A stretch of DNA of 50,420 nt from assembly GCA_964635815.1 (NCBI GenBank), contig CAZWQH010000001.1:1-50420 (forward strand), written 5' to 3'. Each line of letters begins with the position of its first letter. Positions within the stretch are counted from its first letter, which is position 1. This document shows positions 1 through 50,420 of the stretch, one piece after another. The notes beneath the pieces were generated by a model. It saw only the letters and a program-made list of their open reading frames with translations. It ran no database searches and was not told where the DNA came from. Source of the stretch: an uncultured Sandaracinaceae bacterium. Lineage in GTDB: Bacteria; Myxococcota_A; Polyangia; Polyangiales; JADJQN01. A program made the translations under genes and the position numbers.

Positions 1-136
1 GGGACAGAGAAGAGAGCGCGAACGGGGTCCCACGCGCGCTCCTGGCACCCCGAGCCGCGCCCACAGCGCTCTCCGCGTGAGCGCCGTCCCAACGCTCGGC
101 GCGCTCGCGAACGCACAAACCCCTGCGAACTCAGCG

Positions 137-177
137 GGAAAAAGACGAAGCCCCCCAAGGCATGTACCTGGGGGGCT
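137..177 (-). terminator. Rho-independent terminator 3' of tRNA-Asn
   Basis: On the minus strand, AGCCCCCCA (177-169), an 11-nt loop and TGGGGGGCT (157-149) form a 9-bp GC-rich stem. It is followed directly by TCGTCTTTTTCC (148-137). The element lies about 45 nt downstream of the tRNA 3' end. Confidence 0.6.
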
Positions 178-220
178 CCGTTAACTGCTCCTCGCTGCGA
201 AGTTCGCAAGGAGGAAAAAA

Positions 221-295
221 TGGCTCCGGGAGCTGGGCTCGAACCAGCGACCAGCCGGTTAACAGCCGGCTGCTCTACCACTGAGCTATCCCGGA
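221..295 (-). tRNA. tRNA-Asn (anticodon GTT), CCA encoded
   Basis: The reverse complement of 221-295 folds as a cloverleaf. Acceptor stem TCCGGGA/TCCCGGA; D arm GCTC-AGTGGTA-GAGC; anticodon arm GCCGG-CTGTTAA-CCGGC (anticodon GTT); variable loop TGGTC; T arm GCTGG-TTCGAGC-CCAGC; discriminator G; terminal CCA. 75 nt. Confidence 0.95.
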
Positions 296-484
296 ATAGA
301 GGGCGGGAACCATCACGTGATGGGCCGCCGCTGTCAAGCCGATGTAGCGCCGCCAGCAGAAGAAAGTTTCAGCGCATCTCCGGCTAACCAATCAGGTCTT
401 CGCGAAATAGTCGCGGAGGAATCCGAGGCACACGCCGCTCAAGACAGGGCACGCTCAGTAGACCAAGGGTGCGCCGCGCCTCCC

Positions 485-904
485 TCAGTAGAAGTTCGCA
501 ACCGACGGAAACGCGACGACGACTACCAGACGCGTTCGCCGATCCACCTTCGTTCCTTCGCGGATTGCTTGATGTTGAACTTGCCACGGAATCATTTCAG
601 CGAGCATTCGAGGAGCGGGCTTTCCGTCGCTAGTTCGCGCATCGAGCGTGAGACCCAGGTGTCGGGTCATGCGATACGCGCCGGCAAGCGATTCTCCGGC
701 GAGGGCTGGAACGATCACGTGTAACGGAAAGTCCGTCGAATGGGGTTCGCGGTTTTCCGTCGCGCGCACGTCCACTGCCTCTGATGTGTGCGCCGCAGCC
801 CAAAGTCCCGCAACAGGGACCGCCGCGCTTCCGATCTGGCAGAGGATCATCAACCAGCCGGTCGAGCGGTTCGGCCAAACGAGACGTAACGAGTCGTACT
901 TCAT
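485..904 (-). CDS. hypothetical protein (139 aa)
   Basis: ATG-started ORF with fairly GC-rich third codon positions by hand count, in the otherwise unassigned 300-930 gap. I recognised no motif. The competing + strand ORFs (317-724, 648-971) look like Arg/Ser-rich shadow frames. Confidence 0.4.
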   Translation of the reverse strand: MKYDSLRLVWPNRSTGWLMILCQIGSAAVPVAGLWAAAHTSEAVDVRATENREPHSTDFPLHVIVPALAGESLAGAYRMTRHLGLTLDARTSDGKPAPRMLAEMIPWQVQHQAIREGTKVDRRTRLVVVVAFPSVANFY

Positions 905-929
905 TTCCGTTCCGTTTCCGCAGCCGCGC

Positions 930-1640
930 TCACGCTTTTGTTCTCAGCAGACTGTCGACCCACGGGAATAGGGACGCGTAGTTCGCAGTAGGCGCGCCTT
1001 CGTCATGGTGACGATGGTGGAAGCTAGGCAACGCGATCACTTTGCCAAGCTGCTCGAGCACGAGGTTCGAGCGCGGTCCGAAACCATCCCATCGCACGGT
1101 GGAGTGCACGAACACAGTGTGCGTGCGAATCAACGCGACGATGAAAGCGTGAGTCAGAAGCGGGACCCCAAGCAGCACGAGCGGCAAGTTCTGCGCGACC
1201 GTCATCAGCACAATCTCGACAGGGTGCTGGCGAAATGTGGCGAGCCAATCGACACGCTCCGACGAATGGTGCACACGGTGCATGCGCCACAACGCTTCGA
1301 CGCGATGCGCCGCGAGGTGATACGCGTATCCGCCCAGCTCAGTGACCATGAGGCCGAGCGCCAAGCTGCCGAGAGACAATCGAAAATGCGGACGCTCCGG
1401 AATCAGCTCGTCGAGCGCGTTCATCGCCAGGCCCAGGAGAATCACCACCGTCAACCGCGCGAGTCCAAAGCCGAGCGTGGCGTTGACCACGTCGGAAAAC
1501 ACTCGCGTGCGCTTGGGTCCCTCGTGCGTACCGAAGGTGCGCTCCAAGGGAACGAAACACACCGCGATCAGCAGAAAGTATCCGCTGGCACCCAAGACGA
1601 ACTCGAACGCTCGCGCGACGATGTAATCAATACCCGCCAC
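930..1640 (-). CDS. fatty acid hydroxylase / sterol desaturase family membrane protein
   Basis: Shows the histidine boxes of the family: HLAAH, HRVHHSSERVDW and FHHRHH. Several hydrophobic helices. GTG start preceded by GAGGAG. Confidence 0.85.
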   Translation of the reverse strand: MAGIDYIVARAFEFVLGASGYFLLIAVCFVPLERTFGTHEGPKRTRVFSDVVNATLGFGLARLTVVILLGLAMNALDELIPERPHFRLSLGSLALGLMVTELGGYAYHLAAHRVEALWRMHRVHHSSERVDWLATFRQHPVEIVLMTVAQNLPLVLLGVPLLTHAFIVALIRTHTVFVHSTVRWDGFGPRSNLVLEQLGKVIALPSFHHRHHDEGAPTANYASLFPWVDSLLRTKA

Positions 1641-1962
1641 TGCTCTCCTCGGTGAAGGAAAGCACCAAGTCGATCTCGGACCCGCGAGTCAGTTTGGATC
1701 CGGCCGAAGTTCGCTGCTCCGCAACGACGAACGTCCCGGCCAACCAGCGCTGGAATCGACGCCCTCGCGAATCCCGCTCGCGCAATTTGAGCCCCACTCT
1801 GCGTGCCTCGCGCCTGGCGCGCATGATCGTCATCCCCCGAAAATCGGGAACGAGAACCTCACCGTCCGCCAAGACAACTTGGGGCTCACTCGCCCGGCCT
1901 ACCATCGGCGGCGCGGCAAGCGCGCACCCAATCAAGACGAGACCAATCCGACTTCGGGACAT
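1627..1962 (-). CDS. secreted PASTA-domain-like protein
   Basis: Internal ATG at 1962 preceded by GGAGGT gives the signal peptide MSRSRIGLVLIGCALAAPPMVGRA. The remainder (VPDFRGMTIMRARREARRVGLKL...VVAEQRTSAGSKLTRGSEIDLVLS) matches the PASTA pattern. The stop overlaps the start of the hydroxylase gene by 14 nt. The longer ORF to 2157 would run into the divergent GNAT gene. Confidence 0.55.
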   Translation of the reverse strand: MSRSRIGLVLIGCALAAPPMVGRASEPQVVLADGEVLVPDFRGMTIMRARREARRVGLKLRERDSRGRRFQRWLAGTFVVAEQRTSAGSKLTRGSEIDLVLSFTEESSGGY

Positions 1963-2058
1963 GCGAACACCTCCGCGCGTGATGGTTGGGACGCTCGAGC
2001 CGTGAAATGGTTCCCATCGAACCGCGTTTTTCTGCGGCTCTGCGACTATGCTTCGGGC

Positions 2059-2505
2059 ATGTGGCGTAAAGCCGAACCGTCCGAGGACGACGCCATCGTC
2101 GAGATGTGCCTCGCGCTCTATGACGAGGATCCCGGTCAACCGATGAGCGAGTCGCAAATCCGCCGAACCCTCGCGGCCTTCCGTCGCGAACCTCTTCGAG
2201 GATGCGCTGTCGTCGCGATCGAGGATGGCACGGTCGTCGGATACGCCCTTCTTGTCTCGTTCTGGTCGAACGAGTACGGCGGTGAGATCTGCACGATCGA
2301 CGAGCTCTATGTGAAAGCGTCACATCGAGGACGCGGCATCAGCACCAGCCTCTTCGAAGTTGCGAATACCGATCGTTCACTCTGGCCGAACCCGCCGGTC
2401 GCGCTCGAGCTCGAAGTGACGCCTGACAACAAACGTGCCCGCACGCTCTACGAGCGGCTTGGGTTCTCAGCGCGCAACGTGACGTTGCGCAAGAGGTCTT
2501 CGTAG
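2059..2505 (+). CDS. GNAT family N-acetyltransferase
   Basis: Has the acetyl-CoA binding motif region LYVKASHRGRGISTSLF and the C-terminal ARTLYERLGF. Start taken at the ATG at 2059 (MWRKAEPSEDD); the upstream part of the ORF is an Arg-rich shadow frame. Confidence 0.8.
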   Translation: MWRKAEPSEDDAIVEMCLALYDEDPGQPMSESQIRRTLAAFRREPLRGCAVVAIEDGTVVGYALLVSFWSNEYGGEICTIDELYVKASHRGRGISTSLFEVANTDRSLWPNPPVALELEVTPDNKRARTLYERLGFSARNVTLRKRSS

Positions 2506-2554
2506 TTTTTGTCGTAGTAGTTCTCTCGCTGACCCGGCGGCGTTCCCGGAACGG

Positions 2555-2923
2555 CTATCGCGTGAAGAACGCCCGCTGAAGGAAGCGCAAACCCGCGACG
2601 ACCTGGTCGACGCGCGCCTCGGACAGCACGCCTATCCGCTCGCCGAGGCGGGTCTTCTGGACGGAAGAGACCTGAGACACCACGACGACGCTTTGCTTCG
2701 GCAGGTCTCCCTCGTCGGGCTCGAGGAGCACATTCCCGGGCTCGGTCGCCTTCGCAAGATTCGTCGTCAACGCGCATACGACGACCGTCGAGATCCGTGA
2801 GTGGTTGAAGACATCATCCTGCACTACGAGATGCGGGTGCGCGTAGCTCGGGGCTGGTCCGCGTGATTCATCCGGTGCGATCCAGAAGATGTCACCGCGG
2901 TGGATGGTGGGGGTGTCGCTCAT
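2555..2923 (-). CDS. type II toxin-antitoxin system PemK/MazF family toxin
   Basis: 122 aa with the family pattern RGDIFWI...HPHLVVQDDVFN...TVVVCALTTNL...PGNVLLEP.EGDLPKQSVVVVSQVSSVQKTRL...G.LS...VDQVVAGL. Confidence 0.8.
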   Translation of the reverse strand: MSDTPTIHRGDIFWIAPDESRGPAPSYAHPHLVVQDDVFNHSRISTVVVCALTTNLAKATEPGNVLLEPDEGDLPKQSVVVVSQVSSVQKTRLGERIGVLSEARVDQVVAGLRFLQRAFFTR

Positions 2924-3265
2924 GGGTTGCGGACGTCAACGTTCTTCGCCCGGATTCTTACATGACCCGGGCGCGCTCGTAGCCAGTCAGTTGCTCCGTC
3001 GTTCGAGATCACTCGGCGGAGACCATCGGAAGGCCGGCCAGAAGTTTCGTGAGCGCGTCTAAGTCCACTCGCCTGACCAGTTGGCAGTCGAAACCATTCA
3101 AGAGCGGCAAGCCGAGGTCCGAGCGGCTCAATCGGCGCCAGCCAACGACGGATCCGATCCACCGCCCGCTGTCCGAGTTGTTTCTCGAGGAGACAGGCGT
3201 CGAACGAAGCCTAGAACGCACCCTCGCAACGCACCAACCAAGATCGTTGGTGCTAGATAGACCCC

Positions 3266-3817
3266 ATGCTTGCTCTCGTAGGCTGCCGACCATCGCAGAA
3301 GTGTTTCTCGTTTGCCGCTTTGATCGCGGTGACTGCATGCGGATCATCTCCACCGGCCACGCACTCTGCGCATGCCGGCCATGCACATCACGCTACGTCG
3401 AACGATGACGCAGAGCTTCGCGCAGTTGCCGCAATCCACGGAGGGGCAGGCCCCTGGGCGGTCGCAGGATACAGAATGGGCCGCCACGCACTCACGGCGC
3501 TCGGGCTCGAATCAGGAAGCTTCGATCTCGAAGTCACGCACTACACACCGCGGCAGGTGCAGTACTCGTGCATCGCGGATGGAGCGGCTGCGGCGACGGG
3601 CGCGAGCATGGGGAAGCTCAACCTCGCGCTCACAGAAGCGCCGCTGGCAGATCTGAGAACGGTCTACTCGCGCAAGTCGACCGGACAAACTCTCACGCTC
3701 CGGGTCACCACCGCGTTCGCAGCCCGGTTCGGCGACATACCTCCCGAGCAACTCGCCGACGCGGGCCGCGAAGTCCTTCATCTGCGAGATGAGGAAATCT
3801 TCGAGCGCGTCCCGTAG
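3266..3817 (+). CDS. FmdE/FwdE-domain lipoprotein with His-rich N-terminal stretch
   Basis: Lipobox ALIAVTAC. Then THSAHAGHAHHA, followed by FmdE-family motifs IHGGAGPWAVAGYRMG and YSCIADGAAAATGASMGK. Confidence 0.7.
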   Translation: MLALVGCRPSQKCFSFAALIAVTACGSSPPATHSAHAGHAHHATSNDDAELRAVAAIHGGAGPWAVAGYRMGRHALTALGLESGSFDLEVTHYTPRQVQYSCIADGAAAATGASMGKLNLALTEAPLADLRTVYSRKSTGQTLTLRVTTAFAARFGDIPPEQLADAGREVLHLRDEEIFERVP

Positions 3818-3878
3818 CAGCGTTCACGGGAATCCAGCGAGTGTTGACGGTTCGCTCACCGACTGACAGAACGCGCGC

Positions 3879-5378
3879 GTGAAAGTAACCACCCAAGCCA
3901 GCGCCGTGCTCCTCGTTTTGCTCCAAAGCGTTGCCGTGTCCTCGGTGGCGTACGCGGACGGCAACGAAGCTCACGGCGAGGTGTTCCATCGCGCGGCCGT
4001 TGGGCTTGGTCTTACGTCGACGGGCGTCGGTCTCTCGGCACGTCGCGGCGGTGCCACGCCGCCGATGCCATTGACAGAAGGATCTCTCGTACTCTCTGCG
4101 ATTCCCTCCGGCGCGACTGTCGTTCAGGCATACCTCTATTGGGTCGTCTACGGCAGCGCGGGAGATGACTCCGTGAACTTCGGTATCACGCCGACTCCCG
4201 TCACAGGCTCGCTCATCGGGACCTCAGCGCACACTTGCTGGGACATCTTCGACACCACCGAGCTCAATCGGGCGTATCGAGCCGACGTAACCGAGCGCGT
4301 CACAGGAAACGGGACGTACCTCATGAGCGGCTTTCCTTCGGCCGACACAGTTGCCGACACACAGGGCGCATCGCTCGTGGTGATCTTCACCGATCCAGCA
4401 AGCACTACGATCGGGACCGTGGTTCTGAACGACGGAGCGATCACCGCCTCCGGAGGAACCCCCGCGAGCACGTTCGCCAATGTCGTGTCGACATCGTCTA
4501 CCCAGTCGGCGACGTTTCGCCTCGGCACCGGAGACGGACAAGGCGCGCTGAGTGACGGCACACTTCGCTTCTCGGGAAAGTTGCTTGCGCCACCGATGGG
4601 CGGTCACTTCGGCGGAACGGCGGGCCTCTACTGGGATGACCGCTCGTACGACGTGACCACGCTCATCGACCCGCTCGAAGCGAATATTCCGTGGGGTCGA
4701 ACCGGCGGCGCCGACTGCGTGGTGTTTGTGTACGCCGCACTCTCGGTCTCCTCCGTGTTCGTGGATGAGGACGGCGATGGAATCGAGAACGCGTTCGACA
4801 ACTGCCTCGGCCTGATCAATCCGGAGCAGGCGGACGCCGACTCGGACCGCGTCGGGGACCTTTGCGACAACTGCATCAATCGCGCGAACAGACTCCAAAA
4901 TGATCGCGACGGTGATCGAGTCGGCGACACGTGCGACAACTGCAACGAGCTGCCCAACTTCGATCAACTCAACTCCGACACGGACACGTGGGGGAATCTT
5001 TGCGACAACTGTCCGGACGTCGCTAACGCGTCCCAGATCGACTCGGACGGAGACGGGATCGGAGACCCATGCGAGGACCGCGATGGTGGCGTGGTTCGCC
5101 GCGATGCTATGGCCAGCGTGCCCGATGCAGCGATCCGGCCAGCGGATGCGAGCATGCCGGCGCGCGACAGCGCAGTTATTCCTGCCGCAGACGCGGCCTC
5201 CCCCTCTCTCGACGCGCTCTCAGGTGGTCCAACAAGCACGCCCGTACCTTCAGCGGGATGCGGATGTCGCGTCGTTCAAACGGCCGCACCCAACTCCACC
5301 ATGATTGTTGCGGCAGCGTGTATAGGGTTGCTCGCACTGATTCGCCCGCGCGCGCGCAGCGGACGACCCACACATTGA
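3879..5378 (+). CDS. exported thrombospondin type-3 repeat protein with MYXO-CTERM-type sorting tail
   Basis: Signal peptide MKVTTQASAVLLVLLQSVAVSSVAYA. Four to five Ca-binding TSP3 repeats at nt ~4762-5080 (DEDGDGIENAFDNC, DADSDRVGDLCDNC, DRDGDRVGDTCDNC, DTDTWGNLCDNC, DSDGDGIGDPCED). The C-terminus GCGCRVVQ...MIVAAACIGLLALIRPRARS has the Gly-Cys motif, hydrophobic helix and basic cluster. Confidence 0.8.
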   Translation: MKVTTQASAVLLVLLQSVAVSSVAYADGNEAHGEVFHRAAVGLGLTSTGVGLSARRGGATPPMPLTEGSLVLSAIPSGATVVQAYLYWVVYGSAGDDSVNFGITPTPVTGSLIGTSAHTCWDIFDTTELNRAYRADVTERVTGNGTYLMSGFPSADTVADTQGASLVVIFTDPASTTIGTVVLNDGAITASGGTPASTFANVVSTSSTQSATFRLGTGDGQGALSDGTLRFSGKLLAPPMGGHFGGTAGLYWDDRSYDVTTLIDPLEANIPWGRTGGADCVVFVYAALSVSSVFVDEDGDGIENAFDNCLGLINPEQADADSDRVGDLCDNCINRANRLQNDRDGDRVGDTCDNCNELPNFDQLNSDTDTWGNLCDNCPDVANASQIDSDGDGIGDPCEDRDGGVVRRDAMASVPDAAIRPADASMPARDSAVIPAADAASPSLDALSGGPTSTPVPSAGCGCRVVQTAAPNSTMIVAAACIGLLALIRPRARSGRPTH

Positions 5379-5394
5379 TCGAGGGCGACGAACG

Positions 5395-6732
5395 TCAGCG
5401 AATCACGATGCTGCCCCCGAGATCTGCGCTGCGTCGAAGGCGTCTATCCGCCGCGTTCGTGCGTACCGTGTCTGCCACGGTGAAGTACGCGGTGGCTTGC
5501 GCAGTTGGTGCGATCTGCGAAACGTCAAAGCAGAACGAGCCGCTGTCGTACGTCGGCTGAGTCGGAATCGTCGATGGATCGAAGCGCACGTTGACCAATC
5601 CTGTCTCAGTCAAGTCAAGACGTGCACCGCTCAGGCTCACGACTTCCGTCCGCACCGGCACACACTCTCGCGGCATCCGCCTCGTGTGCGACTCGGGACT
5701 CAAAGCGATCTGATCGCTGGAGCTTGGTGTCCAAACGACCGCACGATTGAGGGTGCACACATCACCTATGCAGCACCGCAAGTTGAGTCGTGCGCCGATC
5801 TGTGCATCTTCCGCCGCACACGCCATCCCCCGCGCGTACGTGAGTGCGCCGTCTGAGGTGCAGCGCACCCGCATTTCTTCTGCAGCGATCTGCTCAAACG
5901 CACCGACGCTCCCGCTCGACGTCTCCAGGTATGCGATGAACCCGTTGACAGGTACGCATGCGCCAGGCGCCAAGAACACCGGCAAGTCGGTCGTGATCAC
6001 CCTGGAGAGCACGAGTCCTTCAACTATTCTCGCAGCGACGGAGTCTTCATAGACGACGTCGCCAAACGTGTGGGTGACGCGAATCTCCGTTTGGCCATCC
6101 CGAATACCCGTCACGCAGAGCGCGCCTCGGTCCGAGACTTCGACTGTCGCGATCGTGGGATCCAAGGACACGGCGCGGAGCGAGTCGCGAATCGCATACG
6201 CGCGGCGATCCCCACTGAACATGACGACCAGCGCGCCACGACAACTCTCGCTCGTCCCAAAGGAGGCGGTTGCACCGAGACCAAACGAGAACTGCACTTG
6301 ATCACGCGCCTCCACGACAAGTGTCGCGCGAGTTGCGGAGACCGATGGAGACCCTTCGACTCGAAGCACGAGCGATACGCGGCCTTGCGACACGCCGGCT
6401 ACCAGCACGCCGGAGCACTCACGGGGCGAGACGGCGGTTGGTATCGCGATGGCGACGGACGTGTCCATGCTTTCGACCACGAGCCCTTCCGCTCGCCCTA
6501 CAGGGATGGAATCACCGTTCGCGAGGTTCGCGGTCGCCGTGATGCATTGGGCCAATCCGATCGGCACGGCGAACGAAGTACTGGATGGGAGCAGAACGGA
6601 GTCGGTCGAGAGCACTCTGCGGACGTCCGCGAGCCCCGCGCTCGCATCGCCACTCGGACCATCTACCTGGGAACGCGCACACGCCACGCAAGTCAGCAAC
6701 GCCCCCAAGAAAGCCAGACGGGAGGATTTCAT
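5395..6732 (-). CDS. hypothetical lipoprotein (beta-rich, Ig-like repeats plausible)
   Basis: The ATG at 6732 gives MKSSRLAFLGALLTCVAC, a lipobox. The rest is Ser/Thr/Val-rich and predicted beta-rich. No catalytic motif recognised. Confidence 0.6.
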   Translation of the reverse strand: MKSSRLAFLGALLTCVACARSQVDGPSGDASAGLADVRRVLSTDSVLLPSSTSFAVPIGLAQCITATANLANGDSIPVGRAEGLVVESMDTSVAIAIPTAVSPRECSGVLVAGVSQGRVSLVLRVEGSPSVSATRATLVVEARDQVQFSFGLGATASFGTSESCRGALVVMFSGDRRAYAIRDSLRAVSLDPTIATVEVSDRGALCVTGIRDGQTEIRVTHTFGDVVYEDSVAARIVEGLVLSRVITTDLPVFLAPGACVPVNGFIAYLETSSGSVGAFEQIAAEEMRVRCTSDGALTYARGMACAAEDAQIGARLNLRCCIGDVCTLNRAVVWTPSSSDQIALSPESHTRRMPRECVPVRTEVVSLSGARLDLTETGLVNVRFDPSTIPTQPTYDSGSFCFDVSQIAPTAQATAYFTVADTVRTNAADRRLRRSADLGGSIVIR

Positions 6733-6803
6733 CCAGCACGCTAATGGGCTCACACGCGGGCGAAAAGTGCTCTCACTCACGTGCGGGGACTATTAACGTC
6801 GGC

Positions 6804-7457
6804 CTAAGGTCTCTCGCTCTCCAGCGCTGCGCCGTAGTACGTCTCCATACACAGCTTGCAGAGCCCATGCGAAGTCAGCGGATCAGACCGCTTGAGGAGC
6901 GCAACACACATGACCCATGCGCGAGTGTGCGGGTCCCGGACACGACGACAACAACTGCACTGGACGATCAAGCCCGCCGGGTCGCGGAGTTCATCGACGG
7001 GGGTCTCTGTGACCGCGTACCGGTCTGCGAGCGCGCATACGATCCGAAGCTCGTTGTGCACCATGTAGCAGCTTCGCGAGCCGCTTTGCGATGCAACCTG
7101 CAGGTAAGAGATCCGAGTCGTCAGCTCTCGACACACCTCGGGTGTGTTGCACTCCGCCTGTATCCAGACGGAGAGGAGCTCCGGCCCCAGTGCGCGCGCG
7201 CGTACGAGAGCATCTGCAAAGTTCTCCTTCAGCTCGCCGAGGACAAAGTCAATGTAGGTGCGACCGATTAGTGCCTCTCGCCGACACAACGGCGCGCGAT
7301 CTCGCACGGCGTGATCCTCCCAAGCCTGGTTGAGGAACACGATCCGACCGGAGTCATCGAGTACAGCTATTGCATTGCTGTCGTCTTCTAGCTCTCTTCG
7401 GAAGTCCGGCGACAGTTGCACAGAATTTCTGTATCGCGAAGACGACGACGAAAGCAA
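6804..7457 (-). CDS. PAS-domain protein with C-terminal Cys/His-rich (zinc-ribbon-like) module
   Basis: The N-terminal half resembles PAS (NAIAVLDDSGRIVFLNQAWEDH...). The C-terminus is QCSCCRRVRDP...W...SHGLCKLCMETYY. Start is uncertain: TTG at 7457 or GTG at 7421. Either overlaps the 3' end of the upstream heparinase-like gene. Confidence 0.6.
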   Translation of the reverse strand: MLSSSSSRYRNSVQLSPDFRRELEDDSNAIAVLDDSGRIVFLNQAWEDHAVRDRAPLCRREALIGRTYIDFVLGELKENFADALVRARALGPELLSVWIQAECNTPEVCRELTTRISYLQVASQSGSRSCYMVHNELRIVCALADRYAVTETPVDELRDPAGLIVQCSCCRRVRDPHTRAWVMCVALLKRSDPLTSHGLCKLCMETYYGAALESERP

Positions 7458-9829
7458 CTACAACCTAGAACCGCGAGCCCCACCAAGACGAGCAACCAAG
7501 GCACTGTGTGCGCACGGCGGACACGTAGTACCGAGCACCCACCTTGCAGATGCCGGCTCCGTTCCGTGTCCGCGTCGGGAGCCCGCGCATCAAACCGTGA
7601 GGTAGTGGCATCGCGGGACACAGGTGCGTCGGGTGACGTAGCTTCTGCATCGGGTACTCCGCCTTCCGTAAAGCCACCGTCTGCGGTACCGGCATCCGCA
7701 CTAGGCACACCGCCCGCGGCGACGAAGTCGCGATCACAGGAAGCACCTCCAGCGGCGAAAATGTGTCCTCCCACGGGTCCCGTCTTCGCAAAGCGAAGCG
7801 TCGCAGCTCCACCGATGTGCCTTACATCCACCACGACGCTGCGGGCGTCTTCGGACATCACCGTTGCTTCCGGTGTGTTCGTGCTGGCTGCGTCTGTGAG
7901 CGTGATCACGTGGAGGAAGTAGTCTCGGATCGCTTCAGTGCGCGGTGAGACTTCGATGCGGGTTCCGCCCGACTCCGTTTCGATGCGAGTGGGTGTTCGC
8001 GCGACGCCCACGACCGTGAAGTCACGGAGCACGGTGGTGTCTTGTTCCCGTGGAAGCACGGTACGTCCGGCCAGCCTTCCCTCGCCCACTGTCCAAGAGA
8101 ACGTCCCGCCCGGTCCGGTGGTCGGTGCGCCCAGTGCGTGGAGGAGGAACCGCTTCTCGTACGCCGCATCGGTGGAGCTCACGCGATCAAAAACTACGAG
8201 AGTGCTCGGGCGCAGGAATACAAACTGTCGCGAGACCTCGTCAACCTTGGGTTGGTTGCCGTCCGTTACGCGACCCGGGGATGAGTATGCGGCGGTCGCA
8301 TCACATGCGATGTAGTCGTGACAGTCGCTGTGCACGACGTGCTGAAGTCCGCCCGTCTCATAGAAGGGCCCGGATGTCAGGCGAGTCAGGTATGTCGGCA
8401 AGTCGAGAACCAATCGATACCGCCCCTCCTCAACCATGCGCAGGTTTCGCTGCCCGCCATCGTTGACGCTCTCCGATCGCCCGTTGAGTACCGTGAACAG
8501 CGACGGAAAGAACTCGTCCGGGCGTACAATCGCAAGCGTGTTCGCGTGCACGGACTTCTGCGCGTAGTAGTTCCACCAATGCCGACTATCGAAGTTGTCG
8601 TACGTTCCTGTGCTCCCCGTGAGCATTGACTTGCGAAACATCTGAAACGCACCGACTTCCAGGTGTTGATGCGCCGACAAGTAGTCACCGCACGAGACCC
8701 ACACATAGGTGGAATCGCGATCCCAGCCCGAGCGAACGACCGCGATGTCTTGGCTTCCTCGCCCAAGCCAACGGGTCGGAGGCAGATCAGCCAACCTCGT
8801 AGCCGTCGCTTCTCGCCCCGCATCGTAGAGCAGCGCCATGAGCCAACCCTGCGCTCCCGAGTAATCGTAGTAGGGCCGAGATCGCTCGCGCACGTGCATG
8901 GAGAGTCCTTGGCCAAGCGGGGAGCGAGACCCGTAGGTCAACATGTCGATGAGCCAGCGGCTGAACAGCTCGACGGTCTGCTTGGGGTCCGCTGTATCTC
9001 CGAAGTAGACGTACTTGTCATCGGGCCGGAGCGCGTACGCATGCATTCGTAGATAGCCTTCGACGAGATCTCCGTGATCGCGCGCGTAGGCATACAAGTC
9101 TTCGTCGGTCGCACTCGTCCACGCTGCGAGCGTCCAGGCGAGCGAACCGACCGTGGGTTGCACGTACGTGAATCCCTCGTGCCACCAGTCGCCCGCGTAC
9201 GCGATCGCCGGGAAGATCACGTTCTTCCATTGATTGTTCGCGAGCATCAACAACCGACGTGCGTCCGCATCGCGCGATGTTCCGGCCATCGCTAAACCCG
9301 CGATCGCCACCGCGCTCCATATGTTGTTCATGTCGTCGTGAAACACGTCGGTCGTGTTGGTTGCGGCGTACCAGTTCGCGTACGTCGTCATGCGCTCCAT
9401 CAACCAGTCGCGATCCGTCGTGGAAAGCTCGGGCCAACACCAATCGAGCGTAACGGCCATCTCGGCGACGACGCCGGTTTGATCGACGATGAATCCATGC
9501 GCATCCGGTATTCCCGGTTCACGCGTGGCTGCCTTTGTGCGGCAAAGGGCGACGGCCTGCGTACATTTCGCGGTATCGCCCGAAACGACATATCCGGCGG
9601 CGAGCCCGGCGGCTGGCCAAAGTCCGTCCCGCGCGCTCGATAGACCTGCTTGGCAACGTGCCATGTACGCGGGGTCCGAAGTGCAGCGCGATCGGTACGT
9701 CTCCACTGACGTGAGCCGCGGGCTAAACAAGAGCCGGGGGCGATCCGTTCGAACCGTGGGTTGAGCCACAGCTCGCCCAGCATTCGTTCCAACGAGGGCG
9801 AGCATCAGGACAAAAGGCGTCGACCGCAT
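7388..9829 (-). CDS. heparinase II/III-like (polysaccharide lyase-like) exported protein with MYXO-CTERM-like tail
   Basis: Start at ATG 9829 gives the signal peptide MRSTPFVLMLALVGTNAGRAVAQ. The central region (DYLSAHQHLEVGAFQMFRK...VHANTLAIV) is typical of heparinase II/III-like proteins. The tail QGGCSVLRV..WLLVLVGLAVLGCSCFRRRLRD has the Gly-Cys motif, helix and Arg cluster. Confidence 0.7.
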   Translation of the reverse strand: MRSTPFVLMLALVGTNAGRAVAQPTVRTDRPRLLFSPRLTSVETYRSRCTSDPAYMARCQAGLSSARDGLWPAAGLAAGYVVSGDTAKCTQAVALCRTKAATREPGIPDAHGFIVDQTGVVAEMAVTLDWCWPELSTTDRDWLMERMTTYANWYAATNTTDVFHDDMNNIWSAVAIAGLAMAGTSRDADARRLLMLANNQWKNVIFPAIAYAGDWWHEGFTYVQPTVGSLAWTLAAWTSATDEDLYAYARDHGDLVEGYLRMHAYALRPDDKYVYFGDTADPKQTVELFSRWLIDMLTYGSRSPLGQGLSMHVRERSRPYYDYSGAQGWLMALLYDAGREATATRLADLPPTRWLGRGSQDIAVVRSGWDRDSTYVWVSCGDYLSAHQHLEVGAFQMFRKSMLTGSTGTYDNFDSRHWWNYYAQKSVHANTLAIVRPDEFFPSLFTVLNGRSESVNDGGQRNLRMVEEGRYRLVLDLPTYLTRLTSGPFYETGGLQHVVHSDCHDYIACDATAAYSSPGRVTDGNQPKVDEVSRQFVFLRPSTLVVFDRVSSTDAAYEKRFLLHALGAPTTGPGGTFSWTVGEGRLAGRTVLPREQDTTVLRDFTVVGVARTPTRIETESGGTRIEVSPRTEAIRDYFLHVITLTDAASTNTPEATVMSEDARSVVVDVRHIGGAATLRFAKTGPVGGHIFAAGGASCDRDFVAAGGVPSADAGTADGGFTEGGVPDAEATSPDAPVSRDATTSRFDARAPDADTERSRHLQGGCSVLRVRRAHTVPWLLVLVGLAVLGCSCFRRRLRDTEILCNCRRTSEES

Positions 9830-9929
9830 ACGCAGAAGGTAAGGGATCGGATTGCGGATCGCGAGCTTGCGATTAGTCAGCCGCTGACTGGTCGAACAAA
9901 CGTGATCGTGCTCACCTTCGTTCAAACGC

Positions 9930-11012
9930 GTGTCTATAGCGACGGATCACCTCGAACGGTTGGGCGCAACACCGGAGCAGATTGCATCGTTTGCCGATGC
10001 CGAGCGACGAGGCCTGATCGCGGGTCGCATCGTCGGTCAGCTCGGCCCGGATCACCTCGTCGATATCGGTGACGCGATCGTACGCGCACGCGCAAGTGGT
10101 GCGATCCGGCACGAAGCAAGCGCATCGGAAGATCTACCTGCAGTCGGCGACTTCGTCGGAATCGTACCGGGAACGGGGGGTGGCGAAGGTCGTATCGCGC
10201 TCGTCGTGCAGCGCACGTCTCTGCTGCGAAGGCGATCCGCTGATTCCGAGTCTCAGGCTCAGACCGTCGCAGCAAACGTGGATGTCGTGCTCTGCGTGGC
10301 CGCGCTGGAACATGGATTCTCGATCCGCCGCATCGAACGTATGGTGGCAATCGCTCACGAAGCACCCGCGCGTGCGTTCGTCGTACTAGCCAAGTCCGAC
10401 TTGTGCGCCGACGTCGCGAGCAAGCTCAGCGAGGTGACCACGTCGATGCCTCGTGTCGACGTCGTTACAATCGGCACCGGGAAAGATGCTGGGTTGCCCG
10501 AGCTCACCGAAGCGCTTCCGCGCGGGAAGACCGCAGTTCTGATCGGTATGTCCGGCGCCGGAAAATCGACGCTCACGAATCGGTTGCTTGGAAGCAATCG
10601 AATGGCGGTCGCGGAAGTGCGCTCGTCCGATGCGCGTGGAAAGCACACGACGACGCATCGCGAGCTCGCGCACACTCCGTGGGGGGCGTTCATCATCGAT
10701 GGACCTGGGGTTCGTGAGCTCGGAGTCGTGGATGATGAAGGCCTCGAATCAACATTCGACGACGTCGCTGAGATCGCAGCGCGATGCCGCTTCTCGGACT
10801 GCGGTCATGCGAGCGAGCCGGGTTGCGCGGTACGTGATGCTCTCGCGGCAGGATCGCTCCGCTCCGACCGGTACGAAGCGTTCAAGAAGCTCACACAGGA
10901 AGCTGCATTCCTGCGTGCGCAAGAGGACCCAGCTGTGCGCCGGGCGCGCAAAGCCAAAGAGAAGGCGTTGACGTCAGCCGCGTGGCAAGCGTCGCGCAAC
11001 AAGAAGCGCTGA
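9930..11012 (+). CDS. rsgA: ribosome small subunit-dependent GTPase A
   Basis: Circularly permuted GTPase motifs: LAKSDL (G4), GMSGAGKSTLTNRLLG (G1) and IIDGPGVRE (G3). The C-terminal zinc knuckle is CRFSDCGHASEPGCAV. Confidence 0.9.
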   Translation: MSIATDHLERLGATPEQIASFADAERRGLIAGRIVGQLGPDHLVDIGDAIVRARASGAIRHEASASEDLPAVGDFVGIVPGTGGGEGRIALVVQRTSLLRRRSADSESQAQTVAANVDVVLCVAALEHGFSIRRIERMVAIAHEAPARAFVVLAKSDLCADVASKLSEVTTSMPRVDVVTIGTGKDAGLPELTEALPRGKTAVLIGMSGAGKSTLTNRLLGSNRMAVAEVRSSDARGKHTTTHRELAHTPWGAFIIDGPGVRELGVVDDEGLESTFDDVAEIAARCRFSDCGHASEPGCAVRDALAAGSLRSDRYEAFKKLTQEAAFLRAQEDPAVRRARKAKEKALTSAAWQASRNKKR

Positions 11013-11636
11013 CGGTCGCCGATCAGGACAGTCGTCCGGCACACGATGCTCGATGCCGTTGCGGGAGAGACGCCACAGCCCCGGCGTACCCGCTTGAACC
11101 GGCCCCTCGTACGAAGCGGTGAACGGCGCCGTACCGAAATCCGCGGCGCGCATCATGACGTTGCGAAACGAACACCGTGGGCCGTCGCTAGTCGTGACGG
11201 ACTCCGCGGTAAGAACTTGCCGCGTAATTGCCCCGCCCATCCACGTGAGGCCGAGTACTTCCGGACCCGCGCGCTCGAACTCTGCAGATACAATCGCCCA
11301 GCTTGTCAGTTCCGTCGCGCCATACACCGTTTGCCCTGAACTGGTGTCCCCACACGCAATGGAGATCTCTCCCATGTGGGTGACGCACGCCACGCGAAAC
11401 GATCGGAGCCGCACGCCGCTGCTTCGCCGTGAAGCAACTTCGCGAAGCTGCGCGACACGCTCTTCAAGCCGAGAAGGTTCCGGTGGCAACTCGGGCGCAC
11501 TGGGCTTTGCCGCCGAGGGCATCGCAACGCCGGGCGGAAGTCGTAGCGTGCGCTCACGCGGAGATCGATCACACGATGCGCTCGCAGCAAGACCCAGACA
11601 GAGAGCGACCGCTCGAATCAACATCCGGCGGTACAT
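10974..11636 (-). CDS. hypothetical lipoprotein, co-oriented 4 nt downstream of isocitrate lyase
   Basis: MYRRMLIRAVALCLGLAASASC provides a lipobox. The ATG at 11636 lies 4 nt after the aceA stop. The 3' end overlaps convergent rsgA by 39 nt. Confidence 0.6.
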   Translation of the reverse strand: MYRRMLIRAVALCLGLAASASCDRSPRERTLRLPPGVAMPSAAKPSAPELPPEPSRLEERVAQLREVASRRSSGVRLRSFRVACVTHMGEISIACGDTSSGQTVYGATELTSWAIVSAEFERAGPEVLGLTWMGGAITRQVLTAESVTTSDGPRCSFRNVMMRAADFGTAPFTASYEGPVQAGTPGLWRLSRNGIEHRVPDDCPDRRPSALLVARRLPRG

Positions 11637-11640
11637 ACCG

Positions 11641-13893
11641 CTAGCGCGAAATGAGCGCTTGCAACGCTATGCGATCCGCCTCGAGTAGCTCGGCAATCCG
11701 TGGAGGGTTGACGTCGGCCACGATGATCTCTCCAACCTCTTGGTTTACCGAAGAGAAGATCCCATGCGCCTTCATTCGCTCCGTTTGACGCTGGTTGTCG
11801 TGCGTGGGCGTGACGATGTGCACTGAGTTCGCCTTGTACCTATGAATCAAAAACAGATGGGAGAGGGTCATCAGTCGCTTCTGCCGAAGCTCGACGGCGA
11901 AGGTGTTCTGATCGCGAACGGACAAGATTACTTTGCCACGGCGATCCTGAATCTCCGCGAACACGATATTCGCCAGCTTCTCGCCCGTCGCAGAAACGAT
12001 CGCCAGCTCCAGCAAGTGCGAACCGACCGAGTGCGGCTTGAGTGTGACTTTCAGCTTTCCGTTGTAGTCCCAGCGCTTGCGCCACGTGTCGAGCCAGTCC
12101 TCGAGCAGCTTCGGCGGAACTTCGGTCTGAACGAGATGCTGAAACTGCGTGGACCCATGGCCCATGGCTTTGGTGCTCGAGGTACGACCGCTGAGAGACA
12201 AGAGTCCCGCATCCGCTCGCGGCCCGCCGACGAGCGTCTGTGGCGTGCGGTATGGAGATTCGAGAAGGCGGAACTTTCTTTGGAGCCGCGCAAGCGCAAG
12301 CATTCCATCCGCTTTCAGGGATGCAGCAAACTCCTCGCTCGCATGGCCGTCGACTTGATGACCACCATACGTGATGAAGTTGAAGACGAAGCCCATCTTC
12401 CCCAGCTCGAGAGGGAACTCCTTCATCTCGTAGTCGTTCATCCCAGTCGTGTCCCAGTTGAACGACGGGGATAGGTTGTACGCGAGCATCTTGCCGGGAA
12501 ACTTTGCGTGAATGGCGTCGGCGAATTTCTTCGCGTCGTGCAGATCCGCGGTCTTCGTCTCCATCCACAGAATGTCTGCGTAGGGCGCCGCAGCGAGTGA
12601 CTTCGCGATCGAGTAGTCGATGCCACATCGGATCTGGTAGTAGCCATCGGGAGTCTTGGCGTGCTCGCAATCCCAAGCAACGTCCACGCCCATCGATCGG
12701 GCGCGCTCGCGCGCCGAGAAGAATCCAGCCGTGCTGGCGAACGCCATCCACTCTTCCCGAGACATTGCGAGGTTCTGGCCCTCGCTCTCGCGGAACGACA
12801 TGCGAGCGGCAACCGCTTCCGCATAGGTCTTGATGCCTGCCTCATCCTGCCAAATGTCGACGAAAACGTTGAACGCCTTGTCGAACGTTGCGTCCACGCT
12901 CGTCGAGCCTGCTTTTGCGTAAGCGGCGGATAGCTCGGAAACTTGCGCGGAGATCCCTCGCTTGGTCAGCCATGCGTCGGCCGCGGCGTACTCTTCATCA
13001 CACACGGCAAAGAGTTGATATCCACTCAACTCCTCGATCCCTGCGCGATGAAACTGGCGCAGCAGTGCGAGGAACGCTGCTTTGAACGTGGGCAAGCTCG
13101 TGTTGATTGCACCGAGGATAAACGGCTGGTCGCGTTCGTCGCCCCTCCCGTCGAGCAGAGACGCAGACTCCGCGTCGGTACGCGCGACGATGATGCCGGG
13201 CACGCCCATGATATCGAGTTGAAACCGCGCAGCGGACAGACGCTTGATCTGTTCGTCTTCAGCGACCAGGACCTTGCCTCCTTGATGGCCGCATTTCTTC
13301 ACACCCGGCTTTTGATCTTCGATGTGGTAGCCAGGCACGCCAACTTCGACGAAACGCCGGATCAGATTGCGAACGTGTGCATCGCCGCCGTGGCCCGTGT
13401 CGGCATCGGCGATGATGAAGGGGCGATAGTCGACCTCTGGGCTCGCCTTTCGTTGTTCGTCCGTCATGCGCGAACGCGCGTGATACTGATTCCGATCCGC
13501 GGTCAGCAGCGCTCGCACGATGGGAGCGGCCTCGTCCGGAACCTGACTCAAGGGATAGCTCGCGAGATCCGGACCCGGGTCCTCGTTGATCGAGCCCTTT
13601 GCGCTCGTGGCCCAGCCTCCCAGATAGATGCCCTCGATGCCCGCGCGTTTGATCGCGACGGCTTGGCCAGGTGTGTAGGGCCCAAACGTCGTAATGCATC
13701 GCCGCTCAGCCTGAAGCTCTTGCAGCCGCGCGAAGAACCCTTCGGCGGCCATCCGCGCAACCGTGTAGTCCGGTCGAAGCGTGCCGCGCTGCTCCACCAC
13801 CTCACGAGCAGTGTGAATGCGCTTCAATCCTTTGAATCGTGGGCTCTCGAACCACTTCTTGAGCTCGGCGACGTCCTGCTCGAATCGTTCCAT
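11641..13893 (-). CDS. aceA: isocitrate lyase, long ICL2-type with C-terminal extra domain
   Basis: Carries the ICL signature KKCGHQGGK and the IIARTDA region. Total length is 750 aa from ATG 13893 ([15 protein letters not shown]). About 170 extra C-terminal residues (…[47 protein letters not shown]…) resemble mycobacterial ICL2. The upstream part of the ORF (to 14037) runs through the intergenic repeat and was rejected. Confidence 0.9.
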
Positions 13894-13913
13894 CGTCTTC
13901 CCCGTGGCGGCGA

Positions 13914-13975
13914 CAGAAACACGCCGCGCCTTAGTTCTAGCGGCCAGAAACACGCCGCGCCTTAGTTCTAGCGGC
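13914..13975. repeat. perfect 31-bp tandem direct duplication in the malate synthase / isocitrate lyase spacer
   Basis: CAGAAACACGCCGCGCCTTAGTTCTAGCGGC occurs at 13914-13944 and again, abutting and identical, at 13945-13975. A partial third start (GAGAAAA) follows. It fills most of the 91-nt spacer. Confidence 0.95.
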
Positions 13976-13984
13976 GAGAAAATA

Positions 13985-15889
13985 CTACAAATCGAGATTC
14001 TCAGTGATACGAACGCCCTCGCGTTCGAGCTTCGCAAAATACATATCGATTCGCTCGCGCGCGCGTTCGATGTTCTCGTTACCGAGATTCAAATTGAGGA
14101 GGTCGATGTACCACGGACCTTTGATCGTATTTCGGACGTAGCGATCCACGATCTCTCGTGCGACCGGCAACGTCGTCCGCTTGGAGTCGTCGTGGACGTC
14201 CTTGTTTGTCGCCGCAATCAACTTTGCGTACTCCTCGTCGAGAAGACGCTGAAAGAGCTCCGCGCTGAGCTTGTCGCCCGCTTTCACTCCGGTCGCAGTG
14301 TCGTTGTCCGTGAACGTGGCGCCCTTGTGCATCCACTCCCAAAGGATCGACAGACGGATTTCGCCCGTTGCCATGTCCTCCATGAGGTAGAGAACGTCGT
14401 CGTTTCCAAAGAAGTCAGCCGGCTTGAGCGCTGCAGCTTGGTAGCCTCGCGCGAACGCATTCCCGTATTGAAGCGCTACGCTGATCAAATCGCGTGCGCC
14501 GCGAACCGTGCGCGCAGCGTTCTCGATCATTCGAAGCTTCTTCGCTTCCGTCCGTGTGTAGATCAGAGGATCGAACATACGACCGCGTTGATTCTTCTGG
14601 CCGGCCTTCTCCCAAATCGGCCGAATGATGTGGACCATCTTCCAGTGCGCGACCCACTTTCCGCTCGCGCCTTCGTTCTGCTCGCGCTCCCCTCCCGCGA
14701 CCGCGCGCTTCATTCCATTCGCGACACCGACCTCGGAGCCCACGGGAATGTTTGGCTCCATCCCCCCCTGCCAGAGGGCATAGTTCCCGTTCTTGTCCTC
14801 GGTATTCACGCACCGGCGAACACGGTCCTCGTACACCTTCATGTAACCGAACGTCATCGTGATGGCGTCGATGTTCGGGTTCACGAAGTAACCGTCCCAG
14901 GAGAGGGAATCGGAGACGCTGTTGATGTAATCCCAGCGCCCGGTGTTGAAGCCGATGAACCGCCTTCCGAGCACCGCGCGGATTTCCATCAGCTGAAAGC
15001 AAGCCTCGATTTGCTCGACGAGCACGTACGTTTTGATGGTGCTCGCTTCGAGACCTAGGTGCTGTTCCAGCGAGCTGAGAATGTCGTTCCACAGCGCAGC
15101 TTCTTCTGCCGTCTGGATTTTTGGCAGATACAAAACGATCGACGAGCCCGCCGCTTGCAGGACCTTGTAGTTGTTCGTTACGTAAAGCGCGACGTCCACG
15201 ATCGATGCGGAAAACCCCGAACCGTCCTGATCTCGAACGTGACGGTCATCGAGATGCAAGCCACGCGCGCGAAAGATCCGCGTGGTGAACTCTAGCTGCT
15301 GCTTCCAGTCGGAGATGATCTCTCTGCCCAGGAATCCCTTCGCCCATGCGTTCATCTCTTGCGAAACGGTTTCCGCAACGCGCATGAAAGGCTCCTGGCG
15401 CGCGAACGCAATCTTCAGATTGCGCTGGTTATCGAGCGACATCGTTCCGATCTGACCAAGCGCGTCTTCGCCATCGAACATCCATCCGTCCGCTCCGGAA
15501 AGCAGCGCGTACGCGACGTTGCGAATCCCGACTTCGACAGACGCCCCTGGTTTTGTCCCAGGACCCGTGCCTTGCACCCATTGCCGCTCGAGATCTTTGG
15601 GAATCACGCCGCCGTCGAACTGCCCGGCTCGTGCTTCTTTGACCGTGATGTTCGTTCGCGGAATGCGCACGTCGTTGGCGAGAAACTCGATGTACTTGCG
15701 ATCACGCATCCGCTGGAGGCGTCGGTCCATGCGGTCGCGCATGAGTCGCTGCCGGTCGACGTTCAGAGACGCCAGGGCTGCGATCGATTCGAGCGCAGCC
15801 GGATTGAGGACGTCTTCGTACTTTTCGACGAGTCCATTGCGGATGTTCAACCGGCCCAAATAGTTCGTCGTGGTGTTGGATGAATTCAA
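13985..15889 (-). CDS. aceB: malate synthase
   Basis: Motifs match malate synthase A-type proteins: [50 protein letters not shown], and an Asp/Arg-rich catalytic region. Start proposed at TTG 15889, preceded by GGCGAGG. No in-frame ATG lies near the expected N-terminus. The 819-aa maximal ORF is an overextension. Confidence 0.8.
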
Positions 15890-16067
15890 GGAACCTCGCC
15901 CTGCGAAGCACGATCTGGGCCGAGGGCGGCTGACGTCAAGCCCAATGGTTATGTGGCGAACAGTTTCGAGACGCGCGAATGGTCGCTTTGCCCCACGGCC
16001 GATGTTGGGATAGGCGCTTGGCCAACGTAATCGGCGTTTTGGCGTCTCGACACCACGTAAGCAAACC

Positions 16068-16865
16068 GTGAAGTACCGCACCCACGTTCCACGTCTCGAG
16101 CTACGTCCCTTCGTGCAGACGATCTGGACGCTCGAAGGCGACGCCGGGCCTGAGCCACACGCGGAAGCGATCGTCCCGGATGGATGCATGGAGCTCGTGC
16201 TCCATTTCACGCGCTCCTTTTTCGACGCAGCCACAAATGACGCGAGGCCGTCTGCATTGTTGGTCGGTGCGATTCGCGAGCCCGTGTCGGTGGTAACGAG
16301 CGGAACAATCGACGTGCTTGGCATCCGCGTTACACCAGTCGGTTGCAGGACGATCTTCGGGACTCTTCCCAAGGAGGTCGTCGACCGCCAATGGAGCGCG
16401 ATCGATGTCGCCGGTCCTGCACTGAGAAACCTGATCGTGAGCATCGAATCTGCTGCGCCCCCCGATCGAGTTCCGCTCCTAGAACGTGGCCTGTTCGAGC
16501 TCGTCTGCAGGACGCGCCACCTTGACCCACTCGCGCAACGCGCGGTTCGTTCGATGGAGACGGTGTTCGGCGTCTTCGATGTCGCGAAGTTTGCTAACGA
16601 GGCGGGCTTGAGCGCGCGTCAGTTCGAACGACGCTTCGACGAGAGCGTCGGCATTTCTCCGAAATCACTCGCTACGGTGCTTCGCTTCCGAAACGTGTTG
16701 CGCGCCCTCGAACTACGATCGCCCAACTGGACACACGTTGCTGCGTCCCATGGATACTTCGATCAGAGCCATTTGATCCGCGACTTCCGTAGATACACCG
16801 GAACGACCCCTCAGAAATTCCTTGGCGCAGGTCACCCCATGAGCGATCTCTTCCTGACGCACTGA
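16068..16865 (+). CDS. AraC family transcriptional regulator (divergent from the glyoxylate operon)
   Basis: C-terminal AraC double HTH: FANEAGLSARQFERRFDESVGISPKSLATVLRF...GYFDQSHLIRDFRRYTGTTPQKF. GTG start. A 178-nt spacer separates it from the malate synthase start. Confidence 0.85.
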   Translation: MKYRTHVPRLELRPFVQTIWTLEGDAGPEPHAEAIVPDGCMELVLHFTRSFFDAATNDARPSALLVGAIREPVSVVTSGTIDVLGIRVTPVGCRTIFGTLPKEVVDRQWSAIDVAGPALRNLIVSIESAAPPDRVPLLERGLFELVCRTRHLDPLAQRAVRSMETVFGVFDVAKFANEAGLSARQFERRFDESVGISPKSLATVLRFRNVLRALELRSPNWTHVAASHGYFDQSHLIRDFRRYTGTTPQKFLGAGHPMSDLFLTH

Positions 16866-16964
16866 CGTGAGCGTTTCTGAGCTCTAAAGGCTGGTTTTTC
16901 ATGACGGAGGATAGAGCAGCACGATGCGTGCCTCCCTACCCCCGGCAACGAAACAAGTGGCGAA

Positions 16965-17360
16965 CTACTCCTTGTTGAACTGAAGCAGCTCGATCGAATT
17001 TCCGCTGGGGTCAGCGGCCACGATGAACGTTCCCAGAGGGAAGCGCTCGGGTTCGCTCACGATCAATTTCGCCCCGCGTGTGACCAGCCGCTCTCGCGTC
17101 GCAGCAACGTCACTGGTGGGAAGACCAAGTACCGCGCCACCCGGATACTGCGCGTCACGCTTTTGGCCTCCGGACAGGACGACTACCGATACGTCTGGCG
17201 TCCCGAGAACGAAGCCGTAGTCCCCCATGCTTTCCTTCTCGGGGAGTCCGAGCGTTTCCACGTAGAACGTTCGCGCGGCTGCGAGGTCGTGCACGTAAAG
17301 GGACAGCGATGCGATGCGGTTTTGGATCGAGCTCTTGTTCGGTTGGGTCTTGGTTGTCAT
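16965..17360 (-). CDS. VOC (glyoxalase/bleomycin resistance/dioxygenase) family protein
   Basis: 131 aa. Shows LSLYVHDLAAARTFYVETLGL and the C-terminal DPSGNSIELLQF typical of the VOC fold. GAGGTG precedes the ATG. Confidence 0.75.
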   Translation of the reverse strand: MTTKTQPNKSSIQNRIASLSLYVHDLAAARTFYVETLGLPEKESMGDYGFVLGTPDVSVVVLSGGQKRDAQYPGGAVLGLPTSDVAATRERLVTRGAKLIVSEPERFPLGTFIVAADPSGNSIELLQFNKE

Positions 17361-17433
17361 TTCGTCACCTCGTTGATGGCCTGAACGTAGGTGGCGATAC
17401 GGATTCGCGATTGTAAAAATCCGACACGGCGAG

Positions 17434-18882
17434 CTACTCGTCGTCTATGTCGCCCTCGATAAATGCCTGGGCTTCGAGCGCTCGGCGCACATCTGTATCG
17501 CGGGGATATTTTTCGGAGAGCATTCTAAGCAACGTGCCCGGCAGCTCGTCGATCTCCGCTTCGTTCAGCAGAGACACGATGTCGAGCCCCACTCTGGCGC
17601 CTTCGTCGGACCGGCGCTTTGGTTTCGAACCCAGAAGCCAGTATCCAAAAAGGAGAGCAGCCCCTTCGACACATTCAGCCGACGAAAGGCGTGTTGCCAA
17701 CGCGAGCGTCGTGTCTTCGCCGAGCAAAAGTACTCCTTCGCGTTTCAGGCGTTCGGCAAACCATGCGCTCGGGTGATTCCCGAGCACCATCTCGATGTAC
17801 CGCACGAGGAGACGATTCTCCACGTCGGAAAGATCGGCTTCGGTGAGTGCAGCTAGCCCCGCCCGCAAGTCGCCGATCCCGATGTGTACGATCGCATTCT
17901 CGCGAGCGAGATCCGATCGATTCAGACCAGTCGAGGCAACGGTTCGATACGCCTCGGGCGACGGCAACAACCACGCGTATGCGTTCCCACATCCGTCCAG
18001 CGCGTGAACGGTGCCGTCGTGCAATCGAACGTGAACGATGCGGCACGCCGATGGCGGAAGGCGAGCAAGCGTGTACGCGCGGTGGTCTTCGAGAAGAACC
18101 ACCCCGACTCGCGTGTCATGCTCGTCTTCTGTCGTCCCGGCCCAGACGACGATGCGAGCTTCTTGCGCGACATGCAGCGCGTCCGGTTCGATCGGAACAT
18201 CGGATACGTTCAGCTGCGTGACGCGCGCGCCGTCCTCGATGTCAGTCTCTACCCGCATGCACTCATGAGTGAAGACGACGCGGTCCGTTTCGCTCGCACT
18301 CGCAAGAGCAACTCGATCCCGATGAGGCGCCAGGCGTCGGTGTCGAACGCTGCCGTCACGTATCGATAGCTCGACCAGCGCGACGTTCGCGATGCCGAGC
18401 GAGCTCGACCCGGATCGAATCATCACGGAGTCATTCCCGAACGCGAACACGTCGCGGGCCAGCGAGATCGCCTCATCGTGGAGTACCAGCTCGACTTTCG
18501 CGTGCGGGACGTTCCACACGACCACCGAGTCGTCGTGCAGCGTTACGAGCGTCTCCTGACCCAGAAACCTCGGTGGTCCCCAACTCAGCGGCTCGTGCAG
18601 CTCGTCGCTCTTTGGTGGGCGCAGCCGAGCGACGCGCTTCCGGTCCGGGACGCTCCAAAGATCGACCTCCCCGCTCCCATCCACGAGAGCGAAGTACCGC
18701 GCTCCGCTCGAAACCGCGTACCGCGCATCTTCAGAATCCGTTGCGACCGGAAGTTGCGTCGGTGCGCTTAACCCCGGGGGATACAAGTCGATGGACGCAC
18801 CACGCGCGACCACACACGAGCCGTCGTCCGCGACAGCAAGGACTTCTCCTCCCAGCTTGGCCGTTGGACGCTGTGCGCTCAT
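17434..18882 (-). CDS. hypothetical protein, N-terminal WD40/beta-propeller-like, C-terminal helical
   Basis: Contains repeated blade-like strings (GEVDLWSVPDRKRVARL; DDSVVVWNVPHAKVELVLH). The C-terminal ~130 aa are helix-rich and acidic. No catalytic motif recognised. Confidence 0.55.
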   Translation of the reverse strand: MSAQRPTAKLGGEVLAVADDGSCVVARGASIDLYPPGLSAPTQLPVATDSEDARYAVSSGARYFALVDGSGEVDLWSVPDRKRVARLRPPKSDELHEPLSWGPPRFLGQETLVTLHDDSVVVWNVPHAKVELVLHDEAISLARDVFAFGNDSVMIRSGSSSLGIANVALVELSIRDGSVRHRRLAPHRDRVALASASETDRVVFTHECMRVETDIEDGARVTQLNVSDVPIEPDALHVAQEARIVVWAGTTEDEHDTRVGVVLLEDHRAYTLARLPPSACRIVHVRLHDGTVHALDGCGNAYAWLLPSPEAYRTVASTGLNRSDLARENAIVHIGIGDLRAGLAALTEADLSDVENRLLVRYIEMVLGNHPSAWFAERLKREGVLLLGEDTTLALATRLSSAECVEGAALLFGYWLLGSKPKRRSDEGARVGLDIVSLLNEAEIDELPGTLLRMLSEKYPRDTDVRRALEAQAFIEGDIDDE

Positions 18883-19001
18883 GGCGTGTAGTTACGGGGA
18901 ATCGGTAACATTTCTTCCCCTCGTCATCTAGGCGGAGTCCTTGTGCGCCCGGGCCGCTTGACACGCGAGCCATGTTGAAACCGCACCCAAAAGGGTCATG
19001 A

Positions 19002-20042
19002 ATGGGCGGAGGTTCTGTGGCTAACACCGGTGTCGTTCGTAACGTTTCGCGACTTGGGTTTCCTTGGATCACGGCGGATCCGTTTCTCTTCTGTGCGCAC
19101 CACGACGATGCGTATCCGAAGGGCAACGAAGACATGGGCCCCGCCGTATCGCTCGAGGGTCGCGACATGGGGCAAGACTTCGCCGGCAAAGACGGTTGGC
19201 GCATGTACCACGGCGACGTGGTACCGGGTTTTCCACAGCATCCACATCGAGGATTCGAGACCGTCACGATCGTTCGCAACGGTCTGATCGATCATTCCGA
19301 CTCGCTTGGAGCGACTGCGCGATTTGGGGCTGGAGATGTGCAGTGGCTGACAGCGGGCAAAGGCGTCGTTCACGCTGAAATGTTTCCACTCGTCGCGCGC
19401 GACGCGGAGAATCCTCTCGAGCTTTTTCAGATCTGGCTGAACCTCCCGAGGGCCAACAAGATGGTCGAACCGCATTTCTCCATGCTCTGGAGCGGAAAGG
19501 TTCCGAAACGGTCGGTTCGCGATTCGGAGAATCGTGCGACTGAAGTGACCGTTATCGCAGGCTCGCTCGACGGCATCGCAGCACTACCACCGCCCCCAAA
19601 GTCTTGGGCCTCGAACCCCGACTCCGATCTCGCGATCTGGACGTTCAAAATGGAGCCACACGCAGAGTGGACGATGCCCGCGGCGAAGCCAGGCACCAAT
19701 CGAACCCTCTACGTGTTTCGGGGAGCGGGCGCGGAAATCGCCGGGACGACGGTGCCGGGCGTGTGCGCGGTCGAGATGCGCCCGGACGCGGAAGTACCGA
19801 TCAAGAACGGCGACGCGCCGGGAGACTTCCTGCTTCTCCAAGGGCGTCCCATCGGCGAGCCTGTCGCACACCACGGCCCGTTCGTCATGAACTCTGTCGA
19901 GGAGTTGAGGCAAGCATTCGCGGACTTCCAACGCACACAGTTCGGCGGATGGCCGTGGGACAGCAGCGGCCCCGTTCACGCACGCGAAGAGGGCATTTTC
20001 GCGAAGCACCCTGACGGCCGAGTCGAGCGACCATCGAAGTAG
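19002..20042 (+). CDS. pirin family protein
   Basis: Cupin metal site HPHRGFETVTIVRNGLIDHSDSLG...GDVQWLTAGKGVVHAEMF, plus a second cupin half. Confidence 0.85.
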   Translation: MGGGSVANTGVVRNVSRLGFPWITADPFLFCAHHDDAYPKGNEDMGPAVSLEGRDMGQDFAGKDGWRMYHGDVVPGFPQHPHRGFETVTIVRNGLIDHSDSLGATARFGAGDVQWLTAGKGVVHAEMFPLVARDAENPLELFQIWLNLPRANKMVEPHFSMLWSGKVPKRSVRDSENRATEVTVIAGSLDGIAALPPPPKSWASNPDSDLAIWTFKMEPHAEWTMPAAKPGTNRTLYVFRGAGAEIAGTTVPGVCAVEMRPDAEVPIKNGDAPGDFLLLQGRPIGEPVAHHGPFVMNSVEELRQAFADFQRTQFGGWPWDSSGPVHAREEGIFAKHPDGRVERPSK

Positions 20043-20080
20043 CGGCCACATAGCGGATTGTTCGGCGCTGAGCCCATGAA

Positions 20081-20144
20081 CTGCTCAGGGTGTTTCGGCC
20101 CTGAGCCACAAGCTGCTCAGGGTGTTTCGGCCCTGAGCCACAAG
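20081..20144. repeat. two perfect tandem 32-bp units, each a stem-loop, between convergent genes
   Basis: CTGCTCAGGGTGTTTCGGCCCTGAGCCACAAG occurs at 20081-20112 and again at 20113-20144. Each unit contains GCTCAGGG / 8-nt loop / CCCTGAGC. A degenerate partial copy precedes it (20059-20080). No T-tract lies on either strand. Confidence 0.9.
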
Positions 20145-20145
20145 C

Positions 20146-20430
20146 TCAGCGCGCAGCGATAGCTTCACCAACGTGGCCAAGGCGTTCGCTAAGGTGCTTT
20201 CTCATCGCATCCCCACCTGGCGCAAAAAGCACCACTGCGCCCGCACCAGCGAGCGTTCCTGCCACAAAACCACCGACGTTCCGCATGGGTGCGTACTTCA
20301 TCGATTTCGCGACGACCAGTGCTGCCAGCGCAGTCACAGGCAAGCTCGAAGCGAGTGTTTGCAGACGTTCGCGACTATTCGACGCGTCGAGGAGCTTCTT
20401 TCCGAAATCAATCAGGTGCGGGGTATCCAT
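20146..20430 (-). CDS. small membrane protein (hypothetical, 94 aa)
   Basis: The ATG at 20430 is preceded by AAGGAGAAGAAC. Has two Gly/Ala-rich hydrophobic segments (LPVTALAALVVA; GGFVAGTLAGAGAVVLFA). Confidence 0.55.
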   Translation of the reverse strand: MDTPHLIDFGKKLLDASNSRERLQTLASSLPVTALAALVVAKSMKYAPMRNVGGFVAGTLAGAGAVVLFAPGGDAMRKHLSERLGHVGEAIAAR

Positions 20431-20551
20431 GTTCTTCTCCTTGGTCAGGCGGTAGCAGAGGAAGTGACAAAGCATCGACCGTGCCCAGCGCCCTCACGGG
20501 GCACGGGCGGCCGGTTGGCCTCAATGGCATGCGCGTTGCGAGACCACCCGC

Positions 20552-21091
20552 ATGACCAACAAGACCTTGTCGTCGAAACTTACTTCATCGCTGCTCGTCG
20601 CGGCGGGCGTGTTGTTTCTCGCTGCGCCCGCGAGCGCTCAACAACGCCCGGTGCGGTTCCTCGCAAACGTCGGCGCAGAAGCCGGCGTCTATGTGGATCA
20701 GCGGAGCGGCCTCTTGCTCGGCGCCAATCTCGCGCTCGGCGTCGATATCCGAGGGTTCCAACTCTTTGGCTTGTCGCAAGGATTCGTGGGGCCCCTAATC
20801 AGCGGCCCCAACAGCGGACATATGACGGGCGTCATGTGGAACTCTCTCATGATCGGATTCGCCGCAGGTCCCCTCCGTCTTGCGGCTGGACCTTCGATGG
20901 ACTTTGCGTGGGGCTGCAACGACACGAACTCGGGCGCGGAGTGCTACACAGGAAACGGCCTCTTCGGAATCGATGTTCGTGCTGGTCTCGCGCTCGGGAA
21001 TCTTCTCCTGTCGATCGATGTCCATCCCACGTTCTATCGCTCGCGCACAGTGACAGGATTCGTCCTCGGAATCGGCTGGACGAGCGTCTGA
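20552..21091 (+). CDS. exported hypothetical protein (beta-barrel-like)
   Basis: Signal peptide SSLLVAAGVLFLAAPASAQQ. Gly-rich alternating hydrophobic pattern ending ...GFVLGIGWTSV. Confidence 0.55.
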   Translation: MTNKTLSSKLTSSLLVAAGVLFLAAPASAQQRPVRFLANVGAEAGVYVDQRSGLLLGANLALGVDIRGFQLFGLSQGFVGPLISGPNSGHMTGVMWNSLMIGFAAGPLRLAAGPSMDFAWGCNDTNSGAECYTGNGLFGIDVRAGLALGNLLLSIDVHPTFYRSRTVTGFVLGIGWTSV

Positions 21092-21165
21092 GCTGGAAAG
21101 CTGCGCACGGTTCTGAAGCGCGATCGCGCGCACGACGACAAACTCGAACCCCGCGAGCGCGCTTG

Positions 21166-22062
21166 TCATCGCGGGTTCCTCTGGATTCGCTGAAGCGCGC
21201 GCGTGCGAACGACACTCAGCTGCTGAGCTCTGCGAGACGCGCTCATCTTGTGATTGGAGAGGACGCGTTCGGCGCGCGCGACCTGCCTCTGAGTGTTGCG
21301 CTCGCGGCCGATTCCAGGTCGCACCTGAAGGGCTGCTCCTAGACTACGGATGGCGGACTCGATCTCGGTCATGTGGAACGTGTCGTCAAAGACCGCTTTC
21401 GACAGATCCTCGATGAGCTCCGCATCGCGATCAGAGGAGCCCTGCCCGTCGCTCGGCGCGTTGGATGACATGCGAGCGGCAAAACCCTCGGGCGACGGTG
21501 ACCTGGCGATCAGACCGAGCGCTCGAGTGACGCGCCACAGAGTTGCGTCGGGGCCCGTTTCGTTGGCACGAAGCATTGCCTCGGAGACTTCGACGAGTTG
21601 TTGACCTTCCGTTGCAGATCCGTTTTGTGCAGCGGCGAACGCTGCTTTGTAGCTCCGCCCAATCGGGCTCTGGTCGAAGGCGCCAACATCCGTCCGGTGC
21701 TGCGCACGGGCATCGCGCCGACGGTTCCGAACGATGCGACGGGCCGCAAGGCCGACAACAACAGCGCCTCCCACGAGGACTTCGGGCGGAGCCCCGATCG
21801 CGACGGCAACGCGCGAGAACGTGTCGGCGTGTGCCTGGCTTGCGGTGAGCGCACCAACGGCACCAACGCGAACTGCTGTTTGCGTCGCGGTGTGTCGAGC
21901 TCCTGACGCTGCGCGGACGACGCGATTACGGACGTTCGAGGCAGTCCGCCGCACCCAGGTCTGAACGCGCGACGCACGCGAAGCAGTGGGCGTACCGTCA
22001 GCGAGAGCGACTGGTGGCGCCGCGAGAGCCAAGACGAGGAGAAGAGAGAGCCGCGCGCGCAT
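21166..22062 (-). CDS. exported/membrane hypothetical protein
   Basis: The best start is ATG 22062, giving MRARLSLLLVLALAAPPVALA. Alternative in-frame ATGs lie at 22074 and 22086, and the ORF is open to 22194. One internal hydrophobic helix (LVGGAVVVGLAA). Confidence 0.5.
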   Translation of the reverse strand: MRARLSLLLVLALAAPPVALADGTPTASRASRVQTWVRRTASNVRNRVVRAASGARHTATQTAVRVGAVGALTASQAHADTFSRVAVAIGAPPEVLVGGAVVVGLAARRIVRNRRRDARAQHRTDVGAFDQSPIGRSYKAAFAAAQNGSATEGQQLVEVSEAMLRANETGPDATLWRVTRALGLIARSPSPEGFAARMSSNAPSDGQGSSDRDAELIEDLSKAVFDDTFHMTEIESAIRSLGAALQVRPGIGRERNTQRQVARAERVLSNHKMSASRRAQQLSVVRTRALQRIQRNPR

Positions 22063-22227
22063 TTCTCGATGCATAAGCGGACGCATTCGTTGACTATCTG
22101 CACGCGTCGTGCCGGTTACGAGCGCCGCGTTCATTGGACAATTTCGAGCGCGCCGAGGATTTTCCGGCCAGCCGACGGATCGACTAGCCGCCAAAAACTT
22201 TGGGAGGCCCGGCGTCGTCTCGCGTTG

Positions 22228-23349
22228 TCAGTCAAGAAGACCGACGTACGTGTGCGCACTTGATACTCCAGCGCCAGTCCGACCGCCGGCGACGTAGACT
22301 CGGCCTTCGAGGAATGGCGCGTAATGCAGGTGCTGAAGACCCTCAGGTATCGCGCCCGCGACGTCGTCCCACGGCCCTACGGCGCCCGTCTCACTCACGA
22401 GCGCACGCTGCACTCGGGCGGAAACACGCTGGGAATTGTAGTCACCAAAATAGCCAGCGACGACATAGATGGCGTCGCCGATGACAAAGCTGCCGTGTGT
22501 GGAGACGGACGATGGAAACGTGCCGACAGATTCCCAAGCGCCTAGCGTTCCGTCGGCTGAAACCACAGCGCGCAACGTGCTCGCCGCCGGCGTCGTACCC
22601 TCGAGACCGCCCACCACGTAAATCGCATCACGCACGACAACGGTCGAATTGTGACTTCGACCGCTCGGAAGCGACGTGACCGTGTCCCAGGCCGATACGG
22701 TTCCATCGTCTCGAATGCGACCGCGATAGACTTCTGCGAAGTGAGCCGGCGCGTCAAAGCCTCCGACTGCATAAACGAAGCCCTTGGTGATCACCGCCGT
22801 GATGTGAACTCGCGTAGCCGGGAGCGCTGGGCTCTCATTCCACGGTCCGAGCGTCCCATCGTCGAGCAACGCGGTCGACAGAGTTTGCGGCACTCCAGTT
22901 CGCGCGGTTCCGCCGACGATGAACAAGTGCGTTTCACTCACTGCCAGACCAAACGCTGCGCGCGCAGTCGGCATGGGAGTGAGCTCCGCAAATGCGCCGA
23001 GGGAGCCATCCTCACGAATGGGAGCGCGCTGAACACCAGTCGTGTTGGCCGCACGCTGTTCGTTGCGACCACCGATGACATAGAGGTATGCATTCCCGTT
23101 GGGCGCGCGTCGTACGAAGGAACCTAGGTGATCCACGCCCACGGGCAGGTTGGGGCCCGTCGTCCATTGAATTGCCGGCACGTGAGCATCGGTAGGACGA
23201 GACGCATCCTGATCCTGCACCGCGACATCTGCGGTGATACTCGACGCATCGATTGCCGCCGGGGTGGGCGTGCTGCCGCAGCTCGTCCATCCGAATGCGC
23301 AAAGCGCTGCAGCCCCTACGACGATGCGTGTGCGAGAAAAGAAGCTCAT
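22228..23349 (-). CDS. Kelch-repeat beta-propeller lipoprotein
   Basis: Signal/lipobox AALCAFGWTSCGS. Shows periodic Kelch signatures (LYVIGGR, LFIVGG, VYAVGGFD, IYVVGGLEG, IYVVAGY, VYVAGGR), each followed by a W/Y about 30-40 aa later. Confidence 0.75.
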   Translation of the reverse strand: MSFFSRTRIVVGAAALCAFGWTSCGSTPTPAAIDASSITADVAVQDQDASRPTDAHVPAIQWTTGPNLPVGVDHLGSFVRRAPNGNAYLYVIGGRNEQRAANTTGVQRAPIREDGSLGAFAELTPMPTARAAFGLAVSETHLFIVGGTARTGVPQTLSTALLDDGTLGPWNESPALPATRVHITAVITKGFVYAVGGFDAPAHFAEVYRGRIRDDGTVSAWDTVTSLPSGRSHNSTVVVRDAIYVVGGLEGTTPAASTLRAVVSADGTLGAWESVGTFPSSVSTHGSFVIGDAIYVVAGYFGDYNSQRVSARVQRALVSETGAVGPWDDVAGAIPEGLQHLHYAPFLEGRVYVAGGRTGAGVSSAHTYVGLLD

Positions 23350-23412
23350 CGCGATCTGCTAGCACTCCCCAACGCCCCGCGCCGATCCCGCTCACTCCCC
23401 ATACAAGAACTG

Positions 23413-23844
23413 TCAGCTCGTGGGAATCACGGGGACGCTGCTACCTCGGCCGACGCAACTCAGAACGTCGACGATCTTGCCGTCGACTTCCACAAGCAAC
23501 CGAAGCAGTCCGCTCGGATTCGAAGCGTTGCTGTGAACGTACTCGAGCCTTCCCGATCCACGGGGACCCGAGACCGGAAATGTCATCGTCGTGTAGCGCG
23601 TCACACCGCCGGCAGAAGACTCGTAGTTGGAGAATCCCCATCCGCGTTCGATCGGGCTACCAAGCTTGGCGGCAATCTCTGGACACTCTCGCGTGAGCTT
23701 CAAGGACTCCGCGTGTCCCGCCGAGTCGGTGCACCCGTACGGCGAAAGGAGCATCGAACCAATGAAAGTCCCGAAAACAGCGAACAGAGCACCAACTGGC
23801 CAGCATCCGACACCGGTCGGTTGAGATTGAGGTGCGTTGTCCAC
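23413..23844 (-). CDS. membrane-anchored hypothetical protein
   Basis: GTG start. One N-terminal helix (WPVGALFAVFGTFIGSMLL) followed by a ~100-aa soluble domain. Function unknown. Confidence 0.5.
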   Translation of the reverse strand: MDNAPQSQPTGVGCWPVGALFAVFGTFIGSMLLSPYGCTDSAGHAESLKLTRECPEIAAKLGSPIERGWGFSNYESSAGGVTRYTTMTFPVSGPRGSGRLEYVHSNASNPSGLLRLLVEVDGKIVDVLSCVGRGSSVPVIPTS

Positions 23845-24030
23845 GACGCGGACTATGACACCGTCCGATGTCTAGTCAGTCGGAATGAGTTCCGCGTGAA
23901 CCCGACGGCCGAGTTTCAGTGGGCAGGCACTTCTGGGATGAGCGAAGCGCGTGCGCCCTCATGGGCCGGTGCGACGCTCCCGCATCACTTGGCACTACAA
24001 ACGCACGGGAGCCTCACACAGGCGTCGGGA

Positions 24031-24399
24031 TCACATCGTGTAGAAGAACTCTTCGCGGGTGATCTTCCCATTGGCGACAGTGAACACGCCGATCTCGTCC
24101 ATCTTGTTGCGCTGATTCGTAGGCTTGAACGTGATGTCGTATTGGAAACGCACTGCGAACTTGTCCTCACCGTGCGGATACGGTCCGTGAACTTCGGACC
24201 CGTGAATCACATGATTCTCTACCCACCAAGTGTTCTTCCCGCGAACACCTTCGATCCCAGTGGTCGTTCGGTCTTTCCCTGGAGCAGACGCTGCTTCTAC
24301 GCTGACCACCTCGGGTGAGTAATAGGTGTTGATGCAATCCATGTTGCGGCCTTCTTTGCAGAGCCCAACAAGCTTCTTTCCGATTTCACTCGCGTTCAT
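24031..24399 (-). CDS. SnoaL-like / NTF2-fold protein
   Basis: 122 aa. GGAGG lies 5 nt before the ATG. The pattern (IGKKLVGLCKEGRNMDCINTYYSPEVVSVEA ... IGVFTVANGKITREEFFY) is typical of SnoaL-like domains. Confidence 0.6.
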   Translation of the reverse strand: MNASEIGKKLVGLCKEGRNMDCINTYYSPEVVSVEAASAPGKDRTTTGIEGVRGKNTWWVENHVIHGSEVHGPYPHGEDKFAVRFQYDITFKPTNQRNKMDEIGVFTVANGKITREEFFYTM

Positions 24400-24545
24400 G
24401 TTTGCCTCCGAGAGTCGGTCACTATCCGGGAGAAATCAGAACGGGACAAGGCAGGAGATCGCGACAAAATCATTCAAGATCGAGCGTTGGAAGCGCAAGC
24501 GTGTGCGCGAACACTTGCGAAGCGCAGGGCGCACGCGATCGACGG

Positions 24546-24926
24546 TCATGGTTTCGGACGCGAGGGAGAGGAACAGAAGCGAGCAACGGTCTCGATGAGA
24601 GGCGTAATCTGCACAGGCTTCATCAGATGCGCGGCCGCGTCGAAGCTCTGAATATCTCCGCCACCCGACAACGCGATCACTGGGATTGAAGCCCATGCCG
24701 GCTCCTTGCGCTGCTCGATGCGAAACGCCCAACCGTCCATCACGGGCATCCGCAAATCTATGAGGATCACGCGCGGCAAAGTCGTGCATTCGCGAAGGCG
24801 ATCAAGCGCCTGAGATCCGTTCGCCGCTGTCACGACCGTGTAGCCGTACGTTCGCAGAACGTCGGCGATCGCGTCCCGACCGTCTTCGTCATCTTCCACC
24901 AAGAGAACGGTCTCAGAGAGAGTCAT
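24546..24926 (-). CDS. single-domain response regulator (CheY-like receiver)
   Basis: [12 protein letters not shown]...[13 protein letters not shown] (phospho-acceptor Asp)...PVIALSG...KP. The start overlaps the stop of the kinase remnant in ATGA. Confidence 0.85.
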
Positions 24927-25092
24927 GGGCGGTCCCTCTTTAGCAGAATTTGCGTTTTCAACCGTTCGAGTCGTCGGGGAAGATCCACGACGAACAACGA
25001 CCCCTCGCCGGGGCGACTCGTCACACGAACGGCTCCACCACGCGCCTCGACCAACTGACGGGTGATGTAGAGCCCAAGGCCCACGAGGGTAG
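24923..25092 (-). pseudogene. histidine kinase remnant (only the G2 box and tail of the ATPase domain remain)
   Basis: The frame ending at 24923 reads ...[38 protein letters not shown], which is the last ~40 aa of an HATPase_c domain. Upstream, the same frame is Arg-rich nonsense and is fully overlapped by the well-supported Rieske gene. No H box, N box or G1 box appears in any frame. Confidence 0.65.
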
Positions 25093-25416
25093 TCAGGGTG
25101 GACTCACTGTCGGAACATCGACGAAGACTTCGCCGTTCTGGACTTGGACGGGGAATGGACGGAGCTGAGTCGACTTCGGGTTGATGCCTTGCCCAGTACA
25201 CGCGTGGTACTCCCAACCATGTGCGCGACAGCTGATCACGGTTTCGCCGTCGAAAAATCCGATGCTGAGCGGAATGCGCTGGTGCGCGCAACGGTCCTCG
25301 TACGCGTAGATCGCCTCGCCCTTTCGAACTAGCAAGACCCTCGTCCCTTGCACGAGGAACCCCTTCATCTCGCCACTGCATAGATCGGCGAGCGCTGCTA
25401 CCCGAGTAAACGTCAT
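25093..25416 (-). CDS. Rieske [2Fe-2S] domain protein (ferredoxin-type, 107 aa)
   Basis: Rieske ligand motif CAH, 17 residues, then CRAH ([27 protein letters not shown]). Its ATG overlaps the RND pump stop in ATGA. Confidence 0.85.
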
Positions 25417-28400
25417 CGATCCTCCGCAGTCACGTCGAGGCGCTGTCCGCTGACGTACGCCTCGAGCTCACGCTCACCGCGATCGATCGGCGCGCGGTTT
25501 CGACGCGCGCGAATCCATATCGCCGAGCGATCGAAAAGGTCATACGCAACAGGAACAGCTACCAACGTGAGCAGCAGAGACATGAGCTGTCCGCCGACTA
25601 CGATGCCGCTCGCTGCTTGATTGCGCCCCGCTCCCACGCCCTTCGAGAAGATGAGAGGTGCCATGCCCGCAACGAACGCGAAGGTCGTCATGAGGATGGG
25701 ACGAAGGCGATCTCGGTTCGCTTCCATGATTGCGTCGAACCTCGCGCGCCCTTCCTTACGCAGGTTGTTCGTATGATCGATCTGAAGGATCGCGTTCTTT
25801 TTCACGACGCCGAAGAGCACGAGCAGACCGAGTGCCGAGAACATGTTGAGCGACTGTCCAAGTAGCAGGAGCGAAATGAGCGCAAACGGGACGGTGAGCG
25901 GAAGCGACAACAGAATGATCGCCGGCTGAGACCACGATTCGAACTGCGCCGCGAGAACGAGGTACATGAAGATGAAGCCCAGCAGCATCACGGTAAGGAA
26001 CCCGGTCTGAAGCTGACCTGCGGTCTTGGACTGTCCGACCGGCTGAAGGCGATAGTCGGAGGGAAGTCCTTGGGCAGCGAACAGCCGCTTTAACTCGGCC
26101 TCGACCACGTTGGTGCCCACGCCCGGCGCCGCGTTCGACATGATGGTGAACTGACGCTGTCGGTTGTAGTGATCGATACGTTGCGGCCCCGTGCCTTGCT
26201 CAAAGTTCACGACCTGGCTCAACGGTACTGCCCCGGCACCGGGTGAAGGGACCGCGAGGAGCGAGAGCCCAGCGGGCTCCGCGCGAAATGCGCTGTCCGC
26301 GCGTACGTTCACGTCGTACTGCTCCCCGCCGTCACTGATACTGCTCGCGACGACGCCCCCCACGAAGATGCGCAGCGTTTGCGCAATCGAGCTCACTTGA
26401 ATGCCGAGCGCGGCCGCGCGCTCGCGATCGATCGTTACTCCGACCTCAGGGCGCCGTTCACCAAGCGTAGTATCGACGTCGACGGCACCTGGGTGTTTTC
26501 GCAGACCTGCAACGATCGCGTTCACTGCCTCGGTCAATCGCTCGATGCTTGGACCGGTCAATGCGTATTGAACCTTGGCTTGAGACTGACCGCTCGAGAA
26601 CTCTGGAACGTCACCGGCAATGCCGTCTACGCCGGCGGGAAGCCTCGTAAGCACCTCCTTGCGGACACGTTGCATGAGGTACTGCTGATTGAACGAGCGC
26701 TTGTCGGGATCTGTGAGGAACGCGTAGATCTTTGCCTCGTTCGATGCAGCCGTCGTTCCTTCTGCAACGGTGATGACCGTGTTCTTGACGCCTTCGTAGC
26801 GACGAACATGAGTGGCCACGCGCTCCGCGATCAGGCGCGTCTCCTCCGTGCTGGTGCCCTCCACAGCCTTGATTCGGATTTGAAACTGAGCCTGATCATC
26901 GGCGGGCAGGAAGGCTGAAGGAACGCGTTTGGCAAGCGGAATGCAGGACGCGATCGCAACGACACATGCGATCACGACGAGCCAGCTCTGACGCAAACAG
27001 AAACCAAGCACTCGAAGGTAGGCTCGCTCGATCGGCCGATAGAACCAGTCCACGACTCGAGCGAGCGGATTGGGTTTGTCGCCCGCCGCGCGAAGCAACC
27101 TCGCGGACATCATCGGCGTCAGCGTGAAGCTGACGAACAGAGATACCGCGATGCTGAAGGCCATGGTCAAGCCGAAGCTCGTCAGGAACCGCCCCGGAAC
27201 GCCACCAACGTAGGCTATGGGAACGAACACCGCGATGAGCGAAATCGAAGTTGCGAGAACGGCCAGACCGATCTCCTTCGTGCCGCGCACGGCTGCCATG
27301 AACGGCTTCTCGCCCTTTTCATCGATGTAGCGAACGATGTTCTCGAGAACGACGATTGCGTCGTCGATCACGATTCCGACCGCAAGCGCCAACGCCAAGA
27401 GGGTGAGGAAATTGAGCGTGAAGCCAGCGAGCTTCATGATCGCAAACGTGCCGATGATCGAAACCGGAATGGCAACCGCGGCGATAATTGTCGTTCGCAG
27501 ATTTCCGAGAAAAAGGAGCACCACGAGCGCAGCGAGCAGTGAGCCGACGACCAAATGTTCGGTAACGGCCGCTATTCCAGTCCGAATCGTTCCGGAGTTG
27601 TCGCGGACCATCTGGATGGTTGCGCCCTTTGGGAGCTTCTGCTGAACGTCTGCGAGTCGCTTGAGGATCGCATCGACGACGGCGACGGTGTTCCGCCCGG
27701 ACTGCTTCGTCACCGAAATCATGACGATCGGCGTGTCGTTGAGCATGGCGGCGGAAATCTCGTCCGCCATTCCGTCTTCGACTCGAGCTACATCGCGTAC
27801 CCGAAGCGGCCGCCCGTTGGTTGACCGCAGGACGATGCTCCCCAAGTCCTCCGCTGTTTCGACACGGCCGAGCACGCGCACGGTCTGGTGCGCGGGTCCG
27901 GACTCGAGTGACCCCCCCGGGACATTCAGATTCTGTTGCCCGATCGCAAGATTGACTTCCGAGGCTGTGATGCCGTTCGCGCGCAGGCGCGTGGGGTCGA
28001 GCCACACGTTGAACTGCCGCTCTCGGCCGCCGACAATTTCTACCAACCCTACGCCGTCGATGTTCTCGAGCTGTCGTCGGACTTGTTTGTCGGCGAGCTC
28101 GGTGATCTCTCGGATCGGCAGATCCGCCTTGAGGGCAAGCAAGACAACCGCAGAAGCGGTGGGATCGACACGCGAGACGACGGGAATCTCCACGTCGTCG
28201 GGGAGCTCGTTCAGAACGATATTGATCTTGTCGCGAACCTCTTGCGCCCCGACGTCTGTGTCCTTGTCGATGGTAAATGCAACGATGACTTGCGAGACGC
28301 CCTCGCTCGAGATGGATCGCAACTCGTCGATGCCGCCGATCGTGTTGACCGCGCCCTCGATCTTCTCCGTGATCTCGGTCTCGACGTCGGTGGGCGACGC

Positions 28401-28562
28401 ACCTGGGAGGCGGGTCGTCACAATAACGACGGGCACGTCAACGTCTGGAAAGTTATCGACGCCTAGCAGTCGGTAACTGAAGGAACCCACAACCAGGATG
28501 ATGAGCGTCAGCACCGTCGCGAAAACCGGTCGCTGGACACAGACGCGTGCAAGCCACTCCAT
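25413..28562 (-). CDS. RND family efflux transporter permease (AcrB/HAE1-like)
   Basis: 1049 aa with twelve-helix, two-large-loop organisation. Typical strings are [36 protein letters not shown] and the C-terminal half repeat. Confidence 0.95.
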
Positions 28563-29627
28563 CTATTTCACCGGGCTTCCGTTGATCAGGTCGCGGCCCG
28601 CATCGACGATCACCGACTCTCCCGCGCGGACGCCACGAACGATCGGGATCAGACCGTTCGAGAGCGGCACTCCGACTGCAACCGCGCGCTCCTCTGCGAT
28701 GCCCTCGCGCGATACGAAGACGTGCGGATGGCCGCTGCGCTGAACAATCGCGCTGCTAGGGACTGTCGGGAGCTTTTCTGTACCGAGCGTGACATCAACG
28801 CCCGCGAACATTCCGGGCAGCAAGAGCCCGGCGTCGTTGTCGACCGCTGCCTCGGCAAGAACGTCGCGCGTATTGTTTCTTACGGCAGCGCCCCTCCGAT
28901 CTACTACCGCGGAGAACTGGCGACCTGGGTGCGCCGCGACATCAAACTTTACGGTTGTTCCGACCGGCACCATCGCGAAGTACGGCTCCGGCACCTCGAC
29001 GATGAGACGCAGACGGCTGACGGTCGTCATGCGTGCGACGAGGGTATCGTTTCGGACGTACTCGCCCGGCTCGATGGAGCGGGCGACGATCACGCCATCA
29101 AAAGGGGCGCGGATGGTCGTGTTCGAGAACGCCTGCGACGCTTGCCTCGATCTCGACTCGGCCGCCCGAACATCGATCTCCGACGTGCGACAAATGTCAT
29201 AGAGACGATCGCGCTCGGCTTCCGTGATGGTTCTTGCAGCCAGCAACCTATCCGCACGCTCACACTCCCGAAGCGCTTGCTCCCGTCGAGCGCGAACCAG
29301 GTCCACCTGAGCACCGGCTTCGAACGCCAACGCGGAAACGGTTCGAGCGTCGATCTTCGCAAGGATGTCGCCGCGCTTAACTGCCGAGCCGACGTCGAAC
29401 AAAACTCGGGTCACGCGTCCGTTGGCATCCGCCGCCAGATCGGACTCTTGATCTCCGCGAAGCGAACCGGTGATTCGAACGGTCTTGGGCACATCGTGTT
29501 CTGCCGCGACGACAACCTTGACGTCGATCGGAGCGGGAGGTGGCTTTACCTTCGCCTTCCCGGATGGTTGGCACGCCGCAAGCGCAGCGCCCAACAGAAG
29601 CAAGATCGCGCAGTTCGTAGTTGGCAT
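28563..29627 (-). CDS. efflux RND periplasmic adaptor (membrane fusion protein), lipoprotein
   Basis: The ATG at 29627 gives MPTTNCAILLLLGAALAAC. Has a lipoyl/hairpin/beta-barrel pattern (ILAKIDARTVS...IRAPFDGVIVARSIEPGEYV). Its stop abuts the RND start codon. Confidence 0.9.
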   Translation of the reverse strand: MPTTNCAILLLLGAALAACQPSGKAKVKPPPAPIDVKVVVAAEHDVPKTVRITGSLRGDQESDLAADANGRVTRVLFDVGSAVKRGDILAKIDARTVSALAFEAGAQVDLVRARREQALRECERADRLLAARTITEAERDRLYDICRTSEIDVRAAESRSRQASQAFSNTTIRAPFDGVIVARSIEPGEYVRNDTLVARMTTVSRLRLIVEVPEPYFAMVPVGTTVKFDVAAHPGRQFSAVVDRRGAAVRNNTRDVLAEAAVDNDAGLLLPGMFAGVDVTLGTEKLPTVPSSAIVQRSGHPHVFVSREGIAEERAVAVGVPLSNGLIPIVRGVRAGESVIVDAGRDLINGSPVK

Positions 29628-29655
29628 GACGTGACGATCACGTAGCAAGCAGCCA

Positions 29656-29707
29656 GTTGCATAGCAACAATAATGTTGCGATAGACCTAGCCGCCAGCGC
29701 CTAGGTC
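29656..29707. promoter_or_regulatory. candidate TetR operator(s) in the divergent efflux/tetR spacer
   Basis: The 13-bp palindrome GTTGC-ATA-GCAAC (29656-29668) is followed 6 nt later by the half-site repeat GTTGCGATAG (29675-29684). A second inverted repeat, GACCTAG (29684-29690) / CTAGGTC (29701-29707), follows. This is the AT-richest patch of the 96-nt spacer. Confidence 0.4.
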
Positions 29708-29723
29708 AGCTACGTTTTGATCC

Positions 29724-30398
29724 GTGAGCAGATCGCATCACGACGAACCCAAACAGATCCGGGGGCAGTCCCTCGTCGCGAAGGTCTTGGATGCTGCGAT
29801 CGAGGAGCTCGCACTCACGGGCTACGAGGGACTCTCCATCGAACGTGTGTCGGAGCGAGCAAACGTCAACCGCACGACCATCTATCGGCGCTGGCCGACG
29901 AAGAGCGAGTTGATCCGCGCCACGATCCGTCACGCGTCCGGCAGCGCGAGCATCGACTGGGATACAGGCTCGCTTAGAAGCGACCTCGAGCTACTCATCC
30001 AACGAGCGCAAGCCCGATTGCTTGCTCCAGGCATGCTCGGGATTCTGCGACTGAGGCTCGACGTGGCCGAAGACCCCGAGCTCCATGCATTCGTCAAGCG
30101 AATGCAGCAAGACCGCATCAACGACGCAATGAAGTTGCTCATACGAGCCGAGAAACGTGGCGACCTCCGGCCCGATCTCGACAAGGCGCTGTTTCTCGAT
30201 AGCGTGTTCGGAATCCTGTGCGCCAAGATCGTATTCCGCCGCGAGCTGATCACGAAGGACTTCGTCCCTCGAATGCTCGACTACGCGCTGAGCATCGCGG
30301 CACCCACCGTTGTGCCGGGAAAGAGAAGCCGAGCGCGTCCCAGCAAGGCTCCGACCGCGAAGACACGCGCCGCCAAGCGATCGAGTACGCGGCGATAG
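29724..30398 (+). CDS. TetR/AcrR family transcriptional regulator
   Basis: N-terminal HTH VLDAAIEELALTGYEGLSIERVSERANVNRTTIYRRWPTKSELI. Divergent from the efflux operon. Has an unusual Lys/Arg/Ala-rich C-terminal tail. Confidence 0.85.
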   Translation: MSRSHHDEPKQIRGQSLVAKVLDAAIEELALTGYEGLSIERVSERANVNRTTIYRRWPTKSELIRATIRHASGSASIDWDTGSLRSDLELLIQRAQARLLAPGMLGILRLRLDVAEDPELHAFVKRMQQDRINDAMKLLIRAEKRGDLRPDLDKALFLDSVFGILCAKIVFRRELITKDFVPRMLDYALSIAAPTVVPGKRSRARPSKAPTAKTRAAKRSSTRR

Positions 30399-30406
30399 CC
30401 ATCCTC

Positions 30407-31459
30407 TTGCCGCCGCTCTCTCTGCTCTGCACGGCTGCTTTTGCGCAGACGGAACCCGGCGCGACACACACCTCCTGGTCGCTCGATTACTCGGTCTCCG
30501 AATCGCTGCAGAGCAGCTGCCCGGACGAGTCGCGCTTTCGCGAGTCGGTCGCATCGCGCATAGGTCGAGATCCTTTTCGCGCAGCCGCAGCGCCCGATAC
30601 CACACAGCCGTTCGGTTCAATGACAATCGCGTTCGATTCGGTGGCAGCTGGAGCCCGCGCGCGATTGCAAGTCTCGAGACAACTCGGCGAGACGGGTGCC
30701 CGCCCCTCACGCGTGCTCGAAGGGCATGTCACGGACTGCATGGGACTGGCGGACGCCATCGCGCTTTCCGCGGCGGTGGTAATCGAGCCGAGCATCACAA
30801 CTCGCCCGACAACGACCGCAACACCCACAGACGTCGCACCGGCGCAGATCGAGACTGAGGTCTCGCCGCCTGTGGCGCCGACTGTCGGTCATTTGGACGC
30901 GACTCCTCCTAGCGATGCCGGCCCACACGAACGGGCGCCGGACTCTGGCGACGGACTCGGCTTCGCGCTCAGGGGCGCGGTCGATTTCGACGCTTGGCTA
31001 GCACCCACTGCGACGTTCGGCGGATCCGTGGGTTTCGCTCTGCGATCGAAAGCCTGGTCACTTGAGCTCGGAGGGTTGTTTCTTCTTCCGGTCGCGACCG
31101 CGCAGACACTCAGCAGCGATCGCTTCGCTGCAAGCGTCTATGCGGGTACCGCGCGCGGCTGCGCACGCTTCGGCGCCATCGCACCGTGTGTGGGTCTTCT
31201 CGCGGGCTCGATGGTCGCGCGCGCCACGACCGTGAGCGATCCCATCGACCGAGTGCTCCCCCTTGTCGCGCTGCTCGCGCGGATCGAGGCGTCGTTGGAC
31301 CTCACAGACCACATCGCCTTGATTGGCGGAGCCGAGCTAGTGATTCCCCTCACAAAGGCTGAGCTGCTCATCGGACCCCGCGCCATCTGGACGAGCAGCG
31401 CGATTTCCCTTCACATTTCACTAGGAATTGAAGCTCGCTTCGCCAACGGTCCCCTATAA
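30407..31459 (+). CDS. exported hypothetical protein (C-terminal beta-barrel-like); start uncertain
   Basis: The ORF is open from GTG 30218, which would overlap tetR by 181 nt. The only other in-frame start is TTG 30407. The signal-like segment AAIAILLPPLSLLCTAAFAQ spans this point. The C-terminal third is Gly/Ala-rich with alternating hydrophobics. Confidence 0.5.
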   Translation: MPPLSLLCTAAFAQTEPGATHTSWSLDYSVSESLQSSCPDESRFRESVASRIGRDPFRAAAAPDTTQPFGSMTIAFDSVAAGARARLQVSRQLGETGARPSRVLEGHVTDCMGLADAIALSAAVVIEPSITTRPTTTATPTDVAPAQIETEVSPPVAPTVGHLDATPPSDAGPHERAPDSGDGLGFALRGAVDFDAWLAPTATFGGSVGFALRSKAWSLELGGLFLLPVATAQTLSSDRFAASVYAGTARGCARFGAIAPCVGLLAGSMVARATTVSDPIDRVLPLVALLARIEASLDLTDHIALIGGAELVIPLTKAELLIGPRAIWTSSAISLHISLGIEARFANGPL

Positions 31460-31551
31460 GCTCTCGACGCAGTGCCTGTTTTCATAACTTGCGCGTGCTC
31501 CACACAACTATCGACTGACGTGTATCTCGGGATCTTCAGAAAGCCTCGACC

Positions 31552-32106
31552 GTGAGCGCGCCCGCCGACAACGAAAGCTTTCGCGCGCTGTTTCTCGCCG
31601 AGCACGCGTACGTCGCTCGGACGCTGCGGCGTCTCGGCATTTCGCCAGGCGACGTGGAAGATGTCGCACAAGAGGTGTGGTTGAAGATCCTTCCGCGGAT
31701 TGGCGAGCTCGATCGCACCAAGCCGGTTCGGCCTTGGCTGTTCACGTTCGCACGGTACGCATCGCTCAATCACAATCGCCTCGCGCGTCACCGCGAGAGT
31801 GAACTGACCGAAGACGGTCCTCCCGTTGATCTAGCGCAATCGAGTCGTACTTCGGCAGAATCGATCGCGTCACAGAAGCAGGAGCACGATCGGCTGCTCG
31901 ACGCATTGGACGGGGTCGATGCCAAGTATCGTGAGGCGTTCGTGCTCTGTGTGCTCGACGAGGTCTCGGTCAGCGACGCAGCGACCATCCTCAACGCGCC
32001 CGTTCAGACGCTGTACTCGCGCATCCACCGCGCGCAAGAATTGTTGGTCGCGCTTCTCCGTGACTCGAGCGGCCCAGAAGGACTTTCCTCAGGAGCGACA
32101 TCATGA
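31552..32106 (+). CDS. ECF-type RNA polymerase sigma factor
   Basis: Region 2 (DVEDVAQEVWLKI...RPWLFTFARYASLNHNR) and region 4 (REAFVLCVLDEVSVSDAATILNAPVQTLYSRIHRAQ). GTG start. Confidence 0.85.
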   Translation: MSAPADNESFRALFLAEHAYVARTLRRLGISPGDVEDVAQEVWLKILPRIGELDRTKPVRPWLFTFARYASLNHNRLARHRESELTEDGPPVDLAQSSRTSAESIASQKQEHDRLLDALDGVDAKYREAFVLCVLDEVSVSDAATILNAPVQTLYSRIHRAQELLVALLRDSSGPEGLSSGATS

Positions 32107-32888
32107 GAACACAACCCGGTTCTGAGCCACTCGACGAACTGCAGCTTCGTCCGGAGCTTCAGGAGCTCGTGCTCCGCGAACGCGCGATCGGCGCAGGAAA
32201 CCCCGTCGCGACCGACGCGGCGTTCGCCCGATTGCAAGCAGTCATCGCTGCGGGCGGATCCCTCGCGGCGCCGGTCGACGCAGCACGAGAAGCCATTTCG
32301 ACCACACAAGCAGCCGGCGCAGCAGCGGCCACGACCAAAGGTTTGAGCGCGCTCGTGCTCGCCGGAACGTTCCTCTCCGGAACCATCCTCGGCGGTGGCG
32401 CCGTCGCGCTCGTCGATCGGGCTCGCGCGAATCCGGAGCGACCCACAGTAGAGCGCGTAGCAAACCCGGTCCGCGTTGAAGGTCCTCTACCCCCGCGGAC
32501 CGATCCAGTCGGGGCGCCCGTGCCTTCTTCCGGTCCTGCATTCGAGTCGCCGGCACCGCGCGAAACTCGCGCGCTCGAGCACCGCGATGCGGGCGCAGCC
32601 ACCAACTCGATGAGCCGTCGCAACCTCGCCGACGAGCAACGACTGGTCGAGGCAGCTCGATCTGCTCTCATCCGAGGGCGAGGGTCTGACGCGCTGTCTT
32701 TCTTAAAACAACACCGCGCGAGGTACTCAGCCACCGGCGCGCTCTCCGAAGAGCGTGATGCTGTGGAAGTTCAAGCGTTGGCAGCATCCGGCGATCTTCC
32801 AGGCGCCATAGCGGCTGCGCGTCGGTTTCGGCGTCGCTACCCCGCGAGCATCTTCGGGGCAGCGATCGACGACGCGATTCGTGAGTAA
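32103..32888 (+). CDS. putative anti-sigma factor (single-pass membrane protein)
   Basis: ATGA overlap with the sigma gene. One transmembrane helix (LSALVLAGTFLSGTILGGGAVALV). The extracytoplasmic C-terminus is helical and TPR-like. Confidence 0.6.
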   Translation: MRTQPGSEPLDELQLRPELQELVLRERAIGAGNPVATDAAFARLQAVIAAGGSLAAPVDAAREAISTTQAAGAAAATTKGLSALVLAGTFLSGTILGGGAVALVDRARANPERPTVERVANPVRVEGPLPPRTDPVGAPVPSSGPAFESPAPRETRALEHRDAGAATNSMSRRNLADEQRLVEAARSALIRGRGSDALSFLKQHRARYSATGALSEERDAVEVQALAASGDLPGAIAAARRFRRRYPASIFGAAIDDAIRE

Positions 32889-32987
32889 ACGCACGAGCTG
32901 TTCATACGACGCTCCGTCACAACACAGCCTTCGTTGCGCACCTTAGTTTCTCCTTACGAGTAGGCCGCGCAGGAAGGCTGTTCCATC

Positions 32988-35243
32988 GTGAAGTTTGCTT
33001 GTCGTGTGGTTGGTCGCGAATCCGTCGCGGTCGCGATCCTGTTGCTCGCCGCGTGTGCATCACGCGCCTCGCTCGGAGTTCCGCCTGAGAATGAGGATGG
33101 AGGCAGCGACGACGCGCACTCTTCTGAGGGCGATGCGTCCGCCACGACGAACGACGGTTCGAGCCTCCGCGACGCGCAGGTAATCGACGCTCAGCTGCAG
33201 GTCGATGTGGCGCCCGTTCAGACCGATGGTGCCCTCACGGATACGCGCACTGCACTCGACGCCTTGACCGCGAACGATGCGATGGGCCACACGCCGACTG
33301 ATGTCGCGACGTTGGACGCACGGACTGAACCGCCCAGCTACCTGACCGACGAAGACTTCGAAACCGGAGACCTAACGAAGTTTCCGTATCGTGTCTCGCA
33401 CACAGGAAGCGCTACGGACTGGAACGTCGTGCGCGACGCCACGTGCGGCGGTGCACATTGTGCAAAAGCGGGCGTGACACCAAGCAACACATCGACGTCG
33501 ATGGAGCTCTCGTTGTTCGTTCGCGAGGCCTCACGGATCTCGTTCCGTGTTCGAACAAACCTAGAGGACGCGCATCACTACTTCCGTTTCTACGTCGACG
33601 GTGAAGAGCGCATCGAACTGACCGGCGCCACCGCATGGACCACCGTCACCACGCCAATAGCAGCAAGCGCGCCAGGAGGCGCCGATCACGTGCTGAAGTG
33701 GGAGATGTCACGCGATGGATTCGTCGCGGCGGATGGGCCACCACGCGTGGACGTGTACATCGATGACATCGACATGCCTGTGTGGAACTCGGAGCCTTCC
33801 GTTCCGACACGCTTGCGTCCTGGCTCCGGAGTTGCGGCGAGAGCACCCACTCTTTCCTGGATTAGCGCGGATCCGGATTTCGACCGGCTCACCTACGAAG
33901 TTCAGCTCTCCACGGTCCCGAACTTCTCGGCGATGCGATCGACTGGCGAACTTGGCGCCCCGATGTACTCGCTCACCACGAGCGGAATTTCATTTTGGCG
34001 CGTGCGCGCAAAAGACAACAGTAGCTACCGCTGGAGCGCCTGGAGCGAGATCCAGTCCATTCGCGTCATCGAAGGAGACAGCCCGCGCTTTTGGCAGCAA
34101 ACCCGTTCGGAGCTCGAGCTCTCCACGCAGAAGCACATGCGTGGAGGAACGACCCCTCGCGAGTACCACGTCACTCGCGGACTGCCGGGCGTATTCGAGG
34201 TATTCGAACCCATACCGGGGAGCACGATCGAAGTAGGGGTATACGGTCCGCCGAGACGATCAGGGCAGACGTTCGACGCGAAGATGGACGGCGTGGTCGT
34301 CGCGAGCACGGACACGGACGCTAGCGCGTGTGGGTCTTTCTCCTCGAACTGGCGAACGATCGCCACCTGCAACGCGACCGATTGCTTTGCGACCATGGCC
34401 GACGGCCAGGTAATCGTGACAGCTTCCGAACGCGCGCATGGAACGGCATCGTCTCTATGCCCGACCACTGGAGGAACCTCGTCGTCCTGGCTTCGATACC
34501 CGGCCTACGGGGAGATCGTGTCGCCCGAGATACATCTCTCAGACCTAGTGTCGGAACCGTCACAACACTGGTCTCATGTACGAGTCTCCCTCACAACCCC
34601 ACTAAGAGGCGACGTGCGCTTCGTAGTCGAAGACGTCGACGGGAACGAAGTCACGCATCGCGAAGTGTTCTCCGCGGCTGCCGGAGCAGCGCGTTCCTAC
34701 TCGCTCCATCTGTTCGACCCCCGTGCGACGAATCTCGAAACCATTCGCATCCGCGCTTGGATTCCTCCTGATGCGACTCTCGAGTCGTGGAGCGCGCACG
34801 CCGGGCCTTCGTTCCACTGGGACTTCGTGAACGGCGACACTACCCGCTTCAGCGGAACGGCTGCCTCTGGCGCGCTCCGACCGCTCGGTGTCAACGGCAC
34901 CTTCACCGAGTATCGTTTCGCGTCCCCTGTGAGCGCAGAAAGGTTCACGCGACTGGTCGTTCGTGTTCGCTCTTCCAACCAGTGGTCGAACGACAACGCA
35001 TCCGTCTCGTGGAGCAACAACTTCGGCACGTTCGACGTTCGGCGAACGTACACCGTGCGAGATCAGTATCTCTATCTCCCACGCGACGTGACGTTCGATC
35101 TCACCGCGGCCGCAACCCCGCCCAACGAACCGTGGCAGGGCATGATCGAGGCGATCCGGATTTCCCCGGTCGAGAGGTACACAAATGCGATGGGGATGCC
35201 TGCGAGTGGCTGGTTCGAGATCGAGTCCATCGACTTGTACTGA
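32988..35243 (+). CDS. large hypothetical lipoprotein (751 aa)
   Basis: GTG start. Signal/lipobox VAVAILLLAAC. An acidic low-complexity linker is followed by beta-rich domains, including an FN3-like stretch (TLSWISADPDFDRLTYEVQLSTVPNF...WRVRAKDNSSYRWSAWS). Confidence 0.6.
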   Translation: MKFACRVVGRESVAVAILLLAACASRASLGVPPENEDGGSDDAHSSEGDASATTNDGSSLRDAQVIDAQLQVDVAPVQTDGALTDTRTALDALTANDAMGHTPTDVATLDARTEPPSYLTDEDFETGDLTKFPYRVSHTGSATDWNVVRDATCGGAHCAKAGVTPSNTSTSMELSLFVREASRISFRVRTNLEDAHHYFRFYVDGEERIELTGATAWTTVTTPIAASAPGGADHVLKWEMSRDGFVAADGPPRVDVYIDDIDMPVWNSEPSVPTRLRPGSGVAARAPTLSWISADPDFDRLTYEVQLSTVPNFSAMRSTGELGAPMYSLTTSGISFWRVRAKDNSSYRWSAWSEIQSIRVIEGDSPRFWQQTRSELELSTQKHMRGGTTPREYHVTRGLPGVFEVFEPIPGSTIEVGVYGPPRRSGQTFDAKMDGVVVASTDTDASACGSFSSNWRTIATCNATDCFATMADGQVIVTASERAHGTASSLCPTTGGTSSSWLRYPAYGEIVSPEIHLSDLVSEPSQHWSHVRVSLTTPLRGDVRFVVEDVDGNEVTHREVFSAAAGAARSYSLHLFDPRATNLETIRIRAWIPPDATLESWSAHAGPSFHWDFVNGDTTRFSGTAASGALRPLGVNGTFTEYRFASPVSAERFTRLVVRVRSSNQWSNDNASVSWSNNFGTFDVRRTYTVRDQYLYLPRDVTFDLTAAATPPNEPWQGMIEAIRISPVERYTNAMGMPASGWFEIESIDLY

Positions 35244-35371
35244 CCTCACGCACCGGCCTACGTGATCGATCCCGACGGACATCATTGCGAAGCAGTTTGC
35301 CTGAAAGACCGACTGCGACGTCCGTCTGAGGCCATGCTCGACGTGGCGTCGTAACGCCGTATTACTCGCGC

Positions 35372-36118
35372 ATGCCGCCCATTTCGCCTCCGAACGCGTC
35401 GCAACTACTCCTCGCCGCGTTCTGCGTCGTGTCCGTGCTCGTCGCGTACATGGGCGTCTCGCTTGTCCGTACCGCGCGTCAGCGACTGGGCCACGAGGCT
35501 GCGGTGGTGTCGCGCACGACGTGGCGCGCTACCGCAGTGATTGTTGGATGGACGGCCTTCTGGTTGTTCTTTGCTCACACAGGACTGCTCGCGCGTTTCG
35601 ATCGCTTTCCGCCACCCGCGATAGGGATGTTCTTGTCCGTGATGGTGGCGGGATTCGCGATCGCGACGAGCAAGGTCGGCGGATGGCTTTCGAACGGACT
35701 TCCCGTTGTCGCACTCATTGGCCTGCAGGGGTTTCGTTTTCCGCTCGAGCTCGTGATGCACCAAGCCGCGCGGGAAGGTGTGATGCCCGAGCCGATGACG
35801 TTTACCGGACGGAACTTCGACATCCTCACCGGAGTCGCAGCAATCACGATTGCCCTCGTGTATCGCAAACGTGAGGTGCCACGAACGGTCGCGGTGGGCT
35901 TCTCCATTCTCGGAACCGGTTTGCTCGCGACGATTCTCGTCATCGCGCTCGCATCCATGCCTTTGATACGTGCTTTCGGGGACGATCCGAAGATGATCAA
36001 CACGTGGGTCTTCTATCCGCCGTTCGTTCTGTTGCCCGTGCTGTTCGTGCTCGTTGCGCTCGCGGGTCAGCTCGTCTTGATTCGACGGCTTTTCTTTGCA
36101 ATGCCGCGCTTGGACTGA
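35372..36118 (+). CDS. polytopic membrane protein (hypothetical)
   Basis: 248 aa with about seven hydrophobic helices. No motif recognised. Confidence 0.6.
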   Translation: MPPISPPNASQLLLAAFCVVSVLVAYMGVSLVRTARQRLGHEAAVVSRTTWRATAVIVGWTAFWLFFAHTGLLARFDRFPPPAIGMFLSVMVAGFAIATSKVGGWLSNGLPVVALIGLQGFRFPLELVMHQAAREGVMPEPMTFTGRNFDILTGVAAITIALVYRKREVPRTVAVGFSILGTGLLATILVIALASMPLIRAFGDDPKMINTWVFYPPFVLLPVLFVLVALAGQLVLIRRLFFAMPRLD

Positions 36119-36407
36119 GCGGTGCTTCCGAAGACCGAACGCACGAAGCTCGGCGGAGACTCGATCGCTAGCGGTTGTTTTCTTGGGCTTGGCCATACCG
36201 GTGTCGGCCATTGTGCTCAAGCCGCGCGTACTTGCTGACATTCGCGCCAGATTCGCTAGAAGCGCTGGCACCGCAACCCGTCATGGCCAAGTCCTGCGAA
36301 CCGAAATTTCGCGTCGTTCGGCGAGAAGCCCGCAAGAAAGCCGCTCGGCCCGGCGCTTGCTGACCGATGATTGGCGCGAAGCGAGTCGCGCGGATTGGGC
36401 CGTCATC

Positions 36408-37979
36408 ATGCGCGCGTTTCAAAAGTACATTTTCCCCGGTTTGCTTGCGGTCGGACTTCCCATGTGTGCCGCGCCGCCCGTCGATCCCATCTTCGACCTC
36501 GCGGATCCTAGTGAACGGGGCGACAGCCTCGCCCATCCGACCGAACTAGATCTCTCAGTCGCTCCCGGTGAAACGAAGTCTGGCGAGATTCGGCTCGTTT
36601 TCGTAGGAGAAAGACTGTCGGCTCGCCTCTCGCAGCGATTCATCTCGTACACGATCGATGTCGATCGTCCGCGATCCGTCGCGCTCGGCTTACGCTCTTC
36701 TCTCGGCCCGCTCCCGCTCATGGCTCGCCACCTTCGCGGGCGAAACGCGAGCGAGTATCGGACCGCGGCAAACTCCGACGGTGTGCAGAGCTTCGTCGCG
36801 CCCATCCATGTGGAGCCGGGAGACCGTCTCATCATCTCCGCTCAGAATCTCGACTCGGATCAGGGTGCGTTCCTGCTGCAGCTCGCGCCCCTCGATCTGA
36901 ACGCCACGGTTCCGTATCGCCAAGTCGCGCGACTGGGCGAAGCGCTATCGCCGCTTTCCATCTCAGGCGACGGTTCGACGACCGTCTTGGGCCTCCCCAC
37001 CAACTCGGATAGTCGCGCCGGTGTGTTTCCGGCAGTTCTGGAAGACTCTGCGTCCCACAATTCTGGGGCAGTGAGTATCTACAAACTCAATGCTGCGGGA
37101 GAGCTCGCTCTCACCGCGTTCATCAAAGCGCCGAACTCCGCTCCCGGTGATTTCTTCGGTGCGTCGGTCGCAGTATCTGCGGACGGTTCAACGATCGGTG
37201 TGCTGGCTCCTTACGAGAGGGGCAAAGCCGTCGGTATCGATGGAGACATGGATTGGAACGGCGCCGTTCCGAATGGTGCGGTGTACGTGTACGCACTCAC
37301 TGCGGGGCAGTACCAGCTCAAGCACTACTTGAAGCCCATCGCGGGTGGATCTCTTCAGGGCCCCCTTGCGATCAGCCACGACGGCAAGAACGTGGCCGCC
37401 GGACAGCAAGTGTTCTGGCTCGGAACCGAGCCGTCTCAGAGCTTTTGCGCGGCCCCACGAGAGGCACTTACCATTCTGCCGGTCATGTTCTCGATCGCGG
37501 GTGGTCGTTTTCTTTTCCGGACGGGTTCACCGACGCCGCGACATTCCTACTGGTCGTGTACTCCCTTTACCCGCGAGTACTCGTACGATGGGGACATGGC
37601 GTACGAGTTCGGTTTTCCCTTGGGCTTCGGAGAGTGGACCGCGGAAAGCGGCTCGCCCTCGTTTTCGGGTCACATCCGCATGTGGCAACACCCGCTAACG
37701 GGATCGTACCGTCCGAGCACGCTCGCGTGGCGTAACGCGGACGGACCCGTGCTCGCCAACGTCGACGGAACGGAGCTGTGGCTCGTCCCTGAGACCGGAA
37801 TCTCGACCCCGTTGACGCTCGAACCGCCTCTCACCACAGGCGTAAGCGACGGCGTTGAGTACACACTCGCACCGATCGCGACGTCGAAGGATTTCGGCGT
37901 TCTGGCGTTTCGATGCGCGGCCGACTGGGTGACAACCGTGGGCCCCAGGGCGGCGGCCATTTGCGTCTACGCCCGCTAG
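36408..37979 (+). CDS. exported FG-GAP/integrin-alpha-like repeat protein
   Basis: The ATG at 36408 gives MRAFQKYIFPGLLAVGLPMCAAPP. Has FG-GAP-like strings GDFFGASVAVSADGSTIGVLAPYE and NGAVYVYAL. The upstream 104 codons of the ORF are Arg-rich and were rejected. Confidence 0.6.
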   Translation: MRAFQKYIFPGLLAVGLPMCAAPPVDPIFDLADPSERGDSLAHPTELDLSVAPGETKSGEIRLVFVGERLSARLSQRFISYTIDVDRPRSVALGLRSSLGPLPLMARHLRGRNASEYRTAANSDGVQSFVAPIHVEPGDRLIISAQNLDSDQGAFLLQLAPLDLNATVPYRQVARLGEALSPLSISGDGSTTVLGLPTNSDSRAGVFPAVLEDSASHNSGAVSIYKLNAAGELALTAFIKAPNSAPGDFFGASVAVSADGSTIGVLAPYERGKAVGIDGDMDWNGAVPNGAVYVYALTAGQYQLKHYLKPIAGGSLQGPLAISHDGKNVAAGQQVFWLGTEPSQSFCAAPREALTILPVMFSIAGGRFLFRTGSPTPRHSYWSCTPFTREYSYDGDMAYEFGFPLGFGEWTAESGSPSFSGHIRMWQHPLTGSYRPSTLAWRNADGPVLANVDGTELWLVPETGISTPLTLEPPLTTGVSDGVEYTLAPIATSKDFGVLAFRCAADWVTTVGPRAAAICVYAR

Positions 37980-38636
37980 TTAGCGTGCCTTTGCCACACG
38001 GAACGTCAGATTGATCCGACAGGATCCGAGTTGATGGTGGTGGCCAGGATCGAGAGGCTTTATGCCGTGATACCGAAGGCGAGCGGTTCCTCCCCACACG
38101 ACAACGTCTCCGTGCTCCAAGCGCGTGCGCACGGTTCGATCCGAACGCGCGCTCCCACCAAACAAGAACACAGCCGGGAGTCCGAGTGAGACCGAGACGA
38201 TCGGTTGCGCGAAGTCCCTCTCGTTCTTGTCTTGGTGCAGCGACATGCGAGCACCGGGTACGTACCGATTGATCAGACACGCATCCGGATCAAAATCGCC
38301 GAACCCCGCTGCACGCGAGGCGTCTCTCGCAAGCGCCGTGAATGCCGCCGGCATGGGTGGCCAAGCCGCCCCGGTGATCGGGTCGGCGGTCGCGTAGCGG
38401 TAACCGCTCCGATCGCTTGTCCACCCGTAGGTTCCACAGCTCGTCGTTGCGACGGACATTTTGAAACCTCCCGGTGTCTCCATGTTACGGAACGGCGCTC
38501 GGTGAGCGGCAGCTTTGATCTCATGAATCAGCTCTTCATCCTGATCGGCCGCGAACCCGCGCAAGACTATGGCGTCCTCAGCGAGGTTCTCGCTTCGCCG
38601 CGGTCGCGTCGGAGTCGAGAAAAGCTCGAGCGTCAC
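37980..38636 (-). CDS. alkB: alpha-ketoglutarate-dependent DNA dioxygenase AlkB
   Basis: Fe(II)/2OG motif LINRYVPGARMSLHQDKNE...IVSVSLG...HGDVVVWGG..RLRYHGI. Confidence 0.9.
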   Translation of the reverse strand: MTLELFSTPTRPRRSENLAEDAIVLRGFAADQDEELIHEIKAAAHRAPFRNMETPGGFKMSVATTSCGTYGWTSDRSGYRYATADPITGAAWPPMPAAFTALARDASRAAGFGDFDPDACLINRYVPGARMSLHQDKNERDFAQPIVSVSLGLPAVFLFGGSARSDRTVRTRLEHGDVVVWGGTARLRYHGIKPLDPGHHHQLGSCRINLTFRVAKAR

Positions 38637-39706
38637 CGAGAGCTCTTTTCATTGCGGAGTAGCTTCCGTTTTCGTTCGAGGCCCCATCGATAGCCCGCAA
38701 GCTCGCCATTTGTTCGTACGACGCGATGACACGGAATCGCGATGGCAATCGGGTTGGCGGCGCACGCACCCGCAACGGCGCGAATGGCATCGGGCTTGCC
38801 TATCCGTTTCGCGAGCTCGCTGTACGTGCAGGTCGAGCCAACCCGAATGCGCGTGAGTTCCTGCCAGACTCTCCGCTGAAACGCCGTGCCCCGAATGTCG
38901 AGCGGAAGATCGAACCGCTGTTTCGGTCGCTCTACGAATGCGATCACGCGCTCGACGATTCGCTCGAACTTCGCGTCGCCTCGAGTCAGCACCGTGTTTG
39001 GAAAACGATCGCGCAGATCGTGAACGAGCGCTCGGTCGTCGTCTCCCAGCAGAACTGCCGTGACGCCTCGATCACTGGCAGACACGAGAATCCTCCCGAG
39101 CGAGCACTCTCCTATGGAGAACTGAATCTGCGTGTTCGCACCACCCGTTTTGAAGCTGCGCGGAGTCATTCCGAGCTCACGGTTAGCGTTGTCATAGAAC
39201 CGACTGCTCGATCCATAGCCGCTCGCGTAAATCGCTTCGGTCACAGTGCGAGTTCTTCGAAGCTCCTCACGGAGGCGTTGGGCCCGCTGCGCCACGGCGT
39301 ACGCGCGCGGCGTGACTCCGACAGCCGCTTTGAACGTCCGCTGCAGATGAAACTCACTCATTCCGATCCGCTCTGAAAGCTCACGGAGCGAAGGGATTGT
39401 GTCGCGCGACGCAATCCAAGCGCATAGGTCCGCGATTCGTGCGGCGAGCGCCTGCCCCGGAGAGGCGTCGCGAGGCTTGCATCGTTTGCATGCGCGAAAG
39501 CCCGCACGCTCCGCATGCGCAGGGGTCGCGTGAAACGAGACGTTCTCGCGTCTTGGCGCGCGTGACGCGCACGAGGGCCGGCAATAGATGCCCGTTGTCC
39601 TTACCCCGAACCAAAACGCACCGTCGGCATCCGGATCTCGCGCGACAACCTGCCCCCACCAGGTGTCGTCGTTCAGAGTCGGTGCTGTTGTCGGATTGCG
39701 GGACAT
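38633..39706 (-). CDS. ada: bifunctional Ada: methylphosphotriester/O6-alkylguanine-DNA methyltransferase and AraC-type activator
   Basis: From ATG 39706: WWGQVVARDPDADGAFWFGVRTTGIYCRPSCASR...CKRC (N-Ada zinc site), an AraC HTH (MSEFHLQRTFKAAVGVTP), and a C-terminal MGMT site IAIPCHRVV. It aligns end to end with E. coli Ada from memory. There is a 4-nt overlap with alkB. Confidence 0.9.
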   Translation of the reverse strand: MSRNPTTAPTLNDDTWWGQVVARDPDADGAFWFGVRTTGIYCRPSCASRAPRRENVSFHATPAHAERAGFRACKRCKPRDASPGQALAARIADLCAWIASRDTIPSLRELSERIGMSEFHLQRTFKAAVGVTPRAYAVAQRAQRLREELRRTRTVTEAIYASGYGSSSRFYDNANRELGMTPRSFKTGGANTQIQFSIGECSLGRILVSASDRGVTAVLLGDDDRALVHDLRDRFPNTVLTRGDAKFERIVERVIAFVERPKQRFDLPLDIRGTAFQRRVWQELTRIRVGSTCTYSELAKRIGKPDAIRAVAGACAANPIAIAIPCHRVVRTNGELAGYRWGLERKRKLLRNEKSSR

Positions 39707-39794
39707 GGAGAAAACGGGAAGCGAGGCTCTCGTGAACATGCGACGAACGTACGCTCCTGAAAAGGCGCAAACACTCCGGGTCTTGCTGTGCAAT

Positions 39795-39810
39795 TCGCGA
39801 GCGCTCGCGA
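39795..39810. promoter_or_regulatory. perfect 16-bp palindrome in the ada / peptidase divergent spacer
   Basis: TCGCGAGCGCTCGCGA lies 29 nt upstream of the ATG at 39840. An Ada-box-like AAAAGGCGCAAA lies at 39760-39771. Confidence 0.3.
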
Positions 39811-39839
39811 CTTCGCGGTCGAGTGCTAGGACCCACGCG

Positions 39840-41855
39840 ATGCCTGCTTCCATGCGATATCGAACCGCGGTTTTCCTTGCCTTCACGTTCGCGTGCGCGT
39901 CCGTTGCGTGCGGCGGCGCGAGCCCGAGCACGACCACGACCACGACGACTGCTGCGCCAATCCCACGCGCCCGTTTCAATCAGCTCGCACTGCGATTGAA
40001 TCTTCCCCTCTTGTGGGCAGATGACACCAACGGAAACGCGGCGCCGGATCCTGGCGAGGTTCGCTCCCTAATCTTCTACGGCTCGAATGCGACCTGGGTT
40101 CAGAACAACGCGTTCACAAGCGAGTACGTAGCTGCGCTCGCCCGCATTCACGCCGAGGCGAACGCGAGTCCGCCGAGTGATCCGCGCCGGGCGCTTGTGG
40201 TCGAAGAGCTCAATCGAACGGTGCCCACGCTCATCGAGACGGATATGTCGAGTGTGCCCGAAGGACACCGCGAGTTCGTGGGGCACATGTTCAATGTCGC
40301 TAGGCTCATGGACCAGCTTTACGCGCGCCAAGTTGGAATGGACGTGCTCCATGCTCGACTCGAACCCGGCGATACTGCCAGCGCGAGCCTATTCCGAAAG
40401 AACTGGGGTCCTCGATGTCTCGGCTCGAGCACCGAGACCCAACCTGCGTGCTCCGCAATCGATGGTGCGCCCAAGCAACTCGTCGACGTGTACCCGGCGG
40501 AGTTGCAAACGTCGGATGGGTTCTGCGCTGATCTTGAAGCGCTCCCAGAAGCCTCACGGCTACTCTCGCCTTTCACGGTGGTGCGTGTAGACGGCGGCGA
40601 CCTCTACGCGGTTCCTTACTCCGAGGCTTACCGAGAGTTCATGGCCCCAATTTCTGCCGAACTTCGTGCAGCCGCCGATGCGATGACGGACCCGAACGAA
40701 ACCGCTCTCGTCACGTACCTGCGCGCTGCTGCGACGAGCTTCGAGACGAACGACTGGGTTCCTGCTGACGAAGCGTGGTCGCGAATGAGCGCGCGCAATT
40801 CAAGTTGGTACGTACGCGTTGGGCCAGACGAAACGTACTGGGAGCCCTGCAGCCAGAAGGCAGGCTTTCATCTGACTTTTGCTCGCATCAATCAAGGCTC
40901 GCTCGTGTGGCAGGATCGACTGTCGCCGCTTCGCGCGGAGATGGAGGGCGCGCTCTCGGCTCTCACGCCTAGGACTTATCGCCCTCGGGAGGTGAACTTC
41001 CAGCTGCCGGATTTCATCGACATTGTCCTCAACTCAGGCGATGACCGCGATGCGTTCGGCGCGACGATCGGACAGAGCTTGCCGAACTGGGGGCCCGTGT
41101 CGGATGACGGTCGCGGTCGCACCGTTGCGATGAGCAACCTCTATACCGACCAAGACAGCCTCACACGACGTCGCGCTCAGGCCTCGACGCTTCTCACCGC
41201 GGAAGCGCTCGCACCGTACACGGACGATCAAACCCCGGCCTTGCTCGCGACCATCCTTCACGAGGCAACGCACAACCTAGGTCCCTCGCACGAGTATCGA
41301 GTTGATGGAAAGACAGACGACGACGCGTTTGGCGGGTCGCTGGCATCGATGCTTGAGGAGCTCAAGGCACAGTCCGGCGGCCTCTTCTTCGTCGAGTTCC
41401 TCCGCTCGAGAGGCATTTTGAACGACGCACAAGCTCGAGAGGTCTACGTCGATTCAATCGTCTGGACGTTCGGTCACGTTTCGCGCGGCATGTACACGCC
41501 TTCTGGGCAGCGAAAGGCGTACAGCCAGCTCGCAGCCGTTCAGATTGGAGTCTTGATGGAGCTTGGCGCGTTGACGTGGGATGCGAGCGCAAGCTCTGCA
41601 GACGGAACTCGCGGAGCGTTCTCGATCGATTACGCAAAGCTGCCGGAAGCGTGCACGGAGCTCATGCGACGGGTGATGGTGATCAAATCCACCGCGGATC
41701 GCGCTGCCGCAGAAGCACTAGCGACTCGTTTCGTCGACGGCGACCGGGTTCCCCATGCCGCGATCGTCGATCGGTATCGCAACTTCCCACAGGCTAGCTT
41801 CGTGTTCAGTGTGCGCTCCGCGCTGGGTTCGCAGGCGCCGCAAACCGCGAACTGA
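39840..41855 (+). CDS. HExxH zinc metallopeptidase-like lipoprotein (M49 / DPP III-like)
   Basis: The ATG at 39840 gives MPASMRYRTAVFLAFTFACASVAC (lipobox) followed by a poly-Thr linker. The zinc motif ILHEATHNLGPSHEY is followed ~30 aa later by MLEELKAQ, which resembles the second M49 motif EExxAE. Confidence 0.6.
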   Translation: MPASMRYRTAVFLAFTFACASVACGGASPSTTTTTTTAAPIPRARFNQLALRLNLPLLWADDTNGNAAPDPGEVRSLIFYGSNATWVQNNAFTSEYVAALARIHAEANASPPSDPRRALVVEELNRTVPTLIETDMSSVPEGHREFVGHMFNVARLMDQLYARQVGMDVLHARLEPGDTASASLFRKNWGPRCLGSSTETQPACSAIDGAPKQLVDVYPAELQTSDGFCADLEALPEASRLLSPFTVVRVDGGDLYAVPYSEAYREFMAPISAELRAAADAMTDPNETALVTYLRAAATSFETNDWVPADEAWSRMSARNSSWYVRVGPDETYWEPCSQKAGFHLTFARINQGSLVWQDRLSPLRAEMEGALSALTPRTYRPREVNFQLPDFIDIVLNSGDDRDAFGATIGQSLPNWGPVSDDGRGRTVAMSNLYTDQDSLTRRRAQASTLLTAEALAPYTDDQTPALLATILHEATHNLGPSHEYRVDGKTDDDAFGGSLASMLEELKAQSGGLFFVEFLRSRGILNDAQAREVYVDSIVWTFGHVSRGMYTPSGQRKAYSQLAAVQIGVLMELGALTWDASASSADGTRGAFSIDYAKLPEACTELMRRVMVIKSTADRAAAEALATRFVDGDRVPHAAIVDRYRNFPQASFVFSVRSALGSQAPQTAN

Positions 41856-42114
41856 CCGCAGCGATCGGGCTCGCGCCGCTGAGCGCTTGGCTCGATCTCC
41901 AGCGACTGTTGCACCAGGATACGGCGTGCTTGGGGAGACGCAGAACCGCCTGCAACCGTCGTGGAGAACCTTCTCGGAATGCGTGGAAGTTCACGGGGTC
42001 GCGAGGTGATTGCGCGGATTGAGTTCGGCAGCGAACCAGGCGACATTCCGGTCTAAACGAGGGCTGGACGTTTCTTTTTTCGCTCGTGGACGCCAATCAA
42101 TAGGGAGGGAAAGC

Positions 42115-42561
42115 ATGAATGCAGAGAAGGTCATCCTCTTGGTGGAGGACAACAAAGACGAGCAGGAGCTCACGCTGCGCGCTTTGAAGAAGAACAACAT
42201 CCTCAACGAAGTCGTCATCGCGTCCGATGGCGAGGAGGCTTTGGATTTTCTGTTTTCGACGGGCTCGTACACAACGCGCGACCCAGGAGCGGCCCTGCCG
42301 CAAGTCGTTCTCCTGGATCTCAATCTACCCAGGATCAACGGTCTGGGCGTGTTGAAGCAGATTCGATCGCACGAGCGCACCAAGCTCATGCCGGTTGTCG
42401 TGCTCACTTCCTCTAAAGAGGAGGGGGACATTTTGAACAGCTACGCGCTCGGGGCGAACAGCTACGTGCGCAAGCCCGTCGATTTCGCGCAGTTCTCGGA
42501 CGCTGTCAAAGCTCTCGGGCTCTTCTGGCTGGTCCTCAACGAAACGGCACCGACGGCGTAG
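42115..42561 (+). CDS. single-domain response regulator (Rcp1/CheY-like)
   Basis: GGGAGGGA precedes the ATG. Sequence runs ILLVEDNKDEQ...VVLLDLNLP (Asp)...VVVLTSS...VRKPVDFAQFSDAVKALGLFWL. Confidence 0.9.
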   Translation: MNAEKVILLVEDNKDEQELTLRALKKNNILNEVVIASDGEEALDFLFSTGSYTTRDPGAALPQVVLLDLNLPRINGLGVLKQIRSHERTKLMPVVVLTSSKEEGDILNSYALGANSYVRKPVDFAQFSDAVKALGLFWLVLNETAPTA

Positions 42562-42601
42562 CAGCCCAGAGACGCAGAAAGAATCTGCGCTTGTTGGAGG
42601 G

Positions 42602-45544
42602 ATGATGGATTCAATCGAACTGAGCAAGGACGAGCTTCGTCTGTTGTTCGAGTCACTGCCGGAGCTGTACTTGGTGCTTTCGCCAAAGCTCATCATCGTA
42701 GAGATGACGGCCGCGTACGCACGCGCGACGCTTATTCATCGCTCAGACGCGATAGGACGGCACATCTTCGATGTGTTCCCGAACGATCCCAATGATGCCA
42801 ACGACGGCGTCCGGAATCTAAGGGCATCACTCGATCGAGTGCTCGCACGACGCGCCGTCGATGCAATGCCCATTCAGAAGTACGACGTCAGAAATCCGGA
42901 GACCGGCAAGTTCGAAGAACGTTTTTGGAGTCCGATCAACTCTCCAATCCTTTCTGGGACCAACGAGATCCGGTACATCCTACACAGGGTCGAGGACGTG
43001 ACCGAGTTCCTTCGAATGCGCGCGCGCGACGCGGAGGTGCAGCGCATCGCTGGCTTGGGAGACGACTCTGTTGAGCCAACGTCCGCTGTATTCACGCGGA
43101 CGCAGCAAGCTGCCGATGCGGCGCGTGAGATCAAAGAATCGAACGCCGAGCTCGAGCGTCTCTACGAACGCACCAAGGAGCTTGATGAGCTGAAAACCCA
43201 GTTTTTCGCAAACGTCAGCCACGAGCTGCGCACTCCCCTCGCGCTCATCTTGGGCCCGGTAGAACAGCTACTTGCATCCACCCGATTGGACGCGCGCGAG
43301 CGCCGCTCACTCAAGCTCGTCGAACGGAACGCTCGCCTGCTCATGAAGCACGTGAACGACCTCCTCGACGCATCGAAGCTCGAGGCCGGAGCGACAAAAA
43401 TCGAGTACGCGGACGTGGACCTGGCGTCGCATGTTCGATGGCTCGCATCGAATTTCGAATCACTGACCGAAGAGAAACGCATCGACTATCGCATTGAGGC
43501 GAGCGGACCGCTTCGCGCTCAAGTCGACCCCGACAAGACAGAGCGGATTCTGTTGAACCTTCTCTCCAATGCGATCAAGTTCACGCCGGACGGCGGCACG
43601 ATCCGATGCACGCTACGACAAGTCGCCTCGCGTGCGGTCATCGAGGTCGCCGACAGCGGCCCCGGCATCGCCGAGACTCAGCGCGAAGCAGTCTTCGAGC
43701 GTTTCACACAGCTTCAGGGCGGAACCACGCGCGAGTTCGGCGGCACGGGTCTCGGGCTTGCGATCGCGCGTGATTTTGCCCGTCTGCACGCAGGCACTCT
43801 TGTGGTCGCGGATTCGCCTGAAGGAGGCGCGCTGTTCACTTTGGAGCTCCCGCTGAACGCACCACCGGGCACGGAAGTACGTCGTTACACCGCGGGCCCA
43901 CATCACGCACGACTCAGCACGCCAAGCCAACCTCCATCGTCGTACGTGCGACCGATCACCGAAGAGCTTTCGCTTCTGGCTGACGAACTGGCTTCCGACT
44001 TGGATCGCCCCCTGATTCTTGTCGTCGAAGACAATCGCGACATGAGCGAGTTCATCACCGGCATCCTGCGAGTAAAGTATCGCGTCGAGGTCGCCTACAC
44101 GGGCGCCAGTGGGCTTGCTCGCGCGATCGATCTGAAACCAGACTTGATCCTCAGCGACATGATGATGCCGGAGATGAGCGGCCACGATCTCGTTCGAGCA
44201 TTACGTACTCACCGCGATCTGGACGGTACGCCGATCATCCTGCTTACCGCCAAAGGCGACGATCAGCTCCGCGTCAGCGTTCTGTGCGATGGTGCGAACG
44301 ACTTCCTGACGAAGCCATTCTCCAACGAGGAGCTAGTTGTGCGCGTGGACACACTCGTACGCTCGAAGAAGGCACACGAAAGGGTGGCCCGACTCAATGC
44401 CGAGCTTACAGCGACGCTCAGGGAGCTCTCTCGTCAGCAGAACGCTGGCCGAGCAACCACACAGTTCCTGGATACGGTTCTCGAGAGCATCCCGAATATG
44501 GTGTTCATCAAGGAGGCCGAGCGATTGGCCTTCGTGCGATTCAATCGCGCAGGCGAGGTCCTTTTGGGCGTTCCGCGACAAGAGCTGATCGGAAAGAATG
44601 ACTACGACTTCTTTCCGAAGGAAGAAGCGGACGCTTTCCAGGCGAAGGATCGCGAAACGCTTCGCAACAACCGACTCGTCGACATCCCGGAGGAGCCCAT
44701 CGAAACAAAGTCGGGGAAGCGATGGCTCCACACGAAGAAGGTGCCGATCGCCGGTCTCGATGGTACCGCCGAGTACCTTCTGGGTATCTCGGAAGACATC
44801 ACCGAGCGACGCGTTGCGGACGAGGCGCTGAGGCGCGCGCGCGACGCCGCGGAAGAAGCGAACCGGGAGCTCGAATCGTTCAGCTACTCCGTCGCGCACG
44901 ATCTTCGTGCCCCGCTTCGGAGCATCGATGGGTTCAGCCAGGCGCTTATCGAAGATTATGGGCATCGACTCGATGAAGATGGAAAGCGCTACCTCACGTT
45001 CGTTCGGGAATCTGCTCAACACATGGCGGAGCTCATCGACGACCTACTTACTCTCTCGCGGGTGACACGCAGCGATCTTCATCGGACGACTATCGACGTA
45101 TCCGAGATCGCGAGATCGGCGTTGACTCGCCTCCAACGCAGCGACTCGACGCGGAACGTAGACATTCAGATCGCGAGTGGTCTGACCGCCGACGCGGATC
45201 CGCGGCTTCTCACGGTCGTATTCGACAACCTGCTCGGCAACGCTTGGAAGTTCACCAGCAAGACTGCAAACGCTCGAATCGAGTTGTCGGCATCCGAGGA
45301 GAATGGTGAACGCGTCTATGCAATTCGCGACAACGGAGCGGGTTTTGACATGCAGTATGCGAACAAGCTGTTCGGCGTGTTTCAGCGTCTTCATTCGGCG
45401 ACTGATTTCGAAGGCACCGGCATCGGACTCGCAACGGTTCAACGCGTGATTCGCCGGCACGGTGGTCGCGTCTGGGCGGAGGGAAAGCCGGAGAACGGCG
45501 CGTCCTTCTTTTTCACCCTAGGGAGGCGCCGCGGCAATGGCTGA
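42602..45544 (+). CDS. hybrid sensor kinase with two complete transmitter modules (PAS-HisKA-HATPase-REC-PAS-HisKA-HATPase)
   Basis: First transmitter: H box NVSHELRTPL (His207), N box LLNLLSNAIKF, G1 DSGPGI, G2 GGTGLGLAI. Receiver: LILVVEDN / LILSDMMMP (Asp519) / LLTAKG / TKPF. Second transmitter: H box SVAHDLRAPL (His766), N box FDNLLGNAWKF, G1 RDNGAGF, G2 GTGIGLATV. PAS-like segments precede each DHp. Confidence 0.9.
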   Translation: MMDSIELSKDELRLLFESLPELYLVLSPKLIIVEMTAAYARATLIHRSDAIGRHIFDVFPNDPNDANDGVRNLRASLDRVLARRAVDAMPIQKYDVRNPETGKFEERFWSPINSPILSGTNEIRYILHRVEDVTEFLRMRARDAEVQRIAGLGDDSVEPTSAVFTRTQQAADAAREIKESNAELERLYERTKELDELKTQFFANVSHELRTPLALILGPVEQLLASTRLDARERRSLKLVERNARLLMKHVNDLLDASKLEAGATKIEYADVDLASHVRWLASNFESLTEEKRIDYRIEASGPLRAQVDPDKTERILLNLLSNAIKFTPDGGTIRCTLRQVASRAVIEVADSGPGIAETQREAVFERFTQLQGGTTREFGGTGLGLAIARDFARLHAGTLVVADSPEGGALFTLELPLNAPPGTEVRRYTAGPHHARLSTPSQPPSSYVRPITEELSLLADELASDLDRPLILVVEDNRDMSEFITGILRVKYRVEVAYTGASGLARAIDLKPDLILSDMMMPEMSGHDLVRALRTHRDLDGTPIILLTAKGDDQLRVSVLCDGANDFLTKPFSNEELVVRVDTLVRSKKAHERVARLNAELTATLRELSRQQNAGRATTQFLDTVLESIPNMVFIKEAERLAFVRFNRAGEVLLGVPRQELIGKNDYDFFPKEEADAFQAKDRETLRNNRLVDIPEEPIETKSGKRWLHTKKVPIAGLDGTAEYLLGISEDITERRVADEALRRARDAAEEANRELESFSYSVAHDLRAPLRSIDGFSQALIEDYGHRLDEDGKRYLTFVRESAQHMAELIDDLLTLSRVTRSDLHRTTIDVSEIARSALTRLQRSDSTRNVDIQIASGLTADADPRLLTVVFDNLLGNAWKFTSKTANARIELSASEENGERVYAIRDNGAGFDMQYANKLFGVFQRLHSATDFEGTGIGLATVQRVIRRHGGRVWAEGKPENGASFFFTLGRRRGNG

Positions 45545-45992
45545 TCAGAAGACAATCCTGTTGGTCGAGGACAACGCGAAAGACGAACAGCTCACGATTC
45601 GTGCCCTCAAGAAGGGAAACCTAGTAAACGAGATCGTCGTGGCGCGTGACGGTGCGGAGGCGCTCGACTACCTTTTCGCGCAAGGTGTGTACGAGGACCG
45701 AGACCCGCTAGACGCACCACAGGTCATGCTGCTTGACCTCAAGCTCCCGAAGGTAGACGGGCTCGAAGTTCTACGCGCGATACGCGAGGACCCGCGCACC
45801 AAGTATCTTCCGGTCGTCGTTCTGACCTCGTCGCTCGAGGATCAAGACCTGATTCGAAGTTACGGGCTAGGAGCGAACAGCTATGTCCGAAAGCCGGTGG
45901 ATTTCGTTCAGTTCACCGAGGCCGTAAAGCAACTCGGTTGCTACTGGCTTTTGGTCAACGTGCAGGCCCCAAGTCGAGCTAGCTCACCCTAG
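45537..45992 (+). CDS. single-domain response regulator (paralogue of 42115-42561)
   Basis: ILLVEDNAKDEQ...VMLLDLKLP...VVVLTSS...VRKPVDFVQFTEAVKQLGCYWL. The start overlaps the kinase stop by 8 nt (ATGGCTGA). Confidence 0.9.
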   Translation: MADQKTILLVEDNAKDEQLTIRALKKGNLVNEIVVARDGAEALDYLFAQGVYEDRDPLDAPQVMLLDLKLPKVDGLEVLRAIREDPRTKYLPVVVLTSSLEDQDLIRSYGLGANSYVRKPVDFVQFTEAVKQLGCYWLLVNVQAPSRASSP

Positions 45993-46402
45993 CGAGCGAA
46001 TTGACCCGTACCCTTTCCAACACAGCGCCCCTCGCGCGTTGATCGAACCGATCGCGCGACTGCTGAATCGCGGATCGATTCTTCTCCGACCACTCGGATA
46101 GCGCGCGCACAGGTTCGAGAAGCGTCACGCCCAAGCTCGTGAGCTGGTAGTCGACCCGCGGCGGAATCGTCGGAAACAAAGTGCGCGTGACAATGCCATC
46201 TCTCGAGACTCTTTAGCGTCAACGTCAACATTCGCTGGGAGATGCCGTCGATCTGGCGCTTGAGCTGATTGAATCGGACCGGACCTCTGCGAAGGGAGCT
46301 CACGATGTAGATGCTCCACTTGTCGCCGACACGGTTGAACCTCATGGATACGGCGATATCGACACCAAACACGTCCACGCATGGCGCGAGCAAAGCGATC
46401 AA
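45979..46402 (-). pseudogene. HxlR family transcriptional regulator interrupted by a frameshift
   Basis: The N-terminal half (VGDKWSIYIVSSLRRGPVRFNQLKRQIDGISQRMLTLTLKSLER) is in one frame. The C-terminal half (GIVTRTLFPTIPPRVDYQLTSLGVTLLEPVRALSEWSEKN) is in another. The switch occurs at the GAGAGA tract (plus 46199-46204). Confidence 0.75.
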
Positions 46403-46778
46403 CGTGTCCCTTTGGGTCGCTCAGTCCGTTCTCGGTTTTGTGTTCGCGTTCGCGGACTTCACCAAGTCATTCACTCCGATTCAGGAGCTCGCGCTCAGGA
46501 TGCCGTGGGCTGCTGTCTTGCCGGAAGCACTCGTCCGGTTCATCGGTGTCTCGGAGCTCGCGGGCGGAATCGGGTTGCTTCTACCCGCGTTGACGCGCGT
46601 CCAACCGAGGCTGACTCCAATCGCCGCGTCCGGCCTGGTTGTGATCATGGTGCTCGCTGCTGCGTTCGACATCATGCACGGTGAGTACTCGGCGGTTCCG
46701 ATCAACGTCGTGCTTGGTGGGCTCGCGGCGTTTATTGCGTGGGGTCGGTTCACGCGGTTCCAGATCCAGTCTCGCTGA
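46344..46778 (+). CDS. DoxX family membrane protein
   Basis: From ATG 46344: four hydrophobic helices with a DoxX-like pattern (INVSLWVAQSVLGFVFAFADFTK...FIGVSELAGGIGLLLP...). Divergent from the HxlR gene, a common pairing. Confidence 0.7.
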   Translation: MDTAISTPNTSTHGASKAINVSLWVAQSVLGFVFAFADFTKSFTPIQELALRMPWAAVLPEALVRFIGVSELAGGIGLLLPALTRVQPRLTPIAASGLVVIMVLAAAFDIMHGEYSAVPINVVLGGLAAFIAWGRFTRFQIQSR

Positions 46779-46779
46779 G

Positions 46780-47460
46780 CTAGTTTGCGACCTGCTCACC
46801 GGTGCGGCGGCGCTTTTCCTTCCGCTTGCGTGAGTACATGTCTGCGTCGGCGCGCTTGATCAACGCATCGATTGTCTCGGTTTCGGCCAGCTCCGCAGTT
46901 CCAAACGAGATAGCCGCACCGCCGTGTGGCGCTCCCTTCAGCGATTCACGCACACGTTCGAGAACGAGCATCGCGGATTGCGTCGGAGCGCCGACGAGGA
47001 TCAATGCGAACTCGTCACCGCCGAGCCGGTAGGCGTGATCGACGTGTTGACGTACGCACTTCTGGAGGACGCCGCCTACGAATGTGAGCACCTCGTCTCC
47101 AGCCACGTGTCCCTTTGTGTCGTTCGTGAGCTTGAAGTCGTCGAGATCCAGGTACACGAGCACGAGGGGACTCTTCAGTCTGCGTGCGCGCGCAACTTCG
47201 ATCGGGAGGTCGGTATTGAATCTGCGCGAGTTGAGCAAACCTGTGAGCGCGTCCGTTTCCGCGAGCGCGGCGAGCTGAATCTGCTGGCGCCGAAACGTGA
47301 ACGCACCGAGTCCGAGCAACGCACCCAAGATGAGATCCGTGAGGAGCTCCGAGGGAGTGTTCGGAAGATTGCCGGTCTCGATGTACTCCGTGAGCGTAGG
47401 AACCAATGCGATCAAATAGATCCACGGAACCCGCGAAACGGTACGACTCGCGCTATTCAC
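46780..47460 (-). CDS. membrane-anchored diguanylate cyclase (GGDEF)
   Basis: Two N-terminal helices, then DALTGLLNSRRF...LDLDDFKLTNDTKGHVAGDEVL...RLGGDEFALIL. No RxxD I-site lies 5 aa upstream of GGDEF. Confidence 0.85.
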   Translation of the reverse strand: MNSASRTVSRVPWIYLIALVPTLTEYIETGNLPNTPSELLTDLILGALLGLGAFTFRRQQIQLAALAETDALTGLLNSRRFNTDLPIEVARARRLKSPLVLVYLDLDDFKLTNDTKGHVAGDEVLTFVGGVLQKCVRQHVDHAYRLGGDEFALILVGAPTQSAMLVLERVRESLKGAPHGGAAISFGTAELAETETIDALIKRADADMYSRKRKEKRRRTGEQVAN

Positions 47461-48667
47461 GCGGAACCTCTTTTGGAGGCGGGGTCCATGCCTCGCTCGA
47501 CGCTAACGCGCTCGACTTTTCGCGGTCCTCCGTCGAGCCAATGAACGGGAAGAGCAGCTGGGCAACGAATGACGGAGGGACGTAGTCACCGATGACCCCG
47601 TAACGGCGAGGCCACATCCGATCGGCCGTCACCGCTGTCCCAAAGGCGTAGTCCAGAAACGCGAAATGCGCGGCGTAGTTCTTGTCGACTGCCTCCGTAT
47701 CGCGCGAGTGATGCCAGTGATGAAAGTTGGGCGTGACGATCACGTAGCGAAGCGGACCCAAACGTACGCTCACGTTGCAGTGATTGAAGACGGCTTGGAA
47801 GCCCACGATGACGACGTAGGAGTTGATCACGCGCTCCGAAAAGCCGAGAAAAAAGATTGGCGCGAGCACGAACATGCGTGTGATGAGGAGCTCCGCCACG
47901 TGCTGACGCGAGCCCGCGATCCAGTCCATGGACTTGGCGCTGTGATGAACCGAGTGAATCCGCCAAAGGAATGGGACCTCGTGGTATGCGCGATGGGTCC
48001 AGTACTGAAACAGGTCCGCGACGAGCACGACCAACAACAGCTGAATGACAAAAGGGAGCCCGTTCACCAGGCTTTGAAGGTTCCCGTTTACAGCCCAACC
48101 GAGTGACGCATGCACGGTGTGGTTAACGACGAAGAGCACGAACCCGACGATCAAGTGGTTGAAAATGAAATGCGCGAGGTCTGTTTGCCATTCCGCTCTG
48201 AACACGGGCTGATCGACCCGAAGAGGCATCAACTTTTCGAGGACCACGAAGATGAGCGTCGAACCGAGCAGATCCAGGATCAGGAAATCAAGTCCTAGGT
48301 ACGGCGTGTGATCTGGAAAGTCCGGGATGGGCGTCGTCGGTCCACCCAAGACCTGTGCGACGACCAGCACCGTGAACGCCACCGCCGCAAGCCAACGGGA
48401 CCGCCCGAGGATGATGTTCCCAAGAGAGACGCCCCCGGCGACCACCATCGCACCGAGCATGATGTACCGAAGGGTGGTGACGTCATAAACGTGCCGCATC
48501 TCCGGCGTCGAGAGGTACGCTGGAAAATGAAACGCGATGACTCCGAGCAGACTGCATACGGCGAGTGTCAGAGCAACGACGCCGGAGAGGAGGCCCGTTC
48601 CGCGTCGCAGGTCACCATGGGAAGTAACCAGCTGGGTAAGCTTCTGGGACGGATCGTTTTCGCTCAC
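47453..48667 (-). CDS. fatty acid hydroxylase / sterol desaturase family membrane protein (long N-terminal membrane extension)
   Basis: His boxes HRAYH, HSVHHSAKSMDW and FHHWHHS. About six extra N-terminal helices. The 3' end overlaps the GGDEF gene start by 8 nt. Confidence 0.85.
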   Translation of the reverse strand: MSENDPSQKLTQLVTSHGDLRRGTGLLSGVVALTLAVCSLLGVIAFHFPAYLSTPEMRHVYDVTTLRYIMLGAMVVAGGVSLGNIILGRSRWLAAVAFTVLVVAQVLGGPTTPIPDFPDHTPYLGLDFLILDLLGSTLIFVVLEKLMPLRVDQPVFRAEWQTDLAHFIFNHLIVGFVLFVVNHTVHASLGWAVNGNLQSLVNGLPFVIQLLLVVLVADLFQYWTHRAYHEVPFLWRIHSVHHSAKSMDWIAGSRQHVAELLITRMFVLAPIFFLGFSERVINSYVVIVGFQAVFNHCNVSVRLGPLRYVIVTPNFHHWHHSRDTEAVDKNYAAHFAFLDYAFGTAVTADRMWPRRYGVIGDYVPPSFVAQLLFPFIGSTEDREKSSALASSEAWTPPPKEVPRE

Positions 48668-48719
48668 ACGCTATTGAAGCGATTGCGTCGCCCGATGTCA
48701 AAGCTAGTGTGCGCGTGTC

Positions 48720-49898
48720 GTGAAGATCGCGTTCGTGATCCCAGGGGGTTTCGAGCGACCCGATCGCGTCGGGCCGACTCGAGAGCTCCCCGTCTGGAAC
48801 ACGCTGATTTCGCGATTGAGCGCCAATCATGACATCCACGTGTTCTGCACGGACTTCGACGAGGTCGGGGGGAATTGGCTCGCCGGTCGCGCTCGCGTCC
48901 ACGATCCGGGGAAAGTGCCACGACGTGTGTTACCTGGTTTGCGGACACTCGAACGTATAGCCCGAACCGGTCGCCTTATCGCGAGGGAACATCGGCGCGG
49001 TGGGTTCGACGTCATTCACGCCGCGTGGATCGATGCCAACGGGCTCGCGGCTGCGCTGGCTGCTCGCGCCCTCGGCGTTCCGCTGATCGCCAGCATCGCG
49101 GGCGGCGAATGCGTGTGGTTCCCGGAGATTCCGTACGGGAACGCCGCGACTCCGATCGCACGCGCGACGACACGTTTCACGCTGAATACTGCGAGGGCAG
49201 CGACCGTCACCACGGAGTACGCAAGAGCGTGGGTCTTGAGCTCGTCATCGCGAGCGATCGAAGTCATTCCACTGGGCCCCGATCGCGCGACCTTTCTTCA
49301 CACGACCGACCGTCCGACCGGGCCTCCGTGGCGATTGATCAACGTCGCGGATCTCAACCCTGTGAAGGATCACAAGACGCTGCTTCTCGCGCTTCGGATC
49401 CTCACGGATCGTGGTGTGGACGCGAGCCTTCACCAGTACGGATTCGACACCCGAGGTGGCGAGGCGCAGCGCCTTGCGAAAGAGCTAAAGCTCGAGGCAC
49501 GAACCACATTCTACGGGAGAACATCTCAAGCCGTGATCGCGAACGCGCTCGCCGAAAGTCACCTGCACGTGATCTCCTCTCGCTTCGAAAGCCAGTGCGT
49601 TGCTGTCGCAGAAGCTGCGCTTGCTGGGACGCCGACCGTCGGGTCCCACGTAGGACTGCTTGCGGATCTCTCGCCGACCCGAGCAGTGACGGCTACCCCA
49701 GGTGATCCGTTGGCGCTTGCGAACGCGATTGAAGACATCCTGCGCTCTGTGTCCAAGCGACTCGCGACTGCAGCTGCAGCGCAAGATTGGGCGGTCAAGC
49801 ACGATGCCGATTGGTGCGAGAGAAAGTACTCGGAGTTATACGCGCGAGTGTCAGGCCGGAACGCGAAGCCGGATTTGGACATCGTCGCGAACGCGTAG
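48720..49898 (+). CDS. glycosyltransferase family 4 (GT-B, group 1)
   Basis: MKIAFVIPGG start. The C-terminal half has SSRFESQCVAVAEAALAGTPTVGSHVG, matching the E-x7-E region of group 1 glycosyltransferases. Confidence 0.75.
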   Translation: MKIAFVIPGGFERPDRVGPTRELPVWNTLISRLSANHDIHVFCTDFDEVGGNWLAGRARVHDPGKVPRRVLPGLRTLERIARTGRLIAREHRRGGFDVIHAAWIDANGLAAALAARALGVPLIASIAGGECVWFPEIPYGNAATPIARATTRFTLNTARAATVTTEYARAWVLSSSSRAIEVIPLGPDRATFLHTTDRPTGPPWRLINVADLNPVKDHKTLLLALRILTDRGVDASLHQYGFDTRGGEAQRLAKELKLEARTTFYGRTSQAVIANALAESHLHVISSRFESQCVAVAEAALAGTPTVGSHVGLLADLSPTRAVTATPGDPLALANAIEDILRSVSKRLATAAAAQDWAVKHDADWCERKYSELYARVSGRNAKPDLDIVANA

Positions 49899-50360
49899 TG
49901 CACCAAGCATTGCCCGAAACGGAGTGATCCCGAACATCGTTTGAGCAATCGTCGAGCGCGCTATGTAGAAGCCGTCCGTCCGCTCGAACGTCACGACGAT
50001 CGGGCGAGTCACGTTGCAAATGGTGAGCCTGCCGCGGACCTCCGCTTCACCGACGACGTCGGACGCGAAGCTGGCGGTGGGATAGAGCTGAGTGCGCAGC
50101 ACGTCGCTGTGCAGATGCGACTCGATCGTGCGCCGGTCGCCGTCTGAGATTTTTTCAGCCTGACCATCTTTTCCTACTGAATGGAGCACGCGTAGCGATC
50201 GCAGATCGAAGAAGCCCGCGACCCTCGTTTTGTCCGCGTCGCTCCACTCGATTCGAAAAGCGTCGCAACGGATACAGAGGTCATGACCGACCGCGGCCAG
50301 CGCACCCTCGCGGAAGGTGAACACGCTGACCGACCCGTCTGCCTCAGTCCGAACGTTCAT
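49851..50360 (-). CDS. YceI-like domain protein
   Basis: 169 aa with a YceI-type pattern: HSDVLRTQLYPTASF...GRLTICNVTRPIV...STIAQTMFGITPF...GALRVRDDVQI. Convergent 48-nt overlap with the glycosyltransferase gene. Confidence 0.5.
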   Translation of the reverse strand: MNVRTEADGSVSVFTFREGALAAVGHDLCIRCDAFRIEWSDADKTRVAGFFDLRSLRVLHSVGKDGQAEKISDGDRRTIESHLHSDVLRTQLYPTASFASDVVGEAEVRGRLTICNVTRPIVVTFERTDGFYIARSTIAQTMFGITPFRAMLGALRVRDDVQIRLRVPA

Positions 50361-50420
50361 CGCTTTCCGTATACAACACGTGCGCGTCTCGCCAACGAGA
50401 CGGAAATGAGAGGGGGCGCC

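Follow-up and report, generated by a model that had tools for sequence, protein, structure and literature searches.

A putative three-gene operon encoding a double histidine kinase of the LvrA type and two bacteriophytochrome-type receivers

The window (the whole stretch of DNA analysed here, 50,420 nucleotides) contains a reading frame with two histidine-kinase transmitters in one chain, and a gene for a stand-alone receiver lies on either side of it. This arrangement raises the question of how the two transmitters are connected to each other and which of them serves the flanking receivers.

Domains of the kinase

The kinase reading frame runs through as a single chain without a stop or a change of frame. 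Pfam was run on the whole kinase and on five sub-segments, and every domain, the second DHp/ATPase pair included, scored above its gathering threshold (Table 1). The domain order is PAS-DHp-CA-REC-PAS-DHp-CA. The first-pass annotation had read the 980 aa as an uninterrupted PAS-HK-REC-PAS-HK protein and had proposed an HMM search as a check; the reading frame and the Pfam results bear this out, and the sites that it quoted, H207 (nt 43220), D519 (nt 44156) and H766 (nt 44897), all lie in the motifs given for them. No transmembrane segment was found in the kinase (maximum KD19 1.41), which is predicted to be soluble and cytoplasmic. AlphaFold2 (AF2) folded all seven domains, with a mean pLDDT of 82. 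The neighbours of the kinase locus include Ada, HxlR, DoxX, GGDEF and others.

Table 1. Features of the three-gene locus (positions in the window)
Feature	Position	Strand	Evidence and key residues
RR1, stand-alone BRR/Rcp1-type receiver, 148 aa	42115..42561	+	Response_reg 70 bits; phospho-Asp D68 (nt 42316)
Kinase gene, dual-transmitter hybrid histidine kinase, 980 aa	42602..45544	+	Assigned to LvrA-type family; TodS-like seven-domain order
PAS_N sensor domain, aa 16-136	42647..43009	+	PAS_4, 31 bits; pLDDT >90
DHp1, HisKA aa 198-263	43193..43390	+	Pfam; H207, H-box FFANVSHELRTPLALI
CA1, HATPase_c aa 309-419	43526..43858	+	98 bits; N, G1, F, G2 boxes intact
Internal receiver, Response_reg aa 472-582	44015..44347	+	91 bits; E476 D477, D519, T549, K571
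PAS2, aa 627-737, between receiver and DHp2	44480..44812	+	PAS_4/PAS/PAS_9; PAS_4 62 bits
DHp2, HisKA aa 758-821	44873..45064	+	Pfam; H766, H-box SFSYSVAHDLRAPLRSI; bacteriophytochrome/Cph1-type
CA2, HATPase_c aa 866-974	45197..45523	+	77 bits; N880, D910/G912/G914, F924/F927, G938/G940/G942 intact
RR2, stand-alone BRR/Rcp1-type receiver, 151 aa	45537..45992	+	Response_reg; phospho-Asp D67 (nt 45735)

All catalytic residues of the kinase are intact: H207, D519, H766 and both ATP-binding sites. In both ATPase domains the N, G1, F and G2 boxes were present and invariant or nearly so across 58 homologues, as were the receiver residues E476-D477, D519, T549 and K571; the ATP-binding residues of CA2 were invariant. 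The N-terminal PAS domain (PAS_N) is strongly conserved and defines the family, with 1327 representative clusters at E<=1e-30. It is of the FDVFPDNP...QKYDIR...FWSPxNSP type (218 bits on a purpose-built PAS_N model), and the residues of this type are invariant across 58 sequences. No relative of PAS_N was found in the PDB by sequence. The H-box of DHp1 is nearly identical to the H218 box of LvrA and the H187 box of StyS.

In the AF2 model the α5 helix of the internal receiver runs on to aa 599 (helix 575-599), and a second helix continues from PAS2 through H766 (734-789). The connector from REC to PAS2 (aa 601-622) is specific to the window and has a pLDDT below 50; continuous helical coupling across it is thus putative. 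PAS2 closes with a DITERR motif, which lies 34 residues ahead of H766. It is 60% identical to the PAS domain preceding HK2 in the proteins of loci L045 and L055, compared with only 20-34% for PAS2 of other dual-kinase lineages. The H-box of DHp2 matches the H616 box of LvrA (ESFSYSVSHDLRAPILGI), and the best PDB matches of the HK2 core are bacteriophytochrome kinase modules (9YS3, 8UPH, 8F71).

Relatives of the kinase

LvrA of pathogenic Leptospira is a hybrid kinase of 832 aa with the order PAS-DHp-CA-REC-DHp-CA (Adhikarla et al. 2018, PMC5863495). The kinase of the window is 42% identical to it over aa 1-604 and 37% over kinase 2 (aa 720-975). The two share the types of PAS, HK1, REC and HK2 and have H-boxes that hardly differ (SQFFANVSHELRTPL and ESFSYSVSHDLRAP); each is a single soluble chain with two His sites and one Asp site. 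HK1 (SHELRTPL), REC and HK2 (SHDLRAP) are collinear in one chain in the alignment of the kinase with P0002, P0007, P0028 and Leptospira LvrA. In addition, the kinase aligns collinearly with LvrA-type proteins of about 830 aa, of which metagenomes hold thousands of relatives. On this similarity we assign the kinase to the LvrA-type family. It differs from LvrA in that an additional PAS domain of about 150 aa separates REC from DHp2, and in its partners, which are two single-domain BRR receivers, whereas LvrA works with the REC-HK protein LvrB. The kinase was rejected as an LvrA equivalog: it scored 848 bits on the NCBIfam LvrA model NF047465 (best stretch at profile positions 2-629 of 819), below the curated cut-off of 1200 bits, and no lvrB gene (REC-DHp-CA) is adjacent. 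No REC-HK gene was present anywhere in the 50-kb window.

The seven-domain order is that of TodS, TmoS and StyS of Pseudomonas, described as PAS-HK-REC-PAS-HK double sensor kinases (Busch et al. 2009, as cited in PMC4321377 and PMC4861429). TodS and the kinase of the window, both soluble, have the same order at nearly identical spacing (978 and 980 aa; H190, D500 and H760 against H207, D519 and H766). StyS is collinear with the kinase over aa 175-968 (31% identity, E 3e-109), and its HK1-REC module is of the same subfamily; on purpose-built models its HK1 reached 265 bits and its REC 128 bits, within the range of the LvrA family. The response-regulator gene StyR lies directly downstream and overlaps the StyS stop by 4 nt, compared with 8 nt in the window.

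There are also clear differences. The BLAST alignment with StyS starts only at aa 175, the PAS_N model gave no significant match to StyS PAS1, and a PDB search with PAS_N did not retrieve TodS PAS1, of which crystal structures have been reported (PMC4861429). The aromatic-hydrocarbon-binding PAS1 of TodS and StyS is unrelated to PAS_N. The H-box of HK2 is THELNQPL in TodS and StyS and SHDLRAPL in the window, and StyS HK2 scored 51 bits on the HK2 model, on which the kinase itself scored 385. Finally, the partner of TodS, TmoS and StyS is a DNA-binding regulator of the NarL/FixJ type near aromatic catabolic operons, whereas single-domain receivers are the partners here and no aromatic catabolic operon lies beside the kinase.

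For the second half of the chain, the Rec-controlled kinases LvrB and PhcR (PMC13269768) provide a further comparison. In LvrB, phosphorylation of Rec induces the formation of a coiled coil and frees the CA domain (PMC13269768). The same REC-(helix)-DHp-CA logic is found in the kinase of the window, and the heptad-phased αS linkers of these kinases also occur in PAS-less members of its family. Among 145 family members the linker between REC and DHp2 takes the lengths of a heptad series (13, 20, 27, 34, 41, 55 and 62 residues); 127 of the 145 linkers have at most 66 residues, mostly 13+7n. The kinase of the window has no such short linker; its linker of 161 residues includes PAS2. Within the lineage of this PAS2 the spacing from PAS2 to the His is 27, 34 or 41. 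In contrast to LvrB and PhcR, the REC-HK unit of the window follows an upstream kinase of its own in the same chain, and its αS connector is interrupted by a PAS domain.

The flanking receivers and their kinase

Each of the flanking receivers consists of one Response_reg domain. They are 61.2% identical over 147 aa, in agreement with the value of about 60% first estimated by hand. The ATG of RR1 is preceded by an SD-like GGGAGGG; between the ATG of RR2 and the stop of the kinase there is an overlap of 8 nt (ATGGCTGA). Through this overlap the kinase (HK2) and RR2 are translationally coupled, as had been deduced at first. The initial description of the receivers as Rcp1-type was right: among solved structures RR2 matches two bacteriophytochrome response regulators best, 5BRJ (E 6e-46) and 5IC5 (E 2e-41), followed by RcpA, Rcp1 and RcpB. 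For both receivers the best matches are 5BRJ, 5IC5, RcpA and Rcp1, with which they share the C-terminal F..F....LG.(Y/F)W extension. Receivers of the BRR type form arm-in-arm dimers (Baker et al. 2016, as cited in PMC6848086), and the similarity to 5BRJ and 5IC5 suggests that RR1 and RR2 may do so.

Cph1-Rcp1 and RtBphP1-RtBRR share with the window the type of HK2 core and the type of receiver, and their receiver gene directly follows the kinase gene, as does that of RR2. No GAF or PHY domain was matched by Pfam in the kinase, which accordingly lacks the bilin-binding PAS-GAF-PHY photosensory core; the input of its HK2 is a receiver and a PAS domain, whereas that of the bacteriophytochromes is a bilin chromophore.

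Two-transmitter chains are encoded in 52 of the 81 related loci examined. A BRR gene lies downstream in 15 of 34 loci with a phytochrome-type HK2 and in none of 46 without it (p = 2.8e-7). The HK2-BRR pair is also found in proteins without HK1-REC (L045, L055, L075). Among the PAS-less LvrA-type loci a downstream BRR is present in only 7 of 26, so that it is not a fixed partner throughout the LvrA-type family. RR2, which is 70% identical to the BRR of L002 and 67% to that of L075, is the conserved partner: by position and by sequence it is orthologous to the receiver conserved downstream of HK2-type kinases. RR1 branches beside RR2 and its orthologues and clusters with the BRRs of L002 and L075. 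It is an extra, lineage-specific paralogue: an upstream BRR was found in none of the 80 other loci. Because a downstream BRR occurs only where a phytochrome-type kinase 2 is present, both flanking receivers are most likely outputs of kinase 2. The earlier proposal of a separate receiver output for each transmitter is not upheld, RR1 and RR2 both being of the BRR/Rcp1 clade that is tied to HK2.

Signal flow in the three-gene locus

We consider it fairly probable that RR1, the kinase and RR2 form a three-gene operon in which a cytoplasmic LvrA-family double kinase gates its HK2 and works with two bacteriophytochrome-type single-domain receivers. A signal on the conserved N-terminal PAS domain would set the autokinase activity of transmitter 1, and the phosphoryl group of H207 would be passed within the dimer to D519. 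The effect of receiver phosphorylation would then travel along the prolonged α5, across PAS2 and into the unbroken helix that bears H766, and transmitter 2 would be toggled between kinase-off and kinase-on by the state of the receiver, as in Rec-controlled LvrB. PAS2 would be a second input at this step. Transmitter 2 would autophosphorylate from ATP and phosphorylate RR2 and probably also RR1. Since both receivers are without an output domain, they would act through protein-protein interaction.

Control of kinase 2 by kinase 1 through the internal receiver, as suggested in the first-pass annotation, would by analogy equal the published working model of LvrA, in which H218 prefers its own D524 and control of the effector kinase has been proposed for the phosphorylated REC (Adhikarla et al. 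2018, PMC5863495). The signature of gating consists of the heptad-series linkers, the PAS2-to-His spacing, the single AF2 helix through H766 and the invariant ATP-binding residues of CA2. The analysis shows the domain order, the intact catalytic sites, the family to which the kinase belongs and the link of kinase 2 with BRR genes; we infer the direction of phosphoryl flow, gating rather than relay, and the partners of RR1 by analogy with the studied systems.

Gating is not the only precedent. A serial His-Asp-His-Asp route is experimentally established in the architecturally identical TodS of P. putida (H190 to D500 to H760 to TodT; Busch et al. 2009, as cited in PMC4321377 and PMC4861429), whose second transmitter receives its phosphoryl group from the receiver in a true relay. 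By analogy, H207 would pass the group to D519, D519 to H766 in an HPt-like DHp2, and H766 to RR2 and RR1, with only basal use of ATP by CA2. The order and spacing shared with TodS and the collinearity of StyS, with its HK1 and REC in the LvrA-family range, are consistent with this route. The subtype of HK2, however, is not that of TodS and StyS, and in L045, L055 and L075 this subtype appears to act as a sensor kinase in its own right, paired with a BRR. Moreover, the catalytic residues of CA2 are invariant, and heptad-phased linkers between REC and DHp2 are a sign of allosteric helical coupling, which would be superfluous for a pure relay. We therefore regard a relay as unlikely.

A branched pathway with two outputs, as first proposed, is distinctly less probable. 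HK1 would have two targets, the internal REC and RR1 (or a different external receiver), and RR2 would be served by HK2; the paralogous receivers would report two states of the kinase, possibly as a heterodimer. HK1 could indeed have an external target, by analogy with LvrA, whose H218 also acts in vitro on a second protein, LvrB, as phosphodonor; a branched pathway was proposed for it (Adhikarla et al. 2018, PMC5863495). RR1 and RR2 also differ at the start of α1 (KDEQE and AKDEQ), their identity is limited, and RR1 as a lineage-specific addition needs explaining. On the other hand, RR1 is a typical BRR nesting beside RR2 and its orthologues, none of the 46 family members with HK1-REC and without this HK2 type has a BRR, and the small upstream receivers of L018, L025 and L038 are not BRR-type. 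More doubtful still is a non-redundant pair in which HK1 phosphorylates RR1 and HK2 phosphorylates RR2, and the activity of an arm-in-arm heterodimer depends on the phosphorylation states of both. If true, the single three-gene operon would hold a two-input coincidence detector (PAS_N AND PAS2 signals).

Phosphatase activity of HisKA kinases is associated with a T or N at position +4 of the H-box, and the HDLRAP box of HK2 has neither. Together with the precedent of RedE T2, which is unable to autophosphorylate, this might suggest that one core is a pseudokinase or phosphatase-only and that the protein acts as an ordinary hybrid kinase with a merely ornamental second core. It is very improbable, as neither core has lost its His or any of its N, G1, F and G2 boxes, which do not vary across the 58 homologues, and both cores score far above Pfam thresholds and were folded confidently. 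That a stop or frameshift at 43.9-44.9 kb was missed in sequencing or assembly, and two adjacent ordinary genes thereby joined, has a negligible probability even though the window looks like a metagenome-derived contig and the neighbouring HxlR gene has a frameshift, and a missed gene boundary is ruled out, because full-length homologues from many independent genomes are collinear, in the same domain order and gap-free at the domain junctions (for example in the isolate Paramagnetospirillum caucaseum SO-1, 44% identity over aa 11-973), and the fused state is the family norm.

The architecture had first been called not a textbook one. TodS/TmoS/StyS, LvrA and the TRT/TRTR foci, however, constitute a described and studied class. 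The architecture was found in 51 of 4650 hybrid kinases (Williams & Whitworth 2010); the design is rare among hybrid kinases overall, yet already known, and it is common in environmental bacteria. The kinase of the window is an addition to its family, not a novel class of signalling device.

Domain organization and kinship with LvrA

The reading frame of the double kinase runs without a stop or a frame change, as the first-pass annotation had described. Pfam models, run on the full-length protein and separately on five sub-segments, gave seven domains, each above the gathering score, in the proposed order PAS-DHp-CA-REC-PAS-DHp-CA, where CA is the ATPase domain. The phosphorylation sites H207, D519 and H766 of the first kinase (HK1), the internal receiver and the second kinase (HK2) were confirmed in their motifs and at nucleotides 43220, 44156 and 44897. 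A missed gene boundary or fusion artefact was ruled out by full-length collinear homologues in many genomes. The two kinase cores share only 30% identity; the second transmitter is thus of another subtype, as had been noticed before, and not the result of a recent internal duplication. In the PDB, core 1 matched HK853/WalK-like kinases, and the best matches of core 2 were bacteriophytochrome kinase modules. No transmembrane segment was found in the protein. In the AlphaFold2 model (58-sequence alignment) all seven domains were folded with a mean pLDDT of 82, the α5 helix of the receiver was extended (aa 575-599), and a single continuous helix (aa 734-789) ran from the second PAS (PAS2) into DHp2 through H766. 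The sole unmodelled stretch was aa 601-622, which is specific to this protein.

Features of the kinase operon and its surroundings (aa, residues of the kinase; other positions refer to the window)
Feature	Position	Strand	Remark
RR1, single receiver domain	42115-42561	+	148 aa, phospho-Asp D68
Double kinase	42602-45544	+	980 aa
PAS_4 (PAS_N, N-terminal PAS)	aa 16-136; 42647-43009	+	Pfam
HisKA (DHp1)	aa 198-263	+	Pfam
HATPase_c (CA1)	aa 309-419	+	Pfam
Response_reg (internal receiver)	aa 472-582	+	Pfam
PAS_4/PAS/PAS_9 (PAS2)	aa 627-737	+	Pfam
HisKA (DHp2)	aa 758-821	+	Pfam
HATPase_c (CA2)	aa 866-974	+	Pfam
RR2, single receiver domain	45537-45992	+	151 aa, phospho-Asp D67
Receiver-like ORF and adjoining ORF	24546-25381	-	126 aa and 152 aa
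ORF without Pfam match	39588-41855	+	755 aa
HxlR-family regulator gene	45989-46402	-	frameshift, break near 46190
GGDEF protein	46780-47460	-	226 aa
Fatty-acid hydroxylase family gene	47453-48667	-	

Among the NCBIfam models, that of LvrA was the top match by far (848 bits, aa 9-630 on profile positions 2-629 of 819), a score below the 1200-bit equivalog cut-off of the model. LvrA of Leptospira is an 832-aa chain of PAS-DHp-CA-REC-DHp-CA with H218, D524 and H616 (2018 Lvr paper, PMC5863495). The kinase is 42% identical to it over aa 1-604 and 37% over aa 720-975, and the H-boxes of the two proteins, SQFFANVSHELRTPLTLI and ESFSYSVSHDLRAPILGI, are nearly identical. It differs from LvrA-type proteins in about 150 additional residues, a helix and a PAS, between the receiver and DHp2. 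A database search with the kinase returned thousands of LvrA-type proteins of about 830 aa and a minority of about 970 aa that cover 98-99% of it. In the multiple alignment both kinase cores were collinear in all members, with no variation in the catalytic residues of either core or of the receiver. PDB entry 12AW, considered as a candidate LvrA fragment, proved to be a Bacteroides-type hybrid two-component receiver.

Precedents, distribution and the inserted PAS

The architecture had been regarded as outside the textbook. The same seven-domain order is, however, known in TodS of Pseudomonas putida, for which PMC4861429 gives 978 aa with PAS1 at 43-168, HK1 H190, receiver D500, PAS2 at 611-729 and HK2 H760. 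PMC4321377 and PMC4861429 term TodS a "seven-domain sensor kinase" and describe a demonstrated His1-Asp1-His2-Asp2 relay to TodT; TmoS and StyS are its homologues. In the survey of Williams & Whitworth (2010), two-transmitter proteins made up 51 of 4650 hybrid kinases and TRTR foci numbered 262; TodST is given there as a characterised TRT-R relay. Given these papers and LvrA, the description of the architecture as unprecedented was dropped.

StyS, from plasmid pSTY of Pseudomonas sp. VLB120, is collinear with the kinase over aa 175-968 (31% identity, E 3e-109). On models built from the LvrA family its HK1 scored 265 bits and its receiver 128 bits (locus L081, 2539-5466), within the range of that family, and unrelated hybrid kinases in the same loci scored about 50-180 bits, below the HK1-REC module of StyS. 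The comparison suggests that TodS/StyS and LvrA-type double kinases may have a common HK1-REC front module, joined to differing sensors and back-end kinases. Membership in TodS/StyS proper was ruled out: StyS PAS1 is unrelated to PAS_N, its HK2 is of a different subtype (SITHELNQPL), and its genomic context differs, the partner StyR being a DNA-binding regulator beside styrene catabolic genes, unlike the receivers found here. The kinase thus combines the TodS architecture and LvrA-family sequence with a different output. It is an uncharacterised, PAS-inserted form of the LvrA-type family with a TodS-like domain order, and its class is known and widespread.

A scan of species-representative genomes confirmed 580 of the 600 candidates listed, and 80 loci were kept, including Leptospira, Legionella, Nocardia, Sorangium, Nostoc, Paramagnetospirillum and many MAGs; the totals are lower bounds. 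When all ORFs of the loci listed were scanned with domain models built from the family alignment, at least 26 loci had PAS_N-HK1-REC-HK2, 21 a second kinase of another type, in many cases with one more receiver, 25 no second kinase, and 3 PAS_N-PAS-PAS-HK2 without HK1-REC. The search of related genomes for the same order, proposed earlier, gave five loci among those listed, the window included, with a PAS before HK2 of a dual kinase. Two-transmitter chains were thereby found in 52 of 81 loci listed. Searched by itself, PAS_N matched at least 1327 representative clusters at E<=1e-30; at 1e-10 there were 4769, and the proteins ranged from 183 to 1494 aa. It is unusually conserved and paired with many different outputs, with residues such as Y39, T43, R47, F59-P60, Q92, D95, W109-S110, N113 and P115 invariant across phyla. 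A PDB sequence search gave no relative of PAS_N among solved structures, and we know of no ligand for it.

In a neighbour-joining tree of the four shared domains, calculated without bootstrap and indicative only, PAS-bearing members stood in at least five places and the kinase was sister to PAS-less proteins. Its shared domains are 57-61% identical to those of the nearest PAS-less proteins vs 48-56% to those of PAS-bearing ones. Its PAS2 shares only 20-34% identity with the PAS2 of other dual-kinase lineages, and 60% with the PAS ahead of HK2 in single-kinase proteins of two loci (L045 and L055). A single origin of a PAS2-containing subfamily is unsupported by these placements and identities. 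Among 145 LvrA-type members, the REC-to-HK2 linker lengths peaked at 13, 20, 27, 34, 41, 55 and 62 residues, a heptad series that agrees with the αS-helix periodicity of Rec-controlled kinases (2026 LvrB paper, PMC13269768). The distance from the DIT motif of PAS2 to the phospho-His was 34 in the kinase and its Polyangiaceae relative (L002), 27 in L055 and 41 in L045, and was fixed at 45 in the α/β-proteobacterial lineage. These regularities indicate probable coiled-coil coupling into DHp2. As an indication resting on the tree without bootstrap, PAS domains may have been inserted repeatedly into the REC-to-DHp2 signalling helix, each time in a heptad-compatible register.

Flanking receivers and the proposed signalling pathway

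The stand-alone receivers upstream (RR1) and downstream (RR2) of the kinase are indeed single-domain proteins, 60-61% identical to each other, and the RR2 start overlaps the kinase stop by 8 nt. Both retain the acidic pair, phospho-Asp, Thr and Lys. Their Rcp1-type assignment held, the best solved relatives of RR2 being the bacteriophytochrome response regulators (BRRs) 5BRJ (E 6e-46) and 5IC5 (E 2e-41), followed by RcpA, Rcp1 and RcpB.

Among the loci listed, 15 of the 34 with the HK2 type had a BRR gene immediately after the kinase, among them 5/5 PAS-HK2 dual kinases and 3/3 single-kinase PAS_N-PAS-PAS-HK2 proteins, vs none of the 46 with HK1-REC but without this type (Fisher p = 2.8e-7). 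RR2 shares 70% identity with the downstream BRR of L002 and 67% with that of L075, and RR1 branches just outside the group that these form. No other locus among those listed has an upstream BRR. We therefore take RR2 to be the kinase 2 partner that is conserved, and RR1 to be an extra, lineage-specific paralogue; the upstream second BRR is a single local peculiarity of the operon. In L002 (6772-8781), the closest PAS-containing relative listed, from a Polyangiaceae MAG, a REC-HK-REC gene comes after the downstream BRR, an order similar to that of BphP, BRR and hybrid kinase in Ramlibacter (PMC6848086). No third gene of this kind follows RR2 in the window.

A serial pathway from PAS_N through HK1, D519 and HK2 to the receivers is the reading with the best support. 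A signal at PAS_N would set HK1 activity, and the phosphoryl group would pass from H207 to D519, by analogy with LvrA, in which H218 transfers preferentially to its own D524 (PMC5863495). The phosphorylated receiver would then control HK2 through helical connectors, a mode shown structurally for LvrB, a Rec-controlled kinase (PMC13269768), and PAS2 would add a further, modulatory input. HK2 would phosphorylate RR2 and probably RR1 too. The earlier idea that kinase 1 acts through the receiver on kinase 2 thus matches published models.

It is possible that the phosphoryl group is instead relayed through the second DHp, for which TodS is the precedent, and sequence alone cannot decide between the two. 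We prefer gating for its fit with the invariant ATP-binding residues of CA2, with the heptad phasing of the linkers, and with the HK2 type acting elsewhere, paired with a BRR, as a sensor kinase on its own. An alternative, branched design, with RR1 served by HK1, recalls the in vitro phosphorylation of LvrB by LvrA HK1, but is disfavoured by the co-occurrence of BRRs with the HK2 type, which likewise leaves unsupported the proposal that each transmitter has its own receiver output.

Genomic context and implications

The operon is bounded upstream by the 755-aa ORF and an Ada-type gene. This ORF has an HExxH-like motif (HEATHNLGPSH) and, at its N-terminus, a Thr-rich stretch that resembles a lipoprotein. 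As annotated, its 5' end and the opposite-strand Ada gene overlap by about 390 nt, which makes a later true start probable. Downstream lie the HxlR gene, convergent with RR2, and then DoxX, GGDEF, fatty-acid hydroxylase, GT4 glycosyltransferase and YceI genes. Frame 0 of the HxlR gene ends in ...LTLTLKSLER and the remainder of the domain (DGIVTRTLFPTIPPRVDYQLTSLG...) lies in another frame, with Pfam covering only profile positions 2-45 of 91; the gene may be a pseudogene or reflect a sequencing error in the contig. The GGDEF protein has a predicted membrane N-terminus, and its gene overlaps the stop of the upstream hydroxylase gene by 8 nt, which suggests possible co-translation. The only further two-component signal in the window is the receiver-like ORF with its neighbour, which has a weak partial kinase match. 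The neighbouring genes gave no link to a particular pathway, and a promoter/terminator scan of 41700-46500 gave nothing above chance. HK2 and the receivers have their nearest relatives in Polyangiaceae and Sandaracinaceae MAGs; together with a GC content of about 60%, this suggests a myxobacterial (Myxococcota) origin.

These findings leave the textbook view of two-component signalling unchanged. The importance of the kinase is modest: it is a clean, intact example of a large, almost unstudied double-kinase family, fronted by a very widespread and highly conserved sensor, PAS_N. The sole characterised member is LvrA, a controller of Leptospira virulence. At its back end the family has a kinase of phytochrome type, which is naturally partnered in genomes by a BRR/Rcp1-type receiver, and this pairing suggests where the output of the second kinase of LvrA might be sought.
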